A DNA stretch of 49,249 bases, the filler included, from Stramenopiles sp. TOSAG23-3 (Eukaryota), in assembly GCA_900128585.1 (NCBI GenBank). It is 4 parts of 4 records of this genome, joined end to end, with 100 filler letters (N's around TTAATTAATTAA, not from the genome) between each part and the next. Parts side by side here need not be neighbours in the genome. Positions count along the whole stretch, not along the records: positions 22,600 to 45,071 come from LT642335.1; 3 more parts are not named here. One strand, given 5' to 3'. Shown here piece by piece: positions 1 to 49,249 of the stretch. The notes beneath the pieces were generated by a model. It searched no databases. It saw only the letters and a list, made by a program, of their open reading frames with translations, and was not told the origin of the DNA. The position numbers and the translations under genes are program-made. How positions within the stretch are numbered: the first letter of the stretch is position 1; each line of letters begins with the position of its first letter.

Positions 1-1
1 A

Positions 2-247
2 AAAGGGGGGGCCACGTACTTTCCGCAGGCCAAGCCAAAAGCGTTTCGTATTAAGCCTCGCAAGGGAACTTTGATCACCTGGTACAGCTGTTCCGAAGAT
101 GGGAAAGAGGACTTAAACAGTGAACACATGGGCGAAACGTTGATCAAGGGGCACAAATGGACCGCAACCAATTTTATATACCAGCATAATTCAAAGTGTG
201 GGAAGCGGAATATGTTGGGGAAAGTAAAGCACAGGGGGAAAAAGTAA
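2..247 (+). CDS. C-terminal part of a prolyl 4-hydroxylase-like 2OG-Fe(II) oxygenase (5' end outside the window)
   Basis: Frame 2, not in the ORF track, reads KGGATYFP...IKPRKGTLITWYS...DG..D..SEHMGETLIKGHKWTATNFI*. This matches the P4H C-terminal pattern GGxTxFP...P+KG...H.G..V..G.KW. Confidence 0.8.
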   Translation, partial: KGGATYFPQAKPKAFRIKPRKGTLITWYSCSEDGKEDLNSEHMGETLIKGHKWTATNFIYQHNSKCGKRNMLGKVKHRGKK

Positions 248-962
248 AATCTAGAGAAAAAAAGTACGAAAGCGCCCCCTTCTCCCCCCCTGCATGAAAG
301 TGTTTGTTCTGCTGCTGCTGTGGACGTTTAAACGGGTGGATTGTCGCATATTTTATATAGCCTGTGCGGAACAAATGTACTACCTAAGTAAAAAAACAAA
401 CACAAAAGACCGTAGCTTTAAAAAAAACAAATTATAAGACCGTAGCTTAATATTAGAGTACATTAAGTAAGTTTATGTATGTGTGTGTAAAAGGGGGGCC
501 TCCGTTCCTATGAGTACACCTTAACAATTCTAAAACGAACAACCGGAAGAAGCAAGACACCCTTCCCTCCGCTAAGTAAGGAAGTCCGTAACATGGTATT
601 ACAAGGCGATACGAGGGGGCTCTCCACCAACACCCGAGGACAGGAAAGTTCAAGAGTCCAGGCGGGGTGGGAGGAGTGAAAGAGTGGAAGGCAGAGCAAT
701 CAGAAGGGATTTCGTGAGGCGAACCGGTAGGAAAGGTTGCGCGAAGGGAATTGCATAGGAGGGCAGCGATGCCGGGATAGTATAGCCCCCGGGGATTGCA
801 GGCGGGCAAACGCCCTGGTGGTTGCTCCACAACTGCCAACGAGCGAGCGTGTTTGTACGTGTTTCTCTGTCTTTAAAAGTTTGTATATTGAATAATTATA
901 TAACGCGCTGCAACCCAGTCGACATTGAAAACATTTTCCGAGCGAACGCCAATATAAACCAT

Positions 963-1271
963 TTAGTAGACGTGTCCGGTGACGGCTTTCTTTTGGCCAA
1001 GTTCAAAACGTTTCGTTCTTTTTAATTGAAGGTGAGATTTCGACTTGCATTCTTTGCACTCAATACGTAAAACAATCTTCTTGGTGGTCTTCGCTTTCTT
1101 ATGGAAAATAGGCTTGGTTTGTCCACCAAATCCCTTTTGTTTCCTGTCGTAACGGCGTTTACCCTGGGCGAAGTTAGAGGCTTTACCTGCTTTGTACTGG
1201 GTTACCTTGTGCTCCGAGTGTTTCTTGCATTTCTTGCAGAAAGTTCTTTTCTTTTTAGGTGCGTTAACCAT
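963..1271 (-). CDS. RPL36A: 60S ribosomal protein eL42 (L36a/L44)
   Basis: [62 protein letters not shown] is the eL42 signature; intronless. Confidence 0.98.
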
Positions 1272-2446
1272 TTTCTTTCGCTAATTAATATATATGTTTT
1301 GGATGATACAGATCACAACTATAACGAGACTAATATGTTATTTCGTATGAATAATGAATTCTCGCCTATTTCTTGCAGCATTTTTGTAAACGCTTATCGT
1401 CCCCTGCACGGGCACTCTCACACTCACGCGCTTGTACCAATTGAAACGTTCACATCATTCGTTTGACTGTGTAAAACTCCGTCTGTTTTTTTAATTTATA
1501 TTTAATTTTACTAATTTCTCTGTATGTCCTCATTGTGTCCTGTTTAATAAATTAAAAAATTAAAAAAAGTATTAAACGATTGGAGCAATTAAATATCAAA
1601 TGGAATTAACAACCAAATAGCAAGGAAAAAAGGAATAATCCAAAATTACAACAGGTAGGTAGCTTTGTATACATATAGCGATAGCATAGAAATAAGAAAT
1701 GGAATTTATTAATAATATGGAAATAGTACATAGACAAATAGAAGGTAAATAATATAGAAATACATAAATAATATTAAACATATAATTAGTACGCCTATTT
1801 AAATAAATGTTAACAAAATATATTAACATAGAAAGAGAACCAAAATAAAATATTATAATATATTAGTATAGTTGTAAAATATACTTATATTCTATGCTTA
1901 TTTTATGTAGGGTAGAGCTTGAGCTTCAATACTTATTATAACTTAAAATGAAAATGAAAGAAATGAATGGTGAAAAAAATCGATTTGGTGGTGGTGGGCG
2001 ATTACAATGCTATGATAATGTTATTTTAATTCTTACAATGCTATGGTAATGTTATTTTTATTTTTACTGTGCTATTGACACATTGTATTGTTTACATAAT
2101 CACAGCAGTGGAATTATATTAAAGTTAGGAGTTAGGGTTACAAACGTCGTTCTTAGAACCCTAATTTATAACTATACTATATTATTTTTTCTGGCTCCGG
2201 CTCCTCTCCCTCCATCTCATCATCCTCGCTCGCTCGCGAAAAGATCATTAAAGCTTAGAAGAAAGTGGTAAAAAAAGAAGCCTCTCTGTCTCGTCTCGCT
2301 CGACGTTAGGATGCACGGATTGAAGTGAGTGAAGAAAGAAAATTCAACTTTAAAAGATCATGTCTAATACGTAACAATAGTAGAATAGTCGAATAGATTG
2401 ATTGAGAGAAGGGAGGAAACAGTTTCTTGAATTGTGCGGAAAGAGG

Positions 2447-4126
2447 ATGGAGGCGTGTATTGTTGTTTCGGCTTCCGGGGACGTGCAGGCCAGTGCGTCA
2501 GCGAAGCGGGGAGCCGACCGTTCGTCCGGATCTTCATCGAAAGAAAGGTCGAATGATCATGGGAACACTGCCCCGATCCAAGTATGGGACCCTGTTACAG
2601 GCGGATCGCTTGTTCAATTCAAGAACTCCAGCGGCGCCGTCCACGGGCTTGCCGCTGTTGGCGGGGAGGGCAGTGCGAACGTCTGGGACAACGGTTCCAG
2701 GAACGGGTGCGACTACATCTTGGCGTCCCAGGTAGGGAGAGGGTCCATCTACTCCTGGTCCTGGGGCCGCCACCAGCCACATTTTAAATCTCCAATGTCC
2801 GAACTGATTGGGCCCATATGTACGACGAAATCTGGGACGTTTTGTTTTGGTGGCGGGACGTCTGGGCGCATCTACGTGTGGGACGTTTCGACGGGGGAGC
2901 TTTTGAAACAGTTCCAAGCGCACTACAAGGCCGTTAAAGTCTTGCGGTTGACCAGCGATGACTCGTCGCTCGTGTCGGGGGGTGGAGACTCCATCATCAA
3001 CGTGTGGAACGTCGTGGAACTGGTAGACGTCACAGGCTTTGCCAGTAGCATTTCGAGGTCTGTCAAGCCCATGTGCAGCTGGAACGGGCACGCCTTGCCC
3101 ATCACCGACCTCTTCTGCAGCCAGAGCGGCGGCGGCATCAACGGGCACGTGTGGAGCGCTTCGATGGACCACACGTGCAAGGTATGGTCTATTTTGAACA
3201 ACACGGTTCTGAAGTCGATATCGTTCCCAGCGTACGTGTCGGCCATCGTTGCTGATCCGGAAGAAAAGTGCTTGTATGCGGGAGGGGGGGACGGGAAGAT
3301 TTACATTGCCTACATAAAAACCCTTGCATCCTCGATCACCGGCGACGGGCTGACTTACGGGTTGGACTCTTCGTCCAGCAACGGTGCAGGGGGGAACAGT
3401 AGAGAAAAGCGCCACACTTTGGTCGGGCACAATGGCCGGATCAACTGTTTGGCGATGGCGATTGGAGGCTCCGTGCTCATTTCTGGGGGACAAGACGGAG
3501 TCATTATTCTGTGGGACGTTGCCTCTCGCTTGTCAACGAAGAGGTTGTCGTTTCATGATGGCCCAGTCACCTCGCTCCTGGTCATGCCACGACCAGCCGA
3601 CCTGTTCAAATTGAAGCACGCGAAAGCCTCGGGGGACCCCAGTCGCCTCGCGCACGCGAGCCGTGGGGTTACCCTCGACAACGGAAAGGGGAAACAGGGC
3701 AATAAAGTTAACCAGCCGAGACCAATAGCCCCGTTCAGAAAGCACATGGAAAGCAAACACAACGATTACTCCATAGTCTGCACGTTGCCCATCAAGGCGA
3801 GCAAATTTATGTCCGCAAAGTCGTTCGGCGGCATCCGAGGGAAGTTTGGTGGCGCAAAGGCAAGGGCGCATATTTCGGCGGGTCAAGATCCAATAAGTGC
3901 GCAAGAGGACATGATTTCGCTGGCCCCATTGCCACAATCCACCGCAAAGACGCAGAGTGCCGAAGTCCAGCGCTTGAAGGAAGAAATCGTTCAATTGAAA
4001 CAGCAGAATGAAAGGTGGCAACGAGTGGCATTGGAGCTACAAGATATGGTTGGGGAAGAGGCAGTTGTGGACGAAGCGGGAGGTCGCACAGCAACCAAAC
4101 CGAAAAAACGGAGAAAGAAGCGGTAA
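2447..4126 (+). CDS. WDR18: WD40 protein, WDR18/IPI3/RID3-like pre-rRNA processing factor
   Basis: WD repeats (GRIYVWDVSTGELLK.F.AHYKAV..L; GH.LPITDL; S.SMDHTCKVW) plus a C-terminal coiled coil (LKEEI..LKQQNERW) and basic tail. First ATG is at 2447. Confidence 0.8.
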   Translation: MEACIVVSASGDVQASASAKRGADRSSGSSSKERSNDHGNTAPIQVWDPVTGGSLVQFKNSSGAVHGLAAVGGEGSANVWDNGSRNGCDYILASQVGRGSIYSWSWGRHQPHFKSPMSELIGPICTTKSGTFCFGGGTSGRIYVWDVSTGELLKQFQAHYKAVKVLRLTSDDSSLVSGGGDSIINVWNVVELVDVTGFASSISRSVKPMCSWNGHALPITDLFCSQSGGGINGHVWSASMDHTCKVWSILNNTVLKSISFPAYVSAIVADPEEKCLYAGGGDGKIYIAYIKTLASSITGDGLTYGLDSSSSNGAGGNSREKRHTLVGHNGRINCLAMAIGGSVLISGGQDGVIILWDVASRLSTKRLSFHDGPVTSLLVMPRPADLFKLKHAKASGDPSRLAHASRGVTLDNGKGKQGNKVNQPRPIAPFRKHMESKHNDYSIVCTLPIKASKFMSAKSFGGIRGKFGGAKARAHISAGQDPISAQEDMISLAPLPQSTAKTQSAEVQRLKEEIVQLKQQNERWQRVALELQDMVGEEAVVDEAGGRTATKPKKRRKKR

Positions 4127-4562
4127 GCTGGGGCGGCTGGTACCAAGAGGTCTAGGAAATTGTAAATAAATCATGCCACATAAAGGCAGCTTGACAAAAA
4201 AAAGTTTTTGCTTGTCAATAACACAACTTTATAATATTAATTCCGTAATGTATTATGGTAAATAATGGTACCGTAATAAGTTCGTTAGTAGACACAACAT
4301 GATGATGGGGGAGCGGCGTTGCTATGATGAGGAGAGAAGATGTGTTTTATTATTACATTATTTTACGCGAGTAGTAGTGGAAGAAGAAAGGAGAAAAAAA
4401 AGAAACTAAAAAATCAATACTCGTACTTCAACTTTTCTTCCAACAAACAACTTGTTGCAGCATAAAAGAAAGATTGATGGTTGCCAAAGCAGAGTTTTCT
4501 GCACACATACATCAACACTCTTTATTCACATACCAGGGGATTTCGAGTATACATACGCACAC

Positions 4563-5573
4563 ATGGTAAAGAGGGAGCTGTCGCGGGCCCGGTCTTTGGT
4601 AATACTTGGCGCATGGGGCGCGTTAATGCACGTTGCTTACTCGAAGCAACGCAAAAAAGACGCCAAGAACGCCAAACTGGCGGAGAAGAAAGACAGAAGC
4701 AAGATACTGAGGCCAGAAAATCGTAAGAGCTGGAAAGATCACTGGATTGTATCGTATTTAGTTGAGAATGGGACTGTCTGGCTATCTGTTTTGGTCCGGT
4801 TGAATTTATTCGCGCCACCCGGACAAAGCAGCGCGCTCTCTACGCTTGTGAGCGCTCTCTGGAACGACCGGTGGAATATGATGGCCCAGTGGTATCTTGT
4901 CCGACATTTTTATTCGCACATACCATATTTTAAGGGGTCTGAGCCGAAAATTCGCCCCTTTGGAGAACTGTTTACCGAGTTCATGTACGTCATTGGCATA
5001 AGCAGCGCACAACTTGTTTGGGTTAGAAGGAAGTTGTTGCCCAAACGAAAGTCTGGTTGGAGCCTCCGAAAAGACCTGCGGAATATTGGCTTTTTGTCGT
5101 TTAGTGCGAAGTTGGCGATCGTGCGAACAGTGGTAGACTCGCTGTTTTTCGCTGGCCACTGGGTTATCCACCGCCCGTTTCTGTACAATTGGGTCCATAA
5201 ACTGCACCACGAAGATGTCTGGGTCAACCCAACGAGCAACCAACATTTTTCTATTATTGATTTCTTTGTAGAAGCCTTAATTCCGGCGTTCCTGAGTATT
5301 ACAACTTTGGTGGCTTTAAAAATTAAAACGTCGTTGCTGGAACAATCGTTGCTCCTGGGGTACGTTGGGTACCTTGAAAGTCAGAGTCACGCGGGTAAAC
5401 CCAGTTCCGTATCGACTTTAATTGCGCCAATAGCGCCTTTGTACCATTACATACTCGGCGATATCGACAGACGGAACGTTGAATTTCACCAAGTCCACCA
5501 CGAGAGGCGAAAGTGCAACTATTCAATTACGCAATGGTGTGATAACCTCTTTGGGACGACACGCTTTTATTAG
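4563..5573 (+). CDS. Fatty acid hydroxylase / sterol desaturase family membrane protein
   Basis: His boxes HWVIH, HKLHH, SH.G and HQVHH, ending NYSIT.W.D.LFGT; hydrophobic segments. First in-frame ATG is at 4563. Confidence 0.85.
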   Translation: MVKRELSRARSLVILGAWGALMHVAYSKQRKKDAKNAKLAEKKDRSKILRPENRKSWKDHWIVSYLVENGTVWLSVLVRLNLFAPPGQSSALSTLVSALWNDRWNMMAQWYLVRHFYSHIPYFKGSEPKIRPFGELFTEFMYVIGISSAQLVWVRRKLLPKRKSGWSLRKDLRNIGFLSFSAKLAIVRTVVDSLFFAGHWVIHRPFLYNWVHKLHHEDVWVNPTSNQHFSIIDFFVEALIPAFLSITTLVALKIKTSLLEQSLLLGYVGYLESQSHAGKPSSVSTLIAPIAPLYHYILGDIDRRNVEFHQVHHERRKCNYSITQWCDNLFGTTRFY

Positions 5574-5734
5574 AGAAACTATCTGTGCGTCAAAAGTCAC
5601 GGAATAAAAATCTCTTTTATAAAATAAAAATAAGAAATTGTCGATCCAATAGTTATTCATACGATACGAAGCAAGTTCGTAACACTTAAGCACCTCTTAC
5701 TAATTAAAGAATGCATTATTTCTCCTTTTTCGTT

Positions 5735-6349
5735 CTACTCCACTTTCAATGCATCCTCATAAAGTTTGATTTTAAACCGATTCAAAAATTCCACTCTGGA
5801 TATAGGTTTGTTCTTCTTTAATCCCATAAATTTGTACAATTTTCGAACAACAGGGCCCACGCCACCTTTCAACTTTAGCCGCCGTTCCATCTTTGCTTTC
5901 TTCGCCTTTTCTAGCTCCTCTTGCTTCTTTGGGATAGGTAGAGCCGCTCCAGATTCTTCCAATACCTTTTCGGATTGGGCTTTTGACAGTGCTTCGTACT
6001 CGTCCTGTACGTCCTTGTAGCGAAGAACTAGACCGTCAGTGTCACTGTTGTCTACTTCTATCAAATGGGTGACCAGTTGAGAAAATTCATCGGGCTGAAG
6101 TGTCCCTGGCTCTTCAACTGAGTAAAAATCAAAAATCTTTTGTAAAAACTGCGGGCTTGACATTTGCCTCTTTATCGACGCTGAAACTTCATGCTTTCGA
6201 ACGCTCGACATTTTTTTGTACACGGGGTTCCCGTCGTTATCTAGCGCAGGAAGACCATCGCTTCCCATCACTGGGCGCTGGGCGCCCTTCTTCATAGTCT
6301 CAACTTCTTCCATGAAGAGATTCCGTTGCCCCGCACACAGCGCACCCAT
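5735..6349 (-). CDS. Small EF-hand-like protein with a putative N-terminal myristoylation/palmitoylation signal
   Basis: MGALC N-terminus; degenerate EF-hands KIFDFYSVEEPGTLQPDEF and YKFMGLKKNKPISRVEF. Confidence 0.55.
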   Translation of the reverse strand: MGALCAGQRNLFMEEVETMKKGAQRPVMGSDGLPALDNDGNPVYKKMSSVRKHEVSASIKRQMSSPQFLQKIFDFYSVEEPGTLQPDEFSQLVTHLIEVDNSDTDGLVLRYKDVQDEYEALSKAQSEKVLEESGAALPIPKKQEELEKAKKAKMERRLKLKGGVGPVVRKLYKFMGLKKNKPISRVEFLNRFKIKLYEDALKVE

Positions 6350-7067
6350 ATTTTAAAATTATACTCTGCTTCCGTATACAGGAAGGAATCGAACTCCAAC
6401 GCAATCTAATTCTTACTTGCCTGGTCCACAGCAAAACAAAAAAATACAAAAATGTTTGCATTCACAACAATAACAAAACAGTAAACTCTTGTGTTGACCT
6501 ATTTCAAATAAAGAAATGGAAAAAACATGCGGAGTGTAAATGTTAAACTAAAAGGAGGCAATTATTTATGCAGGGTGCGCCTTTTTCTTATTCGATGCAT
6601 GCAAGATTATCGATCGATATTATTAGACTATATAATAGTCTAGCTAATTATAACGGCAAGAAAGAAGAGAAGAAGAGAAGAAAAGACGGCGAGCGACAAT
6701 CGATCTTTCTTCATTCACCATTTTTTATACACATATCATGATATGTATTATTACAGTCTAAGTATCAATATAATGTATTGTATTGAATACATTATTGAAA
6801 ACAATACAATTATTAAGTACATTTTATTTTATATTCTGGTATATCATATAATAAATAATCTCAAAATCTATCTCCTCGTTTTATTTATTATTTTTTTTGA
6901 TTTCTTTGTCGTCTTTCATCATTCATTTGTTTTTCTTCTTCTTTCTTCTCGTTTTCAATTTAGATACTAATTGTATTTACCTGTTAAAATATATTCTACA
7001 ATAAAAATACGNNNNNNNNNNNNNNNNNNNNNNNNNNNNNNNNNNNNNNNNNGAGCTATAGTATTTA

Positions 7068-7662
7068 CCTGCTAAATACGAGGACGTCTCAATTTTATTA
7101 TTTATATTATATTTTCATCTTCTAGTTATTATTTAAAAACATTCAAGTCTTTAAACTAACAACTTTCACTGAAAAAAAATGCCGCGAACAAAACTTTCCA
7201 CCAGAACAATCGATTCATTAATCATGTCACGAACGATACGCCCAGCCAAAAGCGCCTTGAAATCTTGCCTCAAGAAAAAGAAAAGGTTCATGTGGGCAAA
7301 GGTCTTGACCGAAGTCCATCTCATCGAGAAGATTGGGAAAAGGAAGGTGAAAAAGCGCAAGAAAAATAGGAAAAAGGTGCGAGAGGTGGCGCAGCACGCC
7401 AGCGCTCTGTCGGGACGCGCGCGACGACGGCACGGTGGTACGGCTCATGTATATGGTTTTTACTGCGCGATTGCAGTCGGACTCATTGGCTGGTCCATGT
7501 GTCACGTGTTTACAGGTCCACTGAAACTCCCGCCTTGTCCATGTGCTGCCAACTTTTACGGATCTAATTGTGACCCATGCCCAAACAACGAAGCGGCCTG
7601 CTAAATACGAGGACGTCTCAATTTTATTATTTATATTATATTTTCATCTTCTAGTTATTATT
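7068..7662 (+). repeat. Identical 66-bp direct repeat pair (7068-7133 and 7597-7662)
   Basis: CCTGCTAAATACGAGGACGTCTCAATTTTATTATTTATATTATATTTTCATCTTCTAGTTATTATT occurs twice and brackets ORF 7179-7604. Confidence 0.95.
7179..7604 (+). CDS. Hypothetical, mosaic-looking ORF (basic N-terminus, hydrophobic stretch, laminin-EGF-like Cys fragment)
   Basis: CPCAANFYGSNCDPC resembles an EGF/laminin module; the ORF is terminated by the second direct repeat. Confidence 0.35.
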   Translation: MPRTKLSTRTIDSLIMSRTIRPAKSALKSCLKKKKRFMWAKVLTEVHLIEKIGKRKVKKRKKNRKKVREVAQHASALSGRARRRHGGTAHVYGFYCAIAVGLIGWSMCHVFTGPLKLPPCPCAANFYGSNCDPCPNNEAAC

Positions 7663-7797
7663 AATAGCAAGAGTTTACATTTGCGAACTGCAACAATACT
7701 CCTTGCCCTTTTGGTGTGTTTTGTTTATCCTTTCACAAAATTATTCATTCCTATCATTCCAAACGTTAACACAATATAAGTGTGTAGTAGGATATAT

Positions 7798-8735
7798 ATG
7801 AATCTGTTACTTTTTATACTAATCATAACATGTGCCCATGCCAATGTAACAGTTACACTATACGAAGACGCCGCCCTACCATTAGAAAACCTATGCAAAC
7901 AATCGATACCGCCTAAGAGCAAATTAATAAAACCCAAAAATAGATTGTTTCAAATATTATCATGGGATGTAGGATGCGAGAAAAGAAAGTCCACTCTCGC
8001 GAAATGCAATACAGCGTGCAATAATGGGTGCTGTGGAACTACGTGTGCTAGTAATGCATGTAGCGGTGGCGGATGTTGTACAGCTTCAAAAAATATATGT
8101 AAAGAAGCTTGTAATTTCATGTTTGCACCACCAGTATATGATATTATACAGTATACAAACGTAACGAATGAAACGAGATTTATAAACAAGACCAGATGGT
8201 TTAACAAGACGCACAATATTACCATCTACATTAATAAAACACGCTGGACCAATAAAACGAGATTTATAAACAAGACCATCCATATGGTTTAACAAGACGC
8301 ACAATATTACCATATACATTAATATAACACGCTGGACAAATAAAACGAGATTTATAAATAAGACTAGGTGGTTTAACAAGACTTATACTATAGAGAGGAT
8401 TATATGGGTTAATAAACACACGAACCAGTCACATTATCCAACCGTTATTTCAGAGAAGTTGGAGAACACAACGCATACATCTGGTAAACGATTTGATTAT
8501 ATGGGGTTCCTGCCTCGTGATTGGTTTTATGGGCGGATGTTTCTTTAGTTACGTCGTGTTTAAATTTAAAGAATTTGTAGACAGCTGGTTTGGTTGTTTG
8601 GATTGTGATTCACTAATTGAGTCATCATCAGAACCACCGCCTAAGAAGATAGATATACAAATACATCCGGGAATAGATACGCTTAGAAGGTCGTTATCAA
8701 ATTCACCTAAAGCCAGAAAACGTATGGAAATTTAA
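7798..8735 (+). pseudogene. Frameshifted type-I membrane glycoprotein (signal peptide, Cys-rich domain, NxT sequon repeats, TM helix, tail)
   Basis: The repeat unit ACCAGATGG is ACCATCCATATGG (+4 nt) in its second copy at ~8275-8287, breaking the NKTRWFNKTHNITIYIN repeat. The TM segment (IIWGSCLVIGFMGGCFF) lies in a third frame. Confidence 0.6.
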
Positions 8736-8893
8736 TTATAAACCCCTACGTATTTCCGTTTTTTAAATACCGAGCTTAACTTCGTACATAACCTGGACAT
8801 CTTCGTTTGCTGTGGAGGCTCAAAGTCTTCTTCATCTATCGTAAAAATCACTGTTTCCTCTCCAATCAGCTTCACGGTTTACTTTTCGTCCAT
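8732..8893 (-). pseudogene. Small ORF with a premature stop at codon 5
   Basis: Reads MDEK*TVKLIGEETVIFTIDEEDFEPPQQTKMSRLCTKLSSVFKKRKYVGVYN*; its stop overlaps the stop of the convergent gene (TTAA at 8732-8735). Confidence 0.4.
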
Positions 8894-8928
8894 TTTATAG
8901 ATTATATAAGGCACATATATACTTTAAA

Positions 8929-8976
8929 ATGCGTGTTGTTAGCGTAGATCCGGGATTGAGGAATTTCGGTGTCGCA
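8929..8976 (+). pseudogene. N-terminal fragment of a RuvC/poxvirus A22-like Holliday junction resolvase
   Basis: ATG after an AT-rich spacer gives MRVVSVDPGLRNFGVA, the first catalytic strand motif (hhshDPGxxNhG) of RuvC-fold resolvases. Similarity stops before the ankyrin repeats. Confidence 0.6.
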
Positions 8977-9008
8977 CCATCGTACATCAACTTCATCTCT
9001 TCTGGTCG

Positions 9009-10043
9009 TTGCTGCTGGCGAAGGAAGGCGTGAATGTTAACCAGGCACAGAAAGATGGTGCAACGCCACTCTACATCGCGAGTCAAAATGGTCACCCTGA
9101 AGTGGCGTCGTTGCTGCTGGCGAAGGAAGGCGTGCGTGTCAACCAGGCACTCGAGAAAGATGGTTTAACGCCACTCTTCATCGCGAGTCGAAATGGTCAC
9201 ACGGAAGTGGCGTCGTTGCTGCTGGCGAAGGAAGGCGTGGTTGTCAACCACCTCTTCACTCCTAGCATCGTCCCATTCCTCATTGCTTTTGTTTACCTTT
9301 CTTGCGTTCTGTAATTGTTTTCGAGCATCTTCAGGAGTGGCCATGCAAAGAAAGATGGTGCGACGCCACTCTGCATCGTGAGTCGAAATGGTCACACAGA
9401 AGTGGTGTCGTTGCTGTTGGTGAAGGAAGGCGTGGATGTCAACCATGCAAAGAAAGATGGTGCAACGCCACTCTACATCGCGAGTCAAAATGGTCTCCCT
9501 GAAGTGGCGTCGTTGCTGCTGGCGAAGGAAGGCGTGGATGTCAACCAGGCAGAGAAAGATAGTTTAACGCCACTCTACATCGCGAGTCAAAATGGTCACC
9601 CTGAAGTGGTGTCGTTGCTGCTGGCGAAGGAAGGCGTGGATGTCAACCATGCAAAGAAAGATGGTGCAACGCCACTCTACATCGCGAGTCAAAATGGCCA
9701 CCCTGAAGTGGTAACCTTGCTGCTGGCGAAGGAAGGCGTGGATCTCAACCAGGCACGGATATTTGGTGTAACGCCACTGATGAAAGCAAGTGGAAATGGT
9801 CATTTAGAGACTGTCACGGTACTGTTGCAACACGAAGGAATTGATGTGAACTTAAAGGATAAAGTTGGTGCAACAGCCTATTACCATGCCAAGGGATCAG
9901 GAATCACAAAGATGTTGAAAGAAAATGGGGCATACCCTCCCACTATTAGCGACCATGCAACAGTTTTTGTTGAAAACAAAAAATTGGCTGTTATTTGTTC
10001 GTGTGTGTACTATCTCCTGGGTACTCACATTCTCGCAGAGTGA
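9009..10043 (+). pseudogene. Ankyrin-repeat gene, 5'-truncated and interrupted by a 93-nt insert containing a stop
   Basis: About 7 near-identical ~99-bp repeats (DGATPLYIASQNGHPEVVSLLLAKEGVDVN); foreign sequence at 9251-9343 with TAA at 9312-9314. Confidence 0.8.
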
Positions 10044-10194
10044 AATGAAATAATCTAGGGGGTACATTGCAGGATTTCATTTCTTGGGTATTTCAGGCTA
10101 ACGGCGTAACGTAAAATGTGCGGTATTCTTAATTTGTTTCAACGTACGTATCATACAATTCTTTTTACAGAGTGTAAGTTTTGCTTTTACGTAT

Positions 10195-12348
10195 CTAATT
10201 TCCCTTTAGTTCTCTCCTTTCATGACGGTGTGCCATGCCAGGAAGTTCGTAGCTTGCCTCGAACTCATCTTTGAAGCATACTCGAAAATCTATGGATAGC
10301 CTGGGCGACGCTTTACTATGTTTCATAGAAAAATGACGACAGCGTGCGCCGTAGAAACGCCCTATAAAACAGTCCATCCCATCGTCGTTTCCTCCCTGGG
10401 GAGGAGGGAGCAACGGCTCCCAATTCCCCTTTCCCTTTTCTGTCTCTATCCACAACGTGGTGCTAGCGTCTACTTCATCCAGAGGGAACCAAAAATTCAA
10501 TTCGCACGGTTGATGGCCATATTCGTCATCGCTGTGCAACTGGGCCATAAACTTATTATGGAACGTCCCTTCCTTTGAGGATGGCACGTGCCTTAACGAT
10601 GGGGGGTATTGGTACAACAAAGAAAGCGAGCCTTTCTTAGGCACACTGTTCGTCAATGTCTTCAATCTCTCGCTGTGTAAGTGAGGCGCGACGACCAACT
10701 CTATAAGTTTTGTGTATGCTTTTGTGAACCGCACATTCTGAGCGATTAACGCGTGCGGAATTCGATAAGAGGGAAGTTTGTTTTTTTTTAGCCATTTCAA
10801 AATTTTCCTTTCGTTGAACGCTTTCGCCTGGATTACTTCTGTTGCGGCAGATTTCAATTCTGCTTGCAGTGCCATCATTAAATCGGATTTTACAAGGTAA
10901 GACACCGATCGTAGGCGTTCGTGGGGCTCTTTCAAAGCTGCAAACTCTTTCGAGTGCCGGGCTAATAACTTCCTGCCTTTCGAGATTTTGTCTGCAAACG
11001 TTTGTTCCATCTTTTTAATCTCCGCGTTTGAAATAACCCCATGCGATGTCTCGTTCCGCTTGTGCAATCGGGTCATGCCAGACATGCATTCCAACAGTGC
11101 ATCTATGTCTTCTGTCGTGTTAAAGTAATTTACGGATGCCCGGACGAGGCCAGCGTCTGGAATGTTTCGAGACAGGGCATCCAAGGGAGAAGATCTAGAG
11201 GGGCTGACGTGAATGTATATCGACCTGGCCTCCGCATATGCTTTCACGTCCATGGCATTGATTGCTTCGACACAAAATGTCACGATTCCACACTGTTCAC
11301 CGTCCACACCAAGGTCCATTACTGTAACCGTGGGAATAGCGCGCAATTGTTTTCGCAACAGCTGCGCTAGTTCTACCACTCTCGCCTGAACGTGCTTAAT
11401 CCCAATACTGAGCAATTCCTGAACACTAATGCCAAGAGCAACGTGCCCTGCAAAATTAGATTCCCACTGTTCAAACCGGCGAGCCCCCTTGGCCAACGTG
11501 TAGCTCACGCCTGTTTCGGAGATACGGACAGGGGCAGCGAAATGATCAAGCGTCGGAGGCTCCTGAACCCGTGACGAACCAGAATCCATCTCTTCCATGA
11601 TTTTATTCCGAGCGTACAGAAAACCAGTCCCTCTTGGCCCCCTTAAGAACTTTCTTCCCGTTGCTGCCAAAAAATCACAGCCAATCTTTTGTACATCGAC
11701 TACTAATTGACCAACGCCTTGGCAGCTGTCACAAATGTACAGGATCCCGTGGCGCTTGGCTATCTCCCCAATCTTTTCAACCGGGTTTACTATACCCCCA
11801 TTTGTTGGGACGTGCGTAATGCACAGCGCCTTAACACGACGGCCAAAGTCGTTCAAGTACAGCTCTAACTTGCGTAAATCAACATATCCATGGCTATCGC
11901 TGTCTAAGCACTTTAATTCGCCCCCGAACCGCCTCGTGTGCTGCATCATCGCGACATAGTTCCCAGCGTATTCGGTTTTGGAAGTCAAGACGATATCACC
12001 TGGCTCCAGTTTTACGCAATAAAAAGCTCGCATCCACGCTGTTGTTGCAGAGTCTACCAGGGCTATCTCGTAGAACTCTGCGTTCAAAAGTTTCGCTATA
12101 TTCTCCCTTGTTCTTTCAAAATTAGAGGTGTTTTCTTTTGCTGCCACGTAGCCCCCAACTAACCTTTCCCGCCTCAGTACGCCAATGTAGGCCTCATATG
12201 CATCTTTTGACATAGGCGACGCACCCGCCGCGTTCAAGTGGACATGAGGCGCACCACAACCTTCAATCCCTTTCCTACTAGCTTTTACAAATTCCATAAT
12301 GTCCGTGCCTCCATTGCATGGTGCACCCTCTCCTTTCAACAATTCCAT
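10195..12348 (-). CDS. Class-V PLP aminotransferase / cysteine desulfurase-like (EgtE-like) domain fused to a C-terminal PhyH/StrG-like 2OG-Fe(II) dioxygenase-like domain
   Basis: HLNAAGAS, THVPTNGG.VNP, DSCQGVGQ and DFLAATGRKFLRGPRGTGFLY (PLP lysine); C-terminal HSD..YGH...ELNFWFPL...H...R.SIDFR. Likely ATG is at 12348. Confidence 0.8.
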   Translation of the reverse strand: MELLKGEGAPCNGGTDIMEFVKASRKGIEGCGAPHVHLNAAGASPMSKDAYEAYIGVLRRERLVGGYVAAKENTSNFERTRENIAKLLNAEFYEIALVDSATTAWMRAFYCVKLEPGDIVLTSKTEYAGNYVAMMQHTRRFGGELKCLDSDSHGYVDLRKLELYLNDFGRRVKALCITHVPTNGGIVNPVEKIGEIAKRHGILYICDSCQGVGQLVVDVQKIGCDFLAATGRKFLRGPRGTGFLYARNKIMEEMDSGSSRVQEPPTLDHFAAPVRISETGVSYTLAKGARRFEQWESNFAGHVALGISVQELLSIGIKHVQARVVELAQLLRKQLRAIPTVTVMDLGVDGEQCGIVTFCVEAINAMDVKAYAEARSIYIHVSPSRSSPLDALSRNIPDAGLVRASVNYFNTTEDIDALLECMSGMTRLHKRNETSHGVISNAEIKKMEQTFADKISKGRKLLARHSKEFAALKEPHERLRSVSYLVKSDLMMALQAELKSAATEVIQAKAFNERKILKWLKKNKLPSYRIPHALIAQNVRFTKAYTKLIELVVAPHLHSERLKTLTNSVPKKGSLSLLYQYPPSLRHVPSSKEGTFHNKFMAQLHSDDEYGHQPCELNFWFPLDEVDASTTLWIETEKGKGNWEPLLPPPQGGNDDGMDCFIGRFYGARCRHFSMKHSKASPRLSIDFRVCFKDEFEASYELPGMAHRHERRELKGN

Positions 12349-13068
12349 GATTTCTTCGCGTGAACGAATCTGCTGTCTCGTTCTATGACCATTTGTATAA
12401 AGAAAAACGAAATTAAATCCAAGGTGTTCACTTGGTGATCTATATACGGTGTATGTTGGTACGAAAAAAATATTCATCAAGCGAAGAAGTTTGTGGGGCC
12501 GGGTGTCCACCGCGCCACTACCGTTTTTTTTCGAGAGAAGAAGAAGAATAAATTTTTTTGCGCGTGGTGGTGGTGGTGGTGGTGGTTGTTGTAGGGTGTG
12601 GTTTGGATATAGGTCATAACCAGTATATATAAATACGATTTATTCGTATAGTATATTTTTCACTTCCCCACCACCGTCCATCTGTTTTTTTTATTTATTA
12701 TTATTAGGAATAAAAAAAATAATACTACTATAAATAATATAGTCAGTCGTCTACTATTACCTTGATGTACGAGGATACTACTTTTTTTCTTCTTCTTTTC
12801 TTTTTTCTTCTTCTTTTTTTCTTCTCTTCTTCTTCAAAATGTTTTATTTCTTTCTTCGGGCATTTCTACTTCGCCGACTATCATCTGTAGAACTATTATG
12901 AGATATATATGATGAGGCATATGTACAAAGCATTCGATGAAAACGAGAAAAGCTGTAATGTCACTTTGAAACTTGCAAAAAAACTATACGACTGTTTGAC
13001 ATTGTAACAAGAAACCAGCGCAAATATAGTCTACCTCAGTAGAGTACACGCAGAAACAAACAATAAAC

Positions 13069-14868
13069 ATGGCCCAACCTCTCGTGAAGATGAACGCGGA
13101 ACGGGCCTTGTCGTTGCCAAAACAGGTTGCGAAAGCTGGTGGAATCGCGGCGTGGAACGATCGTACACCGGAATCAGCCCATCAATGGCGGCTTGTTGAG
13201 CGTATGTGCAGTGCCACAACTGTTGAAGAGGCTGCTGTTGAAATCGACGCCATCCTTGCGCTGGGTCACAAGATCTGGGCGTACGTGTATTTTCGCGTAT
13301 TGCACAAACGCAGCGCCGATCTGCTGTATGCTTTGATCCTTTCCGACCCGAAGAAATATATGCCCATAGCGTATACGCCTACCGTTGGGGAAGCTTGCCA
13401 GAAATTTGGCATGATGCCGCAGTTTAGTCGCGGGTGTTATGTTAGCATCGAAGATCGTGGTAACTTTGTTGCAGTCCTCAGAGAGTACGGGGCGGCCCAC
13501 ATGGACGTCGGCCCCGACGGGAAGTATTGCTGCGACTGTATTGTTTTCTCCGATGGTGGGCGAATACTTGGGCTGGGAGACCTGGGGGCCTGGGGAATGG
13601 GCATTCCCATCGGAAAACTCGACCTGTACACGGCAGTAGGTGGCGTTGATCCAAAACGCACGGTGCCCGTTATTATCGATGCAGGCGTCATGGATTCTGA
13701 TGCAAACAGCGCCCATCTGGACATACGAGGAGACGTTAACTACACTGGCACCTTGCGGGACCGAGTTAGGGTACGCAACGAGGCAGGGGCCCTCATCAAT
13801 GAAGCCTACTACGGGGAAGGAAATATTATTGAAGAATTTATGTCTGCCGCCGTCGAGGTATTTGGAGATCGGGTTCTCCTACAATTCGAAGATTTTAATT
13901 CCAACGATGCATTCCCACTACTCGCCCGCTACAGAAGCAAGTACCTTACGTACAACGACGACATTCAGGGAACAGCGGCTGTGACGGTGGCTGGCATTCT
14001 AGGTGCACTTAAGCTGAAGTTCCCTGGGGATACTAATCTTCTTGCAAAGGTAAAGAGGGAGACTATTGTCTTCTTTGGCTCTGGCTCGGCAAACCTTGGC
14101 GCGGCGTCTCTTTTGACCAGTAAAGACGGGGGCATGCCAATGAGCAATGTCTATATGACCGGATCTCGTGGTCTAATATGGAAGAGTGAGGATGGTTCCG
14201 ACGGAACGTATCGAAACAATGAGCAAAAGCTGTTCGCCGTTTCCCCGGAGCCGAAATGGGCCCACAAAAGATTAATCGATATCGTATCAAATGTTAAGCC
14301 GACAATTCTTGTCGGTGCCGCAGGTCACGCGCCTGGTGCCTTTGATAGAGAGGTGGTTGAAAAAATGGTTACGGTAAATGCGGAAGGGACAGATCACGAA
14401 GATCCGTCCCACCGCCCGGTCATTTTCGCACTCAGCAATCCCACATCGCAGGCGGAGGCGACTAGTGAGGAAGTTTATACGTTTTCGAAGGGTGCAGCAA
14501 TTTATGGTTCTGGGACGGGGATGCCTCCGGTGACCATCTTGGGGCAGACGCATTATCCTGGACAAGTGAACAATGTGTACATATTTCCGGCAATGAGCTT
14601 TGCAGCTGTTTATTGCCACGCTAAGGAAATTACAGATCGCCTCTTCCTAGTAGCCGCGGAGGCCGTGGCAAACTCATTAAGCTCAGAAGACCTTCGACAG
14701 GACCGGGTAATCCCACCAATCGATCGTATCCGGGAAGTGTCACGTAATGTTGCGACAGCAGTTATCCTTGCTTGCCAGTCGGACGGCTTAGCACAAAAAC
14801 AAATTGGGGCGACCTGGGACGAGGTGTATGCAAGCGTCACGAATGCCATGTACACCCCGACCGTGTAA
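13069..14868 (+). CDS. NAD(P)-dependent malic enzyme
   Basis: YTPTVGEAC, DGGRILGLGDLG..GMGIPIGKL, QFEDF, NDDIQGTAAV, G.GSA, FALSNPT, PGQ.NN.YIFP. Confidence 0.97.
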   Translation: MAQPLVKMNAERALSLPKQVAKAGGIAAWNDRTPESAHQWRLVERMCSATTVEEAAVEIDAILALGHKIWAYVYFRVLHKRSADLLYALILSDPKKYMPIAYTPTVGEACQKFGMMPQFSRGCYVSIEDRGNFVAVLREYGAAHMDVGPDGKYCCDCIVFSDGGRILGLGDLGAWGMGIPIGKLDLYTAVGGVDPKRTVPVIIDAGVMDSDANSAHLDIRGDVNYTGTLRDRVRVRNEAGALINEAYYGEGNIIEEFMSAAVEVFGDRVLLQFEDFNSNDAFPLLARYRSKYLTYNDDIQGTAAVTVAGILGALKLKFPGDTNLLAKVKRETIVFFGSGSANLGAASLLTSKDGGMPMSNVYMTGSRGLIWKSEDGSDGTYRNNEQKLFAVSPEPKWAHKRLIDIVSNVKPTILVGAAGHAPGAFDREVVEKMVTVNAEGTDHEDPSHRPVIFALSNPTSQAEATSEEVYTFSKGAAIYGSGTGMPPVTILGQTHYPGQVNNVYIFPAMSFAAVYCHAKEITDRLFLVAAEAVANSLSSEDLRQDRVIPPIDRIREVSRNVATAVILACQSDGLAQKQIGATWDEVYASVTNAMYTPTV

Positions 14869-15363
14869 GGTTAAAGGCGGGCTGGCTACGAGTATGAATA
14901 TCTGTGCAGACTGGTTGATCAAGAAAAAATGAGCTTAATCTTGTAGTCATTCTTTTGCAGATGTTCCATACTTTAGTAATTCTTAATTGTTAGAGTCTAT
15001 TTATGATGATAAATGGAAAATGGTTAGAATTCATGTGAAATTTTGCAACCCGTACACGAAGGTGTACATGACAACAAAACGACATCTCAAAGAATTATAT
15101 TTCTGACTTTTCTTTTGAGTAGTTATAAAATAAGGTTTCTAAGAAATCCTCTTCTTCTATTACCACCACCCACCCACCCCCCACCTGAAGTTTAATACTC
15201 TGAGGTGGGTGCACCAGAATCGAAGATTTTAGCAGGGGACCATTTATTTCTCTAATGGTGTGTATAGTATTAGTGTTGCATATGCTGTGTGCTGTAAAAA
15301 GCAAAACTCTTATTTGATATCTGTACTGGTTCGTATACTCAAAAAATATTCATAGGGGTCCGA

Positions 15364-16575
15364 TTAATTTCCTCCTTCATATTCGCTTGACCCATATGGC
15401 AAACGTTTTCGTCTATTGCTTGATTCCATTGGGTGGGCATGCTTCTCTAGGGCACGTGCCTTGCCATTTTCACACAATTCAAACTCAATTATATTGTACC
15501 CTGGCCAGCCACCGATTATCTCCAAGACTTCTGTGTCCCAGTCCAACCATGCACTTGGCCGCTGCCCATTTCGGGCAGTCAAAATTTGTTTGCGAACTCT
15601 GTTTTCTGGCCCTAGGAATTCTCTAGCAGCATATATTGGGGCGTAATGGTTCGTCAAATGAAAAATTAATTGTCTTCTCGGACTTTTCAAACTCTTCTTT
15701 ATCCGTTCCCAATCTCGCCTCCCGGTCTTGCTGTTCTGAACCATTACAGTGGCGACTACGTTAATGTTAGCGTATTTAGAAGCAACGGCTTCTGTTGCCC
15801 TGCGTATTCCCACACTTCCAACGATGGAAGTGTGAGGGTTATTTTTTCGCTTTAACTTCATAAGGCCTTTCTTCAGGCGTAGAATTTCTTTCAGCTTTTT
15901 CAGAACAGGTTTCTGGGTCTCCGTATCTTGCTCGGCCAGCCACATCTTGGCATATTCAGCGAGATCTGATTTCGTACAATCGTAATATCCCCTAGCACCA
16001 TTGCCAAAGCAATTGGCTGTAATAAAACCAAACATATTTTGCACGCGCAATCCCTTGTTGGACTGCTCCACCCGTAATATCGATGCGTGCAAAATTCTCT
16101 TGGTCTGTTCAATGTAGAAATTGAGGACAGTTTGTGTTGTCACTTTCACCTTCCTTTGCAGAGCGTTGAGAACATTTGCAACAGAGGTAGCACCACAAGA
16201 GTAGGAACTCTGCTCCATCCAAGTTTTAAACAGTGATTCAGAGTGAAAAATGGCGACGCTGCTCTCTTTTGGGTCCAGTGGGTACCGTAACGCAGTAAGA
16301 AGCGCTTCGCCCTGTGCGTGTGGCAAGCCAAAGTAGCTCCCGAAGCCCTCTTCGCCGACCATAGCTTTCACGAGTAATTCGTCCCTGAAATTCATTTCAT
16401 TATTCTCTTGTATAGTCAACAAACGCGCTAGTTCCTGGTCCAAATCAAGTTGGTGTTGATCACCACCACGCCTCGAATTGCAAATCTCACACGCCAGTTG
16501 ACTAGTCATATTTTCAAAAGTACATTTGCCACAAACCCAACCGCAGTCTTCAGCGTGCCCGACCGTTAAAGCCAT
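15364..16575 (-). CDS. NZF/RanBP2-type zinc finger plus BIVM-like papain-fold domain protein
   Basis: WVCGKCTFEN...CEIC; DQELARLL.IQE; Q...SCGATSVANVLN; FHLTNHY; ILTAR.GQRP..W.DW. Confidence 0.65.
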   Translation of the reverse strand: MALTVGHAEDCGWVCGKCTFENMTSQLACEICNSRRGGDQHQLDLDQELARLLTIQENNEMNFRDELLVKAMVGEEGFGSYFGLPHAQGEALLTALRYPLDPKESSVAIFHSESLFKTWMEQSSYSCGATSVANVLNALQRKVKVTTQTVLNFYIEQTKRILHASILRVEQSNKGLRVQNMFGFITANCFGNGARGYYDCTKSDLAEYAKMWLAEQDTETQKPVLKKLKEILRLKKGLMKLKRKNNPHTSIVGSVGIRRATEAVASKYANINVVATVMVQNSKTGRRDWERIKKSLKSPRRQLIFHLTNHYAPIYAAREFLGPENRVRKQILTARNGQRPSAWLDWDTEVLEIIGGWPGYNIIEFELCENGKARALEKHAHPMESSNRRKRLPYGSSEYEGGN

Positions 16576-17247
16576 CCCCTTCCTTATTGCCGGTACGGGG
16601 GTCTTGGATGCCAAATTTGTGAATATACTATTTATTTGCGCTACTTGAACTAGATTACATTTTTGCAGTGTGATTGGTTGTGTTCCACAAAATTAGATTA
16701 AACTTGTACGAGTCCAAGAAATTCGACATATTCATCATCAAGCGAGTATGGTATGCTGTACTAAAATATTATATTAGGCAGCGGATATTAAAATTATTAT
16801 GGAAAAAAGAAGAAGAAAAAAATTCGCTGTAATAATAATTGTATTCAGTAAACAATGCTGTGGTGATGTTGATTTTATTGATCAACAGATTTTATGAAGG
16901 TGTTGGTCCTGTTGTCCCTACAACCTATCTTTTTTTTTCTCTTTTTTTCTCTTCTTCTTCCTTCCTCCTCTTCAGTCCTTCAGCAACAAAAAATCAATCA
17001 ACCACCACCCACCACCAACACACCAACAACAAATAATAAAACCCTCCGTGATGGTACAACAAAAAATAATATTATATTATATAAAACCAAAAATATCTCC
17101 TCTGTTGAAGTCGTGCATTGCATGTTTCGTTAGTATATTTGATATTCATACAGCAATTGTTTAAAGGAATAAACCAGCATGAAAATGTAAAATTATTTAA
17201 ATAATTTAATTGCTCCTCTACGCTTTAGTTTGTTGTTCGAAAGCAGC

Positions 17248-18123
17248 ATGTTACCCAAGAAAGCTATCAAACCAGATCGGTTTAACGGCCTGACGATAAA
17301 CGTGACTGAGAAATTGTTTTCTGACTACAGCCCGCAACAGTTTAAAACTGCTTTACATGCTCATGTACTGGAGTGGAAGAAACAGCAAAAGAAAGGCGTA
17401 TGGTTAAAGATACCAAGCCTTTTGGCAAAATTTGTTCCTTCTGCAATTGAAACTGGTTTCTCGTACCATCACTGCATGCCGAACTTTGTTATGCTTACAT
17501 TATGGCTTCCCGAGGGCATTTCTTCTTTGCCACTGCGGCCGCACCACCAGCTTGGCGTCGGGGGTTACATTCTGAATGCAAAAAATGAAATATTGGTTAT
17601 TCAAGAAAAGCATGGCATCACAGCAGGGATGAAAGATTTTTGGAAGCTGCCGGGGGGGGTAGTAGACCCCAACGAGAGCATTGCCCACGCTGTAGAACGT
17701 GAGGTTTTAGAAGAAACGGGGGTTCGGGTGAAATTCCAAACGATTGCCTCCGTTCGAGAAAGCCACCAAGGCATGTACGGGGGAATGACAGATTTGTACT
17801 GCGTCTGCGTCTGCGTTTTAGACGAAAGTGTGTACAAAGGCGAGCAGTCGCCCGTACCAGTTCCGCAAGAAAAAGAAATAGCTGCGTCCAAATGGATGCT
17901 TGCAGATGAGTTCTTCAAGTTGAAGTTTTATTCTCGTAGGTCTTTATTTTCAGACCTACTTCGCCATGCAGCACTGACAGCTCAGGATATTAAAGGAGGC
18001 GTGGGGTCCGTCGGCCGACAGAGTGGCGGTGCCGCTCACACCAAAGGCCTTGTTTATACGGAAGGGGCAAAATCAAGAACGGGGAAGGTTCGAGATGGAA
18101 TCTATGCGTCATCTAAACTTTGA
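17248..18123 (+). CDS. Nudix hydrolase, NUDT6-like
   Basis: Nudix box GGVVDPNESIAHAVEREVLEETGV; N-terminal GVWLKIP...GF.YHH....VML..WL domain typical of NUDT6. Confidence 0.92.
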   Translation: MLPKKAIKPDRFNGLTINVTEKLFSDYSPQQFKTALHAHVLEWKKQQKKGVWLKIPSLLAKFVPSAIETGFSYHHCMPNFVMLTLWLPEGISSLPLRPHHQLGVGGYILNAKNEILVIQEKHGITAGMKDFWKLPGGVVDPNESIAHAVEREVLEETGVRVKFQTIASVRESHQGMYGGMTDLYCVCVCVLDESVYKGEQSPVPVPQEKEIAASKWMLADEFFKLKFYSRRSLFSDLLRHAALTAQDIKGGVGSVGRQSGGAAHTKGLVYTEGAKSRTGKVRDGIYASSKL

Positions 18124-18627
18124 ACTTTGACAAACTATAATATTATATTTATCTTGATTTCTTATTTAAAATATTCGATAAAATAATTTTTCACTTGCGA
18201 TGTGGTCTGGCGTAATAACAGAAATAGAAAAAAATTAAATAGTATTATTATAGACGACTTCTAATAAAATATGCATGCACAATTACTTACTCTCTAGTCG
18301 TCTTTCTTATTATATAGCTTAGTAAATAAATAAAAAAAGAGATGGTGGTGTGTTGGATTTGAATATGCGGTACCTACCTGGTACCGGTACCTGTACCTTG
18401 GTATAATTGAAGGAAGAATGATGACACCAACTCTCCTTTTTTTTTTCCTGCCGGTGTACTACCTACGGTATTTTATTAATTTATTACGAGTAGGTAACAA
18501 CTTTGTGTTTTGATGTATAATCATGCAAATTGCAACAGAGAACGTCAAAAAAGCTTTAAAAAGGCGATGAATAATTAATTGCCACCTTTCACTCGAAAGA
18601 GGGTATTTGCTTTGTTATCTCTGCAGC

Positions 18628-19752
18628 ATGTCCTCCAAAAAGAATGAAGGGGGGGCAGTAGTTCCCGGGGAGAGGGCGCGCAAGGGCTCGCCGTCGAAAT
18701 TGTGTTTGTATGCTTTGCTTGTCCTTGCTGTTACGATGTGCTCTTCGGCGGGTACTGTTTTTCTTTTGATGTCAGAGGTTCCTCCCTTTTTGCGTGCTTC
18801 TTGGAGGCTTTATGCGCAAACAATTGTTCAGATTGTGCCCTTCGTGTGCGAATACCGGAAATTAGCTAACAAACAAGGCGACGATACGATAGCGAAATGG
18901 CGACAACATTTCCTATGGATGCTGTTGAGTGGATTTTTTCTAGGACTGCACTTTGCATCCTGGGTGTGGTCTTTGGAACATACAAGTTTGGCGCATTCCC
19001 TTTTGTGGGTCACCATGTACCCGATAGTTTTAAACAGTGGTCATTGGGTCTGTTTCTTGGTGTCGCAGTACCTTTATCTTAAGTGGAAAGAGTTTTTTGA
19101 GAAACCAACGTGGTTGGAGACCGCAGGGTCAATAGTTGGGATCGGGGGGGCGATTGTTATGCTGGCGGACGTAACGGTGGCTTCTTCCCCAAATGAAAAA
19201 TCGCCTACAATTGTTGGCGACATGGCCGCGTTCATGGGGGCAGTGACGATGTGCGTGTACTTGTTGGTGGGCCGTTGGATGCGGAAGTGGTGCCCTATAT
19301 GGTTGTACATGACCCCGGTTGCATTTTTTGCCGCGCTTACTTGCACTGTTGCCTCTGCCCTTTTTGAAGGAATGTCGTGGGGAGGGCTTGGTGCAACTTC
19401 TTGGTTTGGATTTTTGTCGCCCCTTTACATTCTTTTTGCATTCTACTTAGGTGGCGGTGCTGGTGTTGGAGGTCACACTCTGCTGAACTATTTGCTGACT
19501 TTCTTGTCCACCCTTGTAGTTTCGACATCACTCTTGTTGGAGCCGTTGGTTGGGTCACTCCTTGGCGCCTGCTTTGGGTTACAAAGTTTGCCAGGGCTGT
19601 ATACCATATTGGGAACCCCTGTTCTATTCGCTGGGTTGGGCATGATCATAGCGGGGGAGCAACGACGAGTGACGGCGAGAAAGGTAACTGAACAGGAGGC
19701 AATGTCCGTGGCAAAGAAAAATGATGTTGAAATCGAAATCGAAATTTCTTAA
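18628..19752 (+). CDS. EamA/DMT family transporter
   Basis: About 10 hydrophobic segments; LGLHFASWVWSL..TS, GD..AF.GA, GGHTLLN, LLEP..G. Confidence 0.9.
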   Translation: MSSKKNEGGAVVPGERARKGSPSKLCLYALLVLAVTMCSSAGTVFLLMSEVPPFLRASWRLYAQTIVQIVPFVCEYRKLANKQGDDTIAKWRQHFLWMLLSGFFLGLHFASWVWSLEHTSLAHSLLWVTMYPIVLNSGHWVCFLVSQYLYLKWKEFFEKPTWLETAGSIVGIGGAIVMLADVTVASSPNEKSPTIVGDMAAFMGAVTMCVYLLVGRWMRKWCPIWLYMTPVAFFAALTCTVASALFEGMSWGGLGATSWFGFLSPLYILFAFYLGGGAGVGGHTLLNYLLTFLSTLVVSTSLLLEPLVGSLLGACFGLQSLPGLYTILGTPVLFAGLGMIIAGEQRRVTARKVTEQEAMSVAKKNDVEIEIEIS

Positions 19753-19974
19753 ATCTTACTTCGTAAGCATACGACTGTTCGTATTATCATATAATTTGTT
19801 TTTCATATTATGATAACTTTAAATTTGTAACATCTAAGCAAGAGTGTATTAATCAAACAAGTCTTAAGATTAAGTGGAAGAGTATGATAAGGAGATACTC
19901 TTACGTACACTTTCATACACACGTGCTTAGCCGAAAGGTTGTAAAACCTTTACCTCGGGTACCGTTACTCTCTT

Positions 19975-22499
19975 TTAGTACCATTGCTTCCTGAATGCTG
20001 AGTCTTCGGGTTCAAGCAACGGGTTATTCGCCGATCCTACATACTCAATTTCTGAGATAACTTCGCTGCGAACTTGCTCCCAATACTTCTCCGCTTCTAT
20101 CAATTTCCTAAGGTCGACTCCTGGAGGGATCCGGTGAGATCTGTGTTCCATCTTTCTACGAAATGATTTGGTCACCCAAGACGCTTTGACTTGGCTCTTG
20201 GTGACTGCCAAGCATTCGACGTAGCATAAAGCCACAACAGACGCCAACTCCCTTTTATCAGGGTGTAAAATTGCATTTTCACCGAAAGATGCCGGCTTTG
20301 TTAGCACCAGTGTTTCCACGGACCGTTTGCTGTCCTCGTCTCCGTATTTTTCGAGGTAATCTTTTCTAGCTTGCCTCAAGCCCTCAAGTTCCCCAGTTAT
20401 TTCATTTATTTGCGATTCGTACTTCTTTTTTATGATCTCTGGGTCGCAGTCCCTGTGAACCCTCAATTTTTCTTTTGTCTTCTGCAGCGTTTCTTGCAGC
20501 ACCAATTCTTTTTTTCTCATTTCCTCGGCCTCATTTGGGTACGCTTCAATTTTTACAACACCTGTCTGGAGAATGTAAAACGATTCGCTAATTTGCCCCT
20601 GGTTGATAATTTTTTCTCCCTCCTGAAAATAGCGTTTCTGCGTTACTGCAGCCAACTTTGTCAAATTTTCGTCCGTCCATTCGTCAAAGAGTCCAGTTCT
20701 TATGTAAGCTTTGTATTTGTCTTGCAACTCTTTCAAGTGAAAATTCGCAATACCGATCGCGCGAAAATCGGCTCCGGCAACTTGTAGAACTGACGAGAAT
20801 TCTTCTGCGTAGACCGTTGCGCTTCTTTTCTGGCGAAATATCAATCCAAGCTCCCCAAACGATGTCCCAGGATACATATGATTCACAATTATCGTTGCCT
20901 CCGGATCCCGTGGGTCCCGAATTCGCACTCCTAACTTTCCTTTAATTACTATGTAGTAATTGTCGGGATCTTCTCCTTGCCGACATATTACCCTGTCGCG
21001 CTTCACATCCCTTAACGTCATGACCCGGCTCATGGCGTCTTTCACCGCCTGGGGGTAATGCCCGAAGCACGGCAAGGTCGATGTGATGTATGAACAGGCT
21101 TCTACCTGTTCGTTGGTGCGATAGTTGGGCTGAACACGAAGCGCAGCGTCTGTGTCTGCTGGAAGAGATCTGTGAGCAATCGCTTGCAGATCCACGGAAA
21201 GAATGCCGTTTTCTTCTTTCTTGTTCCCGTTGCTGGCATCCCCCTTTTGGTTCTTTGAGCTTCCACTCAGCTCGTCCAACACATGGGTGTCATCGTACAG
21301 CTGGTCTTCGTCCGCTTCTACTTCTCCCGTCTTTAACCGTTCTTTCTCATCCTCCTTAAATTTCTTGTAGATGTCTTCGTTCCTTGCATCACGCGCCTTT
21401 TCTAACAGCACCAGCGTATTTTGTTGCCCGTGATGTTTGTTGTGACCTTGGACGAATGATTCGTCCAAAACGCCCTGTAACGATTGCAAGGAAACGCCAC
21501 CGGCCCTGGCGCCGCCGGGCCCTAATTTTTTCTGCGGGGCCTGTTTTCTTGAGCTGGTCACAGGGCTGTTTTTTCTACTGCTACGGTGAGCGACATACTT
21601 CAACAAGTAAAAGTCTTGGTTTGCTTCGACAAACTGCCCGTGTCGTCTCCGTAGCAGGACCCTATTGTGAAGGGCTGCTTTCAAAATTGCCAGCTCTTGT
21701 TTTTCGACGTTTTCGTCCGCAATTACAGTGTTTAGATCTTCGAGCGCTAAATGTAATTTTCCCATTTTTATGTGAATTACGGATCTGTTGTAAACCACGC
21801 TTGCATAATCGGCATGATCCGTTTTGAGACGAGAGAGAATGAGACGAATGTCCTCTTTGCTCGATGAGTATTTCAAGGAGCGTGCGTATGCTAACGCCCT
21901 ACACATCAGGGGCCACTCACTGATCGTATCGTTCATGGCTATCTTTCGACTGAAAAAGCTAGCCGCGCGCTGCATGTCCGCAATGCTCTTCCCCTCCGCT
22001 AAATGCCTCTCTCGCATCTCTTTTGGGATCCATGAGGGTGTGATGAAGCCTCGAAGCAAAGGGTCGTCTCGGCTGAAATTGCGCACTCTTGCCAGTCTTG
22101 CCTTTTCCGCTTCTATTTTTCGTTTCTCTGCCATTCTTTTCACTCTCTCCTCTGCTTCCTCGGTCTGCCTTTTACTTATTTTTGAAACTGCTGCTGCATT
22201 CTTCGTAGAGAAGCCCGTGCGGGTCAACCGCTTGGTCTTTCTTCTTTGTTTTGTCTCCTCGGAATTGTTCGTAAATTTTGCCCACGCTTTGAAATGTGCC
22301 TTTTGCGATGCTCTCCGCCAGTCCTTTGCAAACATTCGTATAGCCATTTTCCCTGTCTTGGTTCGGTTGTATTCTTTTCGCTTCTGGTACTTCAATTTGA
22401 ACTGCATGTCCCACTGCTGAGAACTTTTCACGTGGTTTCTAATGGTTTTCTCACGCTTTCCTAAGTCTAAAATTCGTTCCACAAAGTCTGCAAATTCCA
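19975..22499 (-). CDS. TPR plus two cyclic-nucleotide-binding domains protein (5' end truncated by the contig end)
   Basis: YNRS...IKMG....ALEDL TPR-like repeats; ICRQGE...YYIV.KG...G.SFGELGL....RSATV; second cNMP domain IINQG...FYILQTG...FGE. Confidence 0.85.
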
Positions 22500-22600
22500 N
22501 NNNNNNNNNNNNNNNNNNNNNNNNNNNNNNNNNNNNNNNNNNNTTAATTAATTAANNNNNNNNNNNNNNNNNNNNNNNNNNNNNNNNNNNNNNNNNNNNT
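22500..22600. other. Artificial contig linker (N run, TTAATTAATTAA six-frame stop, N run)
   Basis: The same construct appears at 22544-22555, 45116-45127 and 47206-47217, each within a ~100-nt N block; genes are cut off at these points. Confidence 0.92.
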
Positions 22601-22761
22601 ATTCCTTCTTTCTTTACTTTCATTTCAAAAACATTTCTACATTTCATTTACGAACACACTTACCCCCCCTTTTTACACGGTCGTTTTTTTCACGACAATC
22701 GCAAATTAAACGGATAAAGTCAAATTGAACCCGACAACCCATTTTACCTTTACAAAGCACC

Positions 22762-24960
22762 ATGGCGCTCGCAAAGATGACACTACACACTCAAGTTGGA
22801 AACGAAAACCGCACCGGCGAACCAGAAACTACGGGTCAAAACTTAGGCACTTGTTCGCTCTTGAAATATTATTTTGTGCCGTGGATTCTAACGGAAAAAG
22901 ACTTGGGTATTGAAAACTGGAATTATCTTGTCAAAATTGAGTTTAAACAATTCTTACGCGATGAAGCCATGCCTCCGAAAAAGATAAAAGAAAATGCTCG
23001 CGCTTATTTTATTGAACATTTCGGGAATATGTTACGCGATGCCACCGCAGGATGGGAAGGCCTCTCTTGGGATATGATTGTTCGTATTTCTAAGGCGGGT
23101 GATACGTTCGTTCCTGCTCCAAATGATTTTTGGAGAACACACAAGTTATTGGATAATTTTTTTATTCCAGCTTGTTACGAAGTTCATGAACTTACGTATA
23201 AAGACGAAAATGGAAATACTCATCATTATGTCAAAAACTACGCGGGATTGGAACTTTTAAATTTTTATTGTATGAAAATTTTGGACAACCTCGCACTATC
23301 CGTCCATAACGGAAAGTATCCGGATATGGAAACCGCGTCTAAACATTCGGAGTGTCCCGTCCCGGCGTTGAGTGAAGCGTTTGAAACAAAAGATTTGTTT
23401 TTAAAGCAATTTTCGGATAAACAGCAAAAATTGATACGCGAAGGCAAAAGCCCTTATGCCACCCGAATGCGTCACTATGAATCAAATGGACGTAATGGAA
23501 TGACAGCCGAAAGTTTCTCAGACAGAAATGGTGTAACATATTTGATGGGAACGAAAAGTCAAAGACGCAATATTTTTTACCAAGGCGAAACAAAATTTAG
23601 CCCGTCGTTTGGATTACCTGTGCCTAAAGGACACGGAGTTCAATTTAAACAGAAGAAATTTTCCTGTCATCGTGGTGATTATACCTATCTTACAAATGAA
23701 GGAACATATGACGCATTCATAAATACGGATGGTGACTTAGTGTATAAGACAACCGGTATAGTAAAATGCTACTATCCAAATGGAGAAATATGTGCCGAAA
23801 CAACTTCCAACGAAGAGGGTCAAGTAACTTTTTCTACTATGTTTCGCCCCGATGGCTCAATTTATCGCGAAGGGGAAGCACAAGGAGTAGCTCAATCTTA
23901 TTACTTTGTTGGAAAAGTAACCGATTATCGTTCAGACGGAAAGACAATTTTTTTCAAAGGATTTTTAGTCAATAACTCAATGATTGATTTTGACAAAGAT
24001 TACACCTTTTTCAAGAAAACTGGAACGGTCAGTAATGACATTGAAAAAGTAAAACAGTTCCTTACTGATGAAATTCGCAACGACACAATTTCTTTTAGGA
24101 CAGTTGAGTGGATACAAGATTCCATTAAACGTTACGAAAAGCAAAAGCGACAAGAAAAAGCCGAACGAGAAGCAGCAACCAGAAAAGCCGAAGAAGACGC
24201 ACGTAAGGCAAGAGAAAAGGCCGAAGCTGAAAAAAGAAAGGCCGCCAAGCGAAAAAGATTAGTTGAAGAAGAAGCTATTAAGCTAAGTCATGTCCAACGA
24301 CAAATGGAATTAGCAAGAGAAACCCGTCGTAGGTCAGAACGGCTTCAAATTAACGAAATGGCCGCTTTTATTGAAGAAAGATGTAAAGCCGGCAATATGG
24401 ATTTTGGCGTGTTTGGTATTCTCCACCAACAAAATAATGGCGGAGGCAACTATTCCTACACCGTAAAGAAAAACCGGAACAAGTCAAAAAAGAAGAAGTT
24501 GAACAAGCAAGATTTCTACGCGACCGCGAGCGACTTTGTTGAGAATTGTTTAAACAACAACCGAAAAAAGTTTGAAGAAATTATTAAGAAATTTATAACT
24601 TTGAACGAAGGCGTAGAAGAATCCAAAACTGGTTCAGCACCCGAAGACGAAGACGAAGGCGAAAACGAAATTACCCAAAACAATCTACTGCCCGTGGGTG
24701 TGCCCGAAGAGCCCCCAACCCTTTATTTGTTAGAAGGTGACGATTATCTAAAAAAGCTTATTGAGATTATCGGGCAAGATGTTTATAACCACATGGAAAA
24801 AGTCAAAGACGCCCGAAAACCGAAAACGCCGAAAACGCAGAAAAAGAAGAAGCCAAACAAGAAGCGAAAACAACCAGGAGCATCTTCCAGTGGGAAAAAG
24901 CGTCGTGCCCCCAAAGCAAAAAAGCGTCGTCTTGTGAAATTTGACCGTCGTCTTGTGTAA
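22762..24960 (+). CDS. PLV hypothetical protein with MORN2-like repeats, coiled coil and basic C-terminal tail
   Basis: 732-aa ORF; G.VKCYYPNG, FRPDG.IYREG and G.VTDYRSDG repeats; KKKKPNKKRK tail. Confidence 0.75.
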   Translation: MALAKMTLHTQVGNENRTGEPETTGQNLGTCSLLKYYFVPWILTEKDLGIENWNYLVKIEFKQFLRDEAMPPKKIKENARAYFIEHFGNMLRDATAGWEGLSWDMIVRISKAGDTFVPAPNDFWRTHKLLDNFFIPACYEVHELTYKDENGNTHHYVKNYAGLELLNFYCMKILDNLALSVHNGKYPDMETASKHSECPVPALSEAFETKDLFLKQFSDKQQKLIREGKSPYATRMRHYESNGRNGMTAESFSDRNGVTYLMGTKSQRRNIFYQGETKFSPSFGLPVPKGHGVQFKQKKFSCHRGDYTYLTNEGTYDAFINTDGDLVYKTTGIVKCYYPNGEICAETTSNEEGQVTFSTMFRPDGSIYREGEAQGVAQSYYFVGKVTDYRSDGKTIFFKGFLVNNSMIDFDKDYTFFKKTGTVSNDIEKVKQFLTDEIRNDTISFRTVEWIQDSIKRYEKQKRQEKAEREAATRKAEEDARKAREKAEAEKRKAAKRKRLVEEEAIKLSHVQRQMELARETRRRSERLQINEMAAFIEERCKAGNMDFGVFGILHQQNNGGGNYSYTVKKNRNKSKKKKLNKQDFYATASDFVENCLNNNRKKFEEIIKKFITLNEGVEESKTGSAPEDEDEGENEITQNNLLPVGVPEEPPTLYLLEGDDYLKKLIEIIGQDVYNHMEKVKDARKPKTPKTQKKKKPNKKRKQPGASSSGKKRRAPKAKKRRLVKFDRRLV

Positions 24961-24970
24961 TTTAAATTAT

Positions 24971-25046
24971 AAAAAAATACACCCCTTTTACGATAATTGG
25001 ATTTCTATAAGAAAACACTAAAATCCGCCGGGGGGTGGGTTTTTTT
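24971..25046. repeat. PLV intergenic imperfect palindrome, copy 1 of 8
   Basis: A7-TACACCCCTTTTACG...CCGCCGGGGGGTGGG-T7; close reverse complement of copy 5. Confidence 0.92.
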
Positions 25047-25063
25047 AGTCTTGCTCTATATAT

Positions 25064-25300
25064 ATGAACACAACAGCGATTAACAATCCTTCTTTTAACT
25101 ACGAAACTTCAACCTACGTAATAATAGGCCTTTTAGTAATAAGCGAAGTCTTACCTTTTATTAGAAAAACAAAGGGTTCTGGCTTCCTCCATAGTATTGT
25201 GTGTTTATTAAGAGGAAGTCAATGTGTAGCAAAAAAATTAGCAGATGAAGTAGAAGAATTCACAAACGTAGAAAAGGCATCTAACCCGGAATCGGTATAA
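25064..25300 (+). CDS. Small membrane protein
   Basis: 78 aa with a hydrophobic segment YVIIGLLVISEVLPF; ATG in a TATATATG context. Confidence 0.65.
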   Translation: MNTTAINNPSFNYETSTYVIIGLLVISEVLPFIRKTKGSGFLHSIVCLLRGSQCVAKKLADEVEEFTNVEKASNPESV

Positions 25301-25357
25301 TAATATTAATTGTGAAAACCATTTAAATAGAAAATTATAATATACAATAATACTATA

Positions 25358-25615
25358 ATGTCATCTCCAGAATTGTCCGTATCCGTAAGCACGCTATTAG
25401 AGGTTTATAACAAATATGAATCTATCCGAAAAAATAATTTATTACGAAGCAAAAAATATCAAAAAACCGAAAAGGGTAAAGCAACCAAAAAACGATACAA
25501 TCAAAAATATTCCAAAACTGAAGCCGGAAAGGAAGCACAGCGTAAAGCAAATCAACGATACAGAAACAGGCTTAAATTGGAAAAACTCCAAAATCAACAG
25601 ATTTCCGTAGTCTAA
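25358..25615 (+). CDS. Small basic helical protein
   Basis: Repeated KY.KTE.GK units; TATAATG start context. Confidence 0.65.
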   Translation: MSSPELSVSVSTLLEVYNKYESIRKNNLLRSKKYQKTEKGKATKKRYNQKYSKTEAGKEAQRKANQRYRNRLKLEKLQNQQISVV

Positions 25616-25676
25616 GGCGATAAAATACCTATACATCGTGAAAATATCAACATATTTTTGATAAATCTTGATATTT

Positions 25677-26348
25677 TCATACTTGAACCCATTTTTTGTT
25701 AATCTTTTCGTAATGTATTATTCTATTATTTTGTTTCAAAAAGTTTTCTCCTACTTTTCTAAGTTTTTGTATTATTTCCCCATCTTTTTGATTGTAATGT
25801 TCTTTGAGTATATAATGAGCTACTCTGAATTTATGGAAATTCTCTTTACTAATCCGCATTCGCTTGTTTCCAATCATTTTTACTTTGCGTATCATATCGG
25901 TGGCTATTTTACACACATCCCTGTTCATGTGACTTCGCAAAGCAGCCTTATTGTTCATCACAATCCGGTTACAACATGGACAAGGCCGTGCTTGATTGCT
26001 TTTCAATAATGTTTGAATATCAACTAATCGTTTATCCCTTCTACCTACACTACCAATGGCCGCTTGAACTATTGGCGTATCCATCAATGTAGTGAAGGAT
26101 GTTTGTAGTGTTTTAAAATAATCCATTAACGCCTTTAAATTATTACTAAGGGTTAGGTAGTCGCCATCGCTTAATTTCTCGTGAAATAGACAAACATCAT
26201 CTATGGCCGATTGAATCGCAGAAAGCTTAATAATCAAATCCCGGTTATTTTGACGTTGTTCCGAACTTCTATGGGAAATATTGGTATTGGCATGTTGAAG
26301 TGCTTCATGAAGCACAGAGTTATTGCTCGCATCTTGAATAGTATTCAT
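25677..26348 (-). CDS. Hypothetical protein with a C2HC-type zinc finger
   Basis: CPCC...LRSHM....C; 223 aa. Confidence 0.65.
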   Translation of the reverse strand: MNTIQDASNNSVLHEALQHANTNISHRSSEQRQNNRDLIIKLSAIQSAIDDVCLFHEKLSDGDYLTLSNNLKALMDYFKTLQTSFTTLMDTPIVQAAIGSVGRRDKRLVDIQTLLKSNQARPCPCCNRIVMNNKAALRSHMNRDVCKIATDMIRKVKMIGNKRMRISKENFHKFRVAHYILKEHYNQKDGEIIQKLRKVGENFLKQNNRIIHYEKINKKWVQV

Positions 26349-26562
26349 TTTGCTATATAGTATTACATAAATATATCTTTAAGCTATTTTTTATATTAAT
26401 TAATATATTTTGCGCGATGCTATAATGGGTTCAACAAGCAAGAATGAGGCGGTCTAAAAACGGGGCAGGGTTAAGCAATTTTGCCTAATACAGAAAATCA
26501 TAGGCAAGACAGAAAAAACAATACGATATATGGTAAGAACCCAAAAGTTGTCCATGTAACAC

Positions 26563-26640
26563 AAAAAAAACCCACCCCTTTTACGAAAATGTGTTTTTTA
26601 TAAGGAATACCCAAAATCGTAAAAGGGGTGGGTTTTTTTT
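26563..26640. repeat. PLV intergenic imperfect palindrome, copy 2
   Basis: A8CCCACCCCTTTTACGA-AAATGTGTTTTTTATAAGGAATACCCAAAA-TCGTAAAAGGGGTGGGT8. Confidence 0.95.
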
Positions 26641-26852
26641 AACTCATTATATTTTTTGTGATGCTCTAACCCTCCTTCTAACTCCACCCAATTAAGTATT
26701 TTAATTCAATTTTCTAATTTTTAACCCTAACTCTAACATTATTCTGTAATGCTGTGTGGTGTTAAGAAACTTAATTAGTAGTGTTATATGTAGGGTTACG
26801 CAATTAATTAATTAATAAAATGACTTAAAGAGATGCCGTCATACTATAACAT

Positions 26853-29800
26853 ATGAATGCTCCTTCGTGTTCCAGCGTATATTCCGCCTCCATGGCCAAA
26901 TCTAATACTAAACCCAAAAAGGGTAAGCAACCTAAAAAGGGTTCAGCAACCCAAAAGGGGTTGGGCAAAAAAAAACTGTCCGCCGCCCAAATTAAAGCTA
27001 ATATTATTAAATCCAGTTATAGTATGATTGATATTAATAAAGTAAAAAGAGTAACACCATTAAAAAAAGGGATGTTGTTCTTTTTTAAGAAACACAAACC
27101 CGGATGTCCAAAAGGTAAGCGATGTAAGTGTTATAAGCCTTTTGAGTTCTTACACAAAAATTTACAAGATGATGAAATTCTATTAAAAATTGTAGAGCCT
27201 ACTCATAGAGGCAAAGACAATAAAGGAGAAGCTCATATGTTTGGTAAGGCGAAAAGGGATGATGTAATTCAAAAAATAAAAACCAAGCAAATGTATTTAC
27301 AAGAATGTTTAAATGAAAACAGACCATTTCGCTTATTGCTTGATATTGATGGGTATAACCAAAATTGCCTTCAAAATACCGTAACGCTATTACAAGACCT
27401 ATTTGGTAAAAATGTTAAAATGGCTATAAGCGGTAGTATAGCAATGAAGAAAAAGAAAGACGATAGTGAAGCAAGAAAGTTTTACTCGTATCATATTATT
27501 CTACCCGAAATCATTTTTGATAATTTGGAACATTTTAGCGATTCAGGAATGGAACAGTGGCTTGCTAAAATTGTTGATAGTGATGAAAACAGTGAAACCT
27601 ACAATGGGATTGATGTAGGCATTTATAATAAAAATAGGGCTTTTAAGATGCCAAACCAAAAAAAGCCTTATAATGATGATAGTAGAATACAAAAGGTTTT
27701 ACAAGACAAGAACATGGAACACCATATTTATAGTATTCTTCCTAATACAGAATATTCACCACTATCCGAAATTGTAATTGAGAAGCTAAATGAAATAAAA
27801 AAAGAAGCCGGGCTTAAAAAGATAAAATCGGTTAGTGGGCGAATATCAGGGGGAAAAAGAATAAAACGAGCAAAAGGCTCTAAGCGGTTTATTGATAATT
27901 ATGCTCATATCAAGAAAATAGAAGGGCAAGAAGCACCGCTTATTGATTTGGCAAATACCTACAATGCTGATTTGCTTATGAATATCCCAAATCTGAAAAG
28001 CAACCCATTAGGGCATAATGGACATTGGTTAGTGCTGCTGTGGGCATACCACAATAAAAATATTTCGTGGGAACAATACCAATTATGGGAAGCCACGTAT
28101 GATGGTGCTGAAAAGCAATATTTTGAAAAAGATGATTGGGACGCTTGTGCGGACTGTAATTGTCATTTGAAGAACAAACACATGCGTCTGTTAATTGAAC
28201 GGTTTTGGGGAAAAATACCAACACCGGCATTTCGCAATATGAAAAAAGAATTTCTTGACGTGGATACAAAAGGAGCTCTTGTAATCAAAAGAAAATGGAT
28301 GAGCAGCGAGGACATAGACGATAAAAAAGCTCAACTTTACTGTGTTGGCATGGGCGGTGGTAAAACGTATGTAACCATAGAATACTTGATTAAGAGGATA
28401 AACGAGAATCCTGACCTAAAAGTGCTTTGGATTACAAATCGGGTAAGTATGGCTACAAACTTAGAACCACGATTAAACGATAAGAAAGAAGGAAACGATA
28501 AAAATTTAAAATTAATAGAAAATAAAAAAATGAAGGAATTTGAGGCCTTGAACAAACAAGTGGAAAAATTACAAAAAAGCCTCGTTGATATAAAACATAG
28601 CAAAGCCAATTATAATCAAAAAGTTCTATTTGAACATTTGAGCGTTAATACACGAATAGAGCGGATTGAACAAAAAATCATAAAGAAACAAGAAGAAGCC
28701 GAAGAATTAAAGAGTTCGTTTCTTGTTCGTGATTTAGATTTTCAGCATTATAAACGATGTAAAGGAAAAGAGATTCGCGACGCAAACCGGGTTATATGCG
28801 AGCTGGAAAGCTTACACAGAGTAGAACACATAAAATACAATATTGTCGTTGTTGATGAACTGGAGAGTGTGTTTAACAGTTTTAGTTCAGACCAGTGCCA
28901 TAACAACATTGGCGATAATTATAAACACAACTACTTTACCTTCCAAAATTTAATTAAGAACTGTGATAAGTTTTTTGGTATGGACGCATATTTAAACAAA
29001 CGAAGCATTAACTACTTGAAAATGATTGATGAAGACATGAAGATAAATCTTGTTATTCGCGACCCTGAATTCAATGATAAGAAACAGGTTATTTTGTATA
29101 ATCAGTGGGAATGGGTTGAAAAGGCCATTGAACGAGTAAAGGCTGGTGAGAACATTTATATGTTTTATCCATACAAAAAAGAAAAAGGGTCAATGTTGAA
29201 GAAAAGTATGGAAGGGTTGGCAAAGACAATTGCGGTTGGGGCAAATATTCCAGAAGAACTTGTAAGATTTTACCATGGAGAAATAGGCGATGCGGACTTA
29301 AAAAAGCTTGACGATGTTAATACGGAATGGAGGAAGTATAGAGTGGTTATTACTAACACAAAGATTACTGTAGGTGTTAATTTCTCAGTTAAAGATTACT
29401 TTGATTCATGCTTTTTGTGTTACGCAGATTGGGTAAGCCCCAGGGACGTAATTCAAAGTAGTTGTCGTGTTAGGTATTTCAATACCGATAAAATTTATAC
29501 CACAAAATTACCAAATATTTTCGCGGCAGAGGCATGTAAGAAAAGAGCAAAAAAGGATGAAGGAGAGGATTTGGATTGTGATGATGAATATGATATGGAA
29601 TTGAACAATGAGTTAAAAACACCACACTTGCCTGATGAACCACGATTTCTTATGGGCGATACATATTTGGAAAAGCAAGACAAAAAGCCTTTTAGATACA
29701 TGATTCAATTTTTAACCGATGAATACTTCGCAAGAGGCCTACCCCTTCTTCTTCATTATTTTAAAGTATCCGGTTACACCATCTCTTACACCAAAAACTA

Positions 29801-30719
29801 TTTAAACAAAGATATGATGAAGGAAAGCCAAATGAGGGTGGAAACCATATTTTACGATGAACATGACCCGTTTGATTTCTTTAACATCAGAGAAATTGAC
29901 GAAGACGATTTTAAAGATATTGAAGAAAGAATAAAAGATATTGATGAAGATGTTACAGAAGAAGAAAAACATCAAGTTAATAAATATTGTATTACTAAAT
30001 GGATACAGCATTACAATCCTGATTTGGGTCAAATTGATTTTGATGAAGACAGCCCCACAGGCTTGGCCGATGGCGTAGAGTTCTCCGTTGATGAAATGAG
30101 AGCATTAATGCTTGCTACAGAGCTGTATGAAAAAGACATTATAATGGACGCTATGTTCCGCCTATACAGAAATGATAAAATAATGAATTATGCCTTACAA
30201 TACGAAAGAAAGCAAAATAAATACGGATTCGTAGAAGACGATGATATGGAGTATAGCAAGCGATTTATTTACAACGAAGAAGAGCTTACGGAATCGGATA
30301 GGGAATATATCTACCAACACCTTCACATTAACTATGGGCTTACCAAAGACAAAAAGGCTTTTATGACCCAAGACTCGTATTATATCAAAAAGGCGATATT
30401 GAAGGAAGCATTTAATAAGAACGTAATTACGAGGCCAAACAAAAAAGTAATCTTTGATGATAAAATTGAAGATATACTACAATCTGCTTTAAGCTACTTC
30501 AAGCCATTCTGTAATAATAATATTAGCAAGACAGAGCAAGAGGAAAGGAAGCAATTGTATCATGAAAACGAAAAATTATTTCAAGAACGATTTGATTCAT
30601 TTGAATGCGAAATAGATAGGGGACAGGAATGTATGACCGACACACCATCACAAAAAAAATTCATAGAAACCAAATATGCCGTGGCTGGTCAAGATAGGTG
30701 GTCTATGTATGGTCTATAA
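26853..30719 (+). CDS. AEP (PrimPol-like) primase fused to a herpes UL9/OBP-like SF2 helicase
   Basis: AEP motifs LLLDID, SYHII and D.GIYNKNR.FKMP; helicase motifs MGGGKT, VVDELES, FYHG, TVGVNF and DVIQSSCRVR. Confidence 0.85.
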   Translation: MNAPSCSSVYSASMAKSNTKPKKGKQPKKGSATQKGLGKKKLSAAQIKANIIKSSYSMIDINKVKRVTPLKKGMLFFFKKHKPGCPKGKRCKCYKPFEFLHKNLQDDEILLKIVEPTHRGKDNKGEAHMFGKAKRDDVIQKIKTKQMYLQECLNENRPFRLLLDIDGYNQNCLQNTVTLLQDLFGKNVKMAISGSIAMKKKKDDSEARKFYSYHIILPEIIFDNLEHFSDSGMEQWLAKIVDSDENSETYNGIDVGIYNKNRAFKMPNQKKPYNDDSRIQKVLQDKNMEHHIYSILPNTEYSPLSEIVIEKLNEIKKEAGLKKIKSVSGRISGGKRIKRAKGSKRFIDNYAHIKKIEGQEAPLIDLANTYNADLLMNIPNLKSNPLGHNGHWLVLLWAYHNKNISWEQYQLWEATYDGAEKQYFEKDDWDACADCNCHLKNKHMRLLIERFWGKIPTPAFRNMKKEFLDVDTKGALVIKRKWMSSEDIDDKKAQLYCVGMGGGKTYVTIEYLIKRINENPDLKVLWITNRVSMATNLEPRLNDKKEGNDKNLKLIENKKMKEFEALNKQVEKLQKSLVDIKHSKANYNQKVLFEHLSVNTRIERIEQKIIKKQEEAEELKSSFLVRDLDFQHYKRCKGKEIRDANRVICELESLHRVEHIKYNIVVVDELESVFNSFSSDQCHNNIGDNYKHNYFTFQNLIKNCDKFFGMDAYLNKRSINYLKMIDEDMKINLVIRDPEFNDKKQVILYNQWEWVEKAIERVKAGENIYMFYPYKKEKGSMLKKSMEGLAKTIAVGANIPEELVRFYHGEIGDADLKKLDDVNTEWRKYRVVITNTKITVGVNFSVKDYFDSCFLCYADWVSPRDVIQSSCRVRYFNTDKIYTTKLPNIFAAEACKKRAKKDEGEDLDCDDEYDMELNNELKTPHLPDEPRFLMGDTYLEKQDKKPFRYMIQFLTDEYFARGLPLLLHYFKVSGYTISYTKNYLNKDMMKESQMRVETIFYDEHDPFDFFNIREIDEDDFKDIEERIKDIDEDVTEEEKHQVNKYCITKWIQHYNPDLGQIDFDEDSPTGLADGVEFSVDEMRALMLATELYEKDIIMDAMFRLYRNDKIMNYALQYERKQNKYGFVEDDDMEYSKRFIYNEEELTESDREYIYQHLHINYGLTKDKKAFMTQDSYYIKKAILKEAFNKNVITRPNKKVIFDDKIEDILQSALSYFKPFCNNNISKTEQEERKQLYHENEKLFQERFDSFECEIDRGQECMTDTPSQKKFIETKYAVAGQDRWSMYGL

Positions 30720-30732
30720 AAATTCAATAAAC

Positions 30733-30810
30733 AAAAAAAAACCCACCCCCTTTACGAAAATGTGTTTTTTATAAGGAATACCTATAATCGTAAAAGGGGT
30801 GGGTTTTTTT
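30733..30810. repeat. PLV intergenic imperfect palindrome, copy 3
   Basis: Near-identical to copy 2; lies between the convergent primase-helicase and ATPase genes. Confidence 0.95.
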
Positions 30811-30938
30811 CACGTTTTACTTGCTAATCCTATATTAACCTCCATGACCCATTGGAGGTTTAAATCTATTTTTGTTTTATGTTAGGGTTAGGAATAGGGT
30901 TGTGTTTTATCAATATTAATAGTATTGATAAAATACCT

Positions 30939-31667
30939 TCATTTAGCTTTATCGTCCGCTGAACCGAATTCCACTTCGTTGAAATTTCGTCTAAATTGTA
31001 GCTGTGGAATCTTTGTTTTCGTATCTATAAAAAAGAAGGAATACTTGTCGGAGGTGGCCTTTTTAAACCGTCTTACAAATTCCTCTTTGGAAAGCGAGTA
31101 ACCCACTTCGCCATAAAGTATGCTGACTTCGCGACGATTGGGAATTTTAAAGAAACAAAAATAATGGGTATTGATGCGAATTCCCCTTGGTATTTTAGTA
31201 TAGGCTTGACTAAGGAAAATACACGAACAATTGGAATGGCGTCCGCGTATGTAATAATTGGTTATGGGTGTAAAATCCTTTTCTAATACAAAATCATCAA
31301 AGACTACCAAATTTTGGATAGAACTGTCTAAATCATCTACCGGAACAATATCTTCAATTGTAGCCCCCGTATGTAAAAGCTGTTGTTCGGTCTTCTCCTC
31401 CACCTTATCAAAGAAATCCTTTAGCATAACCATTTTGGGTTGATGAAGATGTTTGCTGTAAAACCACAATTTATCAAATGAGGCGAACTTAAAAATTATG
31501 TTCATAACAAGATTCGTCTTCCCCGTATTTGTTCCACCATTTATAATCATGTTGTAGGGGTGAATGGGTAAGATTTTAGATTTGTTTCTATACCGGTGGT
31601 TGCCCTTCAATGACTTTAATTTGTCAATATTTATAATATCCAATTTCATTCTATTTGATATACTCAA
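30939..31667 (-). CDS. A32-like (FtsK-HerA) genome packaging ATPase
   Basis: Walker A GGTNTGKT, Walker B LVVFDD, RGRH.N.S.IFLSQ, IPR.IR.N. Confidence 0.95.
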   Translation of the reverse strand: MSISNRMKLDIINIDKLKSLKGNHRYRNKSKILPIHPYNMIINGGTNTGKTNLVMNIIFKFASFDKLWFYSKHLHQPKMVMLKDFFDKVEEKTEQQLLHTGATIEDIVPVDDLDSSIQNLVVFDDFVLEKDFTPITNYYIRGRHSNCSCIFLSQAYTKIPRGIRINTHYFCFFKIPNRREVSILYGEVGYSLSKEEFVRRFKKATSDKYSFFFIDTKTKIPQLQFRRNFNEVEFGSADDKAK

Positions 31668-31748
31668 ATATTATTTTTTTTAAAAACAGAATTTATCAAA
31701 ACAACGTTTAGAAAGTTTCATAATATTTTTTTCTAAATTTATAGTATA

Positions 31749-32459
31749 ATGGATTACAGAAAGATAGACAACTTAGAAGAATTTAATGCTCTTGTATCAA
31801 AATTTGTTACAGAGCGGGAAACGCTAAAGCAACGGATACGGCAAGAACGCTTTGGCGAAGTGGCTACGGAACGGGTTGGAGAACCAGCTTTGACCAAACG
31901 AGAAGTTGAACAAAAGCCAACAATTGACGCTATTGAAAGATTGCGAACCGATATAAAAAAGCAAAAAGCAACCAGTTTCAACTTATATGAACAATACGCC
32001 AATAATCGGAAATTGGGTTCTACTGAAGTAAAAGCAAAAAGAGTTGGAAACAAGAATGTGTTGGGCATTGGGGCTAATGGGGTTGTAGATGAAGCCGACA
32101 TTCAAGATGAGGTGTTTAGAGTTAATAATATTAATACTGGCGAGGCATTGACATTTAAACTTTCTCCGGGATTGGCCGAAATGGTGTTTAAACCTTTTAC
32201 GGACATTGATATGAGAAATATACCTCATGCTGACTTGGTGAAATATTTTAAAATTTTGGATTTGGTAGGACTTCCAAAAGGAAGCAATAATAACCGTAAA
32301 GCAAGATGGTATAGGGATTGGTGGATAAACAGTGGTAGGCAATGGAAGGAATATCAAAGACAACCGCCTAAAAATGTGGAACAAAAGGTTGAAGAGCCGG
32401 ACGAAGAAACAAAATCGGGTGATGACGGAGATGACATGGACATAGAAAACCCTGAGGGC

Positions 32460-32504
<45 letters not shown>

Positions 32505-33125
32505 GGTGGTGATGATGGCCAACCGGGTATAGCCAATCGGGTAAAACAGCGTCGTTCCGCACTAAAACAAAAAAGGAGCGGTGCCGCCGCATTCCGTAGG
32601 GAAGAGAAACGACTGGAAAGAAGTAAAAAAGGTCAAAAGCGACGACAAGACATAGTATCCGAAAGACGAAAAAATAGGAAGATACAAAAACAACAAGCAG
32701 AAGTAAAGGAGGCAAGAGGAAAAGTTAGGCAGAACCGTAGAATGGGAAATATGGAAGAACGTGGAAGAAGAAGGAAAATTAGCATGGGAAGACCCGGTGA
32801 AGTAAGCGAAGGCAGTGTCGGTGCTTTTCAAGTAAGCAGTGAAGTGTCCAGAAGACGACAAAGAAACCGAAGAACGCAAGAAGAAATAGATAGAGGTTAT
32901 GATATAAGAAGAAGACGGCCACCGGTAAGGGGTCGCGGGGTAAAATATTTGAATCCAGACGAACTGGTGGAAAGGCTTCACACACTTGTAGGCAGTCAGC
33001 ATGCGGGAAACATGAGTTCGCAACTGAAGAACGAAGTCGGGGACATTGTAGATAAATTGTATAACTCTGGAATTATAGGTCGCAAGGAAGTAAAAGCACT
33101 TTACAAAAAATTTATTAACTATTGA
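31749..33125 (+). CDS. Polinton-type conserved protein (putative core/structural) with acidic and Arg-rich regions
   Basis: C-terminal NPDELVERL..L.GS..AGN...KNE...I.D.L...G.I resembles a motif I recall from Maverick/Polinton proteins; poly-D/poly-G tract. Confidence 0.7.
32460..32517 (+). repeat. (GAT)n(GGT)n coding microsatellite
   Basis: Encodes D10-G7-DD. Confidence 0.9.
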
Positions 33126-33127
33126 AC

Positions 33128-33203
33128 AAAAAAACCCACCCCCATTACGAAAATGTGTTTTTTATAAGGAATACCCATAATCGTAAAAGGGGTGTATTTT
33201 TTT
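33128..33203. repeat. PLV intergenic imperfect palindrome, copy 4
   Basis: Starts 2 nt after the stop at 33125; same core as copies 2 and 3. Confidence 0.95.
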
Positions 33204-33265
33204 AACATTTAGACTTACTACTTTTTGTAGAAAAATAAAAAATAGTAATATATATACATAATACG

Positions 33266-35637
33266 ATGGCGAACAAATTTTTAACAAGTGGAGAGGAAAG
33301 CAATATTTTTGATGACCCCGCATTAACAAGAAAAAATTAGGAATAATTTACGGGCCGGGGGGCACTACTCAATCCTATGATAATACATTGAACTCTTTGG
33401 CCAATTTATCTACGACAGCTGGAAAAATAATAAAGTGCGATGGAAGCGATTCCTTTACTACTATACCCATTACCACAGAAGGAGAAAGTCTAATAAACGG
33501 AACAGCAAGCATTCCTTCTAATACAAGCGACCTAACCAACGACAGCGGGTTTATAACAAGTAGTAGTATTCCGACAAGCCTATCCAGTTTTACAAACGAT
33601 ACGAATTTTATTACCAGTAGTGCTGTTCCTACTGCCCTATCCAGTTTTACGAACGATACAAATTATATTACCAGTAGTGGTGTTCCTACTGCCCTATCCA
33701 GTTTTACAAACGATACTAATTTTATTACGCTAAGCACAGCAGGGACAATGACAAATAAATCCATTGAAGTAGATGTGGATAGTAGCAAGACTTTATCCTT
33801 CATGAAGTCAGGAGGGCTTGCCCCTGTTAAAACCATATTAGTAAGCCAAAATCACAACAACACATCAACAGGGGATAAAACCATTTTTTTACCCGCAATC
33901 AATTTTGGGTTAAGCAACGATACTTTGGTTGGCCAAACTACTACAGCAACACTAATAAATAAGACTATTGATTATAATAATAATACAATAACCAATTTAC
34001 CAAGTTCCGGTATTCAATCCGGTGATAATATTTCGCTTTTAAACAACAACGAAGGATACATAACGAATTCGGCTTTAAGCAATTACATACAATTTACGAC
34101 CATTAGTGGTTGGGATAATATTTTTGGTGCTTATGTATTTACGCATACAGATTATACAAATTATAATCCAAGTCTAAATACATTATCAGGAAGAGCATAT
34201 TTATTTTATGGTGATAATAATACATTTAGTTTAAACGATAGAGCTGCTGATGTTTTTAGTTTTACGACTGACCGTGCTTTGATTGAATTTAATGATAATA
34301 CTAAATTTACGAACAAAGTAAGTGTTGGCGGTTTGATTAATAATTCTTACAATTTACAAGTCTATGGAGATATAAATTTTACAGGTAATTTATACCAAAA
34401 TGGAAGTGCTTTTAGTAGCGGTTCATCTCAATGGACGACAAGTAGTTCTGATATTTATTACAATAGTGGAAATGTGGGAATTGGAACGGACAGTCCCGAA
34501 GCACAATTACAAATTAATCAGTCTGTAGCATTTACAAATCCCTACCAGGAAACAAGTCAAACATCAGCAATTCACCTTGTTCCCAGTAGTGCTTCTTCTC
34601 ATAGTGCTATTACTTTTGCTTTTGCGAATAATAACAAACGTGGAGTTGGGGCTATATGTGGTAGTAGTAGTTATGGATTAGAATTTATTGTTAATCGTTC
34701 CAGACATCATTATTTTTATGGGAGCACTACAAATGTAACTTTACCCGCTACTACTACAAACGATTTAATAATGATAATGAGAGGAGATAATAAGCGTGTG
34801 GGAATTGGAACAACCAGTCCAAAATATCCTTTAGATGTAGATACATCATACACCTCAAGCGATTTAACCTATTGGAATAGGGGTAGTGATGATGGAGCTG
34901 GATTTGCCGAATGGAATTCGTCGTATTTATCGGGAAACCAATACGGACAAGCCGAAATAGCAGATTTGGATAGTGGAACACACTCCACTTTCGGTATTAA
35001 CGCAAAAAGTATTGCCGCCCATTTTAAAAACAACATTTATGTAAGTGATGGGGCTGTTTTGGTAAGTAGTGATAGACGAATAAAAACCAATATAGTAGAT
35101 GTGAATGATAATCTGGCTTTAGAAATGGTAAGGAATATACCGTGCCGGTATTACCATTACAAAGATAAATTAAGTAGGGGAACAAATGCTACAATTGGCT
35201 TTATCGCACAAGAAGTAAAGGAAATTTATCCTATGGCCGTTCATGAAGAAACACAATTTATTCCAAATGAAATGAGAAATTTAAGCGACATAAGTTGGAA
35301 CGATACAACACTTTATACCGATTTATCGGATTGTAGTGGAGTAAAATACCGGTTTTATGTTAGTAATGATGTTAGTGGTAATAATGAAGTAAAAAAAGAC
35401 ATAATTGGAAATAGTGATAATACATTTTCTTTTGATACATCGTATAATAATGTGTTTTGTTACGGGAAAGAAGTAAATGATTTTCACACATTAGATAAAA
35501 ATAAATTATTTGCGTTGAATTTTAGTGCTACACAGGAATTGGATAAAATAATAGGGGAACAGCAAGTAACCATAAAGTCATTGGAAGACCGAATAGGGGA
35601 TTTGGAAGCAATAGTAGGTCAATTGGTTAATAAGTAA
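33266..35637 (+). CDS. Fiber/tail-spike-like protein with C-terminal peptidase S74 chaperone; needs a -1 frame change at 33331-33337
   Basis: ATG at 33266 (MANKFLTSG...ALTRK) joins LGIIYGPGGTTQSYDNTLNSLANL in the -1 frame; 19-aa TNDxxFIT repeats; NVGIGT motifs; SDRRIKTNI...IGFIAQEV; terminal coiled coil. Confidence 0.85.
33511..33729 (+). repeat. About four 57-bp tandem coding repeats in the fiber gene
   Basis: PTALSSFTNDTNFITSS(A/G)V units. Confidence 0.9.
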
Positions 35638-35719
35638 GACAACAAGCAAAAATAGGTTGTTTGAGAGTAAAAAGACTACGAAGTGATATAGGGCGTTGGG
35701 AATATAAGTATTGGCGAAC

Positions 35720-35797
35720 AAAAAAAACCCCCCCCCCTGGCGGATTTTAGTGTTTTCTTAAAGAATTCCAATTATCGTAAAAGGGGTGGGTTTTTTT
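35720..35797. repeat. PLV intergenic imperfect palindrome, copy 5
   Basis: A8-C10-TGGCGGATTTTAGTGTTTTCTTAAAGAATTCCAATTATCGTAAAAGGGGTGGG-T7. Confidence 0.92.
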
Positions 35798-36076
35798 CGT
35801 CATTTACTTGCTATTTCTATGTTATTGACTTGTTTTTAGTCCGTCCGGCCACAACCATCCATAAATCTTTGTGTAACTAAAAATGCGTTGTTACTTTATT
35901 TTGTGAAGAAACTAAAAAAAAGAATAAACTTACTTTTTACGATTGTTTTAAAAGAAATATTAAATTTAAAACAAACGACGTTTATATTGAAACCTATTCA
36001 GTTAGTTGTTTGCGATTCGCATATTGATTTTGTTTAAACAAAAAGAAAAAACAAAAACGTTTTTAAATTGAAGACC

Positions 36077-37056
36077 ATGGCAAGTTTGGCGACCGAACCC
36101 GAATTGTTCCAAACATGGAAAGACAAGTATGAAGCTGCTGAAAAGAAGAACCGAGAACTTATAGCTGAAACACGACGATTAAGAGCAGACAACCGACGAT
36201 TAAGAGATGATATAATAGACCTCACGGATGGACGCTTATGGATTAACATTCCAACTGTTGGCGGATACGGCGAAAACCTTGCGGAATTGTTGGAAGACGA
36301 TTACGCCGATGACGCACCCGTTCTTGCTTATGCTCGTGCTGCTCTTACTCGTGCGATGGAAAACGGTGTCATGGAAGAGATTCTTGATGTAGATGGTGTT
36401 CTGAATGACCTTGATGAGCGTATATTACCGGAAATTCGCGAAGCATTATACAACGATAATTATTTTCCCATAACTGATGATGACCCAACGCAAGCACAGA
36501 GGTTAGGCCAACCAAACGCACCACCACTCACACGAACGTTGTCGGTGGAAGAACAAAAAGAAGAATTACAAAATTTGGACATGACAGATATGGAACGCGA
36601 AAGCTCAATTGGAAAAGACTGTCCGATTTGTTTATGCGCGGTTCATTCTAAAGACGAACGGAATGCGGCAATGCCGTGTTGCGGCAACGTAGTTCATCAA
36701 GATTGTATAAATGTAAAAGAAGGGACGCAATGTCCGTTTTGTAGGACAACCGATATTGGAAGTATGGCTTTGAACTCTCAAGAAATAGAAGAGCGATNNN
36801 NNNNNNNNNNNNNNNTGGAAATGCCCAAACGACTTCGCAACCCGAAACGACTTTGCTTCCAAACCCGAATTTCCGAACGCGAACACTGTGCCCATATTGT
36901 CATAGATTTCCCGAAGACGAATGCCGTTGTGGGACACAATGCGATGCTTGTGGAGTAGAAGTCGTATTAGTCCAAACAACCTTCACACATCATTGGGAAT
37001 TCCCGTGTGGTGCGACATGGGAAAGCACAGAAACTTGTCGCAATACACATAATTAA
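36077..37056 (+). CDS. Coiled-coil plus RING finger protein (putative E3 ligase) with a further Cys-rich C-terminus; spans an N gap
   Basis: CPIC...CCGNVVHQDC...CPFC. After the gap, the frame ending at 37056 (CPYC..CRC..CDAC) is the most plausible continuation. Confidence 0.7.
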
Positions 37057-37070
37057 ATATTATAAAATTA

Positions 37071-37289
37071 TTAATGAACGATATGAATTAAAATTTTATT
37101 GACTTCTTGATTTAAAGGCATTTTGTTCAATCGGGCTGGTATAACCTTTCTGTAGTTACAGGCATCACAGCATCGGCCTTTACTACTAAGTGGTTGTGGA
37201 TTGTGCCCATACTTATCTATTCCATTTACTTTACGCTTACATAAACAGCATTTATAATTGTATTTTTGCTTTTTACTACTTCTATTCAT
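37071..37289 (-). CDS. Small zinc-binding viral protein
   Basis: CCLC...YGHNP.P...GRCCDACN..VIPARL, a pattern I recall from small phage/virus proteins. Confidence 0.7.
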   Translation of the reverse strand: MNRSSKKQKYNYKCCLCKRKVNGIDKYGHNPQPLSSKGRCCDACNYRKVIPARLNKMPLNQEVNKILIHIVH

Positions 37290-37414
37290 CTTATTAATTA
37301 CATGTAATTTTTTGTTTAAGTGGTTTTCCCTAATAAATAAGTTAGTCTAATTTTGGATAATATTAAATTATTTAGTAAAACAGTATAAAAATAAATTTCT
37401 ATATAAATAGTATA

Positions 37415-39163
37415 ATGCCGGGTAATAAATCCAAAGAGCAAAACGACGAGGGCTGGAGAAAATGGTATAGCCTTCCAGAGAACAAAAACAAATATTTACG
37501 CAAGAAATTATTAAATAGGATAAACAAAGGAGAAATAGTAAAATTAACTACCCTAAGAAAATACGGGTTACTACAACATTACAAGAAAGAAACAACAAGA
37601 GCAAATAAGCGTAAATTAAAGGAAGAACTTAGTATTGAGCCTTTGTATTATGCTAAGCCAGAGCCCTTAGTGATTGATGGGGTAGAAGAGCTACAGAGCA
37701 TAGGTATGAAACCCAAAAAGCCTGCTGTATCCCTGGATTTATCAAAAACACCAGATACGGATGATGAAGCCGATTTAGCATTTAGTATGCCGGAAGTAGA
37801 TGATGAATCCGATTTTGATGTTTGGAAGGAAATTGACCAGCAACCACAAAACATAATAATACAAGGTAAAAAAGCACCACCAAAAACAAACCAACAATTA
37901 TTAGAAAATACGGCATTGCCTACAAACAAGCGTAAGGCAACAAAAATATTACGGAAAAAAGTCTTGGAATCATCAAAAACATATAAAGTAAAGAAAGGTG
38001 AAAAATTTACGTTTAAAGATGCTTTTGCTTTATTGAACAATCCTAATTTACTGTCGCTGAATCAAATGAAGGAATACAAGCCGGCCAGTATTGCCGCAAT
38101 GAAATCAAGACTACGAACCCTTATGCGGTTGTATAAGGAAGACAAAAAGATATTATGCGATAAAGGGTTAGATGCGGATATTCGGGCTTGTTTGGGAAAT
38201 GCGAAGACAATGTTCAATATATTAAAGAAAGGCAAACATGCTAATGGGAAGACGGTCGGGTATAAGGGCTGGAAAGAGTTTCTTGGTCTTCCCGTAGCAT
38301 TGGCAAATGCGTCGCCGAAGTTTGCTGCTATACTTGGGGCACGGGCACTAAAAGATTACCAAACACTTATGATGACTGGTATAGCCGAATCAGAAGATAA
38401 GCAAGATGATACGGTTCAAACCGAAGTTGTCCTGAATTGGAATATATTCAAAGATACATTGAAGAAAGAGGCCAAGAAATTCAATAAATTGAAAAAAGAT
38501 GTTTTACAAAAGGACAAGACACTTACGGTTGTAGAGAAGCGATTTATAATAGATTTTTTGATATTGGCGATTCCGGTGTTGGGCATACCACGAAGAGATG
38601 ACCATGGCAATCTGTTAATTGTTGATAGTAGCAAAGATATTAAAAATAAAAAGACACAAAATTATTATTTAAGAAAGAATAAGTCTATATGGTTGTATAG
38701 TTTTAAAACCGATGACAAATACGACCCACCCCAAAAATTCATTTTGAAGCGAATGGGTGTTGGAAAGCAGAATTTCACAGCAGAACAGAAAAGGGACGCG
38801 ACAAGATTGGGCGGGTTTATTGAAGATAGTTTGAAAATGTGGAAAAGAAAATATGTAATAACAAGAGAGAATGGTAGGAGATATGCGGGTGGAAAATTAA
38901 GTGAGCGATTACAGCTTGCTATGAGAAAATTTGGTTTGGAAGCAAAAAACCCTTTGTTAGATAAAAATGGTAAGCCCAAGCCAATCGGCTTCAACACATT
39001 TAGACATAGTTATGCGACGTATATACGAGAAACCGATGAAAAAGGTAAAACAAGATTAAATAAAAGACAATTGAAAAATACAGCAAAACAGATGTTACAT
39101 AGTGATAAGATGAATGAAAAATATTTAAGACAATTGGTTCGTGATTTTAATTTAGAAGTATGA
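37415..39163 (+). CDS. Tyrosine recombinase (PLV integrase)
   Basis: Catalytic residues in order: PRR.D (R), FKT (K), N..RHSYAT (R), MLHS (H) and Y in NEKY. Confidence 0.85.
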   Translation: MPGNKSKEQNDEGWRKWYSLPENKNKYLRKKLLNRINKGEIVKLTTLRKYGLLQHYKKETTRANKRKLKEELSIEPLYYAKPEPLVIDGVEELQSIGMKPKKPAVSLDLSKTPDTDDEADLAFSMPEVDDESDFDVWKEIDQQPQNIIIQGKKAPPKTNQQLLENTALPTNKRKATKILRKKVLESSKTYKVKKGEKFTFKDAFALLNNPNLLSLNQMKEYKPASIAAMKSRLRTLMRLYKEDKKILCDKGLDADIRACLGNAKTMFNILKKGKHANGKTVGYKGWKEFLGLPVALANASPKFAAILGARALKDYQTLMMTGIAESEDKQDDTVQTEVVLNWNIFKDTLKKEAKKFNKLKKDVLQKDKTLTVVEKRFIIDFLILAIPVLGIPRRDDHGNLLIVDSSKDIKNKKTQNYYLRKNKSIWLYSFKTDDKYDPPQKFILKRMGVGKQNFTAEQKRDATRLGGFIEDSLKMWKRKYVITRENGRRYAGGKLSERLQLAMRKFGLEAKNPLLDKNGKPKPIGFNTFRHSYATYIRETDEKGKTRLNKRQLKNTAKQMLHSDKMNEKYLRQLVRDFNLEV

Positions 39164-39210
39164 TACTGTTTTTAATACACATTATTTTAATGTTCTTATA
39201 TATTAAAAGA

Positions 39211-39960
39211 ATGGTTTTATTGAAATTGGACAGCAGTAAGGTAAGTCAAGAAGGAGAGGATTTCACGATTAATTTTGATAATCTTGAATTAAACAATAAA
39301 TACGATTACGAGGTCGCTTTGGTAAGAAGTAGTATTTGGTATTCGTATCATAATATTAGCACTGATTTTGGAAATAATGAATTGAAGTATTACAATGGTA
39401 GTGTATGGAAAACCGTAACATTTGATAATGGTATTTATAGTGTTTCGGACATTGATACATTTTTAAAAAATGCCATGAAGGCAAATGGGGATAGTGGAAC
39501 ATCATCAGGGGTAGATGTCTTTTACATCACAATCAGTCCCAACTACACAACCTTAAAATGCGATGTGACCATAAGCAACAACTTCCAGCTTGATTTTACT
39601 ACAAGCACCCTAAGAGAGCTTTTAGGCTTCACAAGCATAATTGCGACTGTAAGCCAAAGTGGTGCGAATCCGGCCGATATTACACGAGGTATTAATTCGC
39701 TTGTAATAGCCTGTGATATTGTAGATGGTAGTTACGACAATGGTGCTTCCTCTTCTATCTTGTATTCATTTGTCCCTAATGTAAGCCCCGGGTCATTAAT
39801 TAACACCGAACCGGTTCAGCGAGTATATTTGCCTATCAATACTAACAATTATATACACCATATACGTATGACTCTTTTAGACAATAAGGGTAGGTTAGTA
39901 AAATTAAATGGAGAACACTCCTTTTACCTATTAGACCTGAAACGAGTGCCTAAAGAATAA
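39211..39960 (+). CDS. Minor capsid (penton) protein
   Basis: YEVAL...IWYS.HNI, G.YS..DI, LLGF, L.I.CDIV..SY, Y.P...I..I...L.D..G..V.LNG: Polinton/PLV penton pattern. ATG is at 39211. Confidence 0.88.
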   Translation: MVLLKLDSSKVSQEGEDFTINFDNLELNNKYDYEVALVRSSIWYSYHNISTDFGNNELKYYNGSVWKTVTFDNGIYSVSDIDTFLKNAMKANGDSGTSSGVDVFYITISPNYTTLKCDVTISNNFQLDFTTSTLRELLGFTSIIATVSQSGANPADITRGINSLVIACDIVDGSYDNGASSSILYSFVPNVSPGSLINTEPVQRVYLPINTNNYIHHIRMTLLDNKGRLVKLNGEHSFYLLDLKRVPKE

Positions 39961-39979
39961 ATATCTACCTATAATATAA

Positions 39980-40513
39980 ATGGTAAAAGTATATAATCAC
40001 GTAGGTAGAGCCTATATAAAAGGGTATGGGCATTGTCCTGTTGTTCATCATGGTAATGGTATGGAAGAGGTGGCGTATCAATCCGGGAAGACTTTAGCTA
40101 AAACAGCTATTCCTATGATAAAAAAAGCGTGGGGTAGTTTAACACCTGAGGCAAGAGGAGCGATAATTGGTTATGCTGGCGATGCTGGTGTTCGGGGCGC
40201 AAAAGCGTTAGGGCGAACTATTAATCAAGGTGTATCCAGTTTAGGTTCAGCAGCCCAAGACAAATTAGAAGGCCTATTGGGGAAATCGGAGAATACAAGT
40301 AGGATTAGTAAATCGGCAGAGAATATGATGAAAAAAATGATAAAAAGTAAAAAAAAAGAAGTAAAGCAAAAAGCGAAAAAAATGCCTATCAGCAGAAAAC
40401 TACCAAAAAGCGTAATGAAGAATTTATCCACGTCGGAGCAAAAGCAGATTGATGATGCTTCTGTCAATATGCTGTCTTCACTACTAAGTGGGCAAGGTTT
40501 AAGATTAATGTAA
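39980..40513 (+). CDS. Basic putative core/membrane-lytic virion protein with adenain-type cleavage sites
   Basis: IKGY/G, HHGN/G and C-terminal LSGQ/GLRLM; lies between the penton and MCP genes. Confidence 0.65.
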   Translation: MVKVYNHVGRAYIKGYGHCPVVHHGNGMEEVAYQSGKTLAKTAIPMIKKAWGSLTPEARGAIIGYAGDAGVRGAKALGRTINQGVSSLGSAAQDKLEGLLGKSENTSRISKSAENMMKKMIKSKKKEVKQKAKKMPISRKLPKSVMKNLSTSEQKQIDDASVNMLSSLLSGQGLRLM

Positions 40514-40530
40514 GTATAGTGGGTATGACG

Positions 40531-40607
40531 AAAAAAAACCCACCCCCTTTACGATTTTAGGGATTTCTTATAAAAAACACATTTTCGTAAAAGGGGTGGG
40601 TTTTTTT
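40531..40607. repeat. PLV intergenic imperfect palindrome, copy 6 (inverted relative to copies 2-4)
   Basis: Its core is the reverse complement of the copy 2-4 core. Confidence 0.95.
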
Positions 40608-40657
40608 GAACCTCAAAATGTATAATAGAAAAATAAAATATGTTTTCCTATTATATA

Positions 40658-41962
40658 ATGTCATTAGTTAATCCGCAACTACAAGTGTTTAGCGAACCTT
40701 TAGAAGATGCGAGTATAGAAGGTTACGATTATCACAACTATGCTCCTGATACAGAAGTTCCCGGTGTGGGTCAAAGTCGTTGGGACATCCAAATTAAAGA
40801 TTTAGATTCGTATATTAATTTTTCACGGTCTTACCTCCAGGTGTCTGTTCGTTTGGTTACTGCCGCTGGAGCTGCTATAGCTGCCGCAAAAGATTGTGCT
40901 TTAGTAAATAATGGGCTCTCCCTTTTTGAAACCGCACGAATTTTAGTAGATGGCCAAATTATTGAAGAAACAAATTTTTGTCCTCAAGCTACTACGATGA
41001 GATTTTTGGCCGAATCATCAGACGACTACTATCGCACTTCTGGTTCTGCTATGGGATTTTATAAAGATACAGGAACGGGTTCAAATGTTCCAGCAAACAA
41101 CGCCGGCTTTACAACTCGTAGAGCCTTAGCCGATAATGGAAAGAATATGACTATGTATATTCCCATCAAACACCTTTTTGGTTACGCGTGTGTAGATAAA
41201 ATCACTAAGGGGTTACGCCATACTTTAAGCCTTACCAAGTCAAGCAGAGCAAACATGATACATCAAAATACTGGAAACGCTGGTGCTCAGTTGGCAACTG
41301 GAACTGATGTGTATTTTAGTAAAATCCGACTTTGGACACCTGTTTGTCGTCCCAGCCTTAGTGTAATTTCTTCAATTGAGGGAAAGCTCAATCAAGGGTT
41401 TAGTCAAAAAATGAACTGGCTTGCTAATAACTCTTATCGGTCTGGAGAATTTGCCGCAGCAAATACTACAATTAATTGGCGTATCGCAAATGCCGCCGTG
41501 AATCCGAAAACGGTTTTTGTAGCATTTCAGCTTGTAAGCAAAGATAATGATGAAGAACAATCTCCAGTTGTGTTCAGTCACGAAAATGTTACAGAAATAG
41601 AATTGAGGGTAAATTCACAGGCCGTTCCAAAAGAGCGATTACAGGTTGATTATGCTGCTGCTACGGTTGATGCTGCTCGCGCTTACCACATGTTCAATCA
41701 GCACGCGAACCAATTTAACGATAATCAGAACGGTTCTTTAGTAAATTACACAGATTACGCCAGCGGTTTATATGCTATTTACCGATTTGACCTTGGTCAC
41801 ATTGACCCTGCTGTTTTTGCCGTTTCTGGAAGTGCGGATTTAGAGCTTCGTGTAAGAAAAACTGCTTCAGCCGGAAATGTTAGAATTTTTGCGAATGTGC
41901 TTGGGGAACGTGAAGCGGTTATTTCGGGGGCAAGTAATAGCTTAAGATTAGAAATGTTGTAA
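40658..41962 (+). CDS. Major capsid protein (double jelly-roll)
   Basis: Size ~434 aa; SYLQV, LVNNG.SLF....I..DGQ.IE, IPIKHLFG, P..VFVAFQ, F.H.NV..I.L.VN...P, IY.FDL: Polinton/PLV MCP pattern. TATAATG start. Confidence 0.92.
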   Translation: MSLVNPQLQVFSEPLEDASIEGYDYHNYAPDTEVPGVGQSRWDIQIKDLDSYINFSRSYLQVSVRLVTAAGAAIAAAKDCALVNNGLSLFETARILVDGQIIEETNFCPQATTMRFLAESSDDYYRTSGSAMGFYKDTGTGSNVPANNAGFTTRRALADNGKNMTMYIPIKHLFGYACVDKITKGLRHTLSLTKSSRANMIHQNTGNAGAQLATGTDVYFSKIRLWTPVCRPSLSVISSIEGKLNQGFSQKMNWLANNSYRSGEFAAANTTINWRIANAAVNPKTVFVAFQLVSKDNDEEQSPVVFSHENVTEIELRVNSQAVPKERLQVDYAAATVDAARAYHMFNQHANQFNDNQNGSLVNYTDYASGLYAIYRFDLGHIDPAVFAVSGSADLELRVRKTASAGNVRIFANVLGEREAVISGASNSLRLEML

Positions 41963-42000
41963 CTTATAATATTTAATTTTTTTATATTTGTAAATATTAT

Positions 42001-42216
42001 ATGGCGAAAAAGAAATGTAAATGTAAAAAGCGGGGACGGCCTCGCAAACCCGGTCGTCCAAAAGGGTCTAAGAACAAGAAAAAGACCAAAAGAAAGCAGC
42101 GAGGAGGCGCTGTCCCTGCTCTTGCTCTTCTGGCGGCACAAACCCTCGGGCCAGTTGCTCTCAAATTATTTTTAAAAAAATTAGAGGGGAATGGTCTTAG
42201 ATTACTTGGAAAATGA
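42001..42216 (+). CDS. Small pX/mu-like core protein with AT-hooks
   Basis: KRGRPRK and GRPKGSKNK AT-hooks, QRGG followed by a hydrophobic helix, then LEGN/GL; ends in TGA-CTA. Confidence 0.8.
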   Translation: MAKKKCKCKKRGRPRKPGRPKGSKNKKKTKRKQRGGAVPALALLAAQTLGPVALKLFLKKLEGNGLRLLGK

Positions 42217-42678
42217 CTACCAGACGATAGTGCTGGTTTAAGCAATTTTGAGTTAGACAACCTATTAAAGAATACCAAAAGTTATTTAGGGACTTTCAGT
42301 CATGATGCTATTCCTACCTTTTCGGCGAATAAAAGGCAAAGTGCGATAATTAATTATAATAATAGCGACCAATTGGGAAGTCATTGGGTTGCGATTTATA
42401 ATGACCCAAGCAAAAAATACATTGAGTTCTTTGATTCCTTTGGGGTAGTGCCTTCGGCTACAATTCAAAAAAAAATGCGAGCAACCAAAAAACGCATACT
42501 ATACAATACAAGCTCTATTCAACCAAAAGACTCTAATAAGTGCGGGCTCTACACTTATTTTTATATTATTATGCGAGAACGTGGTATGCCACCCTACGAT
42601 ATAATTTACCGCTTCACACCTAATAATAGTGAAGAGAACGATAGAATATTAATTGATTTGTTGGAAGACACAATATAA
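42217..42678 (+). CDS. Adenain-like (C5/Ulp1-fold) maturation cysteine protease; no ATG, in frame with the upstream core gene
   Basis: LSNFEL..., IIN....GSHWVA, FFDSFG, IQ....KCG (His-Asp-Gln-Cys). The frame is open from 42217, with no Met before the catalytic His. Confidence 0.9.
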   Translation, partial: LPDDSAGLSNFELDNLLKNTKSYLGTFSHDAIPTFSANKRQSAIINYNNSDQLGSHWVAIYNDPSKKYIEFFDSFGVVPSATIQKKMRATKKRILYNTSSIQPKDSNKCGLYTYFYIIMRERGMPPYDIIYRFTPNNSEENDRILIDLLEDTI

Positions 42679-42742
42679 TAGACAATACTTTATTATATTA
42701 TGAAAACCTATACTTAGAAATATATCATTTGATTATACTATA

Positions 42743-42991
42743 ATGAGTGTAAAACAGTATCACGCAGAATACATTGATGAATACCAATTTGGATACAAAT
42801 GTGATAGTTGTCCGAAGTATCATAGACATGGAAATTGTTTGGATTACAAAACGAACAGGGTAGAGCATAGAAGTTGTCATTGTGAAAAAATGGCGGGAGA
42901 TGTAGAAATTATAATTGATGAAAATACTATACGACGACTTAGTAGGCGAGAAAGACGGGAATACAATAAATATTTACAAAATCAAAGTTGA
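42743..42991 (+). CDS. Small Cys/His zinc-binding protein
   Basis: CDSC..YH.HG...EHRSCHC; TATAATG start. Confidence 0.7.
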   Translation: MSVKQYHAEYIDEYQFGYKCDSCPKYHRHGNCLDYKTNRVEHRSCHCEKMAGDVEIIIDENTIRRLSRRERREYNKYLQNQS

Positions 42992-43083
42992 AGCATTTTA
43001 GGGTTTTGAATTAATAAGGTTATAGCATTACATTAATTTCTTTAAATGGTTTTAATAATATAATAAGTAATAATTAATTAGTG

Positions 43084-43160
43084 AAAAAAAACCCACCCCC
43101 CGGCGGATTTTTGATTTTTCTTAAGGGAAACCCATTTTCGTAAAAGGGGTGGGTTTTTTT
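43084..43160. repeat. PLV intergenic imperfect palindrome, copy 7
   Basis: Lies between convergent genes and overlaps the stop of the ORF ending at 43159. Confidence 0.92.
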
Positions 43161-44135
43161 ATAAAGCTTCGGCTTCCAATTCGGCATTTATGTCCTCCGC
43201 CACCGACCAATTAGCACGCGCCCTTTTGTTTGGTGACTTGCCACGGTTACTCTTCTTCCGTTTGTTTGGCTTTTTCTTTTTGTCGGTTTTTGGCGTTGAT
43301 GTTTTTGCTGAACCCGCACTTTGTTGAGCTAAAAAAGCAGCAAACGCTTCTTGGTCAATACTTTTGAATTTCGCGTATCCGGCAGCATCGCTTACACCAC
43401 GGCTCAAAGGCTTTGGTGCTTCTTCTTCCTCTTCGTCATCGTTTTCGTATTGCCATGAGAAAGTTTGTTCATATTCTTCATCGGCAATTTCTTCGTAAGT
43501 GGCAACGGCATCGTCGTAATCTTTTCTTAAACAATTTTTATATTTGCCATCTTTAGTTTTTCCTTTGCCGTATAATTTTTTGCGGGCATCCGCAATTTCG
43601 TCTTCAACGTCTTCTTCATCCTCATCGCTGGATAGTTCGCCGTCATCCGCCAGCTTCTTGTTCAACTTCTTTATCTTTCGCATTTGCCTGGTTGCGGATT
43701 TTAAGATGGACTTAATTTGCTCTTCACTTTTTTTTAAAAGTCGGTTGTCCTTGTTGGACTCAACCCAATCGGCCAGCGTTCCCTCAATCGTTTGGTCAAG
43801 CTTCGTATCTTCGTAACCAAGTTTTTTCAAAACTTCTAAGTCAAGCGACTTTTCGGCGTGGGCGATTAAATAAGCCGCGTGAAGCATTTGCGTCTTGTAA
43901 TCCTTATCAAGAATTTCGCTGAATTCAGCATCAAGGGCAACTTCGTCCGTAAAGCGTTCGTTGTCTTCGTAGTCGGATTTAAAGTCGGCGGCGCGTTCCA
44001 TAATTTTTTGGACTGAGAAGTATTTGTTCTTTCCGCGGTTTTCTTTTGCTTCTTGTAGCTTAGAAGCATCGTAACCGATAATGTCGCTGGCGATTGCGAA
44101 CTGTTGGTCAAACATAACTTTCTTTTTGCCTTTTG
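43159..44135 (-). CDS. Acidic helical hypothetical protein with a basic C-terminal tail (5' end may lie in the N gap)
   Basis: The frame stays open upstream of the Met at 44115 (KGKKKVMFDQ) into the gap; tail TPKTDKKKKPNKRKK. Confidence 0.75.
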
Positions 44136-44617
44136 NNNNNNNNNNNNNNNNNNNNNNNNNNNNNNNNNNNNNNNNNNNNNNNNNNNNNNNNNNNNNNNNN
44201 NNNNNNNNNNNNNNNNNNNNNNNNNNNNNNNNNNNNNNNNNNNNNNNNNNNNNNNNNNNNNNNNNNNNNNNNNNNNNNNNNNNNNNNNNNNNNGAAAGAA
44301 GTAAAGCAATAGAGAAAGTAAAGGGACGGGGGTATTAATGAATTGAATAAGTGTTGCGTTGTTGCGTTGTTGTTGTGTAAAAATAAAAAGAAGAAAGAAA
44401 ATAAAAAGAAAGATTTTATTTCACAGAAGGAAATAGCATCAAAATTCAAAAAAGAAGGGAAGGGATGTAAATCAGATAATTTTATATTAACATACATACG
44501 GATAGTATTAAGAAAAAGGATGCGGGTAGTGGAAAAGTGGTGCGTGTAGCCGGAGTGAAAAAGTGGATTGGTTGGCGATGGAGGTAGTGGTTGTTGTGTT
44601 TATGTATAATTTATGTT

Positions 44618-44694
44618 AAAAAAAACCCCCCCCTTTTACGATTCTTGTGTTTCTATAAGGAAATGGTGTTTTCGTAAAAGGGGTGTATTTTTTT
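44618..44694. repeat. PLV intergenic imperfect palindrome, copy 8
   Basis: A8-C8-TTTTACGA...TCGTAAAAGGGGTGTA-T7 in the noncoding right end. Confidence 0.92.
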
Positions 44695-44849
44695 GGTTCG
44701 TTTTGTCTTGCTCATGGTCATTCATTCCTATCAAAATAAGTATTTGAACTCGGTAGTCTTAACCGACTTTGGGTTCGTGTGTAAAAAAAAAGGGAGGAAG
44801 CGATTTTATGTTCGTTGAGATAAAAATGGTTGATGAACGCAGACTATAT

Positions 44850-45071
44850 TAATCTCCCCTGTTTTCCTACCCCCGCCCTATCACGCCGTCACGTAGCCTC
44901 TATACTTAGCTTGTATAGTCCTGATAGTGATTTGGTGCTTGTAAGTGTCTTTTGGTATAGTATTATAGGTAAAATAATACTATAATTTAGCGTTAATAAC
45001 AGGGATTTATAGCCGCGGCGTTAGGCGGAGTTAGGCGTGATAGGGCGGGGGTAGGAAAACAGGGGAGATTA
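44850..45071. repeat. 38-bp perfect inverted repeat (44850-44887 / 45034-45071) enclosing 146 bp; MITE-like or terminal hairpin
   Basis: TAATCTCCCCTGTTTTCCTACCCCCGCCCTATCACGCC and its exact reverse complement, which ends at the contig end. Confidence 0.9.
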
Positions 45072-45402
45072 NNNNNNNNNNNNNNNNNNNNNNNNNNNNN
45101 NNNNNNNNNNNNNNNTTAATTAATTAANNNNNNNNNNNNNNNNNNNNNNNNNNNNNNNNNNNNNNNNNNNNCTTTCTTTCTTTTTTAGATTTCTTTCTTT
45201 CTTTCTTTCTTTCTTTTTTAGATTTCTTTCTTTCTTTCTTTCTTTTTTAGATTACAGAAAAAGAAACACAAAAATTCCCAACAACACAACTAAAAAAAAA
45301 ATATTATTTTTTATTAGGTTTAATAATACAACACAACAATGAAAAGAAGGAGGTATTTATTTCGCACTCCTCTTCTTCTTCTAGTATATATTTTTGTGTT
45401 TT

Positions 45403-46125
45403 TCACGCTTGGTTCACAGTTTTGTAATTGGCATAATACCTGTCGGTTTCCTGGGTGTAACTCAGCAAGTTTTGCTCGGCTTCCTTTTTCTTTTCCGTCT
45501 TTGTTCCGGTGTACTTGATCTGAACGATAAAGGCCAATAAGAAGAATAGGGTCATGATTCCAACGAAGACGTAGCGGCGATCGTCGTCCGACTTCAGGGT
45601 AATGTGCGTGAAGAAGGAGATTCCGCAAAAAAAAACCAATGTACCGATCGCACTGGTCGCAAGCATGACGATGTAACGCTCGGTTTTCACGGCTACGGTT
45701 CCGACTGCGATGCCAACAAGGGCATACGCCAAGTATGCGTAAAAGAACGGGATCCCGAAGGGAGCGGCGGTGCTGATGGCTGGGGCGAGAACGGTCAAGG
45801 TGTACACGCCGTACCCTCCTAGTCCTGCTCCAAGGGCAAACAACGCAAGCTTTTCGATGTAAACAAGTAATATCCCGCCAAGAACGGCAGCAATGATCGG
45901 GGCGGACACAGAGGTGACGGTCATTTCAACCTCGTTAAGATCCCATTGATTAGGCCCGAAGTGTTGAACAGCGCTATAAACGCCCCACCCGGCCGCAGCG
46001 GCACCGACAGTAAAGAAGGTTTGCTTCTTGAACCGTTGGCCATAGAAAGCTTGCAGCAGGCCGATAAGCATTGTCAATACGACAATGCCATTGTGAAAAT
46101 ACAGTTGTACGGTAGTCTGGTCCAT
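45403..46125 (-). CDS. TMEM198/TM7S3 (DUF4203)-like multi-pass membrane protein
   Basis: G....FYG.RF.K.TFF..G; about 7 TM segments; ATS..G. Confidence 0.75.
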   Translation of the reverse strand: MDQTTVQLYFHNGIVVLTMLIGLLQAFYGQRFKKQTFFTVGAAAAGWGVYSAVQHFGPNQWDLNEVEMTVTSVSAPIIAAVLGGILLVYIEKLALFALGAGLGGYGVYTLTVLAPAISTAAPFGIPFFYAYLAYALVGIAVGTVAVKTERYIVMLATSAIGTLVFFCGISFFTHITLKSDDDRRYVFVGIMTLFFLLAFIVQIKYTGTKTEKKKEAEQNLLSYTQETDRYYANYKTVNQA

Positions 46126-46874
46126 TTTGTGTTGTTGTTGTTGTTGGTATAAATAGAACTTCGTTATCTTGATGAGTCTAAAATATCTGCCGTCAATGCA
46201 GACTTAAACATTTTCACAATCGTATTTGTTAACTAAAACTTCTCAAACTAAATACATATTTTATTAATCATTATGATAATAATAATATGAAATAGACGAA
46301 GAAGAGAGGAGAAGATGATGATATAATACTACTGTATCATCATCAAAATGTTTTTTTTTTCTTTCAGCTTTCTTCAGCTTAATAATAACAACGATAGAAA
46401 ATATTATAATAATTTTTTTAATATTAAAATACCAGTCTCTTTATTTATAATACTCCTCTTCGTATTCATCCTTCTTCTTCATTTTTTTTATTCTCTTCTT
46501 CTTCTTCTTCTTTGTTATTTTTTTTATCATCAATCATCTCAATCATCACGCACAACAAATACATTAAATACCGTACAGCTCAATAGAAAGGACAGGAAAA
46601 AACAACACCACAATTTATTTATTAGAGTGTCTTCTATAGACGACTATGATAGTATTAATATAGCATAGCGTTGCTCTTTTTTAATAAATTATTTTATTTT
46701 TTGTGTAAAAATATTGAAGTTAGTAGAAGAAAAGTAAGAAAGGTACACCTGATAGAAATTAGTATTAGTATATGAAATACAACTAAAAGTATATAACCTA
46801 TCAAATTCAGCAACAAGTAATGTCATTAACAATCATCACATTAAAATTAAGTTAGGGTTACGGGTTATTATAGA

Positions 46875-47161
46875 TTATAGACCATTTGATTTGAGTATTA
46901 CCCCCCATGTGAAATTCGGAGGCCTGACTTGAAGGCCAAAAAAATCCAACACTGCCGGTTCTTTGTTGATGATATTCGTGTTTAACAAATAATTACCAAG
47001 TCGTACGATAAACTTGCCTCTGCTTTCAATAACGGATGCAGAGAATTTTGAAAACAGCCCACCGATTCCTTCAAGGGGCAGGGCGGGGAGGTGGTATCCG
47101 CCCAAAATTTTATACAACTCTTTCACTTCATTCCACCTTCTTACCACCCTTGCTACGTTGG
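46875..47161 (-). CDS. C-terminal fragment of a PX-domain protein (cut by the linker)
   Basis: V.RRW.E..EL...L....LPALP.....F...VIESR...L..LL......V..FF. Confidence 0.6.
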
Positions 47162-47261
47162 NNNNNNNNNNNNNNNNNNNNNNNNNNNNNNNNNNNNNNN
47201 NNNNNTTAATTAATTAANNNNNNNNNNNNNNNNNNNNNNNNNNNNNNNNNNNNNNNNNNNN

Positions 47262-48286
47262 CTCTTTTTTGCTGGCCCTTTCAATGCCTCTAATCGATAC
47301 TTGTTAACCTCTGCTATCTCTCTTCTCATGGTTTTCATCCTCGATATGTTCAGGTTTGCTTTGGAAGCTGCCTCGTAGTCGTCGCGGGCAATCGCGTAGT
47401 ATTTTTGCTCTTCCTCGGTGATTAAAGTGGTGCCTATCTCCCGGAGCTTATTTACTTGTTCTTGTAGCTTTTGCGCAAGCTTAAAATCTTCTCTAGACAC
47501 CGCACGCTTCTTTTCCGACTCCACAACATCCAGCACTCGCTGAGTAACGTGCTCCATGGTGGCAGCTGGTCTACTTGCTGCCACCAGGTCAAACCCCAAG
47601 CCCAACGACAAAAGCACTTCGTCAACTTCGTTGACCGTGGTATCTGTCGCAATTGAGTTGGAGGCCTTCAAGGCCCCCCAATCCCCAAGTTTCGGTAAAA
47701 TAAATGAAGAAGTTGGATCTTCGCTCGCTTTGAAATTTTTTGACTTTACTGCCGGACTAAAATCTATGTTAAATTCTGAGACATGAGGAACATTTTTAAT
47801 CCCATAAATCTCCACAGAAATTAAGCTAACTTGCTCGTACAAGTTTCGAACAGTATTGTGGCACTCTGTTATCTGAAGCTTTACAAAATTCGCGGTCGTG
47901 TCCAACCGGATCAACTTCGTTTCTCGCGCCGTGAAACCCGTTTGTTTGTTGCTGCTGAAATATATGTGCCCCATCCGTCTGAAATCGCACGCTCTGAATT
48001 CGTTTGCGACCCCCACAAAAAGTTCTATCCGTTTTCCTATAAAGGCCTCGTGCGATACTATGCGCAATTCTTTCAACAATGCGGACGCCTCGAGCTGAAA
48101 TACTAAAGTCTGGGGGAACGTGCAGTATTTATCAGACACCCACCCCAAGTTCGACCACGTTTGTGCCGCCTCTCCTTCCAAAGGCAGCATTTCTAAATTC
48201 GTTGCAGAATGCAACTCTTCTGCGGAAGAAGCGTACACCACTTTTACCTCAAGGCGTTCCCCACGCAAACTTTCATACTGAGCCAT
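47262..48286 (-). CDS. CEP104: Centrosomal/ciliary protein CEP104, N-terminal part (3' end cut by the linker)
   Basis: GW.S.K.C.FPQ.L, SHE..I..RIELFVG, F.R.G.I..S.N..TGF.ARE.K, H....NLY.QV.L, followed by UVR-like K..AV..EDF..A..L. Confidence 0.85.
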
Positions 48287-49249
48287 TAGTTACTTCCGAG
48301 AAACGTCTATCCCTGAAGGGTGTGGAACAGGCCCAAGTTCACTCCGGTATTGCTTTCACGCTAAAACAGTGCACCGAAGGCAAATTTTGACGGCGTACAA
48401 AATTCTGTTTTAAAAAAGAAGAATTAAGATAATAGCTACGAGCAAGTGTTCGAAGTTTTTATAATTAAAATGTCTAGGTCAGGGGCGGCGTCAGCTTGAA
48501 AAAATAATAATGAGTAATAATAAATACGAAAAGAAGAAAAAAGGACGACGACAAAGAAGTGAGTCTTGATTTTAACTACTGCTCTGCTGTTGAAATTTCA
48601 GCCGAGAAAAAATAGAATAACGGATGTGTCGTCAGATTATACAATAGACGACCGACAATGACAAATAATAAAGTATTACCATCGACAACGTGCCCAAGGT
48701 GAATAATGCCTGGCTTTCTTTCCTATATGAAACAGACCGTCAACTACTCCATTGTTGTATTAAATTTACATCCTGTATCACTTACGGAACGCAGCAATGC
48801 AGCACTAAACAACTCGTGCGTCCTGAGTCGTCAGCCCGTTTTACCTCATTGCTTCAAATTGTTGTCTACGTAAGCTACGAGACTCTATGGCTGGTAAAAT
48901 AAATTTGCACTGCATACCGACAGTACAGTACAGTACAGATACGGTAAAGAAATAATAAAGAAAACACAGTTTTTTCTGGCTTCTTCGTAAGTTGTTATTA
49001 CTACGGTTATGACAATAGGAAATATTCATAGGGGAAATGAATCTACAGACCACAGCACCACAGCACATTTTGATTGAGGAGAGAGAGAAAAAGAAGAAAA
49101 AAAAGTACGAGAATAAAAATACCACGAGTTTCTATCTATAAGATTACATTTGTTGTAGGAAAAACTTTTACGGTTAAAAAAATAAAAAGCATTACGCTTC
49201 AACAGTACTCTCTATGCACAACATCTCTTGAGCGTAAACACGTGGATGA

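Follow-up and report, generated by a model that had tools for sequence, protein, structure and literature searches.

How does a virus make a protease whose reading frame has no start codon of its own? In the window (the whole stretch of 49 249 nt analysed here, from the Stramenopiles sp. TOSAG23-3 assembly GCA_900128585.1), a core-like ORF of 71 aa on the plus strand (positions 42001–42216) ends with a TGA stop and is followed in the same frame by a plus-strand ORF of 153 codons (42217–42678) for an adenain-like cysteine protease, without an ATG before the catalytic His. We propose, with a probability of about 0.65, that a core-protease fusion is produced by recoding, through readthrough of the stop codon in the window's virus and through −1 frameshifting in its relatives. 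Judging from the sequences, the protease seems to arise solely when the core protein is, on rare occasions, extended, in the manner of retroviruses.

The locus belongs to a 22.5-kb contig of a polinton-like virus (PLV; 22600–45071, no strand assigned) with internal gaps at 36798–36815 and 44136–44293 and with artificial N/TTAATTAATTAA linkers at both ends. The window is composed of several contigs chained by N...TTAATTAATTAA...N linkers, and its host genes are on other contigs that are reached only across these linkers, which corrects the integrated context implied by the preliminary description. The PLV contig encodes a major capsid protein of the double jelly roll (DJR) type on the plus strand (40640–41962; PF21738, E 2.7e-7; C-terminus ...SNSLRLEML), an A32-type packaging ATPase on the minus strand (30939–31667), a helicase-like protein and a fibre with an S74 chaperone domain. 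The combination of a DJR capsid protein, an A32-type ATPase and a maturation protease in an element of ~20 kb identifies it as PLV/virophage-like. Neither pPolB nor a retroviral-type integrase was found among the scanned ORFs of the contig, and no penton protein was identified among them. A palindromic intergenic repeat of 76 nt with the form A7-stem-loop-T7 is present at 40531–40607 (no strand assigned; z −4.5) and again at 43085–43160 (no strand assigned), and these two copies form the upstream and downstream boundaries of a block with the gene order capsid-core-protease-ORF82, of which the capsid gene is the first. The capsid, core and protease genes and the ORF at 42743–42991 have no copy of the repeat between them, and the junction of core and protease has neither a promoter-like TATA(A/G)TATA stretch nor an intergenic hairpin, in which it differs from most other genes of the element.

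The downstream frame had been described as a complete adenain-like protease, and both the profile searches and the structural model agreed with this. It scored 33.3 bits with Pfam Peptidase_C5 (PF00770; cutoff 21.3 bits, E 5.1e-8), and a profile built from 11 protease homologs matched adenain 1avp from residue 4 (E 1e-8) and ASFV pS273R (E 5.9e-9). The AF2 model of the protease had a pLDDT of 89.1, and its best PDB match by Foldseek was the adenovirus proteinase 1nln_A (E 5e-9, TMq 0.78), with poxvirus I7L and ASFV pS273R following the adenovirus proteinases. In alignment A1, H56, E70/D73, Q102 and C109 were invariant or nearly so and were all present in the window in the correct order, with the catalytic His and Cys codons at 42382–42384 and 42541–42543, respectively. 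The LSNFELD helix, at model residues 10–16, was conserved down to relatives with 30% identity. By sequence and modelled fold, the downstream frame is thus a Peptidase C5/adenain-like clan CE protease, for which proteolysis of virion precursors is predicted. In IMG/VR, no relative was found with a single-protein query, and the relatives found with an alignment as query were all at or below 37% identity.

Read directly from the sequence, the junction has the anatomy given in the preliminary description. The core ORF ends with ...GGA AAA TGA (stop codon at 42214–42216) followed by CTA CCA GAC, the frame then stays open for 153 codons until a TAA at 42676–42678, and no in-frame ATG precedes the catalytic His, the first one after the TGA being the M of QKKMRAT, beyond GSHW. 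Out of frame, the ATG at 42213 opens a mini-ORF read in the third frame (ATG ACT ACC AGA CGA TAG, encoding MTTRR*; 42213–42230, plus strand). In the window, none of CTG, GTG, TTG and ACG was found in frame between the TGA and the conserved N-terminus LSNF. This conserved domain starts 7 codons past the stop and is aligned there with adenain residue 4, so that the whole domain lies behind the stop.

The segment GGA AAA UGA CUA CCA (42208–42222, plus strand) is a candidate readthrough signal, and the claim that UGA-CUA is a leaky context was upheld by the accessible part of a preprint, which describes UGA CUA and UGA CUAG as weak contexts for termination (bioRxiv 10.1101/2021.04.18.440353). Among the 15 ORFs of the element, six end with TGA, and the next base is A in four of them and T in one, a C being found only in the core gene. 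No RNA structure was found 3' of the TGA (42214–42340; folding z 0.29), nor was any covariation support after the TGA found in an alignment of five sequences; the UGA-CUA readthrough context is not known to require a 3' RNA structure. A −1 shift within the window's own core ORF was rejected as a candidate, since the −1 frame entered at U_UUA_AAA or A_AAA_AAA, 13–14 codons ahead of the stop, soon closes (...KKIRGEWS*).

The frame that is open across the TGA could also be explained by decoding of this codon as an amino acid, either under a variant genetic code or as selenocysteine, and some protists do reassign TGA. The five other genes of the element that end with TGA are followed by A or T, and the genetic code is therefore standard. 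ORFs on the host contigs, like these five, have sensible lengths when TGA is taken as their stop, none of the element's long ORFs requires a TGA to be read through, neither a SECIS element nor any Rfam family was found in 22600–45071, and the site falls in a poorly conserved linker away from the catalytic positions. We consider such decoding to be extremely improbable.

The TGA itself proved genuine, given that the metagenome contigs bridging it showed no difference at 42214–42216. It is bridged without joints by a 645-nt contig from the marine metagenome X5 (41949–42594) and by a 151-nt contig from the viral-fraction metagenome X4 (42160–42303); contigs of the RNA run X17 span only 41942–41980 and 42576–42842, to either side of the junction. 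The preliminary description had named a sense codon at the stop, or an indel that puts the ATG at 42213 in frame, as observations that would undermine its proposal; neither a sense codon nor a frame-restoring indel was seen. The stop could still be removed in RNA by a small intron, by editing or by polymerase slippage, or reflect an assembly error, and a GT (42194) and an AG (42230) do flank the stop, while the runs of 10–13 A at the junction of relatives make polymerase slippage plausible there. The GT...AG interval is, however, 37 nt long and the frame would be lost on its excision, for which reason this intron was rejected; in the stretch from the stop to LSNF, the window's A runs have a length of no more than 1; and four sequences and two metagenome contigs are concordant at the DNA level. 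Removal of the stop in RNA and an assembly error are consequently both regarded as very unlikely.

We obtained the junctions of relatives from 80 of 288 tblastn-positive metagenome stretches. In keeping with the proposed readthrough, the homologous loci L001 and L002/L003 have kept the in-frame TGA-CTA and have no ATG ahead of the conserved N-terminus. The candidate signal is the same in all three, and TGA-CTA-CCA is thus identical in L001 (99% protease identity) and L002/L003 (89%) despite a diverged middle part of the core protein. Between the window and L002, the protease has a dS of 0.51 and a dN/dS of 0.16, indicating purifying selection, and the TGA-CTA arrangement is represented by only two effectively independent lineages.

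This conservation bears on another explanation, namely that the TGA is a nonsense mutation in a former single core-protease gene, or that the protease is decaying or unexpressed in a degenerate copy. In-frame N-terminal extensions of the protease occur naturally in L082 (with an upstream ATG that opens 161 codons or more) and in P0008 (268 aa), and the window is a draft assembly with gaps. On the other hand, the stop is common to lineages as far apart as the above dS with their protease under selection, it is also present in the viral-fraction metagenome contig, every invariant catalytic residue is intact, and a search of 5.8 billion proteins found no stop-free core-protease fusion among proteins of 84–268 aa. 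Moreover, a sister clade with the protease in the −1 frame has the end of its core ORF (…GLRLL) at the corresponding position, and a stop at this place is therefore ancestral to the 8-member clade. We accordingly give a nonsense mutation or decay little credence.

In that sister clade, L005–L008 (tree support 97/97), the ATG-less protease frame is −1 relative to the orthologous core ORF. The core frame has the heptamer A_AAA_AAC in L007 and L008 and G_GGA_AAG in L005 and L006, and the sister-clade hairpins 3' of the heptamer had z scores of −3.4 to −5.1, among them −4.6, −3.8 and −3.4, for which none of 200 shuffles was as stable. Such a −1 junction with canonical frameshift signals strengthens the fusion reading beyond the preliminary description. 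Outside this clade, L068 has A_AAA_AAC inside a 4-codon stretch where both frames are open, followed by a 7-nt spacer and a hairpin with a z of −5.3.

Usable X_XXY_YYZ sites were found in 19 of the 20 deduplicated ATG-less loci with an upstream ORF in the +1 relation versus 3 of the 27 ATG-bearing loci, with A_AAA_AAC in L007, L008, L026, L030 and L068 and U_UUU_UUA in L035 and L044; these slippery sites sit in tails rich in lysine, which would contain A runs regardless, and some relatives have A runs of 10–13 bases at the junction. A stable hairpin 3' of the heptamer was present in 4 of 18 loci (L005, L007, L008 and L068), which represent two lineages; L010 was borderline with a z of −2.9 and the other 13 had none, against a baseline in which z was below −3 in 1.4% of 279 control windows. 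The upstream ORF of the ATG-less loci was in the +1 relation in 22 cases, in frame in four, in +2 in none and undetermined in four. The frame relation alone was dropped as proof of frameshifting because the +1 bias is shared by the ATG-bearing loci (19 of the 27 that have an upstream ORF close by), for the most part as ATGA or TAATG overlaps. Whether a broad group of PLVs makes its protease only by recoding the preceding core or minor-virion gene, in at least 10 deep lineages and by UGA readthrough in the lineage of the window, canonical −1 frameshifting in sister and distant ones or slippage on A10–A13 in the rest, is in our assessment evenly balanced. Such recoding would be a Gag-Pro-like strategy of expression and packaging in eukaryotic dsDNA viruses related to adenoviruses, and would also account for the under-calling of proteases in PLV genomes.

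Alternatively, the protease may be translated alone, from a separate transcript, by internal ribosome entry, from a non-AUG start or by re-initiation behind the short core ORF, and its in-frame placement would then be inherited, functionless gene packing. L004, a member of the same clade, has TGA AAA TAT ATG at its junction, that is, a start of its own two codons past the same stop, which is in a tight context; judging from this ATG, members of this group can manage with a free-standing protease. In L002/L003, an ATG is in frame at DNML, past the conserved LSNFELDN, the D[NEK]ML of L005–L008 likewise offers an in-frame Met, and it is this internal Met that gene callers have chosen, as in the database proteins P0001, P0006 and P0007. 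In many relatives, the protease ATG overlaps the upstream ORF as ATGA or TAATG, so that tight coupling of unfused genes is a common feature of the family, and the conserved part of L015, L019, L020 and L030 begins with a TTG codon that might act as a weak start. Within the element itself, the gene pair 37415–39163 and 39160–39960 overlaps by ATGA and is likewise without a promoter-like stretch.

Observations on the window and L001 speak against independent translation. Both lack an ATG before the His and have none of CTG, GTG, TTG and ACG upstream of LSNF, the Met of D[NEK]ML is replaced by Leu in both, and a start at this Met would in any case delete the conserved LSNFELD helix. The sole ATG near the stop, that at 42213, is out of frame and only 5 codons long. 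Of the 24 ATG-less loci, 11 lack all four of CTG, GTG, TTG and ACG in the upstream part of the frame that is open. We therefore regard independent translation as unlikely. The original interpretation is supported in part. Its central claim, that UGA-CUA readthrough adds the protease to the C-terminal end of the core protein, withstood those of its proposed checks that sequence data allowed, with support from the conserved stop and context, the metagenome contigs and the −1 signals of the sister clade; the uneven conservation of the proposed cleavage site and the ATG of L004 count against parts of the interpretation.

The core ORF starts with a basic part that contains GRP repeats, continues with a GG-hydrophobic stretch and closes with LEGN/GLRLLGK, and is orthologous to the upstream ORFs of L001–L008 (E 1e-21 or better by hmmsearch). 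The stretch RGRPRKPGRPKG (42031–42066, plus strand; core residues 11–22) is called AT-hook-like from its motif only, and the 71-aa protein had no Pfam match at E≤0.01, the AT-hook model included. Against distant upstream ORFs, the core HMM gave marginal matches (L025, E 0.0014; L068, 0.025; L080, 0.08), by which membership of the 71-aa core in a longer LTxxQ...GGFLP...GKGxYLPG family was not established.

L-E-G-N-G at 42181–42195 (plus strand; core residues 61–65) follows the adenain-type pattern hydrophobic-x-G-x/G. The proposed adenain site L-E-G-N/G is indeed present, with 7 residues after the putative cut; it is conserved in L004 and not in L002/L003 or L005–L008. In the 6077 aa of the element there are seven [MIL]xGxG or [MIL]xGGx sites, two of which directly precede a C-terminal GLRL[LM]: that of the core protein and that of a 177-aa ORF on the plus strand (39980–40513), which ends with LLSGQ/GLRLM and thus has the same x-G-x/GLRL tail. 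An AF2 model of the 225-aa readthrough product, with the TGA as W, folded the protease and gave a pLDDT below 50 for core residues 1–67, and was accordingly uninformative on docking of the GLRLLGK tail.

We infer readthrough and its level, together with the incorporation of the fusion into virions and the later release of the protease, as follows. Ribosomes would translate the 71-codon core gene and mostly terminate at the UGA, while a minority would decode the UGA of AAA UGA CUA as sense and produce a core-protease fusion of 225 residues, whose junction is expected to read LLGK-[W/R/C]-LPDDSAGLSNFELDNLLK. Readthrough would fix a low ratio of protease to core, and the fusion would link the enzyme to a virion protein that is basic and probably binds DNA, with which it would be incorporated into virions before the protease is released. 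Close relatives with the orthologous gene pair would make the same fusion through −1 ribosomal frameshifting, and in more distant relatives it may arise at slippery heptamers or long A runs.

For retroviruses and RNA viruses, it is textbook knowledge that a structural protein can be joined to the virion protease by readthrough or −1 frameshifting. In a full-text literature search, we found no description of a structural protein coupled to a protease by either route in polintons, PLVs, virophages or adenovirus-like dsDNA viruses, nor, in the accessible text of the publications, any mention of missing start codons or recoding for the proteases of virophages or Gossevirus-group PLVs. If the fusion reading is true, it would offer a simple explanation of how these small viruses dose and package their protease, and it would provide a fusion-based analogue of the adenovirus arrangement of protease, pVIc and DNA. 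The junctions would also be compact natural recoding cassettes that function in protists and are easy to assay by reporter. Gene callers would shorten or overlook such proteases, whose database entries begin at an internal Met or TTG. This would bear on claims that most PLVs lack a protease: according to the accessible part of PMC7805220, a protease is reported among PLVs only in the Gossevirus group. The cysteine proteases of that group and of virophages belong to the same family as the one described here and occur likewise in small protist viruses with a DJR capsid.

Among known systems, the arrangement resembles gammaretroviral Gag-Pro-Pol in that an abundant structural protein that binds nucleic acid, in the PLV a putative one, is followed in frame by a virion protease. 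In gammaretroviruses of the murine leukaemia virus type, as proposed for the PLV, the protease is made only via readthrough of the stop, and the fusion both sets the stoichiometry and delivers the enzyme into the particle. Unlike these viruses, the PLV has a DNA genome, an unrelated adenain-like clan CE protease and no polymerase following it, and its stop is UGA-CUA, with no 3' structure found, as opposed to UAG followed by a pseudoknot. Beta- and deltaretroviruses use −1 frameshifting between gag and pro at A_AAA_AAC, the same heptamer that was found in the upstream frame of L007, L008, L026, L030 and L068. A stable hairpin lies behind the heptamer in L007, L008 and L068, where the shift would enter a protease frame that lacks an ATG; this likeness concerns relatives rather than the window, in dsDNA viruses of protists and with simple hairpins in minimum-free-energy folds.

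The UGA CUA context is the same as in alphavirus nsP3/nsP4 and in cellular UGA-CUA(G) readthrough genes, but the base after CUA is C in the PLV and G in the UGA-CUAG genes, and its leakiness in the protist host is putative. In the tail-assembly chaperones G/GT of dsDNA phages, a −1 frameshift fixes the ratio of a short to an extended protein; that system is, in contrast, bacterial, involves unrelated proteins and has an extension without enzymatic function.

The adenovirus proteinase (AVP, adenain) shares its fold and catalytic arrangement with the PLV protease. It has a gene and a start codon of its own, and its cofactor is bound non-covalently or by a disulfide. According to the accessible parts of two studies, cleavage of adenovirus pVI at IVGL/G releases the C-terminal peptide pVIc (PMC4246237), and pVIc slides the protease along DNA (PMC4740752). 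The likeness to pVI and pVIc is that two PLV proteins of virion type end with x-G-x/G and a short GLRL[LM] peptide, for which a cofactor role of GLRLL is putative; the PLV protease would be tethered to its basic protein by translational fusion.

The core ORF (42001-42216, plus strand) encodes 71 residues with the N-terminus MAKKKCKCKKRGRPRKPGRPKGSKNKKK, a GG-hydrophobic stretch and the C-terminus LEGNGLRLLGK, and ends in GGA AAA TGA (stop at 42214-42216), followed by the codons CTA CCA GAC. Behind this TGA, the core frame stays open for 153 further codons up to a TAA terminator at 42676-42678, and the histidine of GSHW precedes the first in-frame ATG. The ATG at 42213 is in another frame than the protease and translates as MTTRR before a stop. 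The window is also one of 11 ATG-less loci, out of 24, that have no in-frame CTG, GTG, TTG or ACG either. Direct reading and translation thus confirmed the preliminary description of the core-protease junction, including its 71-aa core, TGA CTA, 153-codon frame, ATG-less start and out-of-frame ATG. The readthrough proposed there to explain it probably does produce a core-protease fusion in the window (roughly 65%); comparative evidence, namely TGA-CTA in the metagenome or IMG/VR loci L001-L003 and -1 frameshift sites in L005-L008, supports this reading, short of proof.

The frame behind the TGA encodes a genuine, complete adenain-like protease, as its motifs had indicated. It matched Pfam Peptidase_C5 with 33.3 bits (cutoff 21.3), and a profile of 11 homologs hit ASFV pS273R as well as adenain (1avp, E 1e-8); in the latter match, the L of LSNF at profile position 8 pairs with adenain residue 4. 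The AlphaFold2 model of the protease (pLDDT 89.1) had adenovirus proteinases as its top PDB matches (1nln_A, E 5e-9, TMq 0.78), and residues H56, E70/D73, Q102 and C109 were conserved in the homolog alignment.

Two metagenome contigs span the TGA and agree with it, a 645-nt contig of the marine run X5 (41949-42594) and a 151-nt contig of the viral-fraction run X4 (42160-42303), neither with a difference listed at 42214-42216; the core stop of L001, a contig with 99% identity, reads identically. TGA ends 6 of the 15 ORFs of the element, among which the TGA-C context is found in the core gene only, the next base being A (four) or T (one) after the other five. ORFs of the host contigs likewise terminate at TGA, and an Rfam scan of the virus contig (22600-45071) found no family, SECIS included, so TGA serves as an ordinary stop in this element, and neither selenocysteine nor a changed code is a credible reading of the core stop. 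Removal of the stop at the RNA level is improbable, the sole GT...AG pair around it spanning 37 nt and being frame-breaking, although none of the RNA contigs reached across the junction.

A protein search returned 10 homologs of the protease, and DNA scans covered the best 80 of 288 tblastn-positive metagenome stretches and 15 IMG/VR loci. Database calls for five homologs (P0001, P0004-P0007) begin at an internal Met (MLK/MLR) or TTG, which shows that automatic gene prediction has trouble here and that public protein sets hold shortened or mis-started proteases. L002 and L003 (89% protease identity) carry GGA AAA TGA CTA CCA identical to the window and have no ATG before LSNF, even though their core protein differs in its middle part. 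For the proteases of the window and L002, dS was 0.51 with a dN/dS of 0.16, showing that the arrangement was maintained while the enzyme was under selection. These values, and the presence of the stop in viral-fraction DNA, make decay or a recent nonsense mutation a highly unlikely source of the TGA. The in-frame TGA is also kept in L004 (69%), but there it reads TGA AAA TAT ATG and the protease has its own start, so that the predicted combination of in-frame TGA-CTA and no protease ATG was found in L001, L002 and L003 but not in L004. This ATG, the internal Met of some relatives and the ATGA coupling common among the loci speak for separate initiation of the protease, the main rival to readthrough; the window, however, has no plausible start, the LSNFELD helix upstream of the relatives' internal Met is conserved, and we consider separate initiation unlikely.

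L005-L008 (60-63% identity) form a sister clade with tree support of 97/97, and their core gene is clearly orthologous to that of the window (E 1e-21 or better). At the same gene junction at which the window lineage has its in-frame TGA, their ATG-less protease frame lies at -1 relative to the core and is open 28-29 codons upstream. L007 and L008 have GGA AAA AAC, which the core frame divides as A_AAA_AAC, at a distance of nine codons from the core stop downstream, and L005 and L006 have the slippery G_GGA_AAG. A hairpin 3' of the heptamer is kept in all four (z of -4.6, -3.8 and -3.4), with none of 200 shuffles equally stable. By its sequence, this junction is built like a textbook site of -1 frameshifting.

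In a wider survey of 96 sequences (the 95 loci and the window), the conserved protease N-terminus was located in 66, the alignment having begun too late or run off the contig in the other 30. Among 30 without an ATG, the upstream ORF was in the +1 frame, needing a -1 shift, in 22, in frame in four (the window and L001-L003), in the +2 frame in none and not usable in four. Met was exactly at the conserved first position in 22 (12 in +1, five in frame, two in +2, three with no usable upstream ORF), and an ATG was a few codons upstream in 14 (seven, three, one and three, respectively). ATG-bearing loci also preferred +1 (19/27, mostly by ATGA or TAATG overlaps), so the frame relation alone is not decisive for frameshifting. 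After leaving out duplicates (L001, L003, L083, L085, L086), misaligned loci (L031, L053, L058, L079) and those lacking a 50-codon upstream ORF, a correctly framed X_XXY_YYZ heptamer within the open overlap was present in 19 of 20 ATG-less -1 loci versus 3 of 27 ATG-bearing ones. The slippery sites fall in tails rich in lysine, in which A-rich heptamers are to be expected in any case. They included A_AAA_AAC (L007, L008, L026, L030, L068), U_UUU_UUA (L035, L044), G_GGA_AAG, A_AAA_AAG and A runs of 9-13 bases (L010, L014, L017, L023, L081). Junction runs of 10-13 A (L010 2956-2975, L014 150-175, L023, L081, L028, L029) could yield the -1 product through polymerase slippage instead of ribosomal frameshifting, and they are also liable to assembly error. 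L068 is the cleanest case, its heptamer filling the 4-codon stretch open in both frames, with a hairpin (z -5.3) after 7 nt of spacer. Of the 18 loci tested, only four, from two lineages, had strong hairpins (z below -3), with L010 at -2.9; among 279 control windows, 1.4% reached z below -3. Four loci (L015, L019, L020, L030) have, as their first conserved codon, a TTG that overlaps the upstream TGA and might serve as a weak non-AUG start. Met-start loci formed one clade of 21 in the tree, and ATG-less lineages were scattered through the remainder. L082 (2332-3440) and P0008 are natural fusions with in-frame N-terminal extensions (at least 161 and at least 115 residues, no stop between) not obviously related to the core family. 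Directly 5' of the protease, 12 loci (L012, L013, L015, L016, L020, L021, L024, L026, L035, L037, L044, L068) encode a conserved 100-220-aa family with, in order, L[ST]xxQ repeats, K[LF]SKTQLxKxGGFLP, a hydrophobic segment and, close to the C-terminus, GKGxYLPG; with an HMM match that is only marginal, it may be a longer counterpart of the 71-aa core.

The element is a polinton-like virus (PLV): it encodes a double-jelly-roll capsid protein (40640-41962) and, on the minus strand, an A32-type packaging ATPase (30939-31667), along with a helicase-like protein of 1288 aa, a RING protein and a fibre that bears an S74 chaperone domain. N runs flank TTAATTAATTAA linkers at 22500-22599, 45072-45171 and 47162-47261, so four or more contigs have been strung together in the window, which is not a single molecule; the eukaryotic WD40, malic enzyme and CEP104 genes sit on contigs other than that of the virus, and the window is thus no proof of integration beside host genes. 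A TATA(A/G)TATA-like stretch stands directly 5' of most ATGs, in the 30 bases before those of 26853, 31749, 37415, 39980, 42001, 42743 and 25677 (minus strand), and before neither the protease nor 39160; this placement suggests one short promoter per, almost leaderless, gene. A second tightly coupled pair is formed by 37415-39163 (582 aa) and 39160-39960 (266 aa), which overlap by ATGA at 39160-39163 without a promoter-like stretch; neither protein had a Pfam match. A 76-nt palindrome (AAAAAAACCCACCCCC...stem-loop...GGGGGTGGGTTTTTTT) occurs in eight intergenic copies, mostly behind gene ends (24971-25046, 26564-26640, 30735-30810, 33127-33203, 35722-35797, 40531-40607, 43085-43160, 44619-44694). 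No copy interrupts the run of genes from capsid through core and protease to ORF 42743-42991. The palindromes have an A7-stem-loop-T7 architecture (fold z of -4.5 for the copy at 40514-40625) and resemble hairpins that end transcripts in both directions, a parallel to the hairpin rule of giant viruses.

Under readthrough, most ribosomes would stop at UGA and release the core protein, and a minority would pass AAA UGA CUA to make a 225-residue core-protease fusion. The two adenines upstream of UGA also have a role in readthrough. UGA CUA is described as a weak terminator (bioRxiv 10.1101/2021.04.18.440353). The basic, GRP-rich core part would bind DNA and bring the enzyme into the particle, and the enzyme would later be set free; the AlphaFold2 model of the fusion was uninformative on the core part. 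The adenain site noted before the stop held for the window, where L-E-G-N/G fits the cleavage pattern, but L002/L003 and L005-L008 have lost its hydrophobic residue at P4. Readthrough and frameshifting are themselves known mechanisms; what appears to be new is such recoding yielding an adenain-like protease as a core-protein extension in eukaryotic dsDNA viruses. In the passages covered by our full-text search, no protease of a PLV, polinton or virophage was described as made by recoding, and frameshifts were mentioned only as errors, decay or search settings.

The 177-aa ORF at 39980-40513 ends in the same x-G-x/GLRL[LM] tail as the core, and the two tails are among only 7 adenain-motif matches in the element's 6077 aa. 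The C-termini read LSGQGLRLM (40499-40513), LEGNGLRLLGK (42181-42213) and, for the capsid protein, SNSLRLEML (41939-41962), and this LRL tail common to three virion-type proteins could be a docking or cofactor peptide for the protease. Its analogue would be pVIc of adenovirus, which is freed when pVI is cut at IVGL/G (PMC4246237).
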